64,000 nucleotides of DNA. Origin: Promethearchaeota archaeon. Lineage in GTDB: Archaea; Asgardarchaeota; Thorarchaeia; Thorarchaeales; Thorarchaeaceae. Shown one piece after another: positions 1 to 64,000 of the stretch (positions within the stretch are counted from its first letter, which is position 1; each line of letters begins with the position of its first letter). The DNA lies in NCBI GenBank assembly GCA_048939765.1, contig JBHLPF010000001.1, positions 61,729 to 125,728 on the forward strand, read 5' to 3'. The translations under genes and the position numbers were made by a program. The notes below the pieces were generated by a model, which was not told where the DNA came from, did not search any database, and saw only the letters and a list, made by a program, of their open reading frames with translations.

Positions 1-333
1 GTATCTAAGAGGAACAGTATCGGTATAGTTGATAATACGGACCTGTAATGCGTCATGTCCAATCGCCTCAACATACTTGGGATCTTCGATTTTGAGGATA
101 GTAACCAGTGCATTGTGGGCATTCTTAAGAAATGACTCAGGATCTTCTGTAGCGTCTGCCGTGAATTCATTATCAAAGCTGATAAGATCTTCAAAGTCTA
201 TGACTAATGAAGTTTCACCGTCAACAGACATCTCTTGTACTCTAGACCAATAGATTGGTTTGCCATTTTCGTCTTTGAAGGTACGAATGAACTCCTCGAA
301 CCTTCTTTCTTCAGTTTCCATTTCTGTTGTCAT
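1..333 (-). CDS. mcm: MCM replicative helicase, N-terminal part (runs off the window)
   Basis: Manual translation from ATG at 333: MTTEMETEERRFEEFIRTFKDENGKPIYWSRVQEMSVDGETSLVIDFEDL...VRIINYTDTVPLR, a typical MCM N-terminal domain; lies downstream of GINS23. Confidence 0.9.
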   Translation of the reverse strand, partial: MTTEMETEERRFEEFIRTFKDENGKPIYWSRVQEMSVDGETSLVIDFEDLISFDNEFTADATEDPESFLKNAHNALVTILKIEDPKYVEAIGHDALQVRIINYTDTVPLRY

Positions 334-471
334 GATTAGTCAGAACACTCCAGATGTAATCCTAATGATCTCACATGACTCTAACACTTTGTCTGTAGGG
401 GTCAGATATTAAAACCCGTTCTCGTTAGTTGTGAGTTTGCTTTTTAACTCTGTCAGAGCTTTCGGAATTCT

Positions 472-1074
472 TCAGACAATGGTCTTCTCTCTCACCATTT
501 CGCGCCAAGCAGAAAGCAGAGAGTAGAGTTCATCTGCAAGCCACCTCTCCTCTCGCGACATCCTCTTACGGTTATCCTGACTCACACCAGACTCTGGTTT
601 TGCAGCACGTATTATTTTGGACAAACGTGTTTCAGTTAGAATTCTGAGCATTGTGCCCATCTTCTTAATATCGGCATAACGACGCGGTTCCATTGAAGTC
701 TTGTCGCTTTGTAGCTGGCTCATCTTTCGGATGAGAGCAGAATAAAGCAGTTTGGGCCGTTCATTCTTTTTATCATACAGACTATGCAAGTTGGGTAGCT
801 TTCTCTCTTCATTATACAGATTTTGAAATTTCCGAAAGGAATCATAATCATCATCGGTATGCATATCAACAAAATCGTGTGCAATGAGCTTCTCGATTGC
901 CCAATTGGAAAGTTCCGTTGTATCTTCGGCTTTGAAAGGACCTAGTTTCTCTCCTCCAATCGTAATCTCTGGTACATCCTCACGAAAGATACACATACGG
1001 GTTTCGTTTAGAAACTGCATTGCAAATCGGTCTCTTACAATTTCGGAGTCGTGTTGAGAACTCATTGTACACAC
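472..1074 (-). CDS. GINS complex subunit, Gins23/Psf2-like
   Basis: N-terminal B-domain (LGPFKAEDTTELSNWAIEKL) and C-terminal RLSKII...MSREERWL motif; directly upstream of mcm. Confidence 0.8.
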   Translation of the reverse strand: MCTMSSQHDSEIVRDRFAMQFLNETRMCIFREDVPEITIGGEKLGPFKAEDTTELSNWAIEKLIAHDFVDMHTDDDYDSFRKFQNLYNEERKLPNLHSLYDKKNERPKLLYSALIRKMSQLQSDKTSMEPRRYADIKKMGTMLRILTETRLSKIIRAAKPESGVSQDNRKRMSREERWLADELYSLLSAWREMVREKTIV

Positions 1075-1261
1075 AATTATCGATTGATTGGCGTACCATA
1101 AGAACTTGTTCTAGAGTGCGAATTGCGGTGCTGCTTTTAGTCTAACATGAGTATTATCTAATTGGAGTTGAGCTTCTATTTCCAATTGGCTGATGCTTCC
1201 GGAGAAGCTTTTAAGAACAACAGAAGATTGTCACCGCAGCCTATGACTGGATGGGAACCAT

Positions 1262-2218
1262 ATGGATTTAGACCTCTGGACAGAAAAATACCGTCCCCCC
1301 ACACTCGGGGGAATTATTGGACAGGAATCGATTATTGAGAGTCTAACCAAATTCGTGGAAAACAGGAATGTACCACATTGTCTGTTCAGCGGACCTCCAG
1401 GTACAAGCAAGACCACCGCTGCAATGGCGATGGCAAGAGATCTCTTTGACGACACTTTTGATCGTAACTTCATGGAACTAAATGCAAGTGATGAGAGAGG
1501 CATTGATGTCGTCAGGAATCAGATAAAGAACTTCGCCCGGACCATGCCGGCGGGAGATGCTCCCTTCAAGATTCTGGTCCTAGATGAGGCGGACCATCTC
1601 ACTGCTGATGCTCAACATGCATTAAGACGGACGATGGAATCGTATGCAGGCTCATGCAGAATGATATTGATATGTAACTATTCGAGCAGAATAATTCCAC
1701 CAATTCAATCTAGATGTGCGATGTTCAGATTTGCCCGATTAAGTGATGACTCGATGGCTGAGAGAATCAAGTTCATTGCTAAAAAGGAGAAAGTTTCTGT
1801 CAATGTAAGTGGGACCAAAGCAATACTCTATCTCGCAGAGGGAGACATGCGGGCTGCTATCAACCTTCTTCAGGCATCTGCATCTGCAGGAGAAAAAGTG
1901 GATGATACAATAGTCTACTCGATAGCTGGAAGAGCAAACCCCAAAGCGATTAAGGAGATGCTAGACTCCGCTAATGTGAACTATGAGGACTCTCTGGAGA
2001 AACTTAGAGTACTCATCTATCAGCAAGGAGTGTCGCCAGTAGATTTGGCAAGGCAACTGCATAGAGAAGTGCTAAAGATGGATATGGCTGAGAATCAAAA
2101 GATGTTGATTCTTGAGAGGGCTGCAGAAGTTGAATTTCGAATAGGAGAAGGAGCAAGTGGAGAGGTCCAACTGAGTGCACTATTGGCGCATATAGGATTG
2201 GAACGGGGTAAATCATGA
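1262..2218 (+). CDS. rfcS: Replication factor C small subunit
   Basis: WTEKYRP, GPPGTSKTT, ELNASDERG, LDEADH, IQSRC. Confidence 0.97.
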   Translation: MDLDLWTEKYRPPTLGGIIGQESIIESLTKFVENRNVPHCLFSGPPGTSKTTAAMAMARDLFDDTFDRNFMELNASDERGIDVVRNQIKNFARTMPAGDAPFKILVLDEADHLTADAQHALRRTMESYAGSCRMILICNYSSRIIPPIQSRCAMFRFARLSDDSMAERIKFIAKKEKVSVNVSGTKAILYLAEGDMRAAINLLQASASAGEKVDDTIVYSIAGRANPKAIKEMLDSANVNYEDSLEKLRVLIYQQGVSPVDLARQLHREVLKMDMAENQKMLILERAAEVEFRIGEGASGEVQLSALLAHIGLERGKS

Positions 2219-3432
2219 AGAGCAAAAACCTGCCTTGGCCAGAACTCCACCGTCCCACGAGTCTTAAGCAGATGGCTGGTAATATCGATGCAATAGGAGA
2301 ACTGAGAAGGTGGATTCAGTCTTGGATTGATGGGACCCCAGGCAAGAGAGCTGCATTGTTGATTGGCCCTCCTGGTGTGGGAAAGACAGCTTCTGTTGGC
2401 GCACTATCTCATGACTACGACCTAGAACTGGTAGAGTTCAATTCGAGCGATAAACGAAACAAGGGAAGTATAGAGAACCAGGTGTGGAAAGCGGCGACGC
2501 AACAGACACTGGATGGTAGACTTCGTCTTCTCCTCTTAGACGAGGTAGATGGACTCTCCGGGACAAGCGACCGAGGAGGGGTGGGTGCAATTCTGAAAAT
2601 CGTCGAAGACACAGTACATCCCATTATAATGACTGCAAATGATCCAAACAGCCCACGCCTGAAGGATTTGTTTAAGGTCTGCAAGGTGTTCATGTTCGAC
2701 TCACTTGAAGCAAGTGACATGGTAGCTGTCATCAGAAAGATTGCAGCGGCACATGATTCTGTGTTCTCTGATGATGTGCTAGAAGGAATTGTTGATAGGG
2801 CTGGAGGCGACCTTCGAGCTGCAATAGCAGATCTTGAAACACTCTCTGTAAGCGGACGCACATCTGATATGGGACTGCCATCACGCGATGTGCGTCGTGA
2901 AGTCAGGGAAACCTTTGGACGACTGTTTATGACTACAGACCCAGAAACAGCCAAACGGGTCGTTTCAGAATTGGACATGGATTACAATCAACTGCTTCTA
3001 TGGCTTGAAGAGAATGTACATCTTCATCTTACAGCTCCGGAAGAACTGGACCAGGGTTTTGAATTTCTCTCGCTTGCTGATTTATCAATTGGACGAATTT
3101 GGAGGCGGCAAAACTGGAAATTGCTGGCCTATGTGTATGACTTTCTAGCAATTGGAATTTCCATGAGCAGAAAGGTGACACCATATAGGAAAGTTGAGTA
3201 TTCTCAGCCAGCTTGGCCAATGTTGATTTTCCGGGGGAATAGAAAATACGACAAGGAAGCAGACCTTTTCCGAAAACTCTCTGAAATCGCCTCAATTTCC
3301 ACAAGGAGAACGGCACCAGCTTATAGGAATGCAATAATGGAGATAGTCAGAAGAAATCCTCGATTGAAAGGAGTCTTCTCGGAGTGGCTAGAAGTCAAGA
3401 AGAGCTTCTTTGATGACAGAAGGCATTGCTGA
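2215..3432 (+). CDS. rfcL: Replication factor C large subunit
   Basis: WPELHRP, GPPGVGKT, EFNSSD, LDEVDG; ATGA overlap with rfcS. Confidence 0.93.
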   Translation: MKSKNLPWPELHRPTSLKQMAGNIDAIGELRRWIQSWIDGTPGKRAALLIGPPGVGKTASVGALSHDYDLELVEFNSSDKRNKGSIENQVWKAATQQTLDGRLRLLLLDEVDGLSGTSDRGGVGAILKIVEDTVHPIIMTANDPNSPRLKDLFKVCKVFMFDSLEASDMVAVIRKIAAAHDSVFSDDVLEGIVDRAGGDLRAAIADLETLSVSGRTSDMGLPSRDVRREVRETFGRLFMTTDPETAKRVVSELDMDYNQLLLWLEENVHLHLTAPEELDQGFEFLSLADLSIGRIWRRQNWKLLAYVYDFLAIGISMSRKVTPYRKVEYSQPAWPMLIFRGNRKYDKEADLFRKLSEIASISTRRTAPAYRNAIMEIVRRNPRLKGVFSEWLEVKKSFFDDRRHC

Positions 3433-4231
3433 GTGCACTTAGTGTACGTCTGGATCTCTTGAGATAATTCAAATGAACTCTCAACTGCTTTCGGACTCTT
3501 GAAATTGCATGCTTACTTGTGGTCATGCGAATTGGTATTGCTGTTTCCATGAGAACCAGGCATTCTGATGGAGCAGGCTCAATACCTCCTGGAATTGAGC
3601 TATGACCATTGAGATAATCTGAGAATGTCTGAATGTCCATGGCGCCAGTTCCAATCTGTTCAAGCAGCGATACTGTCTTTCTGATTAGCTTCCAAAGGAA
3701 GTTAGTGCCAAAGATGTCTAGAATAATGCCGTCATCCGACTTCAGAAGGCTTGCATTGATAATCGTGGCCCTAGTTGGTCTATCACCATTTGGTTTCGAA
3801 AGATGAGAAAAGTCGCGGGTTCCAGATAATAGCTGTATAGCAGTTCTCATCGTTTGTAGTTTCACATCGGGTGGATTCGTATCGAAATAGTATCTATAAT
3901 GTTTCATAAGCACGTCATATCGAGGATTGAAATTGGGTGGAGCTATGGCATAGGCCCATAATGCAATATCAGGTGGAAGGTATCTGTTTACTCTGTCTAT
4001 GTCAAGCTTCTTTTCCCCGCTTATCATTACGATTTGACCTATACTATGCACTCCTCGATCAGTACGGCCTGAGAATTGTACCGTCTGAGTAGTGTAGCTG
4101 GTTTCGCTCTTGGAGTCCCAATGATTCAACGCACTGATGAGTTCACCCTGTATAGTTTTGAGATTCGGCTGAAATTGGGACCCATGATAGGCATCCCCAA
4201 GATAGAAGAGACGTGCGATATAGGAGTGCAA
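3395..4231 (-). CDS. truA: tRNA pseudouridine(38-40) synthase
   Basis: YLGDAYHGSQFQP, SGRTDRGVHS, FLWKLIRK. Confidence 0.93.
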   Translation of the reverse strand: MHSYIARLFYLGDAYHGSQFQPNLKTIQGELISALNHWDSKSETSYTTQTVQFSGRTDRGVHSIGQIVMISGEKKLDIDRVNRYLPPDIALWAYAIAPPNFNPRYDVLMKHYRYYFDTNPPDVKLQTMRTAIQLLSGTRDFSHLSKPNGDRPTRATIINASLLKSDDGIILDIFGTNFLWKLIRKTVSLLEQIGTGAMDIQTFSDYLNGHSSIPGGIEPAPSECLVLMETAIPIRMTTSKHAISRVRKQLRVHLNYLKRSRRTLSALSNAFCHQRSSS

Positions 4232-4247
4232 TTAGCAGACCTCTTAG

Positions 4248-4541
4248 TCATGACTGCCAAAGTCCGAATAGGTTCCGTAACGCTCGTGCCCGGTGGTCCT
4301 CTATCCGATAGCGGTAGATTTTGATTCTCCCAAACATCTTTTCCTCGACTAGTCCTGATTTGATAAGTACCTCAAGATGCGATTTGGTCGAGCTATGATT
4401 CAAGGAAACTCTCCGGCAAAGTTCGGATATATTCAGCTCACTGGAAGTGGCTAGTTCTTTTATTATCTTGATTCTCCCTCTCGAAGAGAATAGTTCCTCT
4501 ATTGGCACTCGAAATCTGTCATCAGTATCAGTAGAAATCAT
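4248..4541 (-). CDS. ArsR-like winged-helix protein, co-oriented downstream of cdc6
   Basis: LFSSRGRIKII...LNISELCRRVSLNHSSTKSHLEVLIKSGLVEE wHTH pattern. Confidence 0.85.
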   Translation of the reverse strand: MISTDTDDRFRVPIEELFSSRGRIKIIKELATSSELNISELCRRVSLNHSSTKSHLEVLIKSGLVEEKMFGRIKIYRYRIEDHRARALRNLFGLWQS

Positions 4542-4552
4542 GAAACCCCCCT

Positions 4553-5746
4553 TCAGGTGAGTAAGTCGAGTAGATGTTGTTCCAACATATCAGCTGGTAC
4601 TTCAGAGAGACCTATCAAGGTTGTCTGACCTCTCTGGCCAGCACCAGAACGTTTTGTGTCCAAAAGCCCATGCGCATTTAGATCCTGTACCCATTCCCAG
4701 ATTTGAGTGTGTGCCCTTGGATCTTCGCCGTACTCCTCGCATATTGGACGGTACATCTCTTCGAGCTCACCCATTGTGATATATGCGCCTCGATTCATCC
4801 TGAGCTGTCTTGCAGCTGCCAGAAGAAGAAGCATATTCTGTCGAGGGAGAGTTGCGAACACCTCCTTCCTCAACTCGGGATGTATGTCTGCCTTGGCCTT
4901 ACGGGCAAAATCAGGAATCACCTTTCGGGAGCCTGTACTATCAGCCTGCTTCCCTGCGCGCCACAGGAGTTCGATTGCATAACGGGCGTCCCCCCATTCT
5001 GAGGCAATGTCGCAGATAATCTGCAGTGTTTCATCCATAACTGCATCCTTCTCGAATGCCATGTCTACTCGCTCCCTTAGAATATCATATAGTGCATCAG
5101 CTGCATATTGGTCAAAACGAAGTATGTTTCTTTGAAGTGTGCTCAATGTGCTTTGATCCAAGATACTCTCATCAAGGGGTATCTTTCTCCCCACTCCGAT
5201 TACAGACAGACGCTGAGGAGCATTCAACCGGTCATCCATCAGCCTAGTCAAATCATAGAGAATGTCAGCGCCTCGTTGTCTAATGAAATAGTCGAGCTCA
5301 TCAAGTATCAGTAGAAGGTATCTGTCTTCTTCATCAAGTACTTCGACAACCATCTGAAGAATTTCTTCAGGTGAATGGCCTCGTCGAGGAAACCTTGGTT
5401 TAAACTCCCTCAATATCCGCAGATACACAAGATAGGTGCTCTTGCTCACTCTACAGTTTATGTGCAGTTTGTGCAGTTGAATGCCACGTCGCGTAGCGGC
5501 CTTAACCATTTGATCCGCAAAACGCTTAGTCACAGCTGTCTTTCCAGTGCCTACTGGGCCCTCGATAATGAACTTCTGACTCGCGCGACCGGGCGAAGCA
5601 ATCAGTGTCTTGAAACTCTGGGCCAGCTTCCTCAACTCAGGCTCTCTATGCGGGAGAGTTTCTGGAACATAGTCGATGGATAGCAATTGCTCCGACTTGA
5701 ATACACTCCGTCGACTCAGTTCGTCTTCTACATAGTCATGCGTCAT
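4553..5746 (-). CDS. cdc6: Orc1/Cdc6 replication initiator
   Basis: DYVPETLPHRE, GPVGTGKT, HINC, LILDELD, GDARYAI, C-terminal wHTH. Confidence 0.96.
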   Translation of the reverse strand: MTHDYVEDELSRRSVFKSEQLLSIDYVPETLPHREPELRKLAQSFKTLIASPGRASQKFIIEGPVGTGKTAVTKRFADQMVKAATRRGIQLHKLHINCRVSKSTYLVYLRILREFKPRFPRRGHSPEEILQMVVEVLDEEDRYLLLILDELDYFIRQRGADILYDLTRLMDDRLNAPQRLSVIGVGRKIPLDESILDQSTLSTLQRNILRFDQYAADALYDILRERVDMAFEKDAVMDETLQIICDIASEWGDARYAIELLWRAGKQADSTGSRKVIPDFARKAKADIHPELRKEVFATLPRQNMLLLLAAARQLRMNRGAYITMGELEEMYRPICEEYGEDPRAHTQIWEWVQDLNAHGLLDTKRSGAGQRGQTTLIGLSEVPADMLEQHLLDLLT

Positions 5747-5847
5747 GAGTCATCCCGGTCCGAAATAGAAACAAATCAGCAACTTAAAAGAGTTGTGTGA
5801 ATTGTTCGATTAAATGTATGCGAGGAGTGGGGCTAGCCGAAAGTAAT

Positions 5848-5926
5848 AGTGGCGAGCTCGTTACTCAAGATCCATATCATCGTCGCTCTGGACTCATTGG
5901 GGTCATGGCAGTCATCACTCGCCGCT
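5848..5926 (-). ncRNA. Candidate box C/D guide sRNA for Cm34 of intron-containing pre-tRNA-Met
   Basis: Minus strand reads AGCGGCGA-GUGAUGA(C)-CUGCCAUGACCCCA-AUGA(D')-GUCCAGAGCGAC-GAUGA(C')-UAUGGAUCUUGAGUA-ACGA(D)-GC-UCGCCACU, with a terminal stem; both spacers are complementary to the pre-tRNA-Met at 52173-52346; D and D' boxes are degenerate. Confidence 0.6.
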
Positions 5927-5968
5927 CACAACTTGGTCTACTTGTCCTTAAGTCTGACGAAAAGAATG

Positions 5969-6072
5969 TGCGGCCGCCGGGATTGTCTCAACACACAGCA
6001 GTCGTATGTTGATTCGAACCCGGGTTGGAGGCTTGGGAGGCCTCCGTCCTAACCAAGCTAGACTACGGCCGC
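5969..6072 (-). tRNA. tRNA-Gly(CCC) with 30-nt T-loop intron (~5983-6012)
   Basis: GCGGCCG acceptor, GAGGC-CT-CCC-AA-GCCTC anticodon arm; removing the 30-nt hairpin insert restores GGGTTCGAATCCC. Confidence 0.92.
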
Positions 6073-6178
6073 TGAAGAGGCCATCCTTATGGTATATGAT
6101 AAAAGACTATCGGCAAAATGCTCCAAGTCAACGCTTATCAAGGACTTGTGGGACAGCCGCTCCTGAGGATTATCCTTC

Positions 6179-7315
6179 ATGGCCGGTCGCGATTCAACAA
6201 TCAACTTCTGGCAGGGGAATCAGGCATGCGCTGAAGCTGCAATTGCAGCAGGATGCCGGTTTTTCGCTGGCTATCCAATCACACCAGCTTCAGAGATAGC
6301 AGAAATCATGGCAGAGAATCTTCCAATTGTTGGAGGGACGTATCTCCAAATGGAGGACGAGATTGGTGCGATATCTGCGGTAATAGGTGCCTCATGGGGT
6401 GGCACTTTGTCAATGACAGCAACATCTGGCCCTGGCTTCAGTCTCATGCAGGAGAATATAGGATATGCAATTATGACTGAGACTCCTTGTGTCATTGTGG
6501 ATGTCCAACGTGCAGGACCCAGTACTGGGCAGGCGACAAAAGGAGCACAAGGAGATTTCCAGCAATCAAGATGGGGTACACATGGTGATGTCGAGAGCAT
6601 AGTATTATGTCCTAATTCTGCACAGGAAACATTCGAACTCACCTTGCGTGCCTTTCATCTCTCGGAGAAGCTTAGACATCCAGTGGTAATTCTTTCAGAT
6701 GAAATTGTGGGACATTCTCGGGAGAAGGTTGTTGCGAACACCAAGGAGGACCTAAGGGTTCAGCGAAGGTATGCAGAGCCTGGAATTCCTCCATTTGATG
6801 GCTTCAATAAGGATGGTTGGATAGAGATGCCAAGGTTCGGCGAGGGACATAACCTACTAGTCACTGGATCAACACATGACAAATATGGCTATCGAAGGAC
6901 CTCTGATCCCGAAGTACATGACAGACTGATTCGTCGAATCTCAGAGAAAATTCATAATGAACGTGCCTTTCTCACAGATGTGGTGGTTTCAGGTCAAGAG
7001 TCAGCTGAGTGGGGAATTATATCGTATGGGTGCACATCAAGATCGGTAGAGGAGTTGATTGCTAGAAGTTCAGGTGTCCCTCCTCTGAGATCACTACGAT
7101 TGAGAACTGCATGGCCATTTCCAGATTCTGAGATAAGAGAGTTCGCCAAATCAGTTGATCGATTGCTGGTGCCCGAGCTTAGTCTAGGACAGCTCTTCAG
7201 AGAGGTTTCAAGAGTAGTTAGCGACTCTGTCGACATGGTTTCACTAACTAAGATTGGCGGAGGATTGATGATTGAACCGGATGAAATCGTGGAAAGAATT
7301 AGGTCAGAGTCATAG
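6179..7315 (+). CDS. korA: 2-oxoacid:ferredoxin oxidoreductase alpha subunit
   Basis: GNQACAEAA, FAGYPITPASE, QMEDE, TATSGPG, QRAGPSTG. Confidence 0.93.
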   Translation: MAGRDSTINFWQGNQACAEAAIAAGCRFFAGYPITPASEIAEIMAENLPIVGGTYLQMEDEIGAISAVIGASWGGTLSMTATSGPGFSLMQENIGYAIMTETPCVIVDVQRAGPSTGQATKGAQGDFQQSRWGTHGDVESIVLCPNSAQETFELTLRAFHLSEKLRHPVVILSDEIVGHSREKVVANTKEDLRVQRRYAEPGIPPFDGFNKDGWIEMPRFGEGHNLLVTGSTHDKYGYRRTSDPEVHDRLIRRISEKIHNERAFLTDVVVSGQESAEWGIISYGCTSRSVEELIARSSGVPPLRSLRLRTAWPFPDSEIREFAKSVDRLLVPELSLGQLFREVSRVVSDSVDMVSLTKIGGGLMIEPDEIVERIRSES

Positions 7316-9042
7316 TCTGTAGATGAGGGAGATGTTGGTCCAGGAGGATTGGGGTTCCCAATGATTATCACAATACTAGTTCTCATCCAGATGGCCACGG
7401 GTTGTGAGATATTTGCTTCTTCGCACCAAGGGCTGCTTATGTAAAAATGAAGAATGTGTAATCCGGGATAGATATTGAGTAGGAAGGGGACTTCTATTGA
7501 TGATTTGACGTCTGCATTGTTGATTGTGAAAAAAGGTGTAAGCGCTGAATCAGCATAGATTCTCAAATCAATGAGCCCAACAATTTGACCGTTGTCATCT
7601 GTAGCATTGATATCTATCTGAGTAGTTTCCCCATAATAGACAAGACCAAGCTCTACATCAACATCAATGACTCCATGAATATTGATTTCCAAGTCAATTG
7701 AATCCTGAACACTGTACGCGCTTTCAAGCATTTCAATGGACATTATATGAGGGCCCAGTGATGTATTACTGCTGATAGGGAATGTTATCTCCGCTTGACT
7801 GTTTGCAGTGACTGATATGGTAGCATTGATTTCTCCAATTGAATCAAAGATTTCTATTGGGATAAGCTGGTCTTGTAGTGATGTGGAATTAATGCTTACA
7901 GTCAAGGTGACGTTGTTTCCTCGCGCGGTAGACCAAGTAGCATTTGTGGTTGAAAGATAGACAACATAAGGTGTAACGTCAATTATGACCGATTCAGATT
8001 CGTTTCGATAGAGAGGATTAACTGCTGTAAGATTCACAGAATAGAAACCTGGTTCCACAGTGATCGGTATTGATGCACTGTAGAGTCCGTTGCCAAGTTT
8101 GTTCATCGTACCCGAAGAAAATGTCGTGGTCCACAGAATCGAACTATCAGAAATCGGCTGACTGTCTTGTGTCTTCTGTTCTACCACTATGTCAGCTGAT
8201 TCGGTTTGACTGCCATCTGGTGTTTGACAATGAATTGATGGCGGTGTAGACAAGATTGTCAGATTGGAAACGGCCCTTGTTACCACAAGTGGAAAAGAAT
8301 TTGAGAAGGGAAGGAAGCTTTCCGTTCCATTGCCCGCTATCGTGACTGTGTAATCTCCAGGCGGACCAGTAGTGTCAGTCCAGTTAATCCTTAGTTCTCC
8401 GTCTGAGGAAGTTGTCGTATCAATTTGCAGTATTGAATCAGATGTGGAATTGAGAAGTGTGACTGTCACAGGGCTGTTTCTATATGGAATGGATTGGTTG
8501 AGTGCACTTGCAACTTTGAAGTCTAGGGTGGAATTTGTGTTGAATTCAATGTTCAACGGTGATAGTGGAAGAACATTAAGATGGCCCCTTGTTATATTCA
8601 CAACAACAGTATCTCCCTCGCCCTGTGAGTAGGAATCATAGATCTCCACGTTGAAAATCACAAAGGCTTGAGCACCATTTACTCCTGGTGAGGTGTCTTC
8701 TGGGAGGATAGTGTAGGATGAGTTGAAATGTCTTACATCAGTTGAGGGTGGGACGTAATAGAGGTCTGAGAATGCAGGCCCTTGATCGGTCACTACCGCA
8801 AAGGACACGTAACACCACCCATCTCCACTGAAATCAGCAATTAGCTCAGCAACCATGTTCATTGTTTCGCCGACCTCATACACTAGCTTGTCAGTTTCGA
8901 AGTAGTGGAATTCGAAGTAGAACGCAGAAACAGGTGCGACAAGACCGAATACAATACATGTGGAAACAATGACTGATGCTAGTGTCCTTTGGCTCAAGAA
9001 ACCCACCAAAACCCGGTCAGTATGTTGCCTAAAAAACAGCAC
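6994..9042 (-). CDS. Secreted/surface protein with tandem Ig-like beta-sandwich domains; C-terminus overlaps korA antisense
   Basis: N-terminal hydrophobic signal; Ser/Thr/Asn-rich beta repeats (TTTSSDGEL, PPGDYTVTI...FLPFS, PGFYSVNL, LGPHIM). Confidence 0.75.
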   Translation of the reverse strand: MLFFRQHTDRVLVGFLSQRTLASVIVSTCIVFGLVAPVSAFYFEFHYFETDKLVYEVGETMNMVAELIADFSGDGWCYVSFAVVTDQGPAFSDLYYVPPSTDVRHFNSSYTILPEDTSPGVNGAQAFVIFNVEIYDSYSQGEGDTVVVNITRGHLNVLPLSPLNIEFNTNSTLDFKVASALNQSIPYRNSPVTVTLLNSTSDSILQIDTTTSSDGELRINWTDTTGPPGDYTVTIAGNGTESFLPFSNSFPLVVTRAVSNLTILSTPPSIHCQTPDGSQTESADIVVEQKTQDSQPISDSSILWTTTFSSGTMNKLGNGLYSASIPITVEPGFYSVNLTAVNPLYRNESESVIIDVTPYVVYLSTTNATWSTARGNNVTLTVSINSTSLQDQLIPIEIFDSIGEINATISVTANSQAEITFPISSNTSLGPHIMSIEMLESAYSVQDSIDLEINIHGVIDVDVELGLVYYGETTQIDINATDDNGQIVGLIDLRIYADSALTPFFTINNADVKSSIEVPFLLNIYPGLHILHFYISSPWCEEANISQPVAIWMRTSIVIIIGNPNPPGPTSPSSTDYDSDLILSTISSGSIINPPPILVSETMSTESLTTLETSLKSCPRLSSGTSNRSTDLANSLISESGNGHAVLNRSDLRGGTPELLAINSSTDLDVHPYDIIPHSADS

Positions 9043-9110
9043 ACGAATAGAACGACAACTTTAATTCCAGACTGACTGCCAACCAAGCGCTGAAGAGAGA
9101 GCGTGAGAAT

Positions 9111-9476
9111 ATGGTAGTCAGGCTAAAGAATGCCACAGTTGACTCAATTGAAGACACTGAAACAAAGAGACTGAAAGTTGTCAGGATGATTGCCAAAGAG
9201 GAAGGAGCACGTATTTCATTGGAGCTTCCTGAAGCCCTGTCTGGTACAATAAAGCCAAGGGATGAAGTCACTGTTATATTTGATTCCAAACCAATCGCAC
9301 GAGGAAACAATGCTAAGCTATATGCAGAAGGCAAAGTGTTTCGAATAAGGAACGAGAATGGGATTGAGGTCACTGGCACCATAGGAGGGCTTAGAATGAC
9401 TCTTGACCTCAGTAATCCTACAGCTGCTCAACGAAAGACATTTGATCAAAAAAGATTCTTGATGGCTATAATCTGA
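9111..9476 (+). CDS. rpo8: RNA polymerase subunit Rpo8 (RpoG/RPB8-like OB fold)
   Basis: LYAEGKVF...TIGGLRM resembles RPB8 YVMxGKVY...SFGGLLM; 121 aa. Confidence 0.7.
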   Translation: MVVRLKNATVDSIEDTETKRLKVVRMIAKEEGARISLELPEALSGTIKPRDEVTVIFDSKPIARGNNAKLYAEGKVFRIRNENGIEVTGTIGGLRMTLDLSNPTAAQRKTFDQKRFLMAII

Positions 9477-9655
9477 GAAGGTCTTAGAGAATTCATCTAT
9501 ACAGAATAGTTTCGGGCATCTCTCTTTCTGTCAGTCCGGACTGCTGACATCCTCTATAAAGTACTGAGAATTTGCTCTGTAGTACAGTATGTTCTAAAGA
9601 ACGAACTGAATCCCTCCTGAAATCTAGTTAGGACCCGGGCCCATGCGTTATATGG

Positions 9656-10693
9656 GTGTGGTCTTTGATTGATGAAACATTCGAGGCTATTCAAAACTCG
9701 TCTTGGTCTTGCCCCGACTGTTCCGGTCTGATAACGGCAAACCAGGGCTATATAGTATGTGTAGAATGCGGTCTAGTAATCTCTAGAGAATACGTGTCAC
9801 CTACCTACCAGATGGGTGAAAAGGTATCTGACAGTGCACCTGATGCAAGTGTATACGTATCTCTTGGCAATCGTATGCATATTGTTGACGGGTTGGGGAG
9901 CTATATTGGCTTCCATAAGGACAGATATTTCCAGGATGCACAAGGTCAGACTCTTACAGCACGATCGCAGAAGAAATTCAAGCGGCTTAAGATGATATAC
10001 AGCACACGAATACGGATTGGCCGAAACGAGGCAAAGTATAGAGCCCTCAGAACTCTCAACCATGTTTCTAAGCTACTTATGCTAAATGAACAGGTCCGTG
10101 ATCGTACTGCCTATCTATACAAGAAGATATCCTCTGAGTCTTCAGAAAAGATTAACAACAATATCCTGCTCATAGCTGTATGCCTTCTGATGGCTGTTAG
10201 AGAGTTCAAGGACGGAGCACCAATCACCTTGGATGAGATAGCCAATACATTCGAGAAATGTGGTCATCGTGTTAACGTCAGGGCTATTGTTAGAGAGGCA
10301 TTGAAACTCAAATCGCTGACAGGTGTTGCCCCCGAAATTCGTCGTCCAGATGACTATGTGCCAAGGGTCTTGTCCATGTTGATGAACAGTGAAAAGGTGC
10401 TCAGAAAAGTGATAGCTCGTGGATGGGAGCCAAAGAAGTATGAGAATGCTCTCAGAGATAAAATCCTTGAAGTTCTAGAAATGATACCGGCTTCAAAGAG
10501 AGGAGGAAGGAACCCCTTCATATTCACTGTTTCTGCTGCCTACGCAAGCGATCGTCTAGTTGCAGATGAGCATGGAAGGCGTTCTGTACTTACTCAGAAG
10601 CTTGCCTCAGAAGCGACTGAGGTGGCTGAGTACAGCATTCGGGACCATTTCGGAATGATGAAGAAAGTGCTTGCAGTGGTTTCTCTAACCTAG
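9656..10693 (+). CDS. Divergent TFB/TFIIB-family transcription factor
   Basis: Zn ribbon CPDC..VCVECGLVI, GLGSYIG, two cyclin folds, C-terminal LTQKLASEATEVAEYSIR HTH. Confidence 0.85.
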   Translation: MWSLIDETFEAIQNSSWSCPDCSGLITANQGYIVCVECGLVISREYVSPTYQMGEKVSDSAPDASVYVSLGNRMHIVDGLGSYIGFHKDRYFQDAQGQTLTARSQKKFKRLKMIYSTRIRIGRNEAKYRALRTLNHVSKLLMLNEQVRDRTAYLYKKISSESSEKINNNILLIAVCLLMAVREFKDGAPITLDEIANTFEKCGHRVNVRAIVREALKLKSLTGVAPEIRRPDDYVPRVLSMLMNSEKVLRKVIARGWEPKKYENALRDKILEVLEMIPASKRGGRNPFIFTVSAAYASDRLVADEHGRRSVLTQKLASEATEVAEYSIRDHFGMMKKVLAVVSLT

Positions 10694-10743
10694 ATGACAA
10701 TGTGATGCCGATTTGAATTACACTCCCAAAGGCGAGGATATGA

Positions 10744-12438
10744 ATGGAGGAAGATAGGCTGGAATTGATCAGATGTCCAGACACAAGATGCAAGGATTGC
10801 TCTGAGATGACCGCGTCAGAATGCACCAGAATCTCTATGCTATTCGAAGAAGGGAATAGAAAGAAGGTGCTAATTCTGGAAGATTCGAGAAGGCTTCTTC
10901 ATCTGGGTGGACTGACTGATCCAATCCCAACAAGTCCTCCTTGGAGAGGTGATGGATGGGAATCGGTCTATATAGGTGATTGCGAGTTTCCAGACAGTGA
11001 TTGGCTTCCAGTAGATGCCTACTTGGTAGGACCATATCTTTCATTCTACTTCTCAAGAACAGGCGGAATGGAGATATTTCATCGGTCGTATCCACTAGTG
11101 AAGACTTCGATCGAGTATGGACTCATGCAGGAACTGAATGAGTCTATTGGCAGTAATCTCCAGGAATCAATAGGAAGGTCCGATGTTTCCACTCGGCTTT
11201 TGCAGGTTGCTGACAGTGTTTGTAAGAAGCTCCTGAAATCTTTGCCCGAGATAAGCACTGCGACACGAGAGAGAATTTCTACGATTGTGGCAAACAAAAC
11301 GACTGTGCTAGATACATTCCTTCCAATTCTATTGGATGATGATGTTGAAGAAGTGTACGTGGATTGTCCAGGAAAGCCAATCTATTTTGATCATCGTAGG
11401 CTAGGAAGATGTATCTCAAAATATGAGATTCATCACGAAGATGTCCCTCGTCTTACCACACTGTTACGTGCAGAGAGCAATCTCCATCTTGATAGAAGAA
11501 ATCCTTCCTTGAAGACTGATTTGAATCTCTTTGATACCAATCTGCGAGTATCTGCCAGCCTACCGCCGCTAAGCCCTGATGGATTGCACATGGAAATTCG
11601 GCGGGCGAGGAGGAATGCTTTCACCATTTTGGACCTAATTTGGAATGGAACACTGCCTATTGAAGCGGCGGCAGCGCTTCTTCTGGCACTTGGGTGCAGA
11701 TTCAACATAACGATAACCGGAGGTCCCGGGACCGGCAAGACTACTCTATTGAATGCACTTGACGCGGATAGTCCAAAAACCTGGAGAAAAATCTACATAG
11801 AAGATGCAGTAGAAAGCAGAGATCTTCGCGGTCACAACCAAGTTCGTTTCAAAGTCGACCCAGTTGATGAAGTAGATGGGCATTTTGATAAATCGTTAGA
11901 AATCGTCAAGACCCTCCATAGGTCACCAGACTATCTTGTGCTTGGTGAGATTCAAACTGCAGAACATAGCCAAGCGCTTTTCCAAGCTATTGCAGCTGGT
12001 CTTCGTGCAATACAAACCTGTCATAGCTCCTCAGCAGCCAGTCTTGTGTCACGTTGGATCACTGGACATAATATCGACAAATCCAGTATCGCCATGATGG
12101 ATTTGATTGTGACAATGGTACGACCAGTACCCGGAGAGTCGATTAGGAGAGTCAGTGAGATTGTTGAAGTGCAACGAGAGGTTTCAGAAGGTGTACTCAA
12201 ATTCGTAGGACTCAGTACTGTCTACAATTGTAATTCATCCCAAGATTTGCATTGGGCAACGGACGGCGCGTATCTTTCTTATGCACGGGCAGCTGGACAT
12301 GAAAGCCACATCCAAGCATACGACAGAATAATTGATCACCTATCCAAGAGATTACGAACAGCAGACAGGAGCAATGGTCGAACATTGGGAAAAGATGTCT
12401 GGACTGAAGGACTGCCATTGTGGTTTGCACACATCTGA
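10744..12438 (+). CDS. Type IV pilus/secretion ATPase (CpaF/VirB11/ArlI family)
   Basis: ILLDDDVEEVYV, SLPPLS, GGPGTGKTTLLNAL, IEDAVE, LHRSPDYLVLGEI, QTCH. Confidence 0.9.
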   Translation: MEEDRLELIRCPDTRCKDCSEMTASECTRISMLFEEGNRKKVLILEDSRRLLHLGGLTDPIPTSPPWRGDGWESVYIGDCEFPDSDWLPVDAYLVGPYLSFYFSRTGGMEIFHRSYPLVKTSIEYGLMQELNESIGSNLQESIGRSDVSTRLLQVADSVCKKLLKSLPEISTATRERISTIVANKTTVLDTFLPILLDDDVEEVYVDCPGKPIYFDHRRLGRCISKYEIHHEDVPRLTTLLRAESNLHLDRRNPSLKTDLNLFDTNLRVSASLPPLSPDGLHMEIRRARRNAFTILDLIWNGTLPIEAAAALLLALGCRFNITITGGPGTGKTTLLNALDADSPKTWRKIYIEDAVESRDLRGHNQVRFKVDPVDEVDGHFDKSLEIVKTLHRSPDYLVLGEIQTAEHSQALFQAIAAGLRAIQTCHSSSAASLVSRWITGHNIDKSSIAMMDLIVTMVRPVPGESIRRVSEIVEVQREVSEGVLKFVGLSTVYNCNSSQDLHWATDGAYLSYARAAGHESHIQAYDRIIDHLSKRLRTADRSNGRTLGKDVWTEGLPLWFAHI

Positions 12439-12513
12439 GGCTATCTTGTTTCGTTTCTGTCTTTGAGGGTAGTTAAAATACCATTCCATGGACAGGTAAT
12501 CAGGTGGAATTCT

Positions 12514-12708
12514 ATGTACGACCCGATAAGGGATGAAAAGGGCGGTCCGCTGGTTGAGGAGAGTCTCCTGCTTGGTATTGCAGTAGTCACCGTATCGATA
12601 GTCATTGCTGTGATACTTCAGGCAACAGGTTGGGCACAAGACGTTGTGGCAGGACTCTTTCAGATTCTTGAAGACAGCTGGAGTAGCTTCACAAGTCTAT
12701 TTCCATGA
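12514..12708 (+). CDS. Small Flp-like/class III signal-peptide pilin
   Basis: MYDPIRDEKG|GPLVEESLLLGIAVV: KG cleavage site, Glu at +5, hydrophobic helix; AGGTGG SD-like sequence upstream; follows the ATPase. Confidence 0.7.
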   Translation: MYDPIRDEKGGPLVEESLLLGIAVVTVSIVIAVILQATGWAQDVVAGLFQILEDSWSSFTSLFP

Positions 12709-12805
12709 TAAGTGAAACACTGCTGATGTGATTTTGGTCACGATTTGGGGAAAGCCTTATTTGTAGTCTAGAGTGAGCACACCCGCTCCGGACTGGTGCG
12801 CCTTA

Positions 12806-12913
12806 GCTCCGGTAGATGATTCATGAAATCCATGATACAACCGTATGTAGTCCGGCCCAGCATGAGGGACTCTCGATCCCTCGACCCGGGTTCGAATCCC
12901 GGCCGGAGCACCA
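12806..12913 (+). tRNA. tRNA-Glu(CTC) with 30-nt intron at position 10/11 (12816-12845), encoded CCA
   Basis: GCTCCGG/CCGGAGC acceptor; AGGGA-CT-CTC-GA-TCCCT; BHB central helix CGGT/ACCG with bulges AG|A and TA|T. Confidence 0.9.
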
Positions 12914-12919
12914 ATTCTA

Positions 12920-14884
12920 CTATCTTCCTATTAGACGCCGCCGCCACAGAACTGGTATGCTAGCAAGCATGACTGATACACCAAGACTGATCAAAATGAA
13001 AGGAATTCCTACGCCTTGGGCAGCCATTGCTTCTGTGCTAGAAATGATAAGGACATGGTAGCCAGTAGAAGATTGTGTGAACGCGGCTTCCTCTGTTTCA
13101 TAATAGAGGTTATAGACGCCTGATTCCGTAGGAATGCGAAGAGCAATCTCAACGATACCCGAATCGTGACTCTTAGTAAGACTCCGTTGACCTAACCACT
13201 CATAGTGCAGATTCACATCTTCTAGAGGGGTGCCATTCAACGCTATGATGGACAATTGAACTGTAATTTCTTGAAGAGATGGATAGACGGAGTAATTCAC
13301 CATATTCACAGATACTGGAACGACTCTGCTGACAATGATTTCATATTCTAGGACTACGGGCAGTTCGTAGTTCAATGTGCTACCGTTATAGCCTATGACT
13401 AACAGATAGGGACCTTCTACTGAAGAAATGGGGAATTTCGCTTCGGTAACACCCTCACTATTGGTAGTAGAGGTGGTCACCAAGTGGTTTCCAATTTGCC
13501 AGGCAATTGATCGTTCTGGTATATAGATTCCACCGGCATTTAGCTGAATTTGGAATGTCACAACTTGAGAAGGGGATGCATAGCCCAGTATGCTTTGATA
13601 AATCATGATGATATTCGGCTGCGACCAGACTATCACTGGGATTATTCTAGTCTTATTTATCAAGAATGAATGCGAAACTTCGAAGTGTAGATTTCTAGGC
13701 CCAAGGGGACCATGGAACGTAATGTGCGACATAGTTTTGATTTGTCCAAAGGAGAATGAAATCAAACGTGACTCGTTGGTGAGTTCATCGTACAATATTA
13801 TAGTGGCATTGGGAATCGGTCTCATTAAGAGATCATAGAGTGTCACTTGGACTTCACTTTCTACTCCTACTGAGATTGGATCTGGCAACTCAATGTAAAT
13901 TGCTGCGGGGCTTATTACAGATATGTCAAATTCGATGTATGATGGTGCATAACGGAATGTCCCCGAATATTCTATCCTAATGCTGTGTATCCCAAGTATA
14001 TACCGTGAATCAATATCCAGGCTGAACCTGGCAACACCATTCATGTCGCTCACGATAGCATCTATTGGGTTTTCATCAAGAAACACAACAAGTGATGCGT
14101 CAGAGTGATTCTGACCCTCAGCTTGAATTGTCATCTGCACCCAGAATGAATCATTCAAATGAACGGTAGAGTTGTAGGAATCTTCTAGTTCAATAGATGT
14201 TGCTATTTGTTGAATGTTCACAGATATCAAACTCTGTGAACTGTTTAGAAATCGTGCCATATCCTGTTCGAAAACTATTCTCAACGTATTCTGTCCAGTT
14301 ATGCACCATGTGCCATTGCAATCTATAATGAAAGTTGCATAGCCGCTGGCATTCGTTGGAGCAACTGCTAGGAGTGTGTCTTCACTATAAACAGCCATAG
14401 TGACCCCACTAATTGATGCATTATGGTCATCAGTGATTTTGGCAATGAGAGCAGTTTCATCCTCTGGATGAATAGAGTTCTCGTCGACCTGAACCTCTAT
14501 GACAGTCGCAGAAACCACAATGACAGAAGACCATTGGCAGGAAGAAGATAAGGAAAGCGAGGTGTTTCCCTCAAATGTTACGTTTAGCATGGATGGCCCT
14601 AAGGGATGATTAATCGAAACGTTCCAAGACACTGTTGCATAGCCATTTGTGTCTGTCAAGGCAGACCCAATGAGGACGTCTTGGGTCTGATCGTAGAAGA
14701 AAAGACGCTGATTAGCAACCGGATTTCCGTAAGTGCCGTTTTGAAGGAGTCTTGCAGTAATAGGCAATGAATCTCCACGTACCACAACAGGGATTTCCTC
14801 TGCCGATGCTACATCTGCAGTCAAACTAGATACCAAGACCAGTGCCGCCGATATCATTACTATTCCTATGCAGACTCGCTTCAA
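12920..14884 (-). CDS. Membrane-anchored surface protein with Ig-like repeats
   Basis: Signal peptide, repeated TDTNGYA/TNASGYA/DMNGVA/TNSEGVT motifs, C-terminal TM helix plus WRRR. Confidence 0.8.
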   Translation of the reverse strand: MKRVCIGIVMISAALVLVSSLTADVASAEEIPVVVRGDSLPITARLLQNGTYGNPVANQRLFFYDQTQDVLIGSALTDTNGYATVSWNVSINHPLGPSMLNVTFEGNTSLSLSSSCQWSSVIVVSATVIEVQVDENSIHPEDETALIAKITDDHNASISGVTMAVYSEDTLLAVAPTNASGYATFIIDCNGTWCITGQNTLRIVFEQDMARFLNSSQSLISVNIQQIATSIELEDSYNSTVHLNDSFWVQMTIQAEGQNHSDASLVVFLDENPIDAIVSDMNGVARFSLDIDSRYILGIHSIRIEYSGTFRYAPSYIEFDISVISPAAIYIELPDPISVGVESEVQVTLYDLLMRPIPNATIILYDELTNESRLISFSFGQIKTMSHITFHGPLGPRNLHFEVSHSFLINKTRIIPVIVWSQPNIIMIYQSILGYASPSQVVTFQIQLNAGGIYIPERSIAWQIGNHLVTTSTTNSEGVTEAKFPISSVEGPYLLVIGYNGSTLNYELPVVLEYEIIVSRVVPVSVNMVNYSVYPSLQEITVQLSIIALNGTPLEDVNLHYEWLGQRSLTKSHDSGIVEIALRIPTESGVYNLYYETEEAAFTQSSTGYHVLIISSTEAMAAQGVGIPFILISLGVSVMLASIPVLWRRRLIGR

Positions 14885-15105
14885 ACATAGTCACTCCGTT
14901 TCTTGTGATAGTAGATTGCAACTATGCAAAAGACTCATGCATTGTGCGTTCTGAGTTCTCTCATGAGTCTGTATTCGAGTTTTTAATCTCCTATCGAACC
15001 ATCAGATTCTGGGGGAGTTCATATGTAATTGTGAATCACCAAGGGTAGACTGTAAATTCGTAAGAGGCATTCACAGTGCTCTAGCTCCGGACGGGTGATA
15101 ACACA

Positions 15106-18100
15106 GTGTCCAGCCATGAATTAAGCAAGGGAGACCGATTTAGAGTACCATCTAGGAAGGATCTTCCAGGGCTGTGGAAATGGATTGAGCTTGGATGGCT
15201 CACTAGCATTTCTATCTTGACTCTTTACTTCATAGTAGTCTACTTGCTCCCGTTACTGGGACTAATCACCCCAGTTTCAATCCCATCGAAACTGTTCATT
15301 GAAGTCATAATCTCCATAGGTCCGGTGTTGATGGGTGTGCTAGTGGCTCGCAGAAAGCTAGCCTTCGAGCAATCATTGACTGCAGTTTTGGATGATGATT
15401 TAGTGGCAATGAACATTGGAAACCATATTGTGGCAACATGCTGCCTTGATATCATGTCTGCACCCGGCTCAGTCCATATTTCTCGGAATGATCGACCGGA
15501 ATACGCTACTGCTTTCCTTTTAGCACTTCGCGCAGGAATGAATGAGAAGGTCAGTATGGCATATGAGGTGGGTGTATGGAGAGGTGAGGCTTTTCTGCGG
15601 ATTTTCATAACTGGAATAGGCAAGAGTAAGGAAGAGGTTGGGAATATTCTTAGACATGAGGCGACTCGAGCAGAGGCTATTTTGATATCCTCCCTTAACA
15701 ATGTGGAACTCCATCAGCTTAGAGGAGAAAGCCTCAGGGATGCGGTGTCAGGCATCCTATCTCTTGACTTGGAAGGTAACTCATCCAGAGAGCTGCATAC
15801 CGTATTGTTGCTGATTAATGGAGAGCCGCGCGTCGCGCCCAGTCTGGAAAGCTCTCAGATTGGAACTTTCCTCTCTGTTTCACTTCGGCAAGGATACGAT
15901 GTAAGTCTCACATGTGTCTTTTCGAAAGCTAAACCTGGTCGTGAACAGAGAAAACTGGAAGGGCAATGGAAAACAATTCGGGAGAAAGAGAAACGGAACG
16001 AAGACTCCTTGGCAGACCATTCAGAGAAGAAGAAGCTGTTACGCGATTATGAGGAGATACAGGAGAATACTGGCTGGTTTGATTCCTCAGTTTCTCTTGC
16101 GGTAAGAACAGACGATTCTGAACATCTTTCAAGCATTCAGGAGGCGGTGTGCGGTGTTGTTCACTCCATATGGGGAGGAGATGGCAAAGTCAAGTTGAAA
16201 CCTAAAGCTATAGGAAAGAATGTAGCTTACAGGCTTCTTCTTAGAAGACATATTACATCGCAAAGGACTCACGTGAGTAGATTGGCTGCTTTCTTGAATA
16301 CACCGGTCCAGCAGTTGCCTGTCATTGCTGCATCCCCTGTGCCCGCCTTCACAATTCCATCAAGAAAGTTGGTGAACAACGAGTTCGTCATTGGAAAGGC
16401 TGTTTTTGGCGGACGGCGAATAAATGATGTCGGTTTGAAACCCGAATGGCTCCGGGAGCATGTAGCTGTACTTGGAGCAACAGGCACAGGAAAGACTACT
16501 CTTGTGAAACACCTTATTGCCGAACTAAGTAAGAAGTCGAGTGTTCCATGGTGGATCTTTGATGTGAAAGGATCTGAGTACCAAGAATTGGTGAACCTTT
16601 GTGACGATGATATCCTGGTATTGAAACCTGGAGTAGATCCATCGTTCGTAATTGATTTCATGGATCCAGAGACTGATTCTGGCGAGAGACATGCACACAC
16701 TACGTTTGCAATATTGAAAGAACTCCTAAACGAGAGAGGTGTTTCTTCAGAACTCTCGCCTGCAATGGAAAAGCTTCTTCGTGAAGCGGTGTTAGAGGTT
16801 GCGCATGCATCAAGTAATGACAACTCGATTCAAGCATTGATTCGTGAGATATCAGATCTTGCAGGAAAGGATCGGACCGCTATCATGACGAGAGATGCAC
16901 TCCTTAATCGTCTGGAGATTCTATCTAGAGAACCCCTCGGGACCATTCTGAGTGGTGGTCGAAACGCAGTAAGGATCTCAAATCTTATGGATAAGAGGGT
17001 GATTCTTGATCTGCAGTATGTTGCTAGGACGGGTGGAATGGATGCGGCACGTTTGTTATACAATCTCATAGCTAAACGCATCTTTGACTATGCATTACAC
17101 AGAGGGATAAAGCCAGGTCTTCATCATTTAGTAGTCCTCGAAGAAGCCAGCAATCTTGTACCTGAAAGCTATACGAGGCATACAGCTGCAGATGTCACCA
17201 CAGGAGAGTCCATGGTTATGCTCCAGCGGGCAACAGGACAAGGTGTAGTTGTAATATCAACTCGACCGAATGTTTCTTCGAATATTCTGGCAAACACAGC
17301 CACGAAAATTGCCTTTCGACTTCCGTATGATAGTCCCATTGGTGCCAGATTCATGTCCCTTGATGATGAACAAGAACGGTATCTCAAGACACTGAAGCGT
17401 GGAAGAGCGCTGATTGTCTTGCCAGGGACAGAACCGTTCGAGATAGCAACTCGACCATTTGAAATGGCCAGCATTCTTGAGAGACCGCCTTTGGAGCCAA
17501 GTATTCATGATGAAAGAGAGATTCCAGAGTCTAAAGATGCATCTATAGAACATGATACAACAATTCAATCTGGAAGCTTTGACTCTTCTTCAAAGCCAAT
17601 GGGAGCAGTGTATGACCGATTGGGAGAATTGGGGTCGCATATTGTTGCGTTTCTTGCCTCTCGGAATATGGCAACCCAAGCTGAAATGGAAGAGATTTTG
17701 ACAGCAATCGATCCAAGAATGGAAAGTAGCGACATAAACGAGGTTATTCGTGACTTGGTTTCCTTGGGGACCATTGAGAGAGAAGCTTTACCAATTGTGC
17801 CAGGCGACTTCATTTTTACTTTGCCGGGAAGAGGACTTGATGCAGTAAGCATGATGATAACTGACTATATCATCGAGAAGCTTGGTTTGCATGATGTCAC
17901 ATGGGAACGAAATCTAGATGACAGGCCTGATATCGTTCTTGACGACAGGGCGATATTGATACTTCCTCAACATCTCAAAGCATCATCAATGAAAACAACA
18001 GTGAACAAAATTCGGAATTATATGAATAATCTGGGTAATGATTTCATCGAATTGGTTGTTGTCGTCAGAGGGAGTGTTGCTGCAGCCAAGCTCAGAGAAA

Positions 18101-18882
18101 CAATGAGTGAAACAAATGAGTTTGATGCAGTAAGCATAGTTTCAGCTTTTCCTAGTTCACTTGATGCAATGATTGAGAACCTAGCAATGGGAACCTCGAC
18201 TAATGTAGGCTTGACAACTAGCGAGCATAAAACCCGGGCTGATGCTGGAGTGAATCTCATTGGCGCTATGCATGGTGTTGGAACAGCGACAAACCGTGCA
18301 ATACAGATGCGACTGTGGTTTCAGTTGATACAAGATTTCGTGGATTTGTCAAATGGTAGAACCGAATGGAATGTCTTGCTAGAGTTCATTGAAACAACTG
18401 CCCTTCAATCACTTAGGGGGAAAACCACTCCAATGAATATAGAAGAAGGAAAGCGTGCATTGACAGAGCTGCTAGCGGATGAAGTCCTGATGGCTTTGCG
18501 CGTTGGAAATGATCTTGATTTCATTGATTTGGAGGAGGGCCTTTGGATTGTGAACTCTGGTGAGCTAGGAAAACTCAAGGATTCAGCTGTAGATGCTCTT
18601 GAAAAGGAACTACGAAAACGGCAGAATTCGGTTTCCCGCGATCATGGCTACTATGATCTCTGTACAAATGGTGTTTCTTACGTGGTCTTTCCGAATCAGC
18701 AACAGCTCAATACGCTGCTTCACCTTCAAAGTGATATTGCATGCAGGACTTGCAAGTCAAGACGAATTGTCTGTGTGCTGACTGCTGCTGAGTATCTTGA
18801 GGAAACAATGGTTATGCCGGACAACGTCCTACTCTATGACTTCTCGGAGTATGTTTCTGTAGCCAGTGCGGCAGGACAATAA
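15106..18882 (+). CDS. Large membrane-anchored HerA/VirB4-FtsK family ATPase (DUF87-like) with long C-terminal extension
   Basis: Two N-terminal TM helices; HVAVLGATGTGKT, IFDVKGSEY, VVLEEA, ILANTATKIAFRL. Confidence 0.85.
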   Translation: MSSHELSKGDRFRVPSRKDLPGLWKWIELGWLTSISILTLYFIVVYLLPLLGLITPVSIPSKLFIEVIISIGPVLMGVLVARRKLAFEQSLTAVLDDDLVAMNIGNHIVATCCLDIMSAPGSVHISRNDRPEYATAFLLALRAGMNEKVSMAYEVGVWRGEAFLRIFITGIGKSKEEVGNILRHEATRAEAILISSLNNVELHQLRGESLRDAVSGILSLDLEGNSSRELHTVLLLINGEPRVAPSLESSQIGTFLSVSLRQGYDVSLTCVFSKAKPGREQRKLEGQWKTIREKEKRNEDSLADHSEKKKLLRDYEEIQENTGWFDSSVSLAVRTDDSEHLSSIQEAVCGVVHSIWGGDGKVKLKPKAIGKNVAYRLLLRRHITSQRTHVSRLAAFLNTPVQQLPVIAASPVPAFTIPSRKLVNNEFVIGKAVFGGRRINDVGLKPEWLREHVAVLGATGTGKTTLVKHLIAELSKKSSVPWWIFDVKGSEYQELVNLCDDDILVLKPGVDPSFVIDFMDPETDSGERHAHTTFAILKELLNERGVSSELSPAMEKLLREAVLEVAHASSNDNSIQALIREISDLAGKDRTAIMTRDALLNRLEILSREPLGTILSGGRNAVRISNLMDKRVILDLQYVARTGGMDAARLLYNLIAKRIFDYALHRGIKPGLHHLVVLEEASNLVPESYTRHTAADVTTGESMVMLQRATGQGVVVISTRPNVSSNILANTATKIAFRLPYDSPIGARFMSLDDEQERYLKTLKRGRALIVLPGTEPFEIATRPFEMASILERPPLEPSIHDEREIPESKDASIEHDTTIQSGSFDSSSKPMGAVYDRLGELGSHIVAFLASRNMATQAEMEEILTAIDPRMESSDINEVIRDLVSLGTIEREALPIVPGDFIFTLPGRGLDAVSMMITDYIIEKLGLHDVTWERNLDDRPDIVLDDRAILILPQHLKASSMKTTVNKIRNYMNNLGNDFIELVVVVRGSVAAAKLRETMSETNEFDAVSIVSAFPSSLDAMIENLAMGTSTNVGLTTSEHKTRADAGVNLIGAMHGVGTATNRAIQMRLWFQLIQDFVDLSNGRTEWNVLLEFIETTALQSLRGKTTPMNIEEGKRALTELLADEVLMALRVGNDLDFIDLEEGLWIVNSGELGKLKDSAVDALEKELRKRQNSVSRDHGYYDLCTNGVSYVVFPNQQQLNTLLHLQSDIACRTCKSRRIVCVLTAAEYLEETMVMPDNVLLYDFSEYVSVASAAGQ

Positions 18883-18891
18883 TCATGGAAA

Positions 18892-19695
18892 TTAGAGTCG
18901 TATCTTTGTGCATCGGGGTGTCTTTCCAGAAAGCAAAGCGGACAATCGATTGGGCACTCCAAGATTGAATATTGCTATGTCTATTTCAAGACCAGCTAGT
19001 GTGAAGATATCGCCAAGTTTCTTTTCCATTCCACCCGTGACGTCGGTAGCTGAGGATGGACCGGCTCTGTCAAGAATCGTGTTTATGTTTGTTGCATCGA
19101 CTACCTCTATATGAGCCGCCTTTGGATTGATCCGAGGATTTTCCTCAAGAACTCCATCCACGTCTGTTCCAATGTAGAGAGAAGTGGCTTTTAGATTCCT
19201 AGCAAGATAGACGGCAATTGTATCACCACTGAGAATAGAAGCACCAAGAGATTCGTCGAAGCAGACATCTCCATGTGTGATGACAGTAAGGCCAGAATGA
19301 ATTACCCTCTCAATGAATGATGTCTGAAAGCTGACGAGTTCTTTGTTATCTAGGCTGGCTATAAGAAAGGGTGATATTACAACTCCACGAATGCCTGCCT
19401 CATTCAGACTTTGTTCGACTGCAGTTGAAAGGACTGACATATTATGACGTATTGATGGGATTCCCCGAAGTAATTGTTCTGATGAAGTTAGTGGATCACC
19501 AAAGCCATGTCTGTGAGCCGCTTGATGTCCATGTGCACCGCCACCTAGAATAATAATCAGCGGCGCGATGGAGGTCTTTAATTCTTGAGCAATTCGGGAT
19601 AGATTCTCCTGATTGACTGTGGGAGGAGACATACCCTTGTGAGTTATGACGGATCCTCCCAGCTTTACTATTGTAAGGCTATTCACATCTAACAC
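18892..19695 (-). CDS. ipk: Isopentenyl phosphate kinase
   Basis: VKLGGSVITHK, GGGAHGH, HGDV, SGDTI, TDVTGGM. Confidence 0.9.
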   Translation of the reverse strand: MLDVNSLTIVKLGGSVITHKGMSPPTVNQENLSRIAQELKTSIAPLIIILGGGAHGHQAAHRHGFGDPLTSSEQLLRGIPSIRHNMSVLSTAVEQSLNEAGIRGVVISPFLIASLDNKELVSFQTSFIERVIHSGLTVITHGDVCFDESLGASILSGDTIAVYLARNLKATSLYIGTDVDGVLEENPRINPKAAHIEVVDATNINTILDRAGPSSATDVTGGMEKKLGDIFTLAGLEIDIAIFNLGVPNRLSALLSGKTPRCTKIRL

Positions 19696-19746
19696 TTGTT
19701 TCGTTTGGTCGTTTTCATACTTATGGACATTGTTATCCAGATTGCA

Positions 19747-19760
19747 AGAACACGTGTTCT
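19747..19760. promoter_or_regulatory. Perfect palindrome AGAACACGTGTTCT in the ipk/rps10 divergent promoter
   Basis: Same GAACACGTGTTC core as the two copies flanking the putative origin. Confidence 0.5.
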
Positions 19761-19840
19761 AGGTCACTACACAAGACAACCTTTTTATCCGAATAGAATT
19801 CCGTTGCGTCATCCACCTCGAAAACGAGGCTGAACCAATA

Positions 19841-20152
19841 ATGACCCAGAAAGCACGGATTCGACTGTCAAGCACGAGTACAGAACACCTAGATGGTGTC
19901 TGTAATCAGATTAGACGTATAACTCGCAAGACAGGAGTCCGAATGTCTGGTCCAATTCCATTACCTACACGAAGAATGGTCATTCCTACACGCAAGACCC
20001 CATGCGGACAAGGATCTGAGTCATGGGACAAGTGGGAGATGAGAATTCACAAACGTTTGATTGACATCGACGCGGATGAACGTGCGATTCGTCAAATCAT
20101 GCGAGTACGAATCCCTGACTCTGTCTATATTGAAATCGAACTCACCGGTTAG
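19841..20152 (+). CDS. rps10: 30S ribosomal protein uS10
   Basis: [28 protein letters not shown]. Confidence 0.98.
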
Positions 20153-20232
20153 GACATTTGTGTCATCTACACAAACTCTTTTTGGTGGAGAGTTATTGTT
20201 GTGCATCCATAGTGAGTCTGAGGACCTTGTAG

Positions 20233-22056
20233 ATGTGTGGTATAATCGGTGTCGTCCAGAAGCGTGGTCAAGTAGCTCCGTTTCTGCACCAAGCATTGAA
20301 ACGCCTTGAATATCGCGGATACGATTCTGTGGGCGTAACAACGATTTCAGGCGACAAGCTACACATGAAGAAGGACAAGGGTAAGATTGAGGAGGTCCAT
20401 ATGAAGCTCAATCTTGATGAGATGCCTGGTAGTATCGGAATTGGGCATACTCGTTGGGCGACTCATGGAATACCATCCATGTATAACTCTCATCCGCACT
20501 TCGATTGCAATAATCAGATTGCTGTTGTGCATAATGGAGTCATCGACAATTTCCTAGAGCTTAGAAAGGAACTTGCGTCGAAAGGACACAAATTCGGCTC
20601 TGAAACCGACACTGAAGTCATTCCTCATATGATTGAAGACTATGTCGCTGATGGCATGAATCTGACCGAGGCAATCACGGAGGTCACTAAGAGAATTGAG
20701 GGTACATATGCCATTGTTGCCATGATGATAAAAGAACCAGGCAAGATTGTTTGTACTCGTGATGGAAACCCTCTTGTATTAGGGAGAAAGGAGGGTGTCA
20801 CCTACGTGTCATCTGATATTCCTGCATTCTTGCCGATGACTAATGACATGATTTTACTCCTTGATGGAGAAGTCGCAACATTGACTACTGATAATGTTGA
20901 GATTAAGAAGCTCTCTGATGGAAGCATAGTAGAGAGAGAGTCTATCGAAATCAGTTGGACTGCGGATCAGGCGCAGAAGGGTGGGTTTCCACACTTCATG
21001 TTGAAAGAAATACATGAGCAACCTGATGCAATCAGAAACACATTGAGACTAAGACCTGAAGTTCTGCAGCAGGCCGCCAAATTGATTCTTGATAGCAAGA
21101 ATGTCTACATCCTAGCAATGGGTACATCTGGACATGCAGCGATAGCTGGAAAGCATATGTTCGCGTCTCTTGGTGGAGTAGTACCCAGATTCGAGCTTGC
21201 CAGTGATTTTCCTGATACGGTGTATAATGCATTGTCTGAGGATGACTGCATAATCGCCATCACACAGTCAGGAGAAACGACGGACACCATCTTTGCTGTG
21301 AAATACGCGAGAACATTTGGAACGAAGGTGTTAGCTCTCACTAATGTTGTCGGGAGTTCAATAACACGAATAGCAGACCACACAATCATCACTCAGGCTG
21401 GTCCAGAAATCGGAGTGGCCGCTACTAAGACCTTCATGGTTCAACTTACGGCATTAGCCCAGATAGCTCTGGTTCTTGGGGAGATGACTGGGACTGTAGA
21501 TAGCGAACTGTTGGAGAAGAAACGTGAGAGTCTGAGAAAACTTCCAGAGATTATTTCAGAGGTCATCTCAAGAAATGAAGAACAAGCTAGGCGCCTTGCA
21601 GGAATGTTCTATGACAGGCCGAGTCTTCTCTTTCTAGGACGGGGCATATCTCAAGCCACCGCTGAAGAGGGGGCTCTCAAACTCAAGGAGATAGCATATA
21701 ATCATGCTGAAGCGTATTCAGCTGGACTGTCAAAACATGGACCTATTGCGCTAGTCCATAGCGGATATCCCGTGGTTTTCATCGCGCCAAGAGATGAAAC
21801 GAGAAACAGACTCATCGGGAATATCATGGAAATGAAAGCTCGGGGGGCGACAATCATTTCAGTTATCGAGAAGGGTGACGAGGAGCTGGAAAGCCTCTCT
21901 GACTACTTATTTACTGTACCCAGAGGAGTGGACTCCGAGTTTTCTGTAATGCCCTACATTGTACCACTTCAACTCTTCAGCTATTACATGGCTCGGAGAA
22001 AGGGCTATGATCCGGACAAGCCTCGGAACTTGGCAAAGTCTGTGACTGTTCTTTGA
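20233..22056 (+). CDS. glmS: Glutamine-fructose-6-phosphate transaminase
   Basis: MCGIIG, LEYRGYDS, GHTRWATHG, PRNLAKSVTV. Confidence 0.98.
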   Translation: MCGIIGVVQKRGQVAPFLHQALKRLEYRGYDSVGVTTISGDKLHMKKDKGKIEEVHMKLNLDEMPGSIGIGHTRWATHGIPSMYNSHPHFDCNNQIAVVHNGVIDNFLELRKELASKGHKFGSETDTEVIPHMIEDYVADGMNLTEAITEVTKRIEGTYAIVAMMIKEPGKIVCTRDGNPLVLGRKEGVTYVSSDIPAFLPMTNDMILLLDGEVATLTTDNVEIKKLSDGSIVERESIEISWTADQAQKGGFPHFMLKEIHEQPDAIRNTLRLRPEVLQQAAKLILDSKNVYILAMGTSGHAAIAGKHMFASLGGVVPRFELASDFPDTVYNALSEDDCIIAITQSGETTDTIFAVKYARTFGTKVLALTNVVGSSITRIADHTIITQAGPEIGVAATKTFMVQLTALAQIALVLGEMTGTVDSELLEKKRESLRKLPEIISEVISRNEEQARRLAGMFYDRPSLLFLGRGISQATAEEGALKLKEIAYNHAEAYSAGLSKHGPIALVHSGYPVVFIAPRDETRNRLIGNIMEMKARGATIISVIEKGDEELESLSDYLFTVPRGVDSEFSVMPYIVPLQLFSYYMARRKGYDPDKPRNLAKSVTVL

Positions 22057-22093
22057 GGACTTTAAATCCACACTTCATTCGATTATCTAGTGT

Positions 22094-22351
22094 GTGAAAC
22101 CAATGCTTGCATATTTACTTAGTCCGTTGGCTGACTTTGCAAACCTGGTAGCAGGTTACTTTGCGGAAATATGGGACTTCCTGATTTTTATAGGTGGGAT
22201 TTCCGCGGCGATAGTCGTCCTCGCGGGAGCAATTCTATGGTTCACAGAGGTAAACTCAAAGCGTGGAAAAGGTCTAGTGATGAGTGGAGTACTTCTCGCA
22301 GTAATCGTGCAGTACTTCATCATGTATCCTCCCATTTTTGGTGTTGGTTAA
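22094..22351 (+). CDS. Small two-TM protein, VirB2/CedA1/TedC pilin-like architecture
   Basis: Two hydrophobic helices joined by a basic loop (GAILWFTEVNSKRGKGLVMSGVLL). Confidence 0.55.
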   Translation: MKPMLAYLLSPLADFANLVAGYFAEIWDFLIFIGGISAAIVVLAGAILWFTEVNSKRGKGLVMSGVLLAVIVQYFIMYPPIFGVG

Positions 22352-22365
22352 GCCCTTTCATGGAA

Positions 22366-23568
22366 TCATAGAAGTTCCTTGATGATCATCCTGAGCGACT
22401 CAGTCAGTCGATCAATGTCCTCGATGGTGTTGTATGCGTGTAGTGACACTTGAACAAGTCCCTCCTCTGAGAATGGCTTGATAAGCGGATGAGCACAGAC
22501 TAGACCACTTCTGACTGCAATATTGGAGTCATCAAGGAAGAGAGCAATCTCGTGGCAGTTGATTCCATTCTTGTCGCCGATATTGAATCCAAAGATATTA
22601 TTCTCCCTGGTAGGGTTACCATAGAGAATTATTCCTTCTATCTCGCTGAGAGCATCATAAGTGTAGGCGGAAATTGCTTTCATGTGTTTGAGCTGACCCT
22701 GATTCCTAAGTTCACGAAGATAATCAAGTGAAGCGCCTAGACCCGCTATCGCTGGAAGATTAAGGATGCCAGATTCGAATTTGTCTGGTTGGAGGGCAAT
22801 CTCGAATGATTCAGCTTCAACATTGGCGACTGCGGAACCACCAATTACACCAGGCTTGTGGGATTCCCCAAGGTCCTTTCGAATCCACTGTAATGCGAGT
22901 CCTGGAGGACCCATCAGACCGATATTTGCTGAACATATAGCTACGTCAGCATGCAGAAACGAAAGATTTGTGTCTGTCACGCCTATGGATCGTGTTGCAT
23001 CTGTGAGAAGTAATGCTTCATGTTCTTGACAGATTTTAGCTACTTCTCCAAGCGGATTTCTCACACCAGCCCCCATGGTTACATGACTGACTGCAACAAT
23101 TCCTGCTTCTGCGTTGACTGCTTTGTCGAGTTCTGACATATTCAAGGCACCATCAGAGAATAACGGAACAGTTTCAACTTGAAGGTCTAATATCTGAGCT
23201 ACCCTCAGGAGGGTAACAAGGATTGAATGCTCTTCACTCTGAGCAATTACAATCTTGTTCCGATTTGCCTCTTTCCAGTCAAACCCGTATGCAAAAGATG
23301 CAACCGCGGTCGGGATAGATTTCTGGAAAGAAACTTGTGACGTGTCAGTAGCCATGAACTCCGCTAATGACTTACGGACATTCTCAGTCATGGAACTGGC
23401 GTTAACAGTCAGTCTATAGGCACCTCTTCTGGCGGATGATACTGTTGTGTTGAGGAATCTATATGTGGCATCAGCAGCAGTCCGAGGAACCAAGGTAGTA
23501 CTTGCTGAATCAAGATACACCAGTTCTGGTTCTACATCATAAACGCCGAAATCTGCCTTGATATCCAT
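22366..23568 (-). CDS. SufS/cysteine desulfurase-like class V aminotransferase fold, apparently degenerate
   Basis: VYLDSASTT, EEHS, TDAT, KFESG, AVRSGLVCA; start taken at MDIKADF. Confidence 0.8.
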   Translation of the reverse strand: MDIKADFGVYDVEPELVYLDSASTTLVPRTAADATYRFLNTTVSSARRGAYRLTVNASSMTENVRKSLAEFMATDTSQVSFQKSIPTAVASFAYGFDWKEANRNKIVIAQSEEHSILVTLLRVAQILDLQVETVPLFSDGALNMSELDKAVNAEAGIVAVSHVTMGAGVRNPLGEVAKICQEHEALLLTDATRSIGVTDTNLSFLHADVAICSANIGLMGPPGLALQWIRKDLGESHKPGVIGGSAVANVEAESFEIALQPDKFESGILNLPAIAGLGASLDYLRELRNQGQLKHMKAISAYTYDALSEIEGIILYGNPTRENNIFGFNIGDKNGINCHEIALFLDDSNIAVRSGLVCAHPLIKPFSEEGLVQVSLHAYNTIEDIDRLTESLRMIIKELL

Positions 23569-23631
23569 TGCCACCACAGTCAGTTTCTTAGCGGAGGTCT
23601 CTTTAATTGTTGGCCTTGTGTTCAGAAATCG

Positions 23632-24660
23632 ATGAGTCCTTTGAGTGTTACACCTGTTGAAGGTTATTTCATAATGACCGATGATGATCTTCTGTTCGAA
23701 GTGAAAGGAATCGTCCATCCCAAGGACAGAGTCATTGCGTACCTGCGCTACATCCAGGATAAGCATGGAGATCGCCAGTCAAGAAGTGGGACTCGGTTCA
23801 GAAAGGTGTACAACTTGAAGGAACGAGATGAGATTCTTCACAGAGAGTATCCCCAGTATCTCTGGCTCGATGAAAACCGTGGACGGGAATTTCAGGCGGT
23901 TCCGAGAAACCGTGTTTCATTCGTTCTGAGTCCGATAGATGGACTGCGACAGCTTCTCGATATGGGAATACATATCACTGCTTTGGAGAAAGCGTCCCGA
24001 GCTCTTGCTGAACTCCTTGTGGATAAAGCTGGAATAGAATGGTCAGACATTGGACTTACAGGGTCTCAACTTGTAGGCCTTTCCAGCGAGAAGTCTGACA
24101 TCGACCTTGTTGTCTACGGATCAAAGTCCGCAAGAAGGATTCATAGTGTGCTTAGGGACGAATTTGACTCGTTGCCTGGAATAGAACGATACCATGGAAT
24201 TCGGTTGAAAAGGCATGTGAAGTTTAGATGGGACAAACATGATCAATGGGAGATGTCACTACAGAAGATTGAATCTCAAAAAGTACTCCAAGGATTGTTT
24301 AGGTCATATGACTTCTTCATCAGGATGGTCAAGCTTCCTAGCGAGGTAGAATACAAGTATGAAGACCTAATCATCAGGAATAAGGGCATCCAGACAATCG
24401 AGTGTTTAGTCATAGATGACACTGATTCAATATTCACTCCATGCACCTACACTGTAGAATCCGATATGACCAACCTGCGGAGATTGGTTAGTTTTCGAGG
24501 GAGATTCACAGAGCATGTCTTTGCGGGTGAATCTGTTGAGGCACGCGGAAGAATGGAAACTGTGACCAATGTGAACACGAACGAGTCTTTCACTCAGTTG
24601 GTCCTCGGTGAAGATCCATTGGACTATTTGATACCAATTCAAGCCATCCAAAAGAATTGA
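23632..24660 (+). CDS. Predicted nucleotidyltransferase (COG1665-like)
   Basis: FEVKGIVHPKDRVIAYLRY, GLTGSQLVG..SDIDLVVYG, C-terminal OB-like EARG. Confidence 0.8.
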   Translation: MSPLSVTPVEGYFIMTDDDLLFEVKGIVHPKDRVIAYLRYIQDKHGDRQSRSGTRFRKVYNLKERDEILHREYPQYLWLDENRGREFQAVPRNRVSFVLSPIDGLRQLLDMGIHITALEKASRALAELLVDKAGIEWSDIGLTGSQLVGLSSEKSDIDLVVYGSKSARRIHSVLRDEFDSLPGIERYHGIRLKRHVKFRWDKHDQWEMSLQKIESQKVLQGLFRSYDFFIRMVKLPSEVEYKYEDLIIRNKGIQTIECLVIDDTDSIFTPCTYTVESDMTNLRRLVSFRGRFTEHVFAGESVEARGRMETVTNVNTNESFTQLVLGEDPLDYLIPIQAIQKN

Positions 24661-24663
24661 CAT

Positions 24664-25097
24664 ATTCACCTCATTAACAGGTTTTCACAGTGAGTATCTG
24701 TGAATGGCGCCTTTTTTGTGAATCATTCTCATGAAAGAGCCTTTAAATCGCCTTAATCAGCGGAAGGACAGCCCATAAACCCTCTTAAGCCTGTGAATGA
24801 AGCCACCCCTTGGTTTCCAGTGGAACAGGACAAGAAGAGATATGAAATACTAATCGACTCATTCACAAAGCACATATTCTAGTGAACAGCAGAAGGTTTG
24901 AACATTTCCCTTCTTTTCCAAAAATAAGGTTTCATAACGCTTATTTTGTCTAAAATTGACCGCACAAGCTGCCAGCACATCGATATCAACGTGGACGTGT
25001 TCTGAATAGGTATAGGCGCATTATGTTGCCGTTATCTCCGTATTGCTAATTCACATACTCACACTTATTTGGTCACAGTCAGTTATCGGGTGTGAAT
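24664..25097. repeat. Cluster of GTGAAT/ATTCAC repeats in a ~470-bp intergenic region
   Basis: Exact copies at 24664, 24700, 24718, 24793, 24861, 25049, 25092, plus near-copies at 24682, 24690, 24882, 25057. Confidence 0.65.
24804..24826 (-). promoter_or_regulatory. ORB (Orc1/Cdc6-binding origin recognition box)
   Basis: Minus strand GTTCCACTGGAAACCAAGGGGTG matches the ORB pattern TCCA-TGGAAA--AAGGGG. Confidence 0.75.
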
Positions 25098-25131
25098 ATT
25101 GAAATGGGTATGAGTTACTCGGATACAGGTC

Positions 25132-25770
25132 TTGGTGGAATACTTGAAGTCTGAAGATCGTACAAACTATGTCTATCGGTTCACCTACAACTCGGGACCA
25201 GGACTTCGAGAAGTGTTCCAGTGCAAGTATGTCAGACCCGATGAGGCGTTAACTAGGTTTCAGAGAATTCTGTCCTTGACAAATGAGCCCTTTGATTTCA
25301 AGATAGTAGTAATTGACGAAGCAAAAAGGGAAGAATCTAGCTTTGAAGTTGAGGGTGGTAGCGTAAAGGAAATGATTGAGAAGTTCCGAGTCTTCTTGGA
25401 AGCAAGCACAGGCATCCTGTTTGTCCCAGAACAAGAGAGTGTTGAAGTAGAGTTTGAAGAGATCAGTTTCGAGTCAATGAGTAGCTTTGAGAAAATGCAC
25501 ATAGTGATCTACGCGTCATTCAAACATGGCAAGTTCTCCTCACTTGATGTTGCCGAGATATTTGAAGCAACATTCAATGAAGACTTGCCAAAGAGTACTG
25601 CATCTACATACTTAGCCAGAATGTGGAATGATGGTAAGGGACACCTGGAACGCTATGGCAATCGTTCTGGCTACACATATAGGCTCAAGACAGAAATGGC
25701 AGAGGTTCAAAAGGAAACTGAGAGAGCCGAAGATATCCTTGCATCGATTCAGATACGCGTTGGTAAATAG
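25132..25770 (+). CDS. Hypothetical protein with C-terminal winged-helix DNA-binding domain
   Basis: FSSLDVAEIFEATFNEDLPKSTASTYLARM..GHLERYG..YTYRL. Confidence 0.75.
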   Translation: MVEYLKSEDRTNYVYRFTYNSGPGLREVFQCKYVRPDEALTRFQRILSLTNEPFDFKIVVIDEAKREESSFEVEGGSVKEMIEKFRVFLEASTGILFVPEQESVEVEFEEISFESMSSFEKMHIVIYASFKHGKFSSLDVAEIFEATFNEDLPKSTASTYLARMWNDGKGHLERYGNRSGYTYRLKTEMAEVQKETERAEDILASIQIRVGK

Positions 25771-25792
25771 AACGGCTCTCTTTAGTGATTCT

Positions 25793-27112
25793 CTATTGTT
25801 TGACAGTACGTTCCTCCAGTTTGATACCTAGCGTTTCCAATTCCTTTAGAATTGGTTCATAGACTTCCGGCATGACTGGTCTGTGGACTCCCACCAAGTC
25901 TACAGATTCCTCAAGGATCATCCTGCTAGCAATTGCCACAGGAAATGCAACCGTTCTAGACATGGAAGAGTCACCATTGGGTATGCCGTAGTCAATCATT
26001 GTGGATGTGATCTTCTCTCTTCTGTCAGGATATTCTGCGATGAACTCATGGTGCATGACGAGCATATCACGTTCGCCAGGAGCATACTGTAGCTTCTGCT
26101 CAAACAGATTACAGACAGAATCGAGATACGTTATGACATCGGAAGGAATCTCTTGGTCACTGAAAAGACCCAGCCATTCAAGACGCTGCACTATCGGATC
26201 ATTGCTCTTGAGACCAATCGTTCTCGCTGTAGCATCTATGGAAAACTCAGAATCAGCTGCATTGGTCAGCTCACTCATCATCTTAGCATATGTCATTCCA
26301 CCAAAGTTCCGTTCTTCAATGGACAAGAGACCGAGGTCCGCCACTTTCTTGAGCGTCCCACACCAACCCAAGTTCCTGTAAGTGCCTCTCTGCATGGTCT
26401 TGGTTTCTTGGATGCCATAATAGTCTATGAAAGGCATGCTGTCACGATTAGGATAGCCTTCAAACTTCCCAATCCCAGGCACCTCCATTATCTTGTAGTG
26501 GTCAAAGAGCTCAGGACCTGGAATCTTGACTACTTTTCCATCAAGCAGGAATTGAGCGTCATTACGACCGGCAAGAAGAACACCTCGTGGGCTCCAAGAG
26601 AGCTTGTACCCAAATGGGTTGTCGTTAGCATCTGGAGCTGGTAGGCCTCCAGTAAAGGATGTGAAGCTGGCAATCTTTCCATCCTGATTGTGGACATGAT
26701 CAATGATCCGCATGGCACTCATGTGGTCAATGCCTGGGTCGACTCCACACTCATTTAGAACTAGGACTCCAGCAGCTCTAGCTTCTTCATCCAGCGCTTT
26801 CATCTCATCTGAGATGTAGGAAGTTGTACAGAACGGTTTCTTGTGCTTGATAGCTACCTTTGCCGCTTTCACATGATAGGTGTAAGGCAGAAGAGAACAG
26901 ACCAAATCAGCTTGGGAGGTCAATTCATCAAGAAGGTCGTCATCTGTCTTTATGTTGAAAGCGACAGCCTCAGCAGTCTTGCACCCCTCAATCAGTCGTT
27001 CTGCTTTGCTCTTGGTTCTACTTGCGACCACAACATGAAAGCCGTGATGACACAGATATTGGACGTATGGGCGGGCCACGAGGCCTGCACCTAGACAAAG
27101 GACTTTCTTCAT
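25793..27112 (-). CDS. Saccharopine dehydrogenase (glutamate-forming, Lys9/AASS-SDH-like)
   Basis: KKVLCLGAGLVARP, SLLPYTYH, NECGVDPGIDHM, GGLPAP, YKLSWSPRG, MSRTVA. Confidence 0.92.
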   Translation of the reverse strand: MKKVLCLGAGLVARPYVQYLCHHGFHVVVASRTKSKAERLIEGCKTAEAVAFNIKTDDDLLDELTSQADLVCSLLPYTYHVKAAKVAIKHKKPFCTTSYISDEMKALDEEARAAGVLVLNECGVDPGIDHMSAMRIIDHVHNQDGKIASFTSFTGGLPAPDANDNPFGYKLSWSPRGVLLAGRNDAQFLLDGKVVKIPGPELFDHYKIMEVPGIGKFEGYPNRDSMPFIDYYGIQETKTMQRGTYRNLGWCGTLKKVADLGLLSIEERNFGGMTYAKMMSELTNAADSEFSIDATARTIGLKSNDPIVQRLEWLGLFSDQEIPSDVITYLDSVCNLFEQKLQYAPGERDMLVMHHEFIAEYPDRREKITSTMIDYGIPNGDSSMSRTVAFPVAIASRMILEESVDLVGVHRPVMPEVYEPILKELETLGIKLEERTVKQ

Positions 27113-27114
27113 AG

Positions 27115-28431
27115 CTATCTCTCCTCACCTGATAGATATTCTTTCAAATACTCGTAATCTTTCGTCAGTTCTCCTTGATATACAATCACAGCATCCTTGA
27201 GCTCCCTAGGCAGTTCGAGGTTCTCAAATGGAACCGTGAAATCTGTATTCGCCAGCGCAGGTATGTAGTCCAAAAGGGTTTCGCTAAACGAAGTTGATGA
27301 CTCCCGAGGAAGTTCAGCGGGAAGATTGTCAACAGCCATCACCGCCGGGCCTTCTCCTTCTACGCCAGCTTCTGCTCTATTCTCGTCTACTAGATAGGTA
27401 AATGCAGGACTTCCAGGATTGGCTGTTCTGACTGTGAACTCAATGGCACCGTCAACGTCACAGGAGATATCACCAACGACCTCGAGCCGCCTATTCTTGT
27501 CTTTCCAGTGACCTCTGATGAAGTCCTTTGTTATGAGACGGGGGTATTTCTCAGTCCAGTATATACAATTCATAATAACTGGCATGTAAGGAACATACCT
27601 GTGGAAGACTCCCCGATACTTTGCACCACCATGCTTGTAGTAGTCCTGGAGATCGAACTCAACGCCTTGTTCCTTTGGTTCTACCATGTGCTCCTCCTTG
27701 AAGACACATTTGTACAAGATATTCGATTTTGGACTTGATATCTTGGATAATTGAGCTGGTTCCACTTCTTCGTAGGGCAAGATATTGAACATCTGTTGTG
27801 CGCCGCGTGAAACATTTCCATATCCAGCAAATCCGATTACAAAGGGAGTCATGTTCTCCGGTAGACCCATATTCGTTATTCTCTCACCGAGTGCTTCAAA
27901 TTCCTCTCTGACTTCTGAGAGATTCTTGCATTCTAGAGTAGGTTTCATACCAGCAAAAGGATTGGGGGTGATTCCTTTGCAATCTAATCGTTCCCCCAAT
28001 ACTCTGAGTGTATCTGAAATCCCGGCCATTCCAGCCCAGTTTCCAAAGAAAATTAATCGTCTGCCTTTTTCATCCACAACACGCTCATAGTCTATCAGTG
28101 TCGCACCCACATCGAGAATTTGTTGGAGCATGTCCATATTGTCTTCTTGTCCCTTGATTGTATGACTGAAGAAGACGTACACTTTCCCCTTCTCGAAGAA
28201 GTTGATTGGCATCTCCTTGATTCCTAGAATCACAGGTACCTCACTGCCTTTCAAAGACTTGACTTCTGCCCCTGCATCGATGAAATCTTGGGCGGCAAAT
28301 GTACGCTGATCACTAGGCTCCACAACAAATCGAATGTTGTACTTCCCTGCAAGATTTTCAATATGTTTGGGTATCAGAGGCACCCTTGATTCGAATGCCT
28401 TCTCTTCACTTCGTAGTCCGATGATGTTCAT
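27115..28431 (-). CDS. Lysine-ketoglutarate reductase / saccharopine dehydrogenase (AASS-LKR-like)
   Basis: IGLRSEEKAFESRVPL, GIKEMP, FFSHTIKGQ, LIDYE, GNVSRGAQ, DISCD, AVDNLPAELPRESS; start taken at MNIIG. Confidence 0.9.
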   Translation of the reverse strand: MNIIGLRSEEKAFESRVPLIPKHIENLAGKYNIRFVVEPSDQRTFAAQDFIDAGAEVKSLKGSEVPVILGIKEMPINFFEKGKVYVFFSHTIKGQEDNMDMLQQILDVGATLIDYERVVDEKGRRLIFFGNWAGMAGISDTLRVLGERLDCKGITPNPFAGMKPTLECKNLSEVREEFEALGERITNMGLPENMTPFVIGFAGYGNVSRGAQQMFNILPYEEVEPAQLSKISSPKSNILYKCVFKEEHMVEPKEQGVEFDLQDYYKHGGAKYRGVFHRYVPYMPVIMNCIYWTEKYPRLITKDFIRGHWKDKNRRLEVVGDISCDVDGAIEFTVRTANPGSPAFTYLVDENRAEAGVEGEGPAVMAVDNLPAELPRESSTSFSETLLDYIPALANTDFTVPFENLELPRELKDAVIVYQGELTKDYEYLKEYLSGEER

Positions 28432-28552
28432 TCGGGAGCTCCTGCCTGGCTGCAGACATTGCCGCGTGGAACAATTCCTATGCATTAACCTTTCCATTTC
28501 GGACCAATTTTGTATTACTAAGACTGAAAATGTGAACATGTGTTCCAATTTT

Positions 28553-28837
28553 ATGACATTTTTCCTCTATTTGTATGATTGTCGGCGCGCTCGCGAAACC
28601 AATGCTCGACGTGTTTCATTTACTAAGGAGCTCTATGGATATACCTACACATGGAAGACAAAGATGGGGATTAGACAGAAAAGAAAGCCAGGTCTTATTG
28701 ATACATCAGGGGCATTAGCAGTGGCTGACTCTGCAATATTGGTGCCTGGAGAATATAGATCTCTCTTCGATTCATTGTTCAGATCCTATTCTGACATATT
28801 GAAGGCTAGGGTTTTTGAAGTTCTAAGAGAGATTTGA
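28553..28837 (+). CDS. Small hypothetical protein, possible Cas2/VapD-like ferredoxin fold, adjacent to the origin
   Basis: FFLYLYDC...RRVSFTKELYGY...KPGLI...ADSAILVP; 94 aa; start chosen so as not to overlap the divergent LKR gene. Confidence 0.6.
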   Translation: MTFFLYLYDCRRARETNARRVSFTKELYGYTYTWKTKMGIRQKRKPGLIDTSGALAVADSAILVPGEYRSLFDSLFRSYSDILKARVFEVLREI

Positions 28838-28840
28838 TTA

Positions 28841-29105
28841 GAACACGTGTTCCAATACCCAAGACACCCCTTGATTTCCATTAGAAATCTTTGAAAGTAT
28901 CGATACTTATCGAAAAGGGTAAATATAAATACCCGTTTGTGGAGCTCGCATTCATCTCCATTTTATCATTATTATTCATTCACCGCTCTTGATCCCCCCA
29001 TTTTATCATTTCCAGTGGAAATGAAGGGGTGTCAGACCATAATATCTGGATATAGGGTATATTAATATGTTAGAACACGTGTTCTATGGTATTATGCGTA
29101 TTACA
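28841..29105. other. Putative chromosomal replication origin (oriC)
   Basis: Inverted ORBs at 28863-28887 (minus TTTCTAATGGAAATCAAGGGGTGTC) and 29009-29033 (TTTCCAGTGGAAATGAAGGGGTGTC), 22/25 identical; AT-rich spacer with CCATTTTATCATT twice (28958, 28998); GAACACGTGTTC palindromes at 28841 and 29073. Confidence 0.8.
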
Positions 29106-29206
29106 AAATCAAGGTTTGGGAGCATTTCCAGTACCACAAGGTTGATAGACTGATTTACCTCCGGACGGCTTGTGCTTGTCGTTTATGGAGATCGGAGGCT
29201 AGGTGA

Positions 29207-31099
29207 TTGACCAAACCCAAAGAGCTACTAGAAGATAAAGTAGGAAAGAAAGTACTTCTTCTTGCCAATGAAGCTATTGCTCGAGGTGTTCTTGAGGCTG
29301 GCGTACGACTTGCTGCACTCTATCCTGGAACTCCAAGCAGTGAGATTGGGAATAATCTCACAATCATGGCGCCTCATATTCCAAACTTCTACTTTGAGTT
29401 CAGCGCCAATGAGAAGGTCGCCCTGGAAGTTGCGGGTGCGGCTGCGGTTGCAGGTGTAAGATCGATGATGGTCTGTAAGGGACCAGGTCTCAATGTAGCA
29501 GCTGACCCATTCTTTTCACTGGCCTATGTAGGTATACGAGGCGGTATGGTCATCGTAGTGGCTGACGACCCTAGTATGTGGAGCTCACAGAATGAGAACG
29601 ACAGTAGATACTATGCTTTGATGGGCAATATGCCTATGGTTGAGCCAGCTGATCCCGCTGAAGCCAAATCGATGGTTCTCAAGGCATACGAGATATCTGA
29701 AGAACTAGAGCTTCCTGTACTCCTTAGGACGACAACGCGTGTCAATCATACTAGGTCTCCAGTGGAGTTTGGAGAAATAAGAAAACGTCCTGCAACTGTG
29801 GAATTTGAGAAGGAACCATTTCGATTTGTACCAATTCCAGCAGTCGCTAGAAAACGGCATCCCGTACTTCTTGAAACTATGAAGAAAGCAATGAAGGTCT
29901 CTGAATCAACTCCCTTTAACTTCATCCAGGGTGAGGGAGATCTTGGGATAATCACAAGTGGAGTAGCATACAACTATGTCCTTGAGGCACTTTCGTCAAT
30001 GGAACTCTCAGCGGAAGTTTTCAAACTTGGAATGACCCATCCAGTTCCAGAGGCGAAAATTGGTGAATTCCTCGAGAAACACAGAAGAGTTGTGATAGTT
30101 GAAGAGCTGGAGCCGTTCCTAGAAACCCACGCCAGAAGAATTGCTCAGCTCAATAACATCCCTGTTGAGATCCTTGGAAAAGAACAAGGATACTTCTCAC
30201 GAACTTTTGAGTATAGCCCGCGAATTGTCATCACAGCTCTTTCTAAGATTATTAATCGTGATACAAGTATTAACTGGGAAGAGATAGACAAGAAGACCGC
30301 GGAGCTTCCTGAATTACCTCCGAGACCTCCTCTCCTCTGTGCTGGATGTCCTCATCGTGCAACCTACTATGCCATACGAACTGCCACACGAGGCAAGGCG
30401 ATCTATCCTTCTGACATCGGATGTTACACACTCAGTATAGCACCACCCCTTGAAACTGCTGACATTCTCTTTGACATGGGATCATCAATCACAACAGCTT
30501 GTGGAATTGCCCGTGTGACCGGTCAAGATGTTGTGGCAACGATTGGTGACAGTACATTCTTTGCATCGGGACTACCCGGTATTGCCAATGCTGTATACAA
30601 TAGCCATCCAATCAGTCTAGTGGTTCTCGATAACAGAACTACGGCAATGACCGGGCACCAGCCACATCCTGGTACTGGAGTCACTGGAATGCAAAAACAA
30701 GTCGAACCGCTGAATATCGCAGAGATCTGTAAAGGACTTGGGGTGAAGTACGTCAAGACCATACAACCATTCGATTCCATGGCAACCATTGTTGCGGAAA
30801 TCAGGGAAATGGTGACATGGGTCAGAGAGAACCAGGCGCCAGCAGTGATGGTGTCAATAGAACCATGCGCTCTTCTTACGGCTGCAGATAGACAACGAAG
30901 CGGCGAATTTCCCCCGAAGTACTATGTTGATGAGGAGGTATGTAATGCATGCAAACGATGCCTGAACCGCCTATCCTGTCCAGCTATGTATCAAGATCCT
31001 GAAACCGAAAAGGCAGTGATTGACGAGACCCTGTGCAATCTATGTGGCACTTGTGTTTCTGTATGTCCACAAGGCGCAATCAAACAGGAGGATGCATAG
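29207..31099 (+). CDS. iorA: Indolepyruvate:ferredoxin oxidoreductase alpha subunit
   Basis: NEAIARG, YPGTPSSE, NEKVALE, CAGCPH, DIGCY, GDSTF, C-terminal ferredoxin. Confidence 0.95.
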   Translation: MTKPKELLEDKVGKKVLLLANEAIARGVLEAGVRLAALYPGTPSSEIGNNLTIMAPHIPNFYFEFSANEKVALEVAGAAAVAGVRSMMVCKGPGLNVAADPFFSLAYVGIRGGMVIVVADDPSMWSSQNENDSRYYALMGNMPMVEPADPAEAKSMVLKAYEISEELELPVLLRTTTRVNHTRSPVEFGEIRKRPATVEFEKEPFRFVPIPAVARKRHPVLLETMKKAMKVSESTPFNFIQGEGDLGIITSGVAYNYVLEALSSMELSAEVFKLGMTHPVPEAKIGEFLEKHRRVVIVEELEPFLETHARRIAQLNNIPVEILGKEQGYFSRTFEYSPRIVITALSKIINRDTSINWEEIDKKTAELPELPPRPPLLCAGCPHRATYYAIRTATRGKAIYPSDIGCYTLSIAPPLETADILFDMGSSITTACGIARVTGQDVVATIGDSTFFASGLPGIANAVYNSHPISLVVLDNRTTAMTGHQPHPGTGVTGMQKQVEPLNIAEICKGLGVKYVKTIQPFDSMATIVAEIREMVTWVRENQAPAVMVSIEPCALLTAADRQRSGEFPPKYYVDEEVCNACKRCLNRLSCPAMYQDPETEKAVIDETLCNLCGTCVSVCPQGAIKQEDA

Positions 31100-31101
31100 G
31101 A

Positions 31102-31716
31102 GTGACTGGTAATAGAAGTAATACAATCAATGTGGCGATCACTGGTGTTGGTGGTCAAGGTGTTCTCACTCTTGCTGAGATTCTGGCAAAAGCAGCACTT
31201 GCAGACTTGTTGAATGTCCGTGTTGGTGAGATTCATGGAATGGCTCAGCGTGGAGGTCATGTTGTTTGTACTGTTCGGATTGGTGATGGTGCAAAAGGTC
31301 CAATAGTCGATCCAGGTACTGCAGATTTACTGGTAGGATTTGAACCAATTGAAACCCTTAGAGAGATTCAGACTATTGCAGAGGATGGATGTGTACTACT
31401 GAGCTCCCATATTCAGTATCCTGTGGCGGTATCGATGGGCGAGGCGGAATACCCCAATCATGAGGAAATCATTAGTGGCATCAAGAAGTTTACTGGTCGA
31501 ATTCTAGAAGTGGATGCAATGGACTTGGCCCAAAAGGCGGGAAGTTCTATGTCACTGAATATGGTGATGTTAGGAGGCATCATAGGAACCGGAATCACGC
31601 CAATTAAGAAGAAAACAGCGCTTGAGATAGTAAGGTCGACATTCCCAAAGAAGTTCGAACCCATCAATGTACAAGCTTTTGAGCTTGGAATGGAAGCCAT
31701 CGAATCATTGCTTTAG
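31102..31716 (+). CDS. iorB: Indolepyruvate:ferredoxin oxidoreductase beta subunit
   Basis: GVGGQGVL, EIHGMAQRGG, NMVMLG; GTG start just after the iorA stop. Confidence 0.93.
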   Translation: MTGNRSNTINVAITGVGGQGVLTLAEILAKAALADLLNVRVGEIHGMAQRGGHVVCTVRIGDGAKGPIVDPGTADLLVGFEPIETLREIQTIAEDGCVLLSSHIQYPVAVSMGEAEYPNHEEIISGIKKFTGRILEVDAMDLAQKAGSSMSLNMVMLGGIIGTGITPIKKKTALEIVRSTFPKKFEPINVQAFELGMEAIESLL

Positions 31717-31719
31717 TGT

Positions 31720-34053
31720 TCATTTCATTTGAGCCGCTGCGACAGCCACTTGACCTGCAGACACTCCTCCATCCCCAGGTGGTATATGCTTGTGTATCAG
31801 AGGCTGCTTTCCTTTCGAACGAATGACATCAATTATTGTTTCAGTAATAATCCGATTCAAAGCCACGCCACCAGAGAATCCGACATGATTGATGCCTTCG
31901 TCATCGGCAATTCTGCAGGCCATCTCAGCAAGGGCTTCCCCCACATGTCGATGCGCAGCAAATGCGATCTTGTGTGTGGAATATCCCTTTCTTTCCAGTT
32001 CCAGAATCTGGTGAAGCGATTCTGCCGAATTCAACTCGACGACATTACCACCTGAAATGAAGTCTGATTCGATTTTGAGATCGGAGCTAATCGAGTGTGC
32101 CTCGAGCTTCATTGGACATTCGCCGTCGTACGAATTCTCGGAACAGACACCCAATGAAACTGCCACAGCATCAAGGAACCTACCAACACTGGTGCTCCGT
32201 AGGACATTGATATCTTCGGTCATAGCTTGCAGGAGTACTGGCAATGTTTGCTCGTCTATATTCCCATTTGACGCAATAGGCTGTCCTAATACAGTTGAAA
32301 GAAGTCTTTCAATCGGAAGTCTATTCCCAAGGATTCCTACTAGAGACCGAGCCGCATACCTTGCCGAGAGATCTCCTCCTGGGAATGGACTTGGCTTTAA
32401 TCCTCCCCTTCTTACAAACTCTGCTGCATTTCCGACCAGTATATCACCACCCCATCCATCTCCATCAGGAGAGTATCCATAACCGTCAGCTGTAATACAG
32501 ACAATACTTGTATCAAGATTCATATTGTTGTCTATCAGTATTCCTGCGAGATGGGCATGATGATGTTGTACGCGGAATAATTGAGCATCCATCTTTATAG
32601 ATAGTTCTTCAGCCAGTTCTGTGCTCAGAAACTCTGGATGCAAGTCACATGCAATGGCATCAACATCATCTATTCCAAGCAGAAACATCAGATGATCGAT
32701 GCTGGTTCTGAGGAAGTCAATGTTCTCGACACGGTCAGTGTCCCCGATATGCTGCGTCATGTATAGCTTCCTCGACTTGAGGACCACACCAGTCGCTTTC
32801 TCTTCGGGTCCCACCGCAACAACTCTCAGTGCTGGGCTACAGTTCACGGTCAAAGGTTCAGGCACATATCCTCTAGCACGACGGATGAACACTGGACTGT
32901 CATTGCCCACAAACTTGATCACTGAGTCATCTGATCTCTGATGAATTCGGCGATTGTGCAGCAAGAAGTAGTCTGCTATGCCACTCAGCTCTTTGGTAAT
33001 CACCTGTGGGTCAATATACATCGGTACACCTGTAGGATTCGCGCTTGTCATTACTAGGGCTTCCTCTTCGAGCTTATCGAACAGGAGATGATGAAGAGGG
33101 GCATAGGGTAGCATAACACCCAAGGTGTCCAAGCTCGGAGATATCTCCTCGAGTGATTCTTGAGGTATTGTTGAACCAGTACATTTTCTGACCAAAACAA
33201 TAGGCCTTCTCCAAGTCTTCATTAGTTGCATTTCATTCTCGGTGGGTTCACTGAATCGGAAGACTGCATCTATGTCCTTTGCCATAATTGCAAATGGCCG
33301 TTGAAACCTGCTCTTTCTCTCTCTCAGAACTCTAATTGGTCTATGGTCAGAGGTCTTTGTCACAAGATGTGTTCCGCCTATGCCTTGCAGAGCTAGAACA
33401 GCATTCTGTTCTAAGAGATGTACTGCTTGAGCAATACTATCTATATCTTGCACCAGCTCTCCGTCTTTATCATAGAGTCGATATCTTGGTCCACAATCAT
33501 CACATGCTGTTGTCTGAGCATGATACCTCCGATCCATCGGACTTGTATAACCTGTATTACAAACATTACACAATGGAAAGTCCACCATTGTAGTGTTGGG
33601 ACGGTCATAGGGGAGGCTTGTGATCGTTGAATATCTGGGACCGCACGCCGCGCACGAAGTGAATGGATATTGATACCATCTTGAATCCGGACTTTCCAAG
33701 TCCTGAATACAGTCATCGCAAATGGCAATATCTGGAGGCATCTCTGGTGCGGACTCGTCATCTCTCACTGTAGATGAGCGTTGTATTGAGAATGAATCAA
33801 AGGAGCTAGCAGGTGAATCCCAATCAACATCAAGCGATTCAATACGGGAGATTGAGGGTGGATTGGATCGAAGCTGTTCAATTAGATTCTCAATATCCTT
33901 GCGATTCCCCTCAACAACTATCTGCACACCCGCATCTCCAAGATTGAGGACATAACCGACCAGCGACAGATTGCTTGCAACTCGATAGACAAAGGGCCTG
34001 AATCCAACTCCTTGAACAATACCCGTCACATGAATCTCAGCTCTTTGTATCAA
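31720..34053 (-). CDS. hypF: [NiFe]-hydrogenase maturation carbamoyltransferase
   Basis: GIVQGVGFRPF, Zn fingers, CGPRY, DLHP, QHHHAH, PPGDGG. Confidence 0.97.
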   Translation of the reverse strand: MIQRAEIHVTGIVQGVGFRPFVYRVASNLSLVGYVLNLGDAGVQIVVEGNRKDIENLIEQLRSNPPSISRIESLDVDWDSPASSFDSFSIQRSSTVRDDESAPEMPPDIAICDDCIQDLESPDSRWYQYPFTSCAACGPRYSTITSLPYDRPNTTMVDFPLCNVCNTGYTSPMDRRYHAQTTACDDCGPRYRLYDKDGELVQDIDSIAQAVHLLEQNAVLALQGIGGTHLVTKTSDHRPIRVLRERKSRFQRPFAIMAKDIDAVFRFSEPTENEMQLMKTWRRPIVLVRKCTGSTIPQESLEEISPSLDTLGVMLPYAPLHHLLFDKLEEEALVMTSANPTGVPMYIDPQVITKELSGIADYFLLHNRRIHQRSDDSVIKFVGNDSPVFIRRARGYVPEPLTVNCSPALRVVAVGPEEKATGVVLKSRKLYMTQHIGDTDRVENIDFLRTSIDHLMFLLGIDDVDAIACDLHPEFLSTELAEELSIKMDAQLFRVQHHHAHLAGILIDNNMNLDTSIVCITADGYGYSPDGDGWGGDILVGNAAEFVRRGGLKPSPFPGGDLSARYAARSLVGILGNRLPIERLLSTVLGQPIASNGNIDEQTLPVLLQAMTEDINVLRSTSVGRFLDAVAVSLGVCSENSYDGECPMKLEAHSISSDLKIESDFISGGNVVELNSAESLHQILELERKGYSTHKIAFAAHRHVGEALAEMACRIADDEGINHVGFSGGVALNRIITETIIDVIRSKGKQPLIHKHIPPGDGGVSAGQVAVAAAQMK

Positions 34054-34181
34054 CCTGGGTAATCCTCGCTACGTGGAATCCTATCAGTCTGGGATATTAA
34101 TCCAATGAAGTAACACGTTTAGAGTGTTAGTGCATTATATGACCTCTTAAGGAGCCAATTGACACAAATCTGTGAACTGAC

Positions 34182-34598
34182 GTGCGTGCTTCAGGTGACA
34201 ATACTCGGCCTTTACTATTCGAACCCAAAACTAATCCGTCCATCCTAGCCAGTATTCCAGATTGCTTCAGGAGCATTCTTCTTGAGACCGTTGAGAAGCT
34301 TAAGAAAAAGGAGAAATCCACACTCATCTCAAGCAACAGTCTTGCCAATAGATTCATCCTCGAGAGATGGGGGATCCGACCATCGCAGAGGAAGCGTTAT
34401 CGGAACCTATTCACACAAGTAAGGAAGCAATGTCGTGCCATATTCCAACACTATCTAATGCGAGGAAGAGTTGAGTGGACTACTGATAACACGAGCTACG
34501 TCTTCGGTGTCTTCAAGTTTGATGAGATTCGTGGGAATCTGATTCTTGGATTTGTCCTAACCCCTCCTGAGTCAGAATGGAAACTCCGTTTTAGGTAG
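34182..34598 (+). CDS. Basic hypothetical protein, possible winged-helix fold
   Basis: 138-aa Lys/Arg-rich ORF, helices followed by a beta hairpin (YVFGVFKFDEIRGNLILGF). Confidence 0.6.
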   Translation: MRASGDNTRPLLFEPKTNPSILASIPDCFRSILLETVEKLKKKEKSTLISSNSLANRFILERWGIRPSQRKRYRNLFTQVRKQCRAIFQHYLMRGRVEWTTDNTSYVFGVFKFDEIRGNLILGFVLTPPESEWKLRFR

Positions 34599-34760
34599 CA
34601 TTTTGCTATTAATTGTTGTATTACAAACGTATTACAAACCCACATCGGGAAGCTTTATGTGTTCAGTTGTATACAAAGTTGTATCCGTACAGATGTACAA
34701 GACTGAGGTCTGGAAAACGCATTATGAAGCCTCCTTTTGCGATTTCCGCCTATATGAGGC

Positions 34761-35324
34761 TTGTCATATATGAGTCAGAAAAGATCCAAAACCAAACGGC
34801 ATGGCGCTGTCAAACAACTAGCAGACGGGGCACAGAGAGTCTTGCAGGAGCCCATCTTGAAGGCATTGCTCGATCAATCCACATTGACAAAGGTCCAACT
34901 GGAAACCCTCCTGATAGATCTCGTTGTGGAAGATGAACATGGGAGTCATATTCCATATGATGAGAAGGCATCTCTCAGATTGAAAAGGAGGGGAAGACCC
35001 AGTGGAGTTTCACGTGGTTCGTTTAACAGAACCCTAAGCCAGGCACGAAGAAACGTGACACGTTGTCTATACACGATGCTACTTCTAGCGTATCTTGGTC
35101 TGTTTGAATTCACACTCTTCAGACCGTTTGAGGAGATAGCCACAAGGATTGGAGATTATCGGAAGATTCGTGATGTACTAGCAGGGAAGACAGATCTGTC
35201 CGACGAAGAGATCGAGAGCTATAGTACGGCAGAACGCACAATCCTCTCGGCATTGGAAGAGCTCACTTCATCAACAGTGCTGAAGTCGGAGTTGTCTAAA
35301 CGCAAAGCTGAACCAGGAACATAA
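34761..35324 (+). CDS. Tfx/sigma-region-4-like HTH protein
   Basis: STLTKVQLETL...VSRGSFNRTLSQARRNV; tandem TGTATTACA sites upstream. Confidence 0.65.
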   Translation: MSYMSQKRSKTKRHGAVKQLADGAQRVLQEPILKALLDQSTLTKVQLETLLIDLVVEDEHGSHIPYDEKASLRLKRRGRPSGVSRGSFNRTLSQARRNVTRCLYTMLLLAYLGLFEFTLFRPFEEIATRIGDYRKIRDVLAGKTDLSDEEIESYSTAERTILSALEELTSSTVLKSELSKRKAEPGT

Positions 35325-35653
35325 CGAAGAAACGGCACGAGCATGTTGTATCTGCGGCAAGTCAGTCAGGTTTCCCAGCACCGAACTCTTACCGGCATTG
35401 GATCTTCTTGTAGGTACTTTTTCTTGAGGAGATAGAGATGCCAACGACGTACGTTTGACAGTACCAAAGGATGGAAATCCCGTAGCACTAGTCTGCCATC
35501 ATCGACACAAAATGCTCATACTTTACAGGGTCAAAAGTATACATAGTTCTAATCTTAGAACGCAAAAATCTATTTCGTCTGGCACCAATAAATGCACCAT
35601 TTGCCGGTGAAATACTCATTGTATTACAAAAGATACAAACAATACATGCCTGT

Positions 35654-36952
35654 TTGATAGCTCGACAAAGTCTTATCACTCAGAAAAATGATTCTAGTTA
35701 CGATACAGGAGTAAGGCTGAGTGTGTCCGGAAAAAGAGATGATAAGTGGTTCCTGAGGGCTAGCCATGAGCATGCAGAGAAAGCTGAAATGGAACGTTCG
35801 CTAGAGAACATCGTTAACGCAATGGGCGAGAGGAGATCTCGGGATCTGCTTGATATCATTGCAACCGTAGAACAGGAGAAGGGATGGCATACAGCTCTGG
35901 AATATCTCATTGATGTAGGGAATATGGAGTATTCTACCCCGGCTGGCTTTGGAAAACAACAGAAGAAAATTGAGCCCCTGAAGTATCGCGAAATGCTCTT
36001 TGATCTGTTGGCATGCAATGGATTCGAACCCGTGCAGACCGATACCGAAAGTCTTCTTCGAACACTGAAATCGAGTACATCTCTAGCTGAGGCATCACAG
36101 TCGTTCATACCCCATGTTCAAGAGATTGCTATGAAACAAATAGAATCCGGTGACACACTATACTTCAGTATCCTTCCAGATACTGAGTTCGAGGAATTCA
36201 ACAAACAGCTTGAGGCGATCCGGATTGAACAGATAGCCAATCTCAATCTGAAACGAACTGGCAAGCTTGTGGAAACTACACAATTGTGGAATACGGAATA
36301 TGGTCGCCTTGCTCTATCCGATCTTGGGATAAAAGGAAATAAAGCATCGATGGAACAATACGATATGGTATTATCGGTAATACAAGTATCACCAGGAATT
36401 AAGCAGAGGATAGCACTGTCTGAAACAACAGAAGCATCCGTTATTGACTCCATTGGACCATCAAATCAAATGTACAAAGAACTTCATGAACACATCATCA
36501 ATCAAGACATTGCAGGTCTCATCTCCAAGGGCAGCATTCATTCATTGCCAACTCTGAATGCAATGTTGGATAATGCAGTCACTCAATACATGAATTCCAA
36601 ATCAAGTGAGGCCTATCGGCAGTTGCTACAATGTATCAATGGTCATGTTGCAGTCCGTCATTTGGACTCAATCACCCATCTAGAGAAACTACTGAGTACT
36701 GATGACCAACGAATTATCACACCATCGATAACCGCTCTTGGAAACCTCTACCATGAATCGTCCGCTCATGCCATCGTTGATCTGGTCTGCAGGAGCAAGG
36801 ACAAGCAAGTCATCAATGCCTCATTGACTGCTCTTGACAACATCTTGAAGAAGTCCCCTGAAACCATGGTTGTGATCAAAGATGCTCTGGAGTCTGAGTG
36901 TAAAAATCGCAGGCATCTTAGACGTTTCCAAAAGAGGAACACTCCAGAGTGA
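35654..36952 (+). CDS. Hypothetical helical protein with C-terminal HEAT-like repeats (true start probably ~35723)
   Basis: LEKLLSTDDQRIITPSITALGNL...KQVINASLTALDNI. Confidence 0.65.
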   Translation: MIARQSLITQKNDSSYDTGVRLSVSGKRDDKWFLRASHEHAEKAEMERSLENIVNAMGERRSRDLLDIIATVEQEKGWHTALEYLIDVGNMEYSTPAGFGKQQKKIEPLKYREMLFDLLACNGFEPVQTDTESLLRTLKSSTSLAEASQSFIPHVQEIAMKQIESGDTLYFSILPDTEFEEFNKQLEAIRIEQIANLNLKRTGKLVETTQLWNTEYGRLALSDLGIKGNKASMEQYDMVLSVIQVSPGIKQRIALSETTEASVIDSIGPSNQMYKELHEHIINQDIAGLISKGSIHSLPTLNAMLDNAVTQYMNSKSSEAYRQLLQCINGHVAVRHLDSITHLEKLLSTDDQRIITPSITALGNLYHESSAHAIVDLVCRSKDKQVINASLTALDNILKKSPETMVVIKDALESECKNRRHLRRFQKRNTPE

Positions 36953-37023
36953 TATTACTTGTAATACAATATTCTTTCATTTCGCTCGGTAGACATAAAT
37001 CAAGTGATAATTGGTTCAGAGTC

Positions 37024-38421
37024 ATGACCAGTCTGGACTCCAAGGGATTCGATGAGATTGAATGTTTCTTCAATCCTTCTCGAGTTGCCCTTGTTGGTGC
37101 ATCATCTGACTATCGGAAACTGGGCAATTCTATTCTCATGAATCTCCTTGAATCCGAGATCGATGTCTATCCAGTGACTCGCAGTAGAGAACAAGTCCTT
37201 GGAGTCAAGGCATACCCAAGTCTTGCCAGCATCCCTGAACCTGTCGACTTGGTCATAGTTGCTGTTGCAGCAAAGTATTGTCCGGATTTGATGAGCCAGG
37301 TCCGAGAGGCAGGTGCGAAGGCTGCAATAGTGATATCGGGCGGTTTCAGTGAAACTGGTCCAAAAGGATTGCAGCTTGAGGAAGAACTGGTCAGGGCCGC
37401 TCAGGAGGCAGGAGTCAGAATAATCGGACCCAATTGTGTAGGTGTTTCCAATAGTATGCTGTTCAATGCTACTTTCACTATGATGCCTGAAAGAGGGAAT
37501 ATATCGTTAATCTCCCAGAGTGGAGCACTTGGTGGTATACTGATCTACAACACACGTGTCAAGCGCATAGGTCTCAGTAAGTTTGCCAGTATTGGCAATT
37601 CAGCTGATGTCAGCTTTGTAGAGATTCTGGATTACTTTACTGAGGACTCAAAGACCACAGTGATCATGGTCTATGTAGAAGGAGTTGATGACGGTCGTGC
37701 CTTCTTTGAGTCCCTCAGTAGGGCAGCTAGACAGAAACCAGTTGTAGTGCTTAAGGGTGGGAGAAGTGAGCCTGGTAGTCGGGCAACCCAGTCTCACACA
37801 GGGTCCTTGGCGGGTTCAACAGCTGTATTTGATGGTATGATCCGACAAGCCGGCTGTGTAACAGCTTCTTCTCTTGATACCTTTCTTGAAATTGCCAAAT
37901 TGTTTGATTACCAACCTCTACCAGAAGGACGTAATATTGGTATTATCAGTAATACAGGAGGAGCAGGTGTCCTTGCGACAGACGCATCAGCAGGTTTCAA
38001 TCTAAATGTCCCTTCACTTGAACCAGAAACAAGCCAGGAACTAAGGCAGGTTCTATCTCCCATGGCGTCAGTAGAAAATCCCGTAGATGTTGTCGCAAGT
38101 GGGGGGAGAAAGGAATACCGAATTGCCACGGAGCTGATGCTCAAGGATCCTAATATAGACATGTTACTGGTGATTTGCGGAGTTCCGACCTTTGCTGGAA
38201 TGACTCAAACGGAACATGCTGCAGGCACTCTGGAAGGGATAAGAACAGCAGATGTTAAGAAACCCGTTGTTGGAGTATGGCTTGCAGGTGATGTTGGAAA
38301 ACCAGGAAAGGATCTACTTGAGATGAATCGTGTTCCTTGTTATGACGACCCGGCTCTAGCTGCATTGTGTATTGCAAGAGCCGCAGAATACTCAGAGATG
38401 CATACATCCAAAAGGGATTGA
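37024..38421 (+). CDS. acdA: Acetate/acyl-CoA ligase (ADP-forming) alpha subunit
   Basis: FFNPSRVALVGAS, GGFSETG, IGPNCVG, SQSGALG, SHTGSLAG, NPVDV. Confidence 0.93.
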   Translation: MTSLDSKGFDEIECFFNPSRVALVGASSDYRKLGNSILMNLLESEIDVYPVTRSREQVLGVKAYPSLASIPEPVDLVIVAVAAKYCPDLMSQVREAGAKAAIVISGGFSETGPKGLQLEEELVRAAQEAGVRIIGPNCVGVSNSMLFNATFTMMPERGNISLISQSGALGGILIYNTRVKRIGLSKFASIGNSADVSFVEILDYFTEDSKTTVIMVYVEGVDDGRAFFESLSRAARQKPVVVLKGGRSEPGSRATQSHTGSLAGSTAVFDGMIRQAGCVTASSLDTFLEIAKLFDYQPLPEGRNIGIISNTGGAGVLATDASAGFNLNVPSLEPETSQELRQVLSPMASVENPVDVVASGGRKEYRIATELMLKDPNIDMLLVICGVPTFAGMTQTEHAAGTLEGIRTADVKKPVVGVWLAGDVGKPGKDLLEMNRVPCYDDPALAALCIARAAEYSEMHTSKRD

Positions 38422-38499
38422 GCAGGTCTGGTTACGACTAGGCATAGTTGTATTACACGTATTATAATGATGACGTTATTATTTCCATGCTGAGAGCAG

Positions 38500-38787
38500 T
38501 CAGCCCTCATGATGCTTGTGGGTTATGTCTGGGAACTCATCAGTCAGTGCTTTCCAAAGTTTTCTCTCAACCCACATACTCAGGTTGATTGCCCTTTGAT
38601 TTCGCACATCCTGTAGACAAGATCGAAGCTCGGTCGTGAACGAGAATGACACGATTGGGCTCTTCCTTTCCTTATTTGGTACAGCAATCATGGTCTTCGG
38701 TTTCTCTACTGCAACTCTCGCCCCTGACTCTGCAACCGATTCCCTTTCCTCTTCACCTGCATCCCTATACTTCTTCAGAACACTCAA
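38500..38787 (-). CDS. Ribbon-helix-helix protein with N-terminal charged flexible tail
   Basis: C-terminal IVSFSF (strand), TTELRSCLQDVRNQR (helix A), AINLS, MWVERKLWKAL (helix B); starts 2 nt after the ATPase stop. Confidence 0.75.
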   Translation of the reverse strand: MSVLKKYRDAGEEERESVAESGARVAVEKPKTMIAVPNKERKSPIVSFSFTTELRSCLQDVRNQRAINLSMWVERKLWKALTDEFPDITHKHHEG

Positions 38788-38789
38788 AC

Positions 38790-39764
38790 CTAACGCACCT
38801 CTCTCAGTATTGTAGCATAGGCATCCGCTACAAGTTCTGCAATTTCTCTGTTAACTTCCGGATTACCATTCTGCCTGAAGTTCTCTGCAGCCACTTGTTG
38901 ACATCCTCTTGATAGCATACGAATGTCACGTGGATTGCCCTTGGCTGCTCTATTGATGACTATCACAGCATCATCAATGAATGGGTAGACATTGTAGCTG
39001 TTCGCATCAAAGGTGTCAATCTGCCCCTTTGCATATGCGATTCTTCTACCAATGAACTCCTTGGCTTTCTCATCATCTAAAGCAGGAACATCAAGTGGCT
39101 CAGTCCTATCCGCAATTTGCGGCAGGAAGCTTAGCATTGCGTTCCAGTAAACCGCAGTCCCTGACATTATCAGAGTGATAATTGGCTCATCTAATACCTC
39201 TGGATTGTCAGCTTTCATCTCCTCGGTGGGCAAGTCCGCAAGGTATCTGAGCTTGTGGAATGCCGCTTCTTGGTTATCAGCAACATCTTCCACAAATAGG
39301 GCTGTGCGGCTTTTCTCTTCAGTATATCTTCTAACACATTCTTGGGCAATTGACTCTACAATCTGACTTGATTCCCAAGATCTGCGGTATTTCACTCTCA
39401 GCGAGTCTGCTATTGCGGCCGACATCTGTTTCTCATAGAGACCAGTCATTCCAACATATCCAGTGACGAATTTATTTCCTCGACGATCTGCTAGGGTGGG
39501 CAGGTCTCTGAGAGCCAGCAACATGAGAGTACTCTTTCCTGAGCCCACCGGTCCTCTGAGAAAGATGTGTCTCTCATTCGTGATTATCAAATCAACAATG
39601 CTATCGAGAAAATCAGGATGCTCCACATACAGTCTGGAGTCAGGCATCTTGTATCCCCGGAATGGGGAGAACCTGCACCCAATTCTCTCCTCCCAAGCTC
39701 GCAAGACTTCCTTGCGAGTGTTGAAGTGACGAATCAATGCACTTTCGTGAATTGCTATTGTCAT
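38790..39764 (-). CDS. AAA+ ATPase (ExeA/AAA_22, Cdc6-related clade)
   Basis: N-terminal SPF, Walker A GPVGSGKST, Walker B LFVED, IMSGT sensor 1, IADR Arg finger, GNPRDI sensor 2. Confidence 0.85.
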   Translation of the reverse strand: MTIAIHESALIRHFNTRKEVLRAWEERIGCRFSPFRGYKMPDSRLYVEHPDFLDSIVDLIITNERHIFLRGPVGSGKSTLMLLALRDLPTLADRRGNKFVTGYVGMTGLYEKQMSAAIADSLRVKYRRSWESSQIVESIAQECVRRYTEEKSRTALFVEDVADNQEAAFHKLRYLADLPTEEMKADNPEVLDEPIITLIMSGTAVYWNAMLSFLPQIADRTEPLDVPALDDEKAKEFIGRRIAYAKGQIDTFDANSYNVYPFIDDAVIVINRAAKGNPRDIRMLSRGCQQVAAENFRQNGNPEVNREIAELVADAYATILREVR

Positions 39765-39943
39765 GATGTGAACCTCATGGTATCACATGTACTTCTTGTA
39801 ATACAATCACTGAGATGCCCACTAATAAGTGGTGTGGTGAATTTTCAGTCTGGCAATTCCAAGACGCAACCTTTTTGAACAGGATGAATAGGCTTGAATG
39901 CACAACCGGGCATGACCCGCCAATCACACAGGAGAATACTCGA

Positions 39944-40222
39944 ATGGATGTCGATCGAATACGGCACGTCCTAAACTCTCTGATGATACTCAGTTTTCTA
40001 ATCTTCGGAGGTTTAGCAGCAATAATCCTAATCGCAGACGTAGAGCTAACAAGCCCAGCAGTCGCCCTCCCCTTCGCATTCTTGTTTATCTCCCTCACGA
40101 CACTTATCACAACTGGACAGATAAACGACAGACCCCGATTGGTTAAGAAGTATCTCCGAGACTGGCTGATCATCTGTGCGTTTGCCATTCTTGTCAGTGC
40201 CCTAGTCATTACATTTGCATAA
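39944..40222 (+). CDS. Small 3-TM membrane protein
   Basis: Three hydrophobic segments; GGAGA SD-like sequence before MDVDRIRH. Confidence 0.7.
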   Translation: MDVDRIRHVLNSLMILSFLIFGGLAAIILIADVELTSPAVALPFAFLFISLTTLITTGQINDRPRLVKKYLRDWLIICAFAILVSALVITFA

Positions 40223-40298
40223 TGTGCATCACAAGAGTTTTAGGACATCAATATAGCACGACTGACTGTACCAATCTCATCCGTCGAAGTGAAGACCA

Positions 40299-40931
40299 AT
40301 GAGCAAAATCCTACCTGGAACAAAGACGACTCGCATGGAGCTTCTGCGACTGAAGAACAGGATGAGACTCGCAGAACGAGGTCATAATCTTCTCAAAGAG
40401 AAACGCGACTCACTAATCATGGAGTTCTTCAACTCAATTGAAGAGATCAAGAAGACTCGGGAGGAAGTGGAAGTGGCCCTCGCTTCAGCATTCTCCGCAC
40501 TAACAAAGACAAAGATGGTCATGGGTCCAGCTGAGGTCGTTGAATTCGCCAATGCAAGCAAGGTCCAAGCTAATCTGAGGATCTCTACAAGATCTATGAT
40601 GGGTGTAGTAGTTCCAGTACTGTCAGTGGAACAAGTCATTCCCGAGCTTCCATATTCACTGCCAGATTCCAGCGTCCAGCTCGATGTCATGTCAGCCAAG
40701 TTTAACGGGGCCATGAAAGCTGTGGTGCGCCTTGCTGAGATTGACTCAACTGTCAAACGACTGGCAATCGAAATTGAGCGAACCAAGAGACGTGTTTCTG
40801 CTCTTGAAACCATTGTGATTCCTAGACTGGATGCAACAGCGCGGTATGTTAAACAAGCTCTTGAAGAGAGAGAACGTGAAGACTTCTTCAGGCTCAAGTT
40901 CCTCAAAGAACAGATGGAGTCTGAAAGCTAG
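40299..40931 (+). CDS. atpD: A/V-type ATP synthase subunit D
   Basis: TRMELLRLK..RGHNLLKEKRD, TKRRVSALE, EREREDFFRLK. Confidence 0.95.
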   Translation: MSKILPGTKTTRMELLRLKNRMRLAERGHNLLKEKRDSLIMEFFNSIEEIKKTREEVEVALASAFSALTKTKMVMGPAEVVEFANASKVQANLRISTRSMMGVVVPVLSVEQVIPELPYSLPDSSVQLDVMSAKFNGAMKAVVRLAEIDSTVKRLAIEIERTKRRVSALETIVIPRLDATARYVKQALEEREREDFFRLKFLKEQMESES

Positions 40932-40954
40932 GGTATGTATTAGCTGTATTACAT

Positions 40955-41356
40955 CTATGTATGTCGCAATTTCAGAATTGCTGCTGCAAGATCTCCCTGA
41001 GTTTCCCGCAGAGCTTCCTTTGCTACCTCGATATCAACTCCAGTCTGTGCTGCAACAAGTGCGGCATCTTCCATTGGAATCTCAATCTCCTTCACTGGTT
41101 CTTGAACGGCTTCCTCGCCACCTTCTGCAGCTGTAGTCAAACCGCGTTCCAGCTTTGTGCCTGATACTTGGAACGATTCACTACCAGCTTGTTTCACCAG
41201 TACCACTTGAGGATCATTAACCACCCATTCTTTGTCTGCAAAACGGAATATCACTTCCTTGACACCAGGCACATCCTGTTGTTCGATACCCATCTGTTTC
41301 ATCATTCGAGCAATTGCTCTAGGTGACATCCCACGTTGACCACGTCTGCGTGACAT
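40955..41356 (-). CDS. nac: Nascent polypeptide-associated complex protein
   Basis: PRAIARMMKQMGI, V.EVIFR, C-terminal UBA GDLAAAIL. Confidence 0.93.
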   Translation of the reverse strand: MSRRRGQRGMSPRAIARMMKQMGIEQQDVPGVKEVIFRFADKEWVVNDPQVVLVKQAGSESFQVSGTKLERGLTTAAEGGEEAVQEPVKEIEIPMEDAALVAAQTGVDIEVAKEALRETQGDLAAAILKLRHT

Positions 41357-41413
41357 TGTTCAATCCTCAAGTCTAGATATTCAATCTTACACCCGAAGGA
41401 GGAGATAAAATGC

Positions 41414-42256
41414 TTACGCTTGAACAGTATTTTCCTGTCCTACTACGATATCAAAAACGTGGTGGATGATGTTCGGCGCGTACATCTTTACTTGGCGAAT
41501 TGAAACTTGAGATGTAAATCCCTGACCTGAGCAAATCTCTTTTACAACCTCAGTAGTTCTGGGCAGGCTGTTTTTGGGAAGTGCAATATGCATGTGCACC
41601 GTCCCTCCCTCTGGCACTAAAGATTCCAGTGCATGAATCAAGTACTCCTGAGTGTCATGAAGATATCCCATTATCACACGATTCATACAGTTGGTCGGAT
41701 GCACATCGCGACAATCACCTAGAATCGCATTTACTTTGTCAGTGAAACCGTTCAGACTGATATTCTCAATAAGCAGTTCATATGCTTCGGGATTAATCTC
41801 AATCGAAGTTACTTTAGCCCTTCCAGTCTTCGCTGCATGCAGTGAGAATTGCCCAACACAAGCAAACATGTCTAGGATTTCCTCCCCTGATCCAATAACT
41901 CGGCCCATTCTGATTCTCTCAGCAAGGTTCCCTCCAGAGAATGTAAATCGTAGTGGGTCAACCCTGAAACTCACTCCTCCCTCGACATGTGTTGTAAGAG
42001 TGTTGGAGTCCCCCGCAATCAAGGTATAGTCCGGCTTGCGAACACGTCCTTTGGTAGGGCCAGTCTTGACTGCAACCGATCTAATCCTAGTATCATACTC
42101 TAGAGTCGCTTCTCCAATCTGGTTTGCAAAAGAAACAGAATCCTGGTCTAAGTTCAGAATAGCCACATGTCCGATTAGATGGAACCCTGATGGGAGTCTA
42201 GCTTCTTGAGGAATAACTCCTTGAAGTCGTGTTCTGAGAAATTCTGGATATTGCAT
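41414..42256 (-). CDS. taw2: Taw2/TYW2 tRNA-wybutosine aminocarboxypropyltransferase (Trm5/Met10+ family)
   Basis: FSGGNLAERIR, DMFACVGQFS, EINP, RVIMGY (Taw2-type rather than Trm5 MNLP), VKMYAP. Confidence 0.75.
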   Translation of the reverse strand: MQYPEFLRTRLQGVIPQEARLPSGFHLIGHVAILNLDQDSVSFANQIGEATLEYDTRIRSVAVKTGPTKGRVRKPDYTLIAGDSNTLTTHVEGGVSFRVDPLRFTFSGGNLAERIRMGRVIGSGEEILDMFACVGQFSLHAAKTGRAKVTSIEINPEAYELLIENISLNGFTDKVNAILGDCRDVHPTNCMNRVIMGYLHDTQEYLIHALESLVPEGGTVHMHIALPKNSLPRTTEVVKEICSGQGFTSQVSIRQVKMYAPNIIHHVFDIVVGQENTVQA

Positions 42257-42375
42257 TGGCTTTCTCTATCATGCCCAACCCCATAAAACATTGATGCTAG
42301 GATAACCTATCCTATGACTTACATCCCTTACTTCATATTTCTCGTATTACAACATCCTTGGGGTTAGACCATATA

Positions 42376-43575
42376 TCAGCAATACATGCTGCCAGGGGCC
42401 CCATCGCCTCTGCCGCGGGTTTGAATCTTGGCTATTGCTTTGCTAAAGTCATCTTGCCGCACACAGACTCTGCTCTCACGGATAGCAAACATGCCTGCTT
42501 CAGTGCATATCGCCTTGATATCGGCACCAGTCTTGCCAGCTGTGGCGGAAACTAGCTTGGTAAAGTCAAGCTTTGAATCCAAATTCATGCCACGAGTATG
42601 AATCTTGAATATTTCCGTCCGACTGTCATCATCGGGGAATGGAAACTCGATTATTCGGTCAAAGCGACCCGGTCTTAACAATGCAGGATCCAGGATATCC
42701 GGCCGATTAGTTGCACCAAGAACTGCGACCTGTCCTCGATTCTCAAAACCATCAAGTTCACTGAGGAGTTGCATCAGAGTCCGTTGTACTTCTCTGTCAC
42801 CCGAGGTAGCTATGTCGAGTCTATGCGAACCCACAGCATCGAGCTCATCAACAAACACGATTGCCGGCGCTTTCTCCTTGGCAAGCATGAATATCTCTCG
42901 TACAAGACGGGCTCCCTCACCAATGAACTTCTGTACCAGCTCCGATCCAATCACACGAATGAAGGTTGCATTGGTTTCATGTGCGACAGCACGTGCACAG
43001 AGTGTCTTTCCTGTCCCTGGCGATCCTGTGAGGAGAACTCCTCTTGGTGGTTCAATTCCCACCTGTTCGAACAGATGGGGTTTCACGAGAGGTAGTTCTA
43101 CAGTCTCCTTGATTTCAAGGAGCTGGTCTCTGAGGCCTCCGATGTCAGTATATGATACCTCAGGAGCCTCTTCAATCTCCATCGCTCTGATCATTGGGTC
43201 TCTTGATGGAGGCAGCTCCTGTGTGACTGCAAAAGATCGTTGATTGAGGGCCACTCTCATACCAGGCTGTATCTTCTCCTTGACTATTGATGAAGAAACA
43301 TGCACTACGAAGTTTGGACCTGTAGAGCTCTTCACAACAGCTCTGCCATCTTCTAACATCTCAATCACTGTCGCAGTGATCAGAGGCGACTGTCGAAGCT
43401 TTTCAAGCTCAGTTCGAAGAGTTTGAGTTTCTTTCTCCAACCTGGAACGTTCAGCCTGTAGTATCTGTTTCTCCGTTTCAAGAGCACGAAGACGACGTTC
43501 AAGATGTCGAGTGTAATTCTCTGTTAAGGATGAATCGTCGATGCTGTCATTTTTGGCATCAGTGGTTCCTGGCAA
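42376..43575 (-). CDS. pan: Proteasome-activating nucleotidase
   Basis: Coiled coil plus OB fold, [33 protein letters not shown]-terminal HbYX (MYC). Confidence 0.97.
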
Positions 43576-43717
43576 TCAGAGCACCTCGCAGCTCAATTCT
43601 CTGAAGATGTTAAAAGGTTTATTTTGAGGGTCTATATGCGCCAACTTGCACCCATATCCAGTCAGTTACTTTTATCTACGTATTCTATTCTGAAGGACTT
43701 GAAGAGGGATAATCAAC

Positions 43718-44287
43718 GTGCCCAGCTGCGAACTTTGTGGCCGAAACATGAAGGGTCGTGGACGGAATGTCGAGATCGAGGGCGCTCAAATGAACGTCTG
43801 CCCACAGTGTGCTAGTAGATTCGGTGGTTCTGAGTCTGTTTCTGGTCAACGGGGCTCATCCGCGCCAAAGGTGCGACCGTCCTGGGTTGGCGAGTCAAGG
43901 AAACCAGCATCAGCTCCTCCGCTCAGGTCACCATCACCTGCTAAGAAAAGACCCAGACCAAAGTCGACTGGGACTCTCCTTGATGACATGATGCTGGTAG
44001 AGGACTTTGCAAGAAGAATCCAGACTGCGAGGCAGAAAAAGAAACTGAACCAAGAGGAGCTTGCACAGAAGGTAGGAGAGCGCATTTCAACACTGCAAGC
44101 CATAGAGGCAGGTCGACTCAAACCCACCCGCAAGACTATCCGAGGCCTTGAAAGGGAGCTGGAAATCTCATTGCTTGAACCAATCGATGCTGTTCCCATC
44201 AAAACATCTCGAGGAATCTCTGGCACTGGTCCTACACTGGGAGACAGAGTAGTTGTCAAGCGAAAGAAGTCCCAGAAGTCTGAATGA
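43718..44287 (+). CDS. mbf1: Archaeal multiprotein bridging factor 1
   Basis: CELCG..IEGA..VCPQC Zn ribbon plus HTH, TLGD; divergent from pan. Confidence 0.92.
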   Translation: MPSCELCGRNMKGRGRNVEIEGAQMNVCPQCASRFGGSESVSGQRGSSAPKVRPSWVGESRKPASAPPLRSPSPAKKRPRPKSTGTLLDDMMLVEDFARRIQTARQKKKLNQEELAQKVGERISTLQAIEAGRLKPTRKTIRGLERELEISLLEPIDAVPIKTSRGISGTGPTLGDRVVVKRKKSQKSE

Positions 44288-44432
44288 GAGGGACCCAAAC
44301 GAAGTGAATATATAGTGTCTTATACAATTATAGTATAGTAAGTGCAAGTTCTAGTTTCCAAACGCAGGGCTTTTGGTTACATTAAGACACAGTCGACTAG
44401 CCAGCTACCATTCGCTAGGGTGATCACTTCAA

Positions 44433-44960
44433 ATGGCACATGCGAACATAAATCATGACCTTTTCCGCCTTGTAGTTGAAGAGATTTCAGGCAAGGAAGG
44501 TGTGGACGTTGCATCAGTACTTGTCAATGCGGAAGAAACCACAGATGAGGAAATTGCTACCAAGACCGATTTGAAATTGAACATTGTACGCCGAATTCTT
44601 TACAAACTCCACGATAATCACCTTGCATCATATCGCCGAATTCGGGATACTAATACTGGCTGGTTTCTCTACTATTGGAAGATTGACCCGAAGAAAGCTC
44701 AGGCTCTGGTCAATCGGAAGAAACGTATGGTGTTGAACCTACTCGAACAGCGATTGGAACATGAAACAAACAATGACCTCTATGCCTGTGTGAACCGTGA
44801 TTCATCCCCAGTTCCTTTTGAAGAGGCGATGAATCTGTCATTTCGCTGCCCGTCATGCAACGAACAGCTAGAGTATGTTGACAACAAGAGGGCCATCAAC
44901 TTTCTCAGGAAACGCGTGGAGGAACTAAGAGCGGACCTGGAAGCCACATCCACAACATAG
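44433..44960 (+). CDS. tfe: Transcription factor E alpha
   Basis: TDEEIA..LNIVRRILYKL, TGWFLYYW, F.CP.C. Confidence 0.95.
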   Translation: MAHANINHDLFRLVVEEISGKEGVDVASVLVNAEETTDEEIATKTDLKLNIVRRILYKLHDNHLASYRRIRDTNTGWFLYYWKIDPKKAQALVNRKKRMVLNLLEQRLEHETNNDLYACVNRDSSPVPFEEAMNLSFRCPSCNEQLEYVDNKRAINFLRKRVEELRADLEATSTT

Positions 44961-45026
44961 GAACCCTAGTCAGCTTCAGAAACCTACTTAGCAAGCGAGG
45001 ATTAGCCAGCATCCGGAGATGGACTG

Positions 45027-45800
45027 GTGAAGCGTTTAGTTCTCAAGGCCCGTGCCTATGGCCCATTTAGGGGAAGAATCCTCCATGCAGCAGAGTCGGA
45101 AATCTCTGAGATGACAAGAGAGCTTGATGTGAGTCTGTCAAGGCTAAAGACCGACAATAGAAACCGCATCATCATCGAGATCGATGGGGAAGACGAGGAA
45201 TTCGTCAGCAATGTACTCTCCAAAGAATATGGCACAGTAACTACCACTGATGCTATTTCAGTTGGTTCTGTATATCCCGGACATTTTGTAGATGTCGGAA
45301 AGGTCGGATATGGTTTGTACGTGGATATTGGCATAACCATGCCACTTCAAGTTGATGCCCTTATCCCCCTTTTCACTCTTCGAGAACAGCTCTCAATGGA
45401 GAAAGTTTCACTGCGCACAATTTCTAAGACGGTTGTCTTTGTGGATAATCTACCAGTCAAGGTCAGCATAACAGGCGTTGACAAACGAGGTCCCAAAATC
45501 GAGGCTGAGCTTGCTGAGTCTTCTCTCAATCAGCTCAACAGGTGGGTGAATGATGATCATGAACGCTTGCTTGTTCTAGGCTGTACTAGGAAAATGCTGG
45601 ACGATGCACTGAAGAAATCCAATCACTTAGAAGACATCTATCGAGTGGAAGAACTCGGTAGTTTCGAGTATTCACTTAGATGTAAAAGAAGCACACGGGC
45701 ATCTGGGATCTTGGCAGCCATCGGTCCAAAACTGAGGGGAGTACCAATGCGCCTTTTTATTCCAGATGAAGTGGGAGAGAAGTATCATGCCAAGACTTGA
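45027..45800 (+). CDS. DUF2110-family protein
   Basis: GEDEE, DVGKVGYGLYVDIG, DNLPV; conserved position after tfe. Confidence 0.8.
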   Translation: MKRLVLKARAYGPFRGRILHAAESEISEMTRELDVSLSRLKTDNRNRIIIEIDGEDEEFVSNVLSKEYGTVTTTDAISVGSVYPGHFVDVGKVGYGLYVDIGITMPLQVDALIPLFTLREQLSMEKVSLRTISKTVVFVDNLPVKVSITGVDKRGPKIEAELAESSLNQLNRWVNDDHERLLVLGCTRKMLDDALKKSNHLEDIYRVEELGSFEYSLRCKRSTRASGILAAIGPKLRGVPMRLFIPDEVGEKYHAKT

Positions 45801-46464
45801 TATTTGGCTCGTGGAACAAGGCTACTTCTCCTCGCGACAGGCTGCAAAACGTGCCATACGGGCGGGACACGTCAAAGTGAATGGAGCTCTGTCAAAGCCG
45901 TCAAAAAACATCACAGAAACGGACTCAGTCGTTGTATCAACTGTAATACAGGATAACCCAATTGGATACGCAAAACTCCAAGAGATTGACGATTACATAG
46001 AAGGAAATCTACTGCGAGATATCGGTCTGGCTCTCGATATTGGTAGCTCCGCAGGGGGCTTTTTGACCCTATTAGGTCAGAGGAATATTCGTGTTATTGG
46101 TGTCGAGGTTTCGCATGAATTTACAGAAACCCTGGAAGAACTTGTAGAAGCCTATCCAACCATTTCAATTCTGATTGATGATGCTTTCACAATGGACCCA
46201 TCAGTTGTATGCGGCGAGAGCACACTGGATCTGCTCCTTGTGGATGTTACCACTGATCCTGAGGGCACGCTCAACTTGATTCAGAGGTTCTCGAATCTCA
46301 TGAGGAAAGGCAGTCGACTGGTGGCGGCCTTCAAATCAAGAAGTACTCCTGAAACAATAGAAGAGATATGCAGACAAGTTTCCGAACTAGGTTTTGTCGA
46401 TATTCAGGACCTCACACTTGACAAGACCCGTCAGGAGATTCATCTGATAGCCATTCGACATTGA
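45787..46464 (+). CDS. TlyA-like S4-domain RNA methyltransferase
   Basis: RLDIWLVEQGYFSSRQAAKRAI S4 domain; LDIGSSAGGF. Confidence 0.85.
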   Translation: MPRLDIWLVEQGYFSSRQAAKRAIRAGHVKVNGALSKPSKNITETDSVVVSTVIQDNPIGYAKLQEIDDYIEGNLLRDIGLALDIGSSAGGFLTLLGQRNIRVIGVEVSHEFTETLEELVEAYPTISILIDDAFTMDPSVVCGESTLDLLLVDVTTDPEGTLNLIQRFSNLMRKGSRLVAAFKSRSTPETIEEICRQVSELGFVDIQDLTLDKTRQEIHLIAIRH

Positions 46465-46504
46465 GCAATTCTTTTATTTCGATTGAAACCCTCGAGAATG
46501 CTAT

Positions 46505-46614
46505 GGGCCGGTAGTCTAGCCCGGCTATGATGTCTCGCTTACACCGAGAAACTGGTTGAGCTTTATGCTCTCCAGATTCGAAGGTCGCTGGTTCAAATCC
46601 GGCCCGGCCCACCA
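46505..46614 (+). tRNA. tRNA-Val(TAC) with 32-nt intron at 44/45 (46551-46582), encoded CCA
   Basis: TCTCG-CT-TAC-AC-CGAGA; BHB central helix CGAG/TTCG, bulges AA|A and AA|G. Confidence 0.92.
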
Positions 46615-46728
46615 TAATTCTAGAACAATAAGTCACCAAAGGGTTGAAGAGCTGCTATTGCTACTGGAGAATCGTGCGGTGAGTTCCTACGAGCTACCAA
46701 AGGGGTCAAAACAGCCTGACTGGCTTAA

Positions 46729-46816
46729 GCGGGAGTAGCCAAGCCCGGTCAAAGGCGGAGGACTTAAGATCCTCTCTCGTAGGAGTCCAGGGGTTCAAGT
46801 CCCCTCTCCCGCACCA
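46729..46816 (+). tRNA. tRNA-Leu(TAA), encoded CCA
   Basis: GCGGGAG acceptor, GAGGA-CT-TAA-GA-TCCTC, long variable arm. Confidence 0.95.
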
Positions 46817-46871
46817 ATTCTTTCTTTCCAATGTTTATTGGGATACCCTTATCGGGTAGATAAATCGCGCA

Positions 46872-48200
46872 ATGATCGAGATGACAGCAATGTTTGAGGA
46901 TCTCATTTTTCCCAAGGGATTCCAATGGGGCAGTGCCGCATCAGCTCATCAGACTGAAGGCGGAAACCACAACAGCTGGAGCGAATGGGAAAAGATTCCA
47001 GGAAAAATCAAGGACGGATCAAACGCAGACATAGCATGTGATCACTATAATCGCTTTGAAACCGATTTCGACTTGGCAAAGGAATTAGGTCACCAAGTCC
47101 ATCGATTCTCGATTGAGTGGAGTAGAATCGAACCAAAACGAGGCAAATGGAACAAGAAAGAGATGGAGCACTACCGTTCGGTAATCAAGGCGCTCACCGA
47201 CCGTGGTATTCAACCCATGATGACCCTCCATCACTTTGCCAATCCACTTTGGTTCCGGGATATTGATGCATGGCTTAATCCTGATAGTCCTGAGATGTTC
47301 GGACAATATGCACGAAAGATTGCTGAAGCTTTCTCTGACCTTGATATCATCTGGAACACAATCAACGAGCCAATGGTCGTGGTTGCGTTAGGTCATTTAT
47401 ACGGTGAGTTTCCACCCGGTATCAGTGATTTTGGCAAGGCCCAAGATGCTGCAAAACATCTTCTGATGGCACATGGGCAAGCAGCAACCCAGATTAGAGA
47501 GGTCTATGATTCTGCAGGTGGGAAGCAACCGCAGATAGCTCCAGTGATAAGCACGACCTATTTCATGCCAGCAGATCCTACTAATGATGATGATGTAGAG
47601 ATGGCCACCTATCTGGATAATCTCTACAATCAAGTATGGATTCGGGGAGTCGTGAATGCACAAATCGAGGAACTCGATGGCAGCACAACTAACTACAAGC
47701 CACTAGAGAACTCTGTGGATTTCATAGGCGTAAATTACTACAGTCGGATGGTGGTATCATCAGAAGTCGATATCCTTGCTGGTGAAGAGCCTCCGAAAGA
47801 TCCCACTCTAGAACGATGTGAGGGGTTAGACTGGGAGGTATATCCTGAAGGCTACTATCATATACTCAAGTCATATTGGGAGAGGTACAACAAGCCAATC
47901 TTTCTAACGGAGAACGGCATTGGAACGCTGGATGACTCTCTCCGTCGAAGATACCTGATATACCATCTTCAGCAAGCCCACCGCGCCATCCAAGACGGAA
48001 TCGGCATCCGTGGATACCTTGTCTGGAGTCTGACAGATAACTTCGAATGGGCACATGGCTATGAGAGTCATTTCGGTCTTATCGAAGTAGCCTATGAAAC
48101 TCAAGAACGTAAACCGCGAGAGAGCGCATACATGTTCCGAGATATCATAGAGAACAATGGTCTGACAAAGGAGCTTCAGGAGAAATATCTAAGCCAATAG
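46872..48200 (+). CDS. Glycoside hydrolase family 1 (beta-glucosidase/galactosidase)
   Basis: FPKGFQWG..AHQTEG, RFSIEWSRI, TINEP, GVNYY, TENG, DNFEW. Confidence 0.96.
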   Translation: MIEMTAMFEDLIFPKGFQWGSAASAHQTEGGNHNSWSEWEKIPGKIKDGSNADIACDHYNRFETDFDLAKELGHQVHRFSIEWSRIEPKRGKWNKKEMEHYRSVIKALTDRGIQPMMTLHHFANPLWFRDIDAWLNPDSPEMFGQYARKIAEAFSDLDIIWNTINEPMVVVALGHLYGEFPPGISDFGKAQDAAKHLLMAHGQAATQIREVYDSAGGKQPQIAPVISTTYFMPADPTNDDDVEMATYLDNLYNQVWIRGVVNAQIEELDGSTTNYKPLENSVDFIGVNYYSRMVVSSEVDILAGEEPPKDPTLERCEGLDWEVYPEGYYHILKSYWERYNKPIFLTENGIGTLDDSLRRRYLIYHLQQAHRAIQDGIGIRGYLVWSLTDNFEWAHGYESHFGLIEVAYETQERKPRESAYMFRDIIENNGLTKELQEKYLSQ

Positions 48201-48220
48201 CGAATATTCGGGGTTTCACG

Positions 48221-48781
48221 ATGCCATTTCAAACACTGCTGTCTGCATTTGTTCTTGTTCTTATCACCGAGATTGGTGACAAGACCATGCTGACAACAAT
48301 GTGCCTCAGTGCACAGTATAGGAGTCCCGCCGTAGTTCTCATCGCAACAATGTCTGCTCTGTCGATTGCATCGGCAGTCGCCGTTGTTGCCGGTGTCGTC
48401 CTGTCAGTTGCCATGCCAATCGAGTTCATTCTCTATGTTTCAGGTGCCCTATTCATAGTAATAGGTATTCACACACTTGTTAAGAACAATCCAGAGCCTG
48501 AGGACTGCAAACAACCCACAAACTTGGTGAGCATGATATCTCTGGTCCTATTCTCGGAACTCGGTGATAAAAGCCAGATTGCGATTCTAGCTCTCGCAGT
48601 TGAATCCAACTTTCCTCTATTGGTCTTCATTGGTGCTATGGCTGGCTTTCTAATTGTCAATCTTATTGGAGCATACGCTGGAGACCGTGTTGCCGAAAAA
48701 GTTCCTTTGAGCACAATCAGAAAAGCAACCGGTCTAATCTTCATCTTATTTGGAATTCTGGTTCTGACTGGCATTATTTGA
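48221..48781 (+). CDS. TMEM165/GDT1 (UPF0016) Mn2+/Ca2+ transporter
   Basis: Two E-x-GDK-T/S motifs (EIGDKT, ELGDKS). Confidence 0.92.
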   Translation: MPFQTLLSAFVLVLITEIGDKTMLTTMCLSAQYRSPAVVLIATMSALSIASAVAVVAGVVLSVAMPIEFILYVSGALFIVIGIHTLVKNNPEPEDCKQPTNLVSMISLVLFSELGDKSQIAILALAVESNFPLLVFIGAMAGFLIVNLIGAYAGDRVAEKVPLSTIRKATGLIFILFGILVLTGII

Positions 48782-48854
48782 TTTCCTTGTTGTGGGCGAA
48801 GACTTTATGACTCAGCCGGCAGCGTTGAACTCTGGACCTCAAGGTGGGATATGA

Positions 48855-50207
48855 TTGAGTCTAGACGGTTCTGGTTATAGTGGACTTGTTCTGGAAAAGC
48901 TTTCTTCAGCAGGTGTCAAGATTGGTGACACAATCACGATTCGGCATAATGATGAGGAGCATAATGGTGTTCTGATGCCTCGTGCTCAGATAGGCAGCGA
49001 TCCAGACCATATCGTTGTCAAATTGTCTACTGGATATAATCTTGGAATCCGTCTCACGAACGATTCAGAGGTCATCCTAGTCAAGAAAGGTAGAGCAATC
49101 AAACGCGCAGCTTCAGAGGATGTGCCAGCTCACAGCGAAGGCCTTCCCGCGGTGTCAATACTTAGCACTGGAGGGACAATTGCCAGCAAAGTGGACTACA
49201 GGACTGGAGCTGTCAATCCTGCGCTGACCGCACAGGACCTGTATGACACAGTCCCAGAACTGAAAGATTATGCCAATGTCAGAGCCAAGGTCTTGATGAG
49301 TGTGTTTTCTGAGGACATCAGACCATCAGACTGGACAAAGATTGCCAGAGGAGTAGCTAGTGAGATAAAGCAAGGTGCAGACGGTGTTATCGTTGCACAT
49401 GGTACAGACACACTTGGATTCACTTCAGCTGCATTGTCATTCGCACTTCAGAATCTTCCAGTACCTGTGGCGTTAGTAGGATCACAAAGGTCGTCTGACC
49501 GCCCTTCCTCAGATGCTGCAATGAACCTTGTCTTTGCCACGGATTTCGTGGGTCATGTCGATGCGGCAGAAGTAATGCTAGTCATGCATGGTGAAACAGA
49601 TGACAGTTTTGTTTATGCACATCGTGGTACTCGAGTGCGAAAAAGCCACACAAGCAGACGTGATGCTTTCCAGTCAATCAACACCTATCCTCTATTCAGG
49701 ATTGACTCTTCCGGCACGAAGGAGATGAACCCACCTCTTCTCAGACGTGATACAAATCGTACTTTGAAGTTGAAACCAAAGTTCGAAGAGAAGGTCGCCA
49801 TTGTGAAGACCTACCCGGGACTTAGTCATGATGTAATCGACCATCTTGTTGACAATCAATATCGAGGAATAGTCATTGAAGGAACTGGCCTCGGACATGC
49901 TCCCAATTCTTTACAGGCATCCGTGAAACGTGCAGTTGATGCTGACGTAGTCGTTGCGATGACTAGTCAATGCATTTCGGGCCGAGTTGATATGGATGTA
50001 TATCGAACGGGCGTGGAGTATCTGGAGCTAGGCGTTGTGGCATGCGAGGACATGCTGACTGAAACAGCATTTGTCAAGCTATCTTGGCTCTTGGCAAACA
50101 TGAAGACCACTGACAAAGTGGTAACTGCTCTCGTCGAATCAATTTCGGGTGAGATAGACATGCGTTCAGAGATGGCTGAATACTCCACCACTGCGGAGGG
50201 GACCTAG
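48855..50207 (+). CDS. gatD: Glu-tRNA(Gln) amidotransferase subunit D
   Basis: KLSTGYNLG, STGGTIASKVDYRTG, HGTDT, GSQRSSDRPSSD. Confidence 0.97.
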   Translation: MSLDGSGYSGLVLEKLSSAGVKIGDTITIRHNDEEHNGVLMPRAQIGSDPDHIVVKLSTGYNLGIRLTNDSEVILVKKGRAIKRAASEDVPAHSEGLPAVSILSTGGTIASKVDYRTGAVNPALTAQDLYDTVPELKDYANVRAKVLMSVFSEDIRPSDWTKIARGVASEIKQGADGVIVAHGTDTLGFTSAALSFALQNLPVPVALVGSQRSSDRPSSDAAMNLVFATDFVGHVDAAEVMLVMHGETDDSFVYAHRGTRVRKSHTSRRDAFQSINTYPLFRIDSSGTKEMNPPLLRRDTNRTLKLKPKFEEKVAIVKTYPGLSHDVIDHLVDNQYRGIVIEGTGLGHAPNSLQASVKRAVDADVVVAMTSQCISGRVDMDVYRTGVEYLELGVVACEDMLTETAFVKLSWLLANMKTTDKVVTALVESISGEIDMRSEMAEYSTTAEGT

Positions 50208-52124
50208 ATGGAAGAAACAGACCGCTATATGAAGCTCGGTCTGATGGTCGGTCTTGAACTCCATCAACAGCTCAACACATCTCGCAAGCTCTATTGTCAT
50301 TGTTCCCCGGTAGTCCGGGATGATGACCCCCAGGGCAGATTTGTCAGACGACTGAGACCCACACAGAGTGAGATGGGCCAAGTTGACCCCGCTGCTCTCT
50401 TTGAGTTTCAACAAAACAAACGATTCTGTTATGAGTTTTACAATGACACCACCTGTCTTGTAGAAGCCGATGAGGAACCCCCGCACAATCTCTGCGAGGA
50501 GGCCATTGACATCGCTCTGACCGTGACAAACTTCCTAGGCTCTACAGCGGTTGATGAGATTCATCCCATGAGGAAGCTTGTGATTGATGGAAGCAATACC
50601 ACTGGATTTCAGCGCACCTGCATCGTTGCAACTGGTGGGAGAGCTACGGTGGGAGAGAAGGTGATCGGAATTCAGACGATCTGCCTGGAGGAAGACGCCG
50701 CCAGAAAAGTGGGTGAAGACGACAAGGAGAACATGAGGATCTACAGACTGGACCGACTTGGAATACCCCTTGTCGAGATTGCCACAGCTCCTGACATCAG
50801 CACTCCGGAAGAGGCTCAAGAAACAGCCCTTGTCCTAGGACGTCTTCTTAGGTCAACTGGAAGGGTGAAACGGGGTCTGGGGACAATCCGTCAAGACGTC
50901 AATGTGTCAATTAGCGGCGGAGCAATCATTGAGATTAAGGGCTTTCAACAGCTGGAGATGCTTGCTGAACTAGTTGAGCTTGAAACACAGCGACAGGAAC
51001 GACTGTTGGAGATACGAGATGCTTTGGTCGAGAGAGGGATCACAATTGACTCTATCACTGACAGGATTCATGATGTCAGTGAGGTCTTTACCAGGACTGA
51101 AGCCAAGGTCCTGAAACGTGCCTTGAAGTCTGGCGGAGCAGTGTTTGCAGCCAGATTGCCTGGTTTTGCTGGACTAGTCGGTCGAGAACTCCAACCTGAC
51201 CGCAGGCTAGGGACGGAGTTATCAGACTATGCGAAGTTCTGGGGTCGAGTAGGGGGTATCTTTCACACCGATGAGCTGCCTAAGTATGGCATCACCGAGG
51301 CAGAAGTCGCCAACCTAAGAAAGCATGTCGGTGCATCAGACCAAGATGCAGTCATTATTGTCGCTGCACCCAAACAGGAATGTAAAGACGCTCTGCAAGC
51401 AGTACTGGAACGAGCACGAGAAGCTGTGAAAGGCGTTCCTGTCGAAACAAGAACCCCTCTTCCGGATGCTACAACAAAATATGCACGACCCAGACCTGGT
51501 GCTAAACGGATGTATCCAGAAACAGACGTGAGACCGGTCAAGATCACAGGCTCATGGTTGCGGCGAATCAAGAAGGCGATGCCCGAAACCTTGGCCAAGA
51601 AGGAACAAAGGTTTGTCAAAGAACTCGCTCTCAGCGAGGACTTAGCAGGTCAGATGGTAAACTCTCTCAATCTAGACCTCTTTGAATATGTTCTCAGCAA
51701 ACTGGAGATATCACCCACACTTGTTGCAGTGACCCTAGAGAACACCCTAGTGAGCATGCAGAGAGATGGTGTTCCCACTGAGAACATTGAGGATGCACAG
51801 TTGTTTGAGGTCTTTGAAATGGTGAAAAGCGGTGAGATGTCATCTGAAGCAATCCCCGAAATTCTCACTTTTCTTGCAAACAATCCATCAATTCCCATTC
51901 AAGAAGCACTGTCAAAGACAGGTCTTGGCAAGATTGAAACTGAGGACATTGAGAAGATCATCCGGCGTATAGTGGAGGACAGACTGGACTTTGTTCGAGA
52001 GCGGGGTGAGGCTGCTGTAGGCGGTCTCATGGGTGTGGCCATGAACGAACTGAGGGGCAAGGCAGACGGGAAGCTTGTCAAGGATCTGTTGACTTCAGAG
52101 GTGAAACGGATTCTTGGTCAGTGA
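50208..52124 (+). CDS. gatE: Glu-tRNA(Gln) amidotransferase subunit E
   Basis: GLELHQQL, DEEPPH, DGSNTTGFQRT, RGLGTIRQD, RMYPETD. Confidence 0.97.
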   Translation: MEETDRYMKLGLMVGLELHQQLNTSRKLYCHCSPVVRDDDPQGRFVRRLRPTQSEMGQVDPAALFEFQQNKRFCYEFYNDTTCLVEADEEPPHNLCEEAIDIALTVTNFLGSTAVDEIHPMRKLVIDGSNTTGFQRTCIVATGGRATVGEKVIGIQTICLEEDAARKVGEDDKENMRIYRLDRLGIPLVEIATAPDISTPEEAQETALVLGRLLRSTGRVKRGLGTIRQDVNVSISGGAIIEIKGFQQLEMLAELVELETQRQERLLEIRDALVERGITIDSITDRIHDVSEVFTRTEAKVLKRALKSGGAVFAARLPGFAGLVGRELQPDRRLGTELSDYAKFWGRVGGIFHTDELPKYGITEAEVANLRKHVGASDQDAVIIVAAPKQECKDALQAVLERAREAVKGVPVETRTPLPDATTKYARPRPGAKRMYPETDVRPVKITGSWLRRIKKAMPETLAKKEQRFVKELALSEDLAGQMVNSLNLDLFEYVLSKLEISPTLVAVTLENTLVSMQRDGVPTENIEDAQLFEVFEMVKSGEMSSEAIPEILTFLANNPSIPIQEALSKTGLGKIETEDIEKIIRRIVEDRLDFVRERGEAAVGGLMGVAMNELRGKADGKLVKDLLTSEVKRILGQ

Positions 52125-52172
52125 GTTTGAAGAATAAGTTTATAGAGGAGCCATTGTTGCTCCTCCGAACGA

Positions 52173-52346
52173 GCCGCAGTGGCCTAGACTGGTAGGGCGC
52201 GAGACTCATAATCTTCCTGGAGTCATCCAGGTAAAGACTGGGGTCATGAGCATTGCGCCAAAGGCTCGAGATGAGAAATCTCGAAGTCGAGGTAGACTTC
52301 CTGCCTCGTCGAGAAGTCGAGGGATCGAAGCCCTCCTGCGGCACCA
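52173..52346 (+). tRNA. Elongator tRNA-Met(CAT) with two introns: 37/38 (52211-52277, 67 nt) and 45/46 (52286-52315, 30 nt)
   Basis: G1-C72 GCCGCAG/CTGCGGC; BHB1 CTCA/TGAG; BHB2 CTCG/CGAG with AA|G bulges and 8-bp inner stem; T-loop ATCGAAG. Confidence 0.9.
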
Positions 52347-52779
52347 TTCCATCTTGTATCAAGCGATCCTCTAAACACGTGTTTGGTGACTTGATTCTTG
52401 GCTTGCTCATTAGGCAACAACACAAGACGAATTGTTACTCTGATTTCATAGCAGCACCTGCTACGAAGAGGCAGATTCCTACAATAGCTGGAAGAAAGAT
52501 GGTCAGCATAATGATAGTTACTCCCATTGAGGGACCAACACTAAGAGGTATGATTCCAAAGCCCCAAAGAAACAGAAACATAGCGGCCACAAGAAGCAAG
52601 ATTAAGCCAATTAGCTTCAGACGTTTCTTTCTTGTATTCACGAGAAAAAACCTCCCTTCAACGGCTGTTTCTTCTAGTGATGCCTGAGCCCGATATTAAT
52701 TAGCTCTGCGGCACCATTTCATCTTGTATCAGGCGATTTTCTAAATGCGTGTCTGGTGACTTTGATTATTGGGTTATTC
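52336..52779 (+). repeat. Imperfect ~72-bp direct repeat starting with the tRNA-Met 3' end (52336-~52408 and 52706-~52779)
   Basis: CTGCGGCACCATTYCATCTTGTATCARGCGAT...GGTGACTT in both copies. Confidence 0.85.
52435..52641 (-). CDS. 68-aa two-TM protein between the repeats
   Basis: Basic N-terminus, two hydrophobic helices; GGGAGG SD-like sequence upstream. Confidence 0.6.
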   Translation of the reverse strand: MNTRKKRLKLIGLILLLVAAMFLFLWGFGIIPLSVGPSMGVTIIMLTIFLPAIVGICLFVAGAAMKSE

Positions 52780-52941
52780 CATAAGCATGGACGCGGAACA
52801 CTTCCGAAACAGATGAAACCCTCAATCCTGTTCCGACCAGTCGACAAGCTGACCAAGAAGAATCTCATCAGAGGGGGACTACCCAATAATCGATTAATTC
52901 TTCTCCAATTAGGGGTAATATACTGTTGGTTGTTCTTCTCA

Positions 52942-53670
52942 ATGAATCAAGGGAAAGCTCGCGACAGAACTGGAAAGCGTGCTTTTCATGCAGTCATCAT
53001 CATCACATTGCTTGTCGTTTTGCTTTCGCTACCTACACCTGTAGATTCCACTCGAATTAAATCAGGATACCAAACCATGTCGCCAGGCCAAGTATCGCGA
53101 ATTACAATAGGTGCCAACGCGGGAGACCAGGTGACTCTGACCTACGAGGCTTCCCTCAGACCCATTGAGTTTGCGCTCATTGAACTTCATGGTCTTGACC
53201 GTGATGATTTTCCTGTTGATATTAATCTGAACTCTGTGCATTGTCTGTATCATAAAACTGCAGTATATGATGTGATTAGTTTCGATGTGTATGAGGATGA
53301 CTCAGACTTCCTTCTCTTTGCACGAAACATTGCTAATGTGACTCAGGAGTATGAATATGAATGGGTGAGCATCAATCCAGAAGAGGAGGCGGCGGCCGCT
53401 GCACTTGTGGTGATAGGTCCGAGTGTTCTCATAGCAATCTGTGGATTCTTTGTATTGGTATGTAGAAAGTGGCACCAGCAGCTCCTTCGAAATGATCCTT
53501 CAAGAGATAGTGGACTTCAAGACACAGAGATGGACTTGACAGGAACGTTGAAGTGTCCTAACTGTGAAGAGTCTGAAGTGGGAAGAGAGAGGTTCCCAGG
53601 AATCTCTGGTGGTCCAGTTAGATTTCTCTATGTCTGCTACAAATGTGGGAAGAGATGGGAAGACTGGTAG
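52942..53670 (+). CDS. Single-pass membrane protein: extracellular beta-sandwich, TM, cytoplasmic Zn ribbon
   Basis: Signal-like IIITLLVVLLSL, TM AALVVIGPSVLIAICGFFVLV, CPNC...YVCYKCGKRW. Confidence 0.7.
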   Translation: MNQGKARDRTGKRAFHAVIIITLLVVLLSLPTPVDSTRIKSGYQTMSPGQVSRITIGANAGDQVTLTYEASLRPIEFALIELHGLDRDDFPVDINLNSVHCLYHKTAVYDVISFDVYEDDSDFLLFARNIANVTQEYEYEWVSINPEEEAAAAALVVIGPSVLIAICGFFVLVCRKWHQQLLRNDPSRDSGLQDTEMDLTGTLKCPNCEESEVGRERFPGISGGPVRFLYVCYKCGKRWEDW

Positions 53671-53773
53671 AGCGAGCTTGATTCTGAATTCAGATGGACT
53701 GTGGCAGCAAATCTCCCCTTTTTATACCTCATTTCCATGGTGGGGTTATTAGGCATCACAATCACTCAGTATC

Positions 53774-54001
53774 ATGACCGTAGACAAATGGAGAGTAGTG
53801 GGCGGTCGCGTGTACAAGCTCGCAGAAGCATTTGAAGAGATGCTTGATGCGGTAGATCTAGCGAGAAAGCTCAAGCCCCACAAGTATGTATTTCTTCACA
53901 GGGCAAAAAGTGGCCTTTGGGCTGTGTACTGGCGGAGGAAAGAGAAAGAGATCGAATGCCGGCCTGAATTTGAGCACAATCTCTCATCCAAAGCTCACTA
54001 A
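53774..54001 (+). CDS. Small hypothetical protein
   Basis: 75-aa ORF filling the intergenic space, with an AT-rich promoter-like sequence upstream. Confidence 0.6.
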   Translation: MTVDKWRVVGGRVYKLAEAFEEMLDAVDLARKLKPHKYVFLHRAKSGLWAVYWRRKEKEIECRPEFEHNLSSKAH

Positions 54002-54043
54002 AACTGGTATGGATATAATAGGAACGGAGTCCTACCTAGAAGC

Positions 54044-54355
54044 ATGACGCTTGACCCACATTATTCTGACCTGGGAATTGATGAGAAGAGTTGTGTTGTA
54101 GAATCTCTTGGTCTTACCGTTCAAGAGGGTCAAGGGGCGAGATTTGAGAAACTCCTTCGGCAGACCAATCTGTCGGGAACAATCAATGTGACCGACTGGA
54201 CACTCGAAGCGATACGTATTCTCCTCACAATCGGAGAGGAGGAAGAAATCGCACTTTCACTGAGGAACAGGGATAGGTATTATACCATCGTCAAATATCC
54301 TGAAGGGCCACTTCTCTCAGTCCTCATAAGGTCCATAGCACTTGGAGAATGCTAG
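54044..54355 (+). CDS. Hypothetical protein
   Basis: 103-aa ORF co-oriented with its neighbours. Confidence 0.55.
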   Translation: MTLDPHYSDLGIDEKSCVVESLGLTVQEGQGARFEKLLRQTNLSGTINVTDWTLEAIRILLTIGEEEEIALSLRNRDRYYTIVKYPEGPLLSVLIRSIALGEC

Positions 54356-54429
54356 ATTTGTAAAATCATGCCAATCTGATGAAAATCTCTTTATTCATCC
54401 CGTGTTCCAGAGTGACACGGTGATGTGAG

Positions 54430-55635
54430 TTGAGCCTCAAATTCAAGACTCTTGATGATGTGGACGTGGCTGGAAAACGCGTGCTGATTCGTGTAGACAT
54501 GAATTGTTCAGTCGATCCAGACACCAAGGAGATAACCGATGACTCTAGGATAGTCGCAATCCTCCCTACCCTCAGGGAACTCTCGAAGAGCAAGACGGTC
54601 CTGATGGCACACCAAGGCCGTCCAGGCAGTGATGATTTCATATCACTTGAGGCTCATACTAAGATCTTGAGAAAACACGGTCTAAATGCATCATTTGTGG
54701 ACGATATCTTCGGTGACAAGGCAAAGGCTGCTATACAGAGAGTTAAGATTGGAGAAATCCTCGTCCTTCAGAATGTGAGATATTTCGACGGCGAAATGAA
54801 GAAAGCGCCTCCTGAAGAGGTTGCTGAAGAACCACTGGTCCAAGAACTCTATCCTCTCTTTGACCTATTTGTCAATGATGCCTTTGGCGCGGCACACCGG
54901 TCTCAAGCATCAATCGTTGGATTCACCACTGTGCTTCCCTCTGTGGCTGGACGTTTAGTGGAGAAAGAGATTCGTACACTAACGGACGCAACAGCAACAG
55001 ACCAGCATCCTTGGACTCTAGTTCTTGGAGGTGCCAAGGTCGCAGACAAAGTGGAAACACTTGGAAAACTCTTGGCTGTTGACAGAGTAGACAATGCACT
55101 CCTTGGGGGTCTTTTGGGCACCCTTTTTCTTATCGCTAAAGGTCTGGTTTCTGAAGAATATGCAAAGCCAATCAAGGGCTTTGAGGAAGCATTAACCACT
55201 GCAAGAGAACTCCTTGCGAAATACCCGGACGTCATTAATCTTCCTGAAGACGCAGCTGTCGAACGGGATGGGGAACGGTTTGAGTGTGAGTTCTCTCAGA
55301 TGGGTGGGAATCCGTTCTTCGATATTGGTCCAAGAACAACAAAGAGGTACGTAGAAACAATCCATGGATCCGCAGTCGTATTTGCAAACGGTCCGATGGG
55401 GTTCTTTGAAAGGGACGCCTTCGCAAAGGGGACATCAGAAGTTCTTGACGCAATTGCAGAATGCAAGGGTATCACTGTTGTCGGCGGAGGTCATATGGGG
55501 GCTATGGCGCAGAAGAAGAATTTTGGAGATCGAATCACCCACATCAGTACAGGTGGGGGTGCTACAATCAACTTCCTGACTGGAAAGAAACTGGACCTCA
55601 TTGTTGCTCTCGAAGCTGCAGCCCAGAGAATGTAA
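54430..55635 (+). CDS. pgk: Phosphoglycerate kinase
   Basis: RVDMN, AHQGRPG, NDAFGAAHR, GGAKV, NGPMG, HISTGGGA. Confidence 0.97.
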   Translation: MSLKFKTLDDVDVAGKRVLIRVDMNCSVDPDTKEITDDSRIVAILPTLRELSKSKTVLMAHQGRPGSDDFISLEAHTKILRKHGLNASFVDDIFGDKAKAAIQRVKIGEILVLQNVRYFDGEMKKAPPEEVAEEPLVQELYPLFDLFVNDAFGAAHRSQASIVGFTTVLPSVAGRLVEKEIRTLTDATATDQHPWTLVLGGAKVADKVETLGKLLAVDRVDNALLGGLLGTLFLIAKGLVSEEYAKPIKGFEEALTTARELLAKYPDVINLPEDAAVERDGERFECEFSQMGGNPFFDIGPRTTKRYVETIHGSAVVFANGPMGFFERDAFAKGTSEVLDAIAECKGITVVGGGHMGAMAQKKNFGDRITHISTGGGATINFLTGKKLDLIVALEAAAQRM

Positions 55636-55713
55636 TACAAGTAATAATCGTGCTTAGAGGCAAAGGAGAATATACTCCAACTGATGTAAATCAACTGGGA
55701 TTTTCTGTGGGTG

Positions 55714-55854
55714 ATGGACTTGACACATAAGGTGAAGTGTCCTAACTGTGGCTCGTCTGAAGTTGGAAGAGAGATGTTTCCGGGAAGCTTTGGTGTACGA
55801 GCCAGATTTCTCTATGTCTGCCAGAAATGTGGAACAAGATGGGAAGATAGGTAG
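55714..55854 (+). CDS. 46-aa stand-alone TFIIS-C-like Zn ribbon (below the ORF-track cut-off)
   Basis: MDLTHKVKCPNCGSSEVGREMFPGSFGVRARFLYVCQKCGTRWEDR*; DNA paralogue of 53530-53670. Confidence 0.7.
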   Translation: MDLTHKVKCPNCGSSEVGREMFPGSFGVRARFLYVCQKCGTRWEDR

Positions 55855-55879
55855 CTGAAACTCCAGTCCAAAGAAGAAG

Positions 55880-55956
55880 TGGAGCCCCAGGCGAGATTCG
55901 AACTCGCGACCTGCTGATTACAAGTCAGCCGCACCACCAGGCTATGCTACTGAGGC
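55880..55956 (-). tRNA. tRNA-Thr(TGT), encoded CCA
   Basis: GCCTCAG acceptor, GCTGA-CT-TGT-AA-TCAGC, GTTCGAATC. Confidence 0.95.
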
Positions 55957-56076
55957 ACTCTTGAATCAACGGACCAGCGTTTTGGTTTTAAAAGCTATTC
56001 CTCCAAACACATGCTGCGCTATGAGAAGAGTATAACTATCCCCTTGAAATATCCATATTCATCTGGAGACAACACG

Positions 56077-57312
56077 GTGACCATTGAAACTCAAAGGCTT
56101 CACTACATTGACAAGCTGAAACTCATAGGCCGTGATGCGCGTCTTACTATTGTGGCCTGGGCCTTCTGGGCATTTGGCTATGGTATCAATGATGTGCTTT
56201 TCAATCTCTATCTACTCGAGGCAGGATTTGGAGAGGACTTCCTTGGCATGTTCCTCTCGATCTCTATCTTCCTGTCAGGTGGACTCGCAATTCTAGCTGG
56301 AATGGTAGCAGATAGACGCTCTCGGAAGAAGATACTCCTTGCAGGATACGTTGCTGTCTTCATTGGAACTTACATGCAGTACTCCACCCTTTCTCCACCC
56401 CTTCTCTTGCTCTCGCAGCTTCTCTATGGTATTGGATATGCTTTCACTGGAGTATGCTGGCAACCATATACAGTAAGTATCACCACCGAGGAAGAACGAG
56501 TCCATGTGTTTAGTGTTCGATTTGCCTTCTTTCTACTTGCCAGTCTATTGGGTTCGTTGACAGGCGGTTTCTTACCAACCATTTGGACTAATCTGGGCAT
56601 CACAATAGACCTACTAACAGCATACCGATTCTCCCTATGGACAGCCTTGATTCCTCTAGCACTAGCAATTCTAACGATATTACCCATAAGGACCGATGAG
56701 GCTCCACAACAGAGAGGGAGTCTAAACTTCGGCAATGTAAGAAATCGAGGATTCATTGGAAGATATGCCCTAGCTTGGACAGTATCTGGTCTTGGTGCTG
56801 GCTTGTTTATTCAATTCTTCAACGTGTTCTTCAGTCTGGCCTTTCAGGCTGATGCTACGACTATCGGTATTATATTCGCCATCAACACAGTGGTCTTGGC
56901 TGGTGGTAACTTTGTTTCACCAGCGATTGTGGATCGGTTTGGTAAGCTTGGTACTATAATCTGGTCCCAAATCCTATCTATTCCATTTCTCCTGATGCTT
57001 TCTTGGTCACCAGTGCTTTACATAGCAATCATTGGGTTCGTGGGACGTGCATTGTTCATGAATATTGCTTGGCCGGTGATGGATGTCTTCTATATGGAGG
57101 GTTGTTCGCAGGAAGAACGCTCAACAGCAATGGGAGTGATAAACACCGGGGACTCGATTGCTCGAGGAATCGGCTTGAATATTGGTGGCTGGCTTCTGGC
57201 TATGGGTTTCTTGAGAGTACCATTCTTAATAGCTGTGATATTCTACAGCTTGAGCATAGTTCTGTTCTACGTTTTCTTCGGACGGGACGAATCAGTTCAA
57301 CTTGGCTCATAG
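56077..57312 (+). CDS. MFS transporter
   Basis: ~12 TM segments, GMVADRRSRK and IVDRFGK motifs. Confidence 0.9.
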   Translation: MTIETQRLHYIDKLKLIGRDARLTIVAWAFWAFGYGINDVLFNLYLLEAGFGEDFLGMFLSISIFLSGGLAILAGMVADRRSRKKILLAGYVAVFIGTYMQYSTLSPPLLLLSQLLYGIGYAFTGVCWQPYTVSITTEEERVHVFSVRFAFFLLASLLGSLTGGFLPTIWTNLGITIDLLTAYRFSLWTALIPLALAILTILPIRTDEAPQQRGSLNFGNVRNRGFIGRYALAWTVSGLGAGLFIQFFNVFFSLAFQADATTIGIIFAINTVVLAGGNFVSPAIVDRFGKLGTIIWSQILSIPFLLMLSWSPVLYIAIIGFVGRALFMNIAWPVMDVFYMEGCSQEERSTAMGVINTGDSIARGIGLNIGGWLLAMGFLRVPFLIAVIFYSLSIVLFYVFFGRDESVQLGS

Positions 57313-57334
57313 CGTCCGATTTCTTGAGTTCGGT

Positions 57335-57886
57335 CTACTTGTCATGATAGACATTGTCAATGATGATGGCATACGACAAGAGCATCATCCGATCAGCTTC
57401 TAGGTCTTCAATCCTAATCACATACCGGTCCTTAAAGTTGAACGCTGGTGCAAAGACGTCACGCCATTTGTCAGCTTTCTTAATCACAGCATAGACCTTC
57501 TTCTTGTCCTTTGGATCTGTAATCTCAAAGTTCCACTTCGTTACGCCGCCCTGAGCCTTGTAGATATGTTCCTCTTGTGGCGTATAGAAATCGATTGAGC
57601 CACGGAATGCAATCATAGGCCTCTTACCCCTACCCACCAGAGTCCCATCAGGGCGCTTGACCTCATAGATGGGTCTGGCAGCCATGAGCTTCTTGTTGAT
57701 AGTACAGAGCAGGGTGCCGTCAGGATCATGAAGGGATATTTCAGCTCGCATTGACAGAAGCTTTCTTTTCATAGAACCAACCTGGATACCTTCCTGGTCG
57801 TAAATCTCACCGCCACCAAATTTCCAGGATTTCTCATGGAGTACGTAGAAAGTAATTGTTGGATCGAGAAGACTCATCAAAATCAC
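57335..57886 (-). CDS. LURP-one/scramblase (Tubby-C-like) family protein
   Basis: Repeated beta units (IYDQEG..VG, LHDPDG..L), C-terminal DRY.I....DRMMLLSYAIIID helix. Confidence 0.8.
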   Translation of the reverse strand: MILMSLLDPTITFYVLHEKSWKFGGGEIYDQEGIQVGSMKRKLLSMRAEISLHDPDGTLLCTINKKLMAARPIYEVKRPDGTLVGRGKRPMIAFRGSIDFYTPQEEHIYKAQGGVTKWNFEITDPKDKKKVYAVIKKADKWRDVFAPAFNFKDRYVIRIEDLEADRMMLLSYAIIIDNVYHDK

Positions 57887-58200
57887 CTTGGCTCATTGTC
57901 CACGGCATTCGATTTAAGCAAATGTCGGCTGAAATCAACCGTAACTTGCTGCTTTTGGTACAGTATTGTATCCCGCTTTTACCCAGGTTCAGAAAATCAA
58001 GCGAGAATGCCCCTCCATTACACGTCCATCACGGACATGTTTATGAGGCAACAATATCATAAAATCCCGTCCGGAAGGCTCCAATTCTTGCACTTCCTTA
58101 TGACACGCACGTGATACAAAGGAACAAGACCCACAAGAAAAGTAAAATAACCGCAAGAGGATGATGCCAATACGTCTTGACGTACCATAGGTGATGCCAG

Positions 58201-59226
58201 TTGCAATTCGCACAACCAGAATATATGGATACATTTTTCCAGTACATTTTCGGCTTCTTTGATCGACTATTCTCAACGCCACTCCAACAATGGATACCAT
58301 GGGGTCCAGGAGACTGGTACTTTACAATAAGCACCACCTTCTTTGTCGTAGCGATATTGTTCCTGGTACGTCGTCTACGAAAGAGTGGAAGTGGTTCAAT
58401 AGCTGATGGTGTGCGAAAAATCATTGCATCAACCGGTGATGTATCGGCAGGTGTGTCAGGTGCCAAGAAGGTCGACTTCATTTCAAAGGATCCTTCTGAC
58501 GCTCTGGTATTCCTAAAGATTGAGGAGAATGCAATACAGCAAGCCCTCACAGCAGCTGATTACTTCGCAGAGAAGGGTGAGATAAGCGACTCCATTAAGC
58601 TCAAGCTTGCAGCACTATATCAGCACCGACTTGAAACGGTTCGTCAGGCAATCTCCTCAGATGAGCAACTCAAGTCAATCGTTGCAACCTCCGATGAGAT
58701 TGGCAAGGCACGATCGGACTACCTCCGCAAACTAGCAGCAATGTCTGGTACTGCCGTTGAAGCTGAAGATGATGGAGGTCCTCCAACTGTTGGAATGCCC
58801 ACCACAGCACCTTCTGCAGCACCTCCCGCTCAAGCCCCAAGCGTAGCGCCTCCAAGTGCTGGTCCCCCTTCAGGTCCCCCATCCGGACCCCCAAGTGGTG
58901 GTCCCCCTTCAGGCGGCCCTCCAAGTGGTGGTCCCCCTTCAGGCGCTCCCCCAGGTGGTGCAGCTCCCGCAGCTGGTCCTCCAGGTGGTGCAGCTCCTCC
59001 ATCTGGCCCTCCGGGTGGCGCGGCTCCGGCAGCAGCCCCTCCAGGTGGTGCAGCTCCCGCAGCTACTCCAGCAGGCGGTCCCCCGGGTGGTGCAGCTCCT
59101 GGCGGAGCTCCTCCAGGTGGAGCGGCTCCAGGCGGAGAAGCTCCAGCAGCAGGCGGCAAGAGCTCACTGCAGTCCGAGATGCTCCGGGAGATGGAACGCC
59201 TGAAGGCACTGATGGGTGGGGATTAG
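58201..59226 (+). CDS. Membrane-anchored protein with long Pro/Gly/Ala low-complexity tract and C-terminal amphipathic helix
   Basis: TM FTISTTFFVVAILFLV, helical domain, GGPPS/PPGGAAP repeats, SLQSEMLREMERLKALM. Confidence 0.8.
   Translation: MQFAQPEYMDTFFQYIFGFFDRLFSTPLQQWIPWGPGDWYFTISTTFFVVAILFLVRRLRKSGSGSIADGVRKIIASTGDVSAGVSGAKKVDFISKDPSDALVFLKIEENAIQQALTAADYFAEKGEISDSIKLKLAALYQHRLETVRQAISSDEQLKSIVATSDEIGKARSDYLRKLAAMSGTAVEAEDDGGPPTVGMPTTAPSAAPPAQAPSVAPPSAGPPSGPPSGPPSGGPPSGGPPSGGPPSGAPPGGAAPAAGPPGGAAPPSGPPGGAAPAAAPPGGAAPAATPAGGPPGGAAPGGAPPGGAAPGGEAPAAGGKSSLQSEMLREMERLKALMGGD
58850..59155 (+). repeat. Coding tandem repeats (GGPPS; PPGGAAP)
   Basis: CCAAGTGGTGGTCCCCCTTCAGG and CCAGGTGGTGCAGCTCC units. 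Confidence 0.85.
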
Positions 59227-59333
59227 TCCTCCCTTGTTGTATTTCTTTTCTACATAGTGGAAACTAGGTATCTCGGAAGCCTTTTTGGGGAGCCCGACTG
59301 GCTGTTGAAACACCCCTCTTTGGAGACTGTGAT

Positions 59334-60017
59334 ATGTCAAACGCCAAACTGAATGCAGCTAAGAGTGCGGCTAAACAAATACCAAAAAGTGGTGCAATAG
59401 GACTTGGGAGTGGCTCCACAGTTGCCATATTTGCGGAAGAGTTAGGAAAGAGGATAGCCGCAAAGAAGGTGAGTGTCAGAGTCGTTCCTAGTTCATACCA
59501 AGCATATCAGTTAGCAGTGGAGTTCAAGATACCACTCACGAATCTTGACTTGGACCCTGAACTCGAACTGACTGTGGATGGCGCCGATGAAGTTGATAGG
59601 AATCTCAATCTGACAAAGGGCGGAGGAGGAGCACTGTTTCAAGAGAAAGTAGTCGCTTCAGCTTCAAAGAAGCTCATCATCATTGTTGACGAATCCAAGA
59701 TTGTAGAGAGGCTGGCAAGTCGATTCGAGATTCCCATTGAAGTGTTACCATTCTCTCTAGGTGTTGTACTAAGAAAGATAGAGGCCATGGGCGTTGCACC
59801 AACTGTGAGACAGGCTCAAAAGAAGATGGGACCGGTCGTGACTGATAATGGCAACTTCATTATTGATCTCAAATTCCCGGAGCCAATCAATGATCCAGCT
59901 AGAGTAGCAACTGACCTGAAGATGATTCCGGGTGTGGTTGAAACCGGCTTGTTCATTGGTATGACGGATGAGGTACACGTAGGCAAAGAGGACGGAGTCT
60001 ATATTCTGAAGAAGTAG
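59334..60017 (+). CDS. rpiA: Ribose-5-phosphate isomerase A
   Basis: GLGSGST, DGADEVD, KGGGGAL..EK, TDNGN. Confidence 0.97.
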   Translation: MSNAKLNAAKSAAKQIPKSGAIGLGSGSTVAIFAEELGKRIAAKKVSVRVVPSSYQAYQLAVEFKIPLTNLDLDPELELTVDGADEVDRNLNLTKGGGGALFQEKVVASASKKLIIIVDESKIVERLASRFEIPIEVLPFSLGVVLRKIEAMGVAPTVRQAQKKMGPVVTDNGNFIIDLKFPEPINDPARVATDLKMIPGVVETGLFIGMTDEVHVGKEDGVYILKK

Positions 60018-60019
60018 AT

Positions 60020-61126
60020 CTACTGATACATCGACCAGAATCTACGAAACTTCTCCGTATACGACAGTACATCTGTCGAGTCAACATATTGATCAATACT
60101 GCCCAAATACTTCGGCAGCCCCTTTACCTCATCATTCTCAATCTTTGCATGTATGGCATCAGCAAAATCTTCTGCTTGAATTATCATGAATGGACGATTG
60201 TGGAACGGTGATACCTGAGTTTTCAGAGGCTCGGTGATGCCGAGTTCATTATGCATCCTGGCAATTTCCTCGTAGGCTTTTGTCAAATAGCCCTGTCGTT
60301 CTTGCCAGGTATTGGCATCCATGATTTGCATAAAGACCGGTGTGAGAGTTCGCGCGCTCTTTAACTTGGAAAAGGCTGTTCCAAACCACTTGATGTAAGG
60401 TGCGTACTTTCGTTCCATCAGGAAACAGAGTCTCATGATGTCACGGACTAGCCGTGTGGCAACAATCCGCGAGCCAAGCTCGTCTCCAACCTGACCACAT
60501 CGACCCATGAACGCCTCTTCTTGTGCTATTCTCTCCCACTGGTTTGACAACAGATACAGCCATAGGTCATAGGGGTAGTATTCCAGTTTAGCCACTATAG
60601 GCTCCAGTTTGCCTAAGCCATCATGGAAGACTCGCCCGCTCGCGATACTTAGGAGCATCTGTTGTGGAAGCACCAACCAGTCTATGACACGTAGGTCTTC
60701 GTTTGGGTTGAAGCCGATGTATTCGATGAAAAACGCACTGACAGTATTGATTTGAACTCCATGGTTGACCGGTCCATTGTCTATAGGAATCATATCAGTA
60801 CTACCATCATCATGATACCCAAAGTTAGTAGGAAATCCGCGTATCTCATATGGTAGATTATGACGCAGAATCTCATTGACATCGTCATTGAGAAAATCAT
60901 AGTCAGATTCCACCAAGAATAGCTGTAGTTTAGGTCCCCAGCCATGATCCATTGACTGCGGAGTATCAAATCCCAAAACGTCAGATCCAGAGCCTATTCT
61001 AGCAGCTGAATATACCAACTCGGGAAAATGCTCGTCCAAGACAGGCTTCACAGCCTCCTTGTAGAAGGCTTCACTCAGGTCTAGCCCGGGTAAGAAATCA
61101 TAGGGCGGGTGATCTTCATCACTCAT
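60020..61126 (-). CDS. DUF4037-domain nucleotidyltransferase-fold protein
   Basis: GSGSDVLGFDTPQSMDHGWGP, GRVFHDG, YAPYIKW; start taken at MSDEDHP, below tRNA-Arg. Confidence 0.85.
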   Translation of the reverse strand: MSDEDHPPYDFLPGLDLSEAFYKEAVKPVLDEHFPELVYSAARIGSGSDVLGFDTPQSMDHGWGPKLQLFLVESDYDFLNDDVNEILRHNLPYEIRGFPTNFGYHDDGSTDMIPIDNGPVNHGVQINTVSAFFIEYIGFNPNEDLRVIDWLVLPQQMLLSIASGRVFHDGLGKLEPIVAKLEYYPYDLWLYLLSNQWERIAQEEAFMGRCGQVGDELGSRIVATRLVRDIMRLCFLMERKYAPYIKWFGTAFSKLKSARTLTPVFMQIMDANTWQERQGYLTKAYEEIARMHNELGITEPLKTQVSPFHNRPFMIIQAEDFADAIHAKIENDEVKGLPKYLGSIDQYVDSTDVLSYTEKFRRFWSMYQ

Positions 61127-61185
61127 CCAATTATCTCCATATCTAGAAGTAACATTGCAGGATTTGGATATTTTGGAACAAGAAG

Positions 61186-61263
61186 TGGCGGGCCCGCCAG
61201 GATTTGAACCTGGGACGCCTTGCTTAGGAGGCAAGTGCCCTATCCATACTAGGCCACGGGCCC
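61186..61263 (-). tRNA. tRNA-Arg(CCT), encoded CCA
   Basis: GGGCCCG acceptor, CTTGC-CT-CCT-AA-GCAAG. Confidence 0.95.
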
Positions 61264-61313
61264 TTGAAAGGGTTCGAGTGCTAGGTTCGTTGTTAAAGCT
61301 TTTGCAGCAAGAA

Positions 61314-62591
61314 TCAATCTGCAACCTTTGCTGTTATCTTGGCACCCTCTTCGAGCGCGTCCACAATTGACTTGCCTTGGCGTGTCTTGATACGAATGGC
61401 ACTCTCTCCGTTGCGACCAATAACAGTTGTCAGGAGATAGATGTCGTCGGCAAAGACTTCTACTCTCTGTTTTGCATATTTCCGGCCTGCAACAAGTGTG
61501 ACCTTCTTCTTGCTATAGCTGACCGAAACAGGTACAGGCTCCCCGGGAGCTCCCCGGGCCACTCTCTCACCCCGACGCATGGGTGTAATGACTCCTCTGA
61601 CTGGTACTACTACTTTCTCGCCACCAAATGAGAACATCTCATATTCCAACACGCCCTGTTCGAAGTCTCGAACTTCCACAACAGGTCGTGCAAGGTCTCT
61701 CTGAGAACTACTCATTCCAGTTGGTAGTTTCACCTTTAGTGAGAGTGAGGAAACTTTCGCCACGCCCCCATCTTCGATATGGACCACCGTATCTACTGTG
61801 CTCGGAACCTGTCCCAACTCAACTCTCCCGCCAAGTATCAGCCTTTGAAGCGCATCTATTGCAGACCCGGCATGCACAACTCCCACCATCCCAACGCCTG
61901 CTGATCTGAGGTCTGAATAGGCTTGAAAATCACTGTTCTTTCGCAGCTCATCATAGACAACATAGTCGGGACGTACCAACAAGAGGACATCCGCGGCTTT
62001 CTCCATGCTGCCGTCCAGAGGAGAGTACTGTACTATCGCCTCCTCGACCTGTAGGTCTCTTGGCTGTTCAAGTGTCTTGACGACGTTCCCTTTGCTGCTA
62101 TAGAACTCAGCTAATGCAGCTGCAAAGGTACTCTTTCCAGACCCAGGTGAGCCTGAGATGAGAATACCCTCAGCCCTGGTTTCCAGCCTATTCATCAGTT
62201 TGGCATCGAGATTATAATCATCAAGGCTCAATTTCACAATTGGACGTATTGCAGAGATCTCCATCTTATCCGCAAAGGGCCGTCGAGCAATTGCTATCCT
62301 CAGGTTTCTGAGTTGTACTACCGCTGCGCCATGCTCTTCTATCTCAATAAATGATTTCCTATCATTCTGGGCTGTTTCAATGATAGCTTCTGCAAGCACA
62401 TCCAGTTCTTCATAGGTGAGTAACCTTTCTGAGAGTTCCACCAATTCCCAATTTCCCGGAGCCCCTCTTTTTGCTCTTGGTGGATTATTCTCAACCAAGT
62501 GAACACTCATTGTACGCTCATCAAAGAATGCCTCTAAGGTGATGATCTCCTGTGCAAGTTCTTCCTCATCATCGTACCATTCTTCACTCAA
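61314..62591 (-). CDS. PINA-family (PilT-type) ATPase lacking the N-terminal PIN domain
   Basis: FFDERTMSVHL, GSPGSGKSTFA, LEQPRDL, LLLVRPDY..YDE, GVGMVGVVH, DLARP. Confidence 0.88.
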   Translation of the reverse strand: MSEEWYDDEEELAQEIITLEAFFDERTMSVHLVENNPPRAKRGAPGNWELVELSERLLTYEELDVLAEAIIETAQNDRKSFIEIEEHGAAVVQLRNLRIAIARRPFADKMEISAIRPIVKLSLDDYNLDAKLMNRLETRAEGILISGSPGSGKSTFAAALAEFYSSKGNVVKTLEQPRDLQVEEAIVQYSPLDGSMEKAADVLLLVRPDYVVYDELRKNSDFQAYSDLRSAGVGMVGVVHAGSAIDALQRLILGGRVELGQVPSTVDTVVHIEDGGVAKVSSLSLKVKLPTGMSSSQRDLARPVVEVRDFEQGVLEYEMFSFGGEKVVVPVRGVITPMRRGERVARGAPGEPVPVSVSYSKKKVTLVAGRKYAKQRVEVFADDIYLLTTVIGRNGESAIRIKTRQGKSIVDALEEGAKITAKVAD

Positions 62592-63229
62592 TTAGCATCA
62601 CCACTTCGATCTTGGAGGGTGGTTTGAGCCACCCTATAGTAATTGACCTCGCCGTTTTGATCAACCAGTCCGAATACCAGCTTCTTCCTCGAGGCTGATG
62701 CAGTTTCGGTCACTTTGTCTAGGTCATGGAGAGAGATTGCTTCTCCTTCTCTCAAGACGTAAATCAACTGATTGGCTGTTGCATCCCCAGGTCTTTCACC
62801 TCTGGCATAAACTCGAAAACCAATACCACCACCAAATCCTTGGCGTACAGCGTAGCCTCTACTTCTCAGGTCTCTAAAGACCAAATACCTAATCCAGAGG
62901 TCTGGGTCTGTATCCCGGAGCCCGTTCACTATGTCCTTGGCACTAATAGAGTCGCCAGCAGATGTCTTGACAGTAATTCGCTTTCGCTCAAACAGATGTA
63001 GTATCTCTACAGGCTCAAGCTCCAACCTACCGTCATCGAGACGCGTGCCATAGAATCCCTGCTGGAATATTCTGTCTGCCTCTTCTTTTGCAACATACCC
63101 CTTTCCATTGGTGAAAATGGTGTCAGCTGGCTCTTCTTCCTCTGGCTCCTCTACAATATCCTCTTCTTCGAGGTCTTCTGGTTCTAGGAAATCCGGGGCT
63201 TCACCATTCTCTTCCGACAATTTGTTCAC
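62588..63229 (-). CDS. endA: tRNA splicing endonuclease subunit, probably the structural (beta) subunit
   Basis: YLVFRDLRSRGYAVRQGFG..FRVY, RKKLVFGLVD..GEVNYY; no His in the segment that carries the catalytic His (PGDATA). Confidence 0.8.
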   Translation of the reverse strand: MNKLSEENGEAPDFLEPEDLEEEDIVEEPEEEEPADTIFTNGKGYVAKEEADRIFQQGFYGTRLDDGRLELEPVEILHLFERKRITVKTSAGDSISAKDIVNGLRDTDPDLWIRYLVFRDLRSRGYAVRQGFGGGIGFRVYARGERPGDATANQLIYVLREGEAISLHDLDKVTETASASRKKLVFGLVDQNGEVNYYRVAQTTLQDRSGDAN

Positions 63230-63623
63230 GTCTAAGGACTCTTCCCGTTTTAGAAGAGAGAAAAGACTTTCGACAGGACATGGGGTTGGAAACAGCTACT
63301 TCAAACTTGGACAAAGGTGGATACTTCTTGGGAATATCTTTGAGTATAGCTCTAGGACTTTATATACAAAGAAGAGGACCATGGATTTAGAGGAGTCTAG
63401 GACGAGAGCCAAGTCTAAGGATTCTTCTGCTGTCACCGTCAGTTGGTCGGGGACGTGAACTGCCTGTGGAGAGGCCGTAAGACTTGATGTAAATTCCTAG
63501 AATATGCAAAAAGCAGCCTTAACGAAGCAGGAACCGAACATCGATCACGGAATGTAATGTCCATAATCGTCTAAGTTTCGGGCAACGGCAAGAACTATAG
63601 CATACTCGTCTGTGAGAACAGAT

Positions 63624-64000
63624 GTGACCTACCTACAAATTCAAGAAAGACTAGCTGACTTTATTACTGGCGCCAAGAAAATCGCAGTATTAGGGGTTGG
63701 AAATGACCTAAGGACTGACGATGGTCTAGGTCTGGTCATAGTAAATGGACTGAAGCACATACAGGGTCCCAATCTCTTAGTTGAGAACGTCGGTTCGGTA
63801 CCCGAAGCCTTTGCGAGTAATCTGGCGGAATTCGGTGCTGAGAGGGTCATTATGGTGGATGCGGCAGATATGCTCAAGCCACCAGGTCATATTGAACTTG
63901 TGACAAAGGAACGAATCGGGAGTGTTACAATCAGCACTCATAGAATGCCCCCATCCCTGCTGATGCAATATCTAGAAGACCGCACAGGAGCACACACTAT
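63624..64000 (+). CDS. hycI: Hydrogenase maturation protease (HycI-like), truncated by the window end
   Basis: Manual translation: KIAVLGVGNDLRTDDGLG...GSVPE...IMVDAA...STHRMP. Confidence 0.88.
   Translation, partial: MTYLQIQERLADFITGAKKIAVLGVGNDLRTDDGLGLVIVNGLKHIQGPNLLVENVGSVPEAFASNLAEFGAERVIMVDAADMLKPPGHIELVTKERIGSVTISTHRMPPSLLMQYLEDRTGAHT

Follow-up and report, generated by a model that had tools for sequence, protein, structure and literature searches.

The minus strand of the window (the whole 64,000-nucleotide stretch of DNA analysed) carries, from position 5923 to position 5851, a genuine stand-alone box C/D sRNA of Thorarchaeota, which adds an unannotated and family-wide RNA gene to the genomes of this group. 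One of its two guide arms (the D guide) is complementary to the anticodon region of tRNA-Leu(CAA), and the other (the D′ guide), an arm of the kind that is usually an “orphan”, has a partner in the intron of tRNA-Met, with guide and intron changing together in several Asgard families. We propose that the RNA guides methylation of the wobble nucleotide of tRNA-Leu(CAA), and that its pairing with the intron may dock pre-tRNA-Met on the same particle, where the wobble nucleotide of this second tRNA would also be modified.

An RNA gene conserved across Thorarchaeota

The sRNA measures 73 nt from stem to stem (5851..5923, minus strand), limits that follow from alignments and from conservation within the family and across the phylum. 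It lies between two genes of the same strand, namely a tRNA-Gly(CCC) gene with an insert in the T-loop (5969..6072), which is its upstream neighbour, and an orc1/cdc6 gene (4553..5746; Pfam domains Cdc6_lid, Cdc6_C and AAA_22), which is its downstream neighbour. The original prediction had placed the start of the RNA about 40 nt behind tRNA-Gly on the same strand, which agrees well with the gap of 45 nt that we found, and what it had read from the letters (i.e., a terminal stem, the motif GUGAUGA, a C′/D′ hairpin and the matches of both guides) is all present on the minus strand.

To assess how widely the element is distributed, we combined searches at several evolutionary distances. In a family-wide search, the sRNA was found in 57 of 61 sampled Thorarchaeota genomes, including all 23 genomes of high quality and all 16 genera. 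A covariance model (R1), built from 20 copies of the sRNA, detected the sRNA in 68 Asgard genomes out of a phylum-wide sample of 151. At the DNA level, the element is 78-98% identical over 20 related loci from the genus and the family while its flanks drift, and when public genomes were scanned with a sequence pattern, 71 records matched, almost all of them from Candidatus Thorarchaeota. A search of Rfam gave no family for the sRNA, the best matches being SNORD33 (16 bits) and SNORD103 (14.8 bits; E-values 4-6), both of which are eukaryotic C/D families with gathering thresholds of 44-45 bits. Our literature search, beyond the reach of which lay most subscription journals, found no paper describing the sRNA. 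Genes for Nop5 (PF01798, 229 bits) and fibrillarin (PF01269, 284 bits) lie adjacent to each other on contig C64 of the genome.

Two kink-turns supported by covariation

The terminal C-stem is formed by the arms GGCGAGU (5917..5923, minus strand) and GCUCGCC (5851..5857, minus strand), which pair over 7 bp with 100% of the alignment cells paired. A 7-bp terminal stem is found in 72 of 82 homologues, among which its pairs change from G-C to A-U and between U.G, U-A and C-G. The C′/D′ hairpin (GUCC..GAC; 5882..5893, minus strand), which serves as the C-stem of the internal kink-turn, likewise shows compensatory changes (GUCC/GGAC, GUCA/UGAC and AUCC/GGAU). In 18 distinct sequences, the terminal stem and the internal hairpin were 96% paired, and no shuffle matched the observed covariation. 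The single-sequence fold is unremarkable (z −1.4), as expected given that the guides of such an RNA must stay open. No excision signal of the BHB type was seen around the sRNA, the stem of which is free of bulges.

We found that the C box is best described by its use in the terminal kink-turn. The letters GUGAUGA, which had previously been read as the C box, are there (5918-5912, minus strand), but in the 82 homologues the kink-turn register is shifted by 3 nt: the C box in kink-turn use (5909..5916, minus strand) consists of a bulge GAU (5916-5914), a sheared GA (5913-5912) and CUG. The bulge that follows the stem and precedes the GA is GAU in 62 homologues, AAU in 12, AGU in 4, UAU in 3 and CAU in 1, and several homologues in other families carry one GA only, namely that behind the 3-nt bulge. 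Since the register with the GAU bulge fits all homologues, the GUGAUGA register with the bulge AGU, which leaves three surplus bases on the D strand, was dropped. In the kink-turn register, the D′ spacer is 11 nt long and the D spacer 12 nt; counted from GUGAUGA, the D′ spacer is 14 nt long.

The D box reads ACGA (5858..5861, minus strand) and can be written as NNGA, with an invariant GA and with CUGA in many relatives. It had been called degenerate in the original prediction, which the homologues contradict: in 73 of the 82, the base two nucleotides past the C-strand GA is a partner for the first base of the D box (the 4b-4n pair), the pair being U-A (52), G-C (10), A-U (6), G.U (4) or C-G (1). 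When pairings were shuffled, the mean was 43 and none of 5000 shuffles reached 73, a test that is inflated by the relatedness of the sequences and of which the variety of pair types is independent. A UUGA within the D guide was considered as D box and rejected, since the spacer would then be 6 nt long and the strand would fall short of the stem.

The internal motif, i.e., a D′ box NUGA, a hairpin of 3-4 bp, a bulge RAU, a GA and a U.U, has the same build as the terminal kink-turn. Its D′ box is AUGA (5894..5897, minus strand; CUGA or UUGA in relatives), and its C′ box is (G)AUGAUAU (5874..5881, minus strand), where we read the geometry from the sequence as a bulge GAU, a sheared GA and UAU; the AUGAU of this box is invariant in the family alignment, and the stretch between the C′/D′ hairpin and the D spacer reads GAUGAUAU. 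The first base of the D′ box pairs with position 6 of C′, by C-G in the relative G017 and by U-A in G024, and in G017, which has the canonical D′ box CUGA, the pair beside the U.U is G-C. Covariation supports both of these predicted kink-turns.

A D guide that matches tRNA-Leu(CAA) perfectly

The D guide GGAUCUUGAGUA occupies a 12-nt spacer (5862..5873, minus strand), and its part GAUCUUGAGU is invariant in all of the ~85 homologues. It is a perfect 12-bp complement of positions A31-A42 of mature tRNA-Leu(CAA), with C34 at the N+5 position. The gene for this tRNA (contig C24, 7426-7564) has two introns and is misnamed by ARAGORN, which misses or misnames most intron-bearing tRNAs of the genome; targets were therefore found by pattern search and by eye. 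As the gene reads GGACUCAAGAUC...AUCCAC, the mature tRNA gives 12 continuous pairs, and the precursor gives 10 bp and a G.U. The target stretch GAUC...AUCCAC is kept in all 21 relatives in which the gene was recovered. The sRNA is thus a well-supported candidate, as judged by complementarity and conservation, for a guide of wobble C34 methylation in tRNA-Leu(CAA).

Other RNAs offer the D guide less. With tRNA-Leu(UAA) (46729..46816, plus strand), which has neither intron nor tag (see below), it would form 10 Watson-Crick pairs and a G.U at nucleotide 34, making this tRNA a possible secondary substrate. The genome’s own 16S and 23S rRNAs contain no convincing site for either guide. The best rRNA site, UGGGGUUA in 16S, was rejected with 8 bp of which one is G.U, and the motifs GGGGUCA and CUCAAGA are absent from both rRNAs.

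The intron-containing pre-tRNA-Met (52173..52343, plus strand; 171 nt; Rfam tRNA 36.4 bits) is an elongator-type CAU tRNA: it is without the initiator signature GGG/CCC and unlike tRNA-Ile(GAU), and the choice between Met and Ile2 was settled by exclusion only. The initiator signature is carried by a different gene, on contig C64. Facing the D guide is the anticodon-loop stretch ACUCAUAAUCU (52204..52214, plus strand; C34 is 52207), with which the D spacer GGAUCUUGAGU forms 8 Watson-Crick pairs and 1 G.U out of 11 positions, leaving U36 and A37 mismatched. This is what lay behind the original count of 9 pairs in 11 across the anticodon, and the N+5 register on C34 was also correctly assigned, in that the base five upstream of ACGA faces C34 of tRNA-Met (52207). 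The two mismatches are adjacent, lie 2-3 nt from the target base and are the same in every genome examined, so continuous complementarity over the anticodon loop of tRNA-Met is found in none of them. Given that the D guide and the tRNA-Met loop are both invariant, covariation is silent on their duplex. A separate guide for C34 of tRNA-Met was not found by searches for antisense-loop sequences (exact or with one mismatch), which gave boxless matches at chance level.

The D′ guide pairs with a tag in the tRNA-Met intron

The D′ guide CUGCCAUGACCCCA (5898..5911, minus strand) contains the spacer CAUGACCCCA (5907-5898), which is the exact complement of UGGGGUCAUG in the tRNA-Met intron (52239..52248, plus strand) over 10 contiguous Watson-Crick pairs, just as had been predicted. 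We refer to this intron site as the tag; its N+5 base would be G 52243. By our own arithmetic, the chance of an exact 10-mer match within one 171-nt precursor is ~8e-4, and among the 39 tRNA loci of the genome a 10-bp match to the D′ guide occurs in tRNA-Met only. The variable arm of tRNA-Leu(CAA) was tried as an alternative tag and rejected, as it offers just GGGGU and one G.U, a match that relatives do not keep.

Within the family, the core UGACCCC of the D′ guide is kept throughout. Among 53 family pre-tRNA-Met introns recovered, the tag is present in essentially all and in the same place, while the surrounding intron drifts. Specifically, the tag reads GGGGUCA in every intron whose sequence was inspected (in G057, GGGGUUA), and the other introns among the 53 have a guide match of at least 7 bp in the same place; the tRNA-Met genes of two genomes (G122 and G107) were not recovered. 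A conserved core cannot covary, and the compensation visible at this level is that at guide position 8, which is C-G in G003 and U-A in G046 and G073. Around ten family genomes have a mismatch at this position, so that 7-8 bp are left there. In family f9, genus g39, the intron tag is present and a clean sRNA was not found.

Between Asgard families, by contrast with the fixed core, guide and tag change together (CAUGACCCC/GGGGUCAUG, UCUGACCCC/GGGGUCAGA and UCUAGCCCUU/AAGGGCUAGA). The guides and tags compared were, in this order, CAUGACCCCA and UGGGGUCAUG in G000 (f1; 10 pairs), AUCUGACCCCA and UGGGGUCAGAU in G101 (f19; 11 pairs), GGUCUGACCCC and GGGGUCAGACU in G030 (f7; 11 pairs), UCUGACCCCU and AGGGGUCAGA in G026 (f3; 10 pairs), UCUGACCCCG and UGGGGUCAGA in G088 (f13; 10 pairs), AUCUGACCCUG and UAGGGUCGGAU in G029 (f6; 11 pairs), and UCUAGCCCUUU and AAAGGGCUAGA in G028 (f5; 11 pairs). 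Compensatory sets are those of G000, G101, G026, f5 and G029; f5 and f19, for example, are separated by three changes, each of which has its compensating change in the partner strand. In a set of 29 genomes, the duplex of a guide with the intron of its own genome has a mean length of 9.1 bp, compared with 6.7 bp for cross-family combinations. The separation is incomplete: 10 of the 29 genomes have a guide that pairs better with some foreign-family intron than with their own, and in G115 (f21) guide and own intron form only 6 bp. Covariation between guide and intron in related genomes, which the original prediction had proposed as a check, is thus found, most clearly between families.

The position of the tag is constrained as well. 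In other families it starts 10-16 nt after A38. In the Thorarchaeota family, where a hairpin is inserted in the intron linker, the start consequently lies 23-30 nt after A38, and in G043, the intron of which is without the hairpin, it lies 12 nt after A38. The D′ duplex and the D′ box are at most 1 nt apart (0-1 nt) in all but one of the 29 genomes. The N+5 base in the intron is G in every lineage, at an aligned position that is two nucleotides off in f5 compared with the other families.

We consider it well supported by these comparisons that selection maintains the pairing of the D′ arm with the tRNA-Met intron. That the pairing appears to be kept by matching changes in most of the Asgard families compared suggests that the intron has a job. 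The earlier view that both guides are directed at pre-tRNA-Met therefore survives in part: the intron pairing of the D′ arm is conserved and covarying, but the D guide fits tRNA-Leu(CAA) and is not tailored to tRNA-Met.

A likely promoter and a conserved 3′ tail

In family alignments, the 45-nt gap between tRNA-Gly(CCC) and the sRNA contains a single conserved block, UUUAAG/CUUAAGG. In the window, this block is the TATA-like box CUUAAGG (5946..5952, minus strand), which is centred ~26 nt upstream of the stem and is likely to be the sRNA’s own promoter. Directly after tRNA-Gly follows a U-run, UUCUUUUC (5959..5966, minus strand), which is kept in most relatives and is likely to act as the terminator of the tRNA-Gly transcript. 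At the other end, the stem is followed by a 3′ tail, ACUAUUACUUUCGG (5837..5850, minus strand), which is near-invariant in the family and, being U-rich, is probably a terminator. The 5′ end of the sRNA transcript is probably 1-4 nt ahead of the stem, and its 3′ end in this tail. The tail is more conserved than a terminator needs to be, and other families have only a U-rich tract in this place. We also considered it as a repeated origin box, which was rejected as it occurs in a single copy in the window.

This arrangement bears on two alternative explanations of the element. One of them, close to the original prediction, is that the sRNA is a dedicated double guide for pre-tRNA-Met like sR-tMet or Pyrococcus sR49, made as a dicistron with tRNA-Gly from which processing of the tRNA 3′ end would free it. 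It is true that pre-tRNA-Met has a match for both arms and that, in most relatives, tRNA-Gly precedes the gene by 45 nt on its strand; dicistrons of a tRNA and an sRNA are also known from archaea and plants (PMC7994747). We nevertheless regard this explanation as improbable, the D guide being perfect on tRNA-Leu(CAA) and imperfect on tRNA-Met in every genome. Co-transcription is itself unlikely given the U-run and the conserved TATA-like box that intervene, and given that the box is retained in the relative G020 although tRNA-Gly and the sRNA are ~21 kb apart there.

The other explanation, which we hold to be highly improbable, is that there is no RNA gene and that the stretch is a control sequence acting at the DNA level, such as an origin or a promoter element before orc1/cdc6. 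Archaeal origins are often located upstream of orc1/cdc6, which is directly where the element lies, and conservation of the 3′ tail past the needs of a terminator would fit such a role. Set against this are signals at the RNA level, namely the compensatory base changes that two stems and the kink-turn show, the complementarity of the guides to tRNAs and their covariation with an intron ~46 kb away, and the fact that the homologues in other families were recovered through RNA-level features; the tail motif, for its part, is single-copy.

Docking of pre-tRNA-Met as a proposed function of the D′ guide

How might one sRNA combine a guide tuned to tRNA-Leu(CAA) with an arm that pairs with the intron of tRNA-Met? 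The scheme to which we give slightly better than even chances is that of a guide RNA with a promoter of its own, which serves tRNA-Leu(CAA) directly and reaches C34 of pre-tRNA-Met via docking on the intron. In this scheme, the sRNA would be transcribed from its own promoter, and L7Ae, Nop5 and fibrillarin would assemble on its two regular kink-turns. The D guide would direct 2′-O-methylation of wobble C34 in tRNA-Leu(CAA). The D′ guide would seek no mature RNA and would instead form 8-11 bp with the conserved tag that the anticodon intron of pre-tRNA-Met carries; such docking would hold the precursor on the particle, where the same D guide could methylate C34 of the docked tRNA-Met before splicing. 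Expression, protein binding and every methylation event, and above all the docking for C34 of tRNA-Met, are steps that we infer from sequence, and to docking-assisted methylation of tRNA-Met C34 before splicing, taken as a claim of its own, we assign an evenly balanced chance.

Several observations lead us to favour docking. The only tagged precursor is the one in which the anticodon loop comes close to matching the D guide, in the N+5 register. The sites in the loop and in the tag are a short, conserved distance apart, and since the near ends of both target sites face the internal C′/D′ motif, one particle could hold both. Docking is additionally favoured by the outcome of the search for a separate tRNA-Met guide, none of which was found, and by precedents in the tRNA-Met guides of haloarchaea and Pyrococcus and in accessory pairing in yeast (see below).

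Alternatively, the two arms may have two unrelated jobs, with the D guide acting on C34 of tRNA-Leu(CAA) only and the D′ guide having a separate role in the tRNA-Met intron itself. The latter role could consist in 2′-O-methylation of G 52243, which would stabilise or mark the excised intron, or in the role of a chaperone or timer which keeps the intron open and orders splicing. The D′ duplex is indeed placed next to its box in nearly all genomes as in a working guide, and a G is always at the N+5 position of the intron, which is compatible with plain methylation of the intron in every lineage. Moreover, a review (PMC7994747) mentions the proposal that double guides of archaea assist folding as chaperones, and the mismatches between the D guide and tRNA-Met improve in no lineage. 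Two unrelated jobs would, however, leave unexplained why the tag sits in the sole precursor that nearly matches the D guide in register, and why it does so at a short and conserved distance downstream of the anticodon loop. The two-nucleotide shift of the aligned N+5 G between f5 and the other families also fits docking better than it fits a site-specific mark, and we know of no use for the methylation of an intron that is discarded. On balance, we find it rather unlikely that the two arms work independently.

Returning to the docking of pre-tRNA-Met, a broader reading, the chances of which we put a shade below even, is that the Asgard tRNA-Met intron is kept at least partly for its tag, on which the “orphan” arm of a shared guide of wobble methylation would dock, and that an sRNP tuned to tRNA-Leu(CAA) thereby also modifies a near-cognate tRNA. 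Why introns are retained in archaeal and eukaryotic tRNA genes is an old question, and its few known answers are modifications that require the intron. If the broader reading is true, it would provide a concrete selective function for a tRNA intron as well as an archaeal forerunner of the accessory base-pairing of eukaryotic snoRNAs. If docking is true, two-site substrate binding by a C/D particle would already be present in Asgard archaea, the closest known relatives of eukaryotes.

Comparison with known systems

For the D guide, the known counterpart is sR47 of Pyrococcus abyssi, which in vitro directs methylation of C34 in tRNA-Leu(CAA) through its D guide, within the stretch ACUCAAGAUCC (PMC3413156; also PMC5558902); we took this target sequence from the oligonucleotides in PMC3413156. 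Both RNAs are stand-alone archaeal C/D sRNAs in which the guide upstream of box D is directed at ACUCAAGAUCC with C34 at N+5. The target stretch is identical, and the likeness is one of guide and target. The Thorarchaeota sRNA comes from another phylum and differs from sR47 in having an internal kink-turn with a hairpin stem rather than a K-loop, a D box NNGA with a covarying partner, and a second guide with a conserved partner in a tRNA intron. Among tRNA-directed sRNAs, one guide is usually without a target (review PMC7994747).

For the presumed second substrate, there are precedents in which the intron matters. In Haloferax, Cm34 formation in elongator tRNA-Met is guided by an sRNA on the intron-containing precursor and needs the intron (PMC4033218), and a tRNA-Met wobble guide has been predicted in Pyrococcus (PMC7994747). 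Like sR-tMet of haloarchaea (Joardar et al. 2011, cited in PMC4033218), the Thorarchaeota sRNA would be a trans-acting C/D sRNA working on an intron-containing elongator pre-tRNA-Met, with methylation being predicted in our case; unlike in sR-tMet, its catalytic guide is tuned to tRNA-Leu(CAA), and it is the other arm that binds the intron, at a separate tag. The haloarchaeal guide itself, by contrast, is reportedly complementary to the anticodon region of tRNA-Met. In euryarchaeal pre-tRNA-Trp, an intron-encoded C/D guide directs the formation of Cm34 and Um39 (PMC4033218, PMC7994747). The likeness is that ribose methylation of the wobble nucleotide by the C/D machinery before splicing requires an intron in pre-tRNA-Trp and would do so in pre-tRNA-Met. 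The difference is that the intron of pre-tRNA-Trp is the guide, whereas the tRNA-Met intron described here contains a tag that resembles a target, the guide being encoded at another locus.

Finally, methylation by yeast snoRNAs is boosted up to five-fold by extra base-pairing (van Nues et al. 2011, PMC3116282; also PMC5389607). Such accessory guides resemble the proposed docking in that a second complementary stretch near the site strengthens a weak duplex and stimulates methylation. They are eukaryotic and act on rRNA, and their extra pairing is usually adjacent to the guide, whereas in the Asgard sRNA a whole second guide would be used, the partner of which belongs to a tRNA intron and is later spliced out.

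Inserts in the tRNA genes

The pre-tRNA-Met gene (52173-52343, forward strand) carries two inserts, a 67-nt anticodon intron and, within the T-arm, a second one about 29 nt long (approximately 52284-52312). In the family alignment, the second insert lies elsewhere in the T-arm or T-loop of relatives, or is absent. We also observed the element RAUGAG (52270-52285, forward strand) in the tRNA-Met intron and at loci across the phylum; it is complementary to the anticodon CUCAU, a pairing that makes up the splice motif's central helix, and co-occurs with ACUCAUAAUC in 91 of the 151 sampled Asgard genomes.

Some genomes contain two closely spaced CAU tRNA genes that both bear the tag, i.e., the intron stretch paired by the D' guide of the box C/D sRNA (G092, contig C356:8426-8658; G098, contig C169:7725-10119). 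Such pairs could be duplicates, or could represent Met and Ile2, each with a tag.

Inserts were likewise found in other tRNA genes of the source genome. Pre-tRNA-Leu(CAA), on contig C24:7426-7564 (positions 127-265 of locus L043), has two introns, one 3' of the anticodon loop and the other separating the variable arm from the T stem, and is labelled tRNA-Ser by ARAGORN. An intron-containing tRNA at 46505-46611 (forward strand; Rfam, 49.8 bits), 120 nt upstream of tRNA-Leu(UAA), received the implausible ARAGORN label Ser(ACU). tRNA-Gly(CCC) (5969-6072, reverse strand), which holds an insert of about 30 nt in its T-loop, a non-canonical site for an intron, scored just 18.9 bits with the Rfam tRNA model and was undetected by ARAGORN.

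Variation and conservation around the guide RNA

For genus g39 of family f9 (G188, contig C1:440605-440684, reverse strand; G176; G103), the tRNA-Met intron tag is UUGGGUCAGA. Here UCUGACCCAA and GAUCUUGAGU occurred together only in a single odd candidate RNA with poor boxes, and the guide may have been remodelled or lost.

The sRNA 3' tail, ACUAUUACUUUCGG (5837-5850, reverse strand), is near-invariant across the source genome's family. It occurs once in the window, about 90 nt upstream of orc1/cdc6, and may serve as a terminator plus a control site for cdc6 or an origin.
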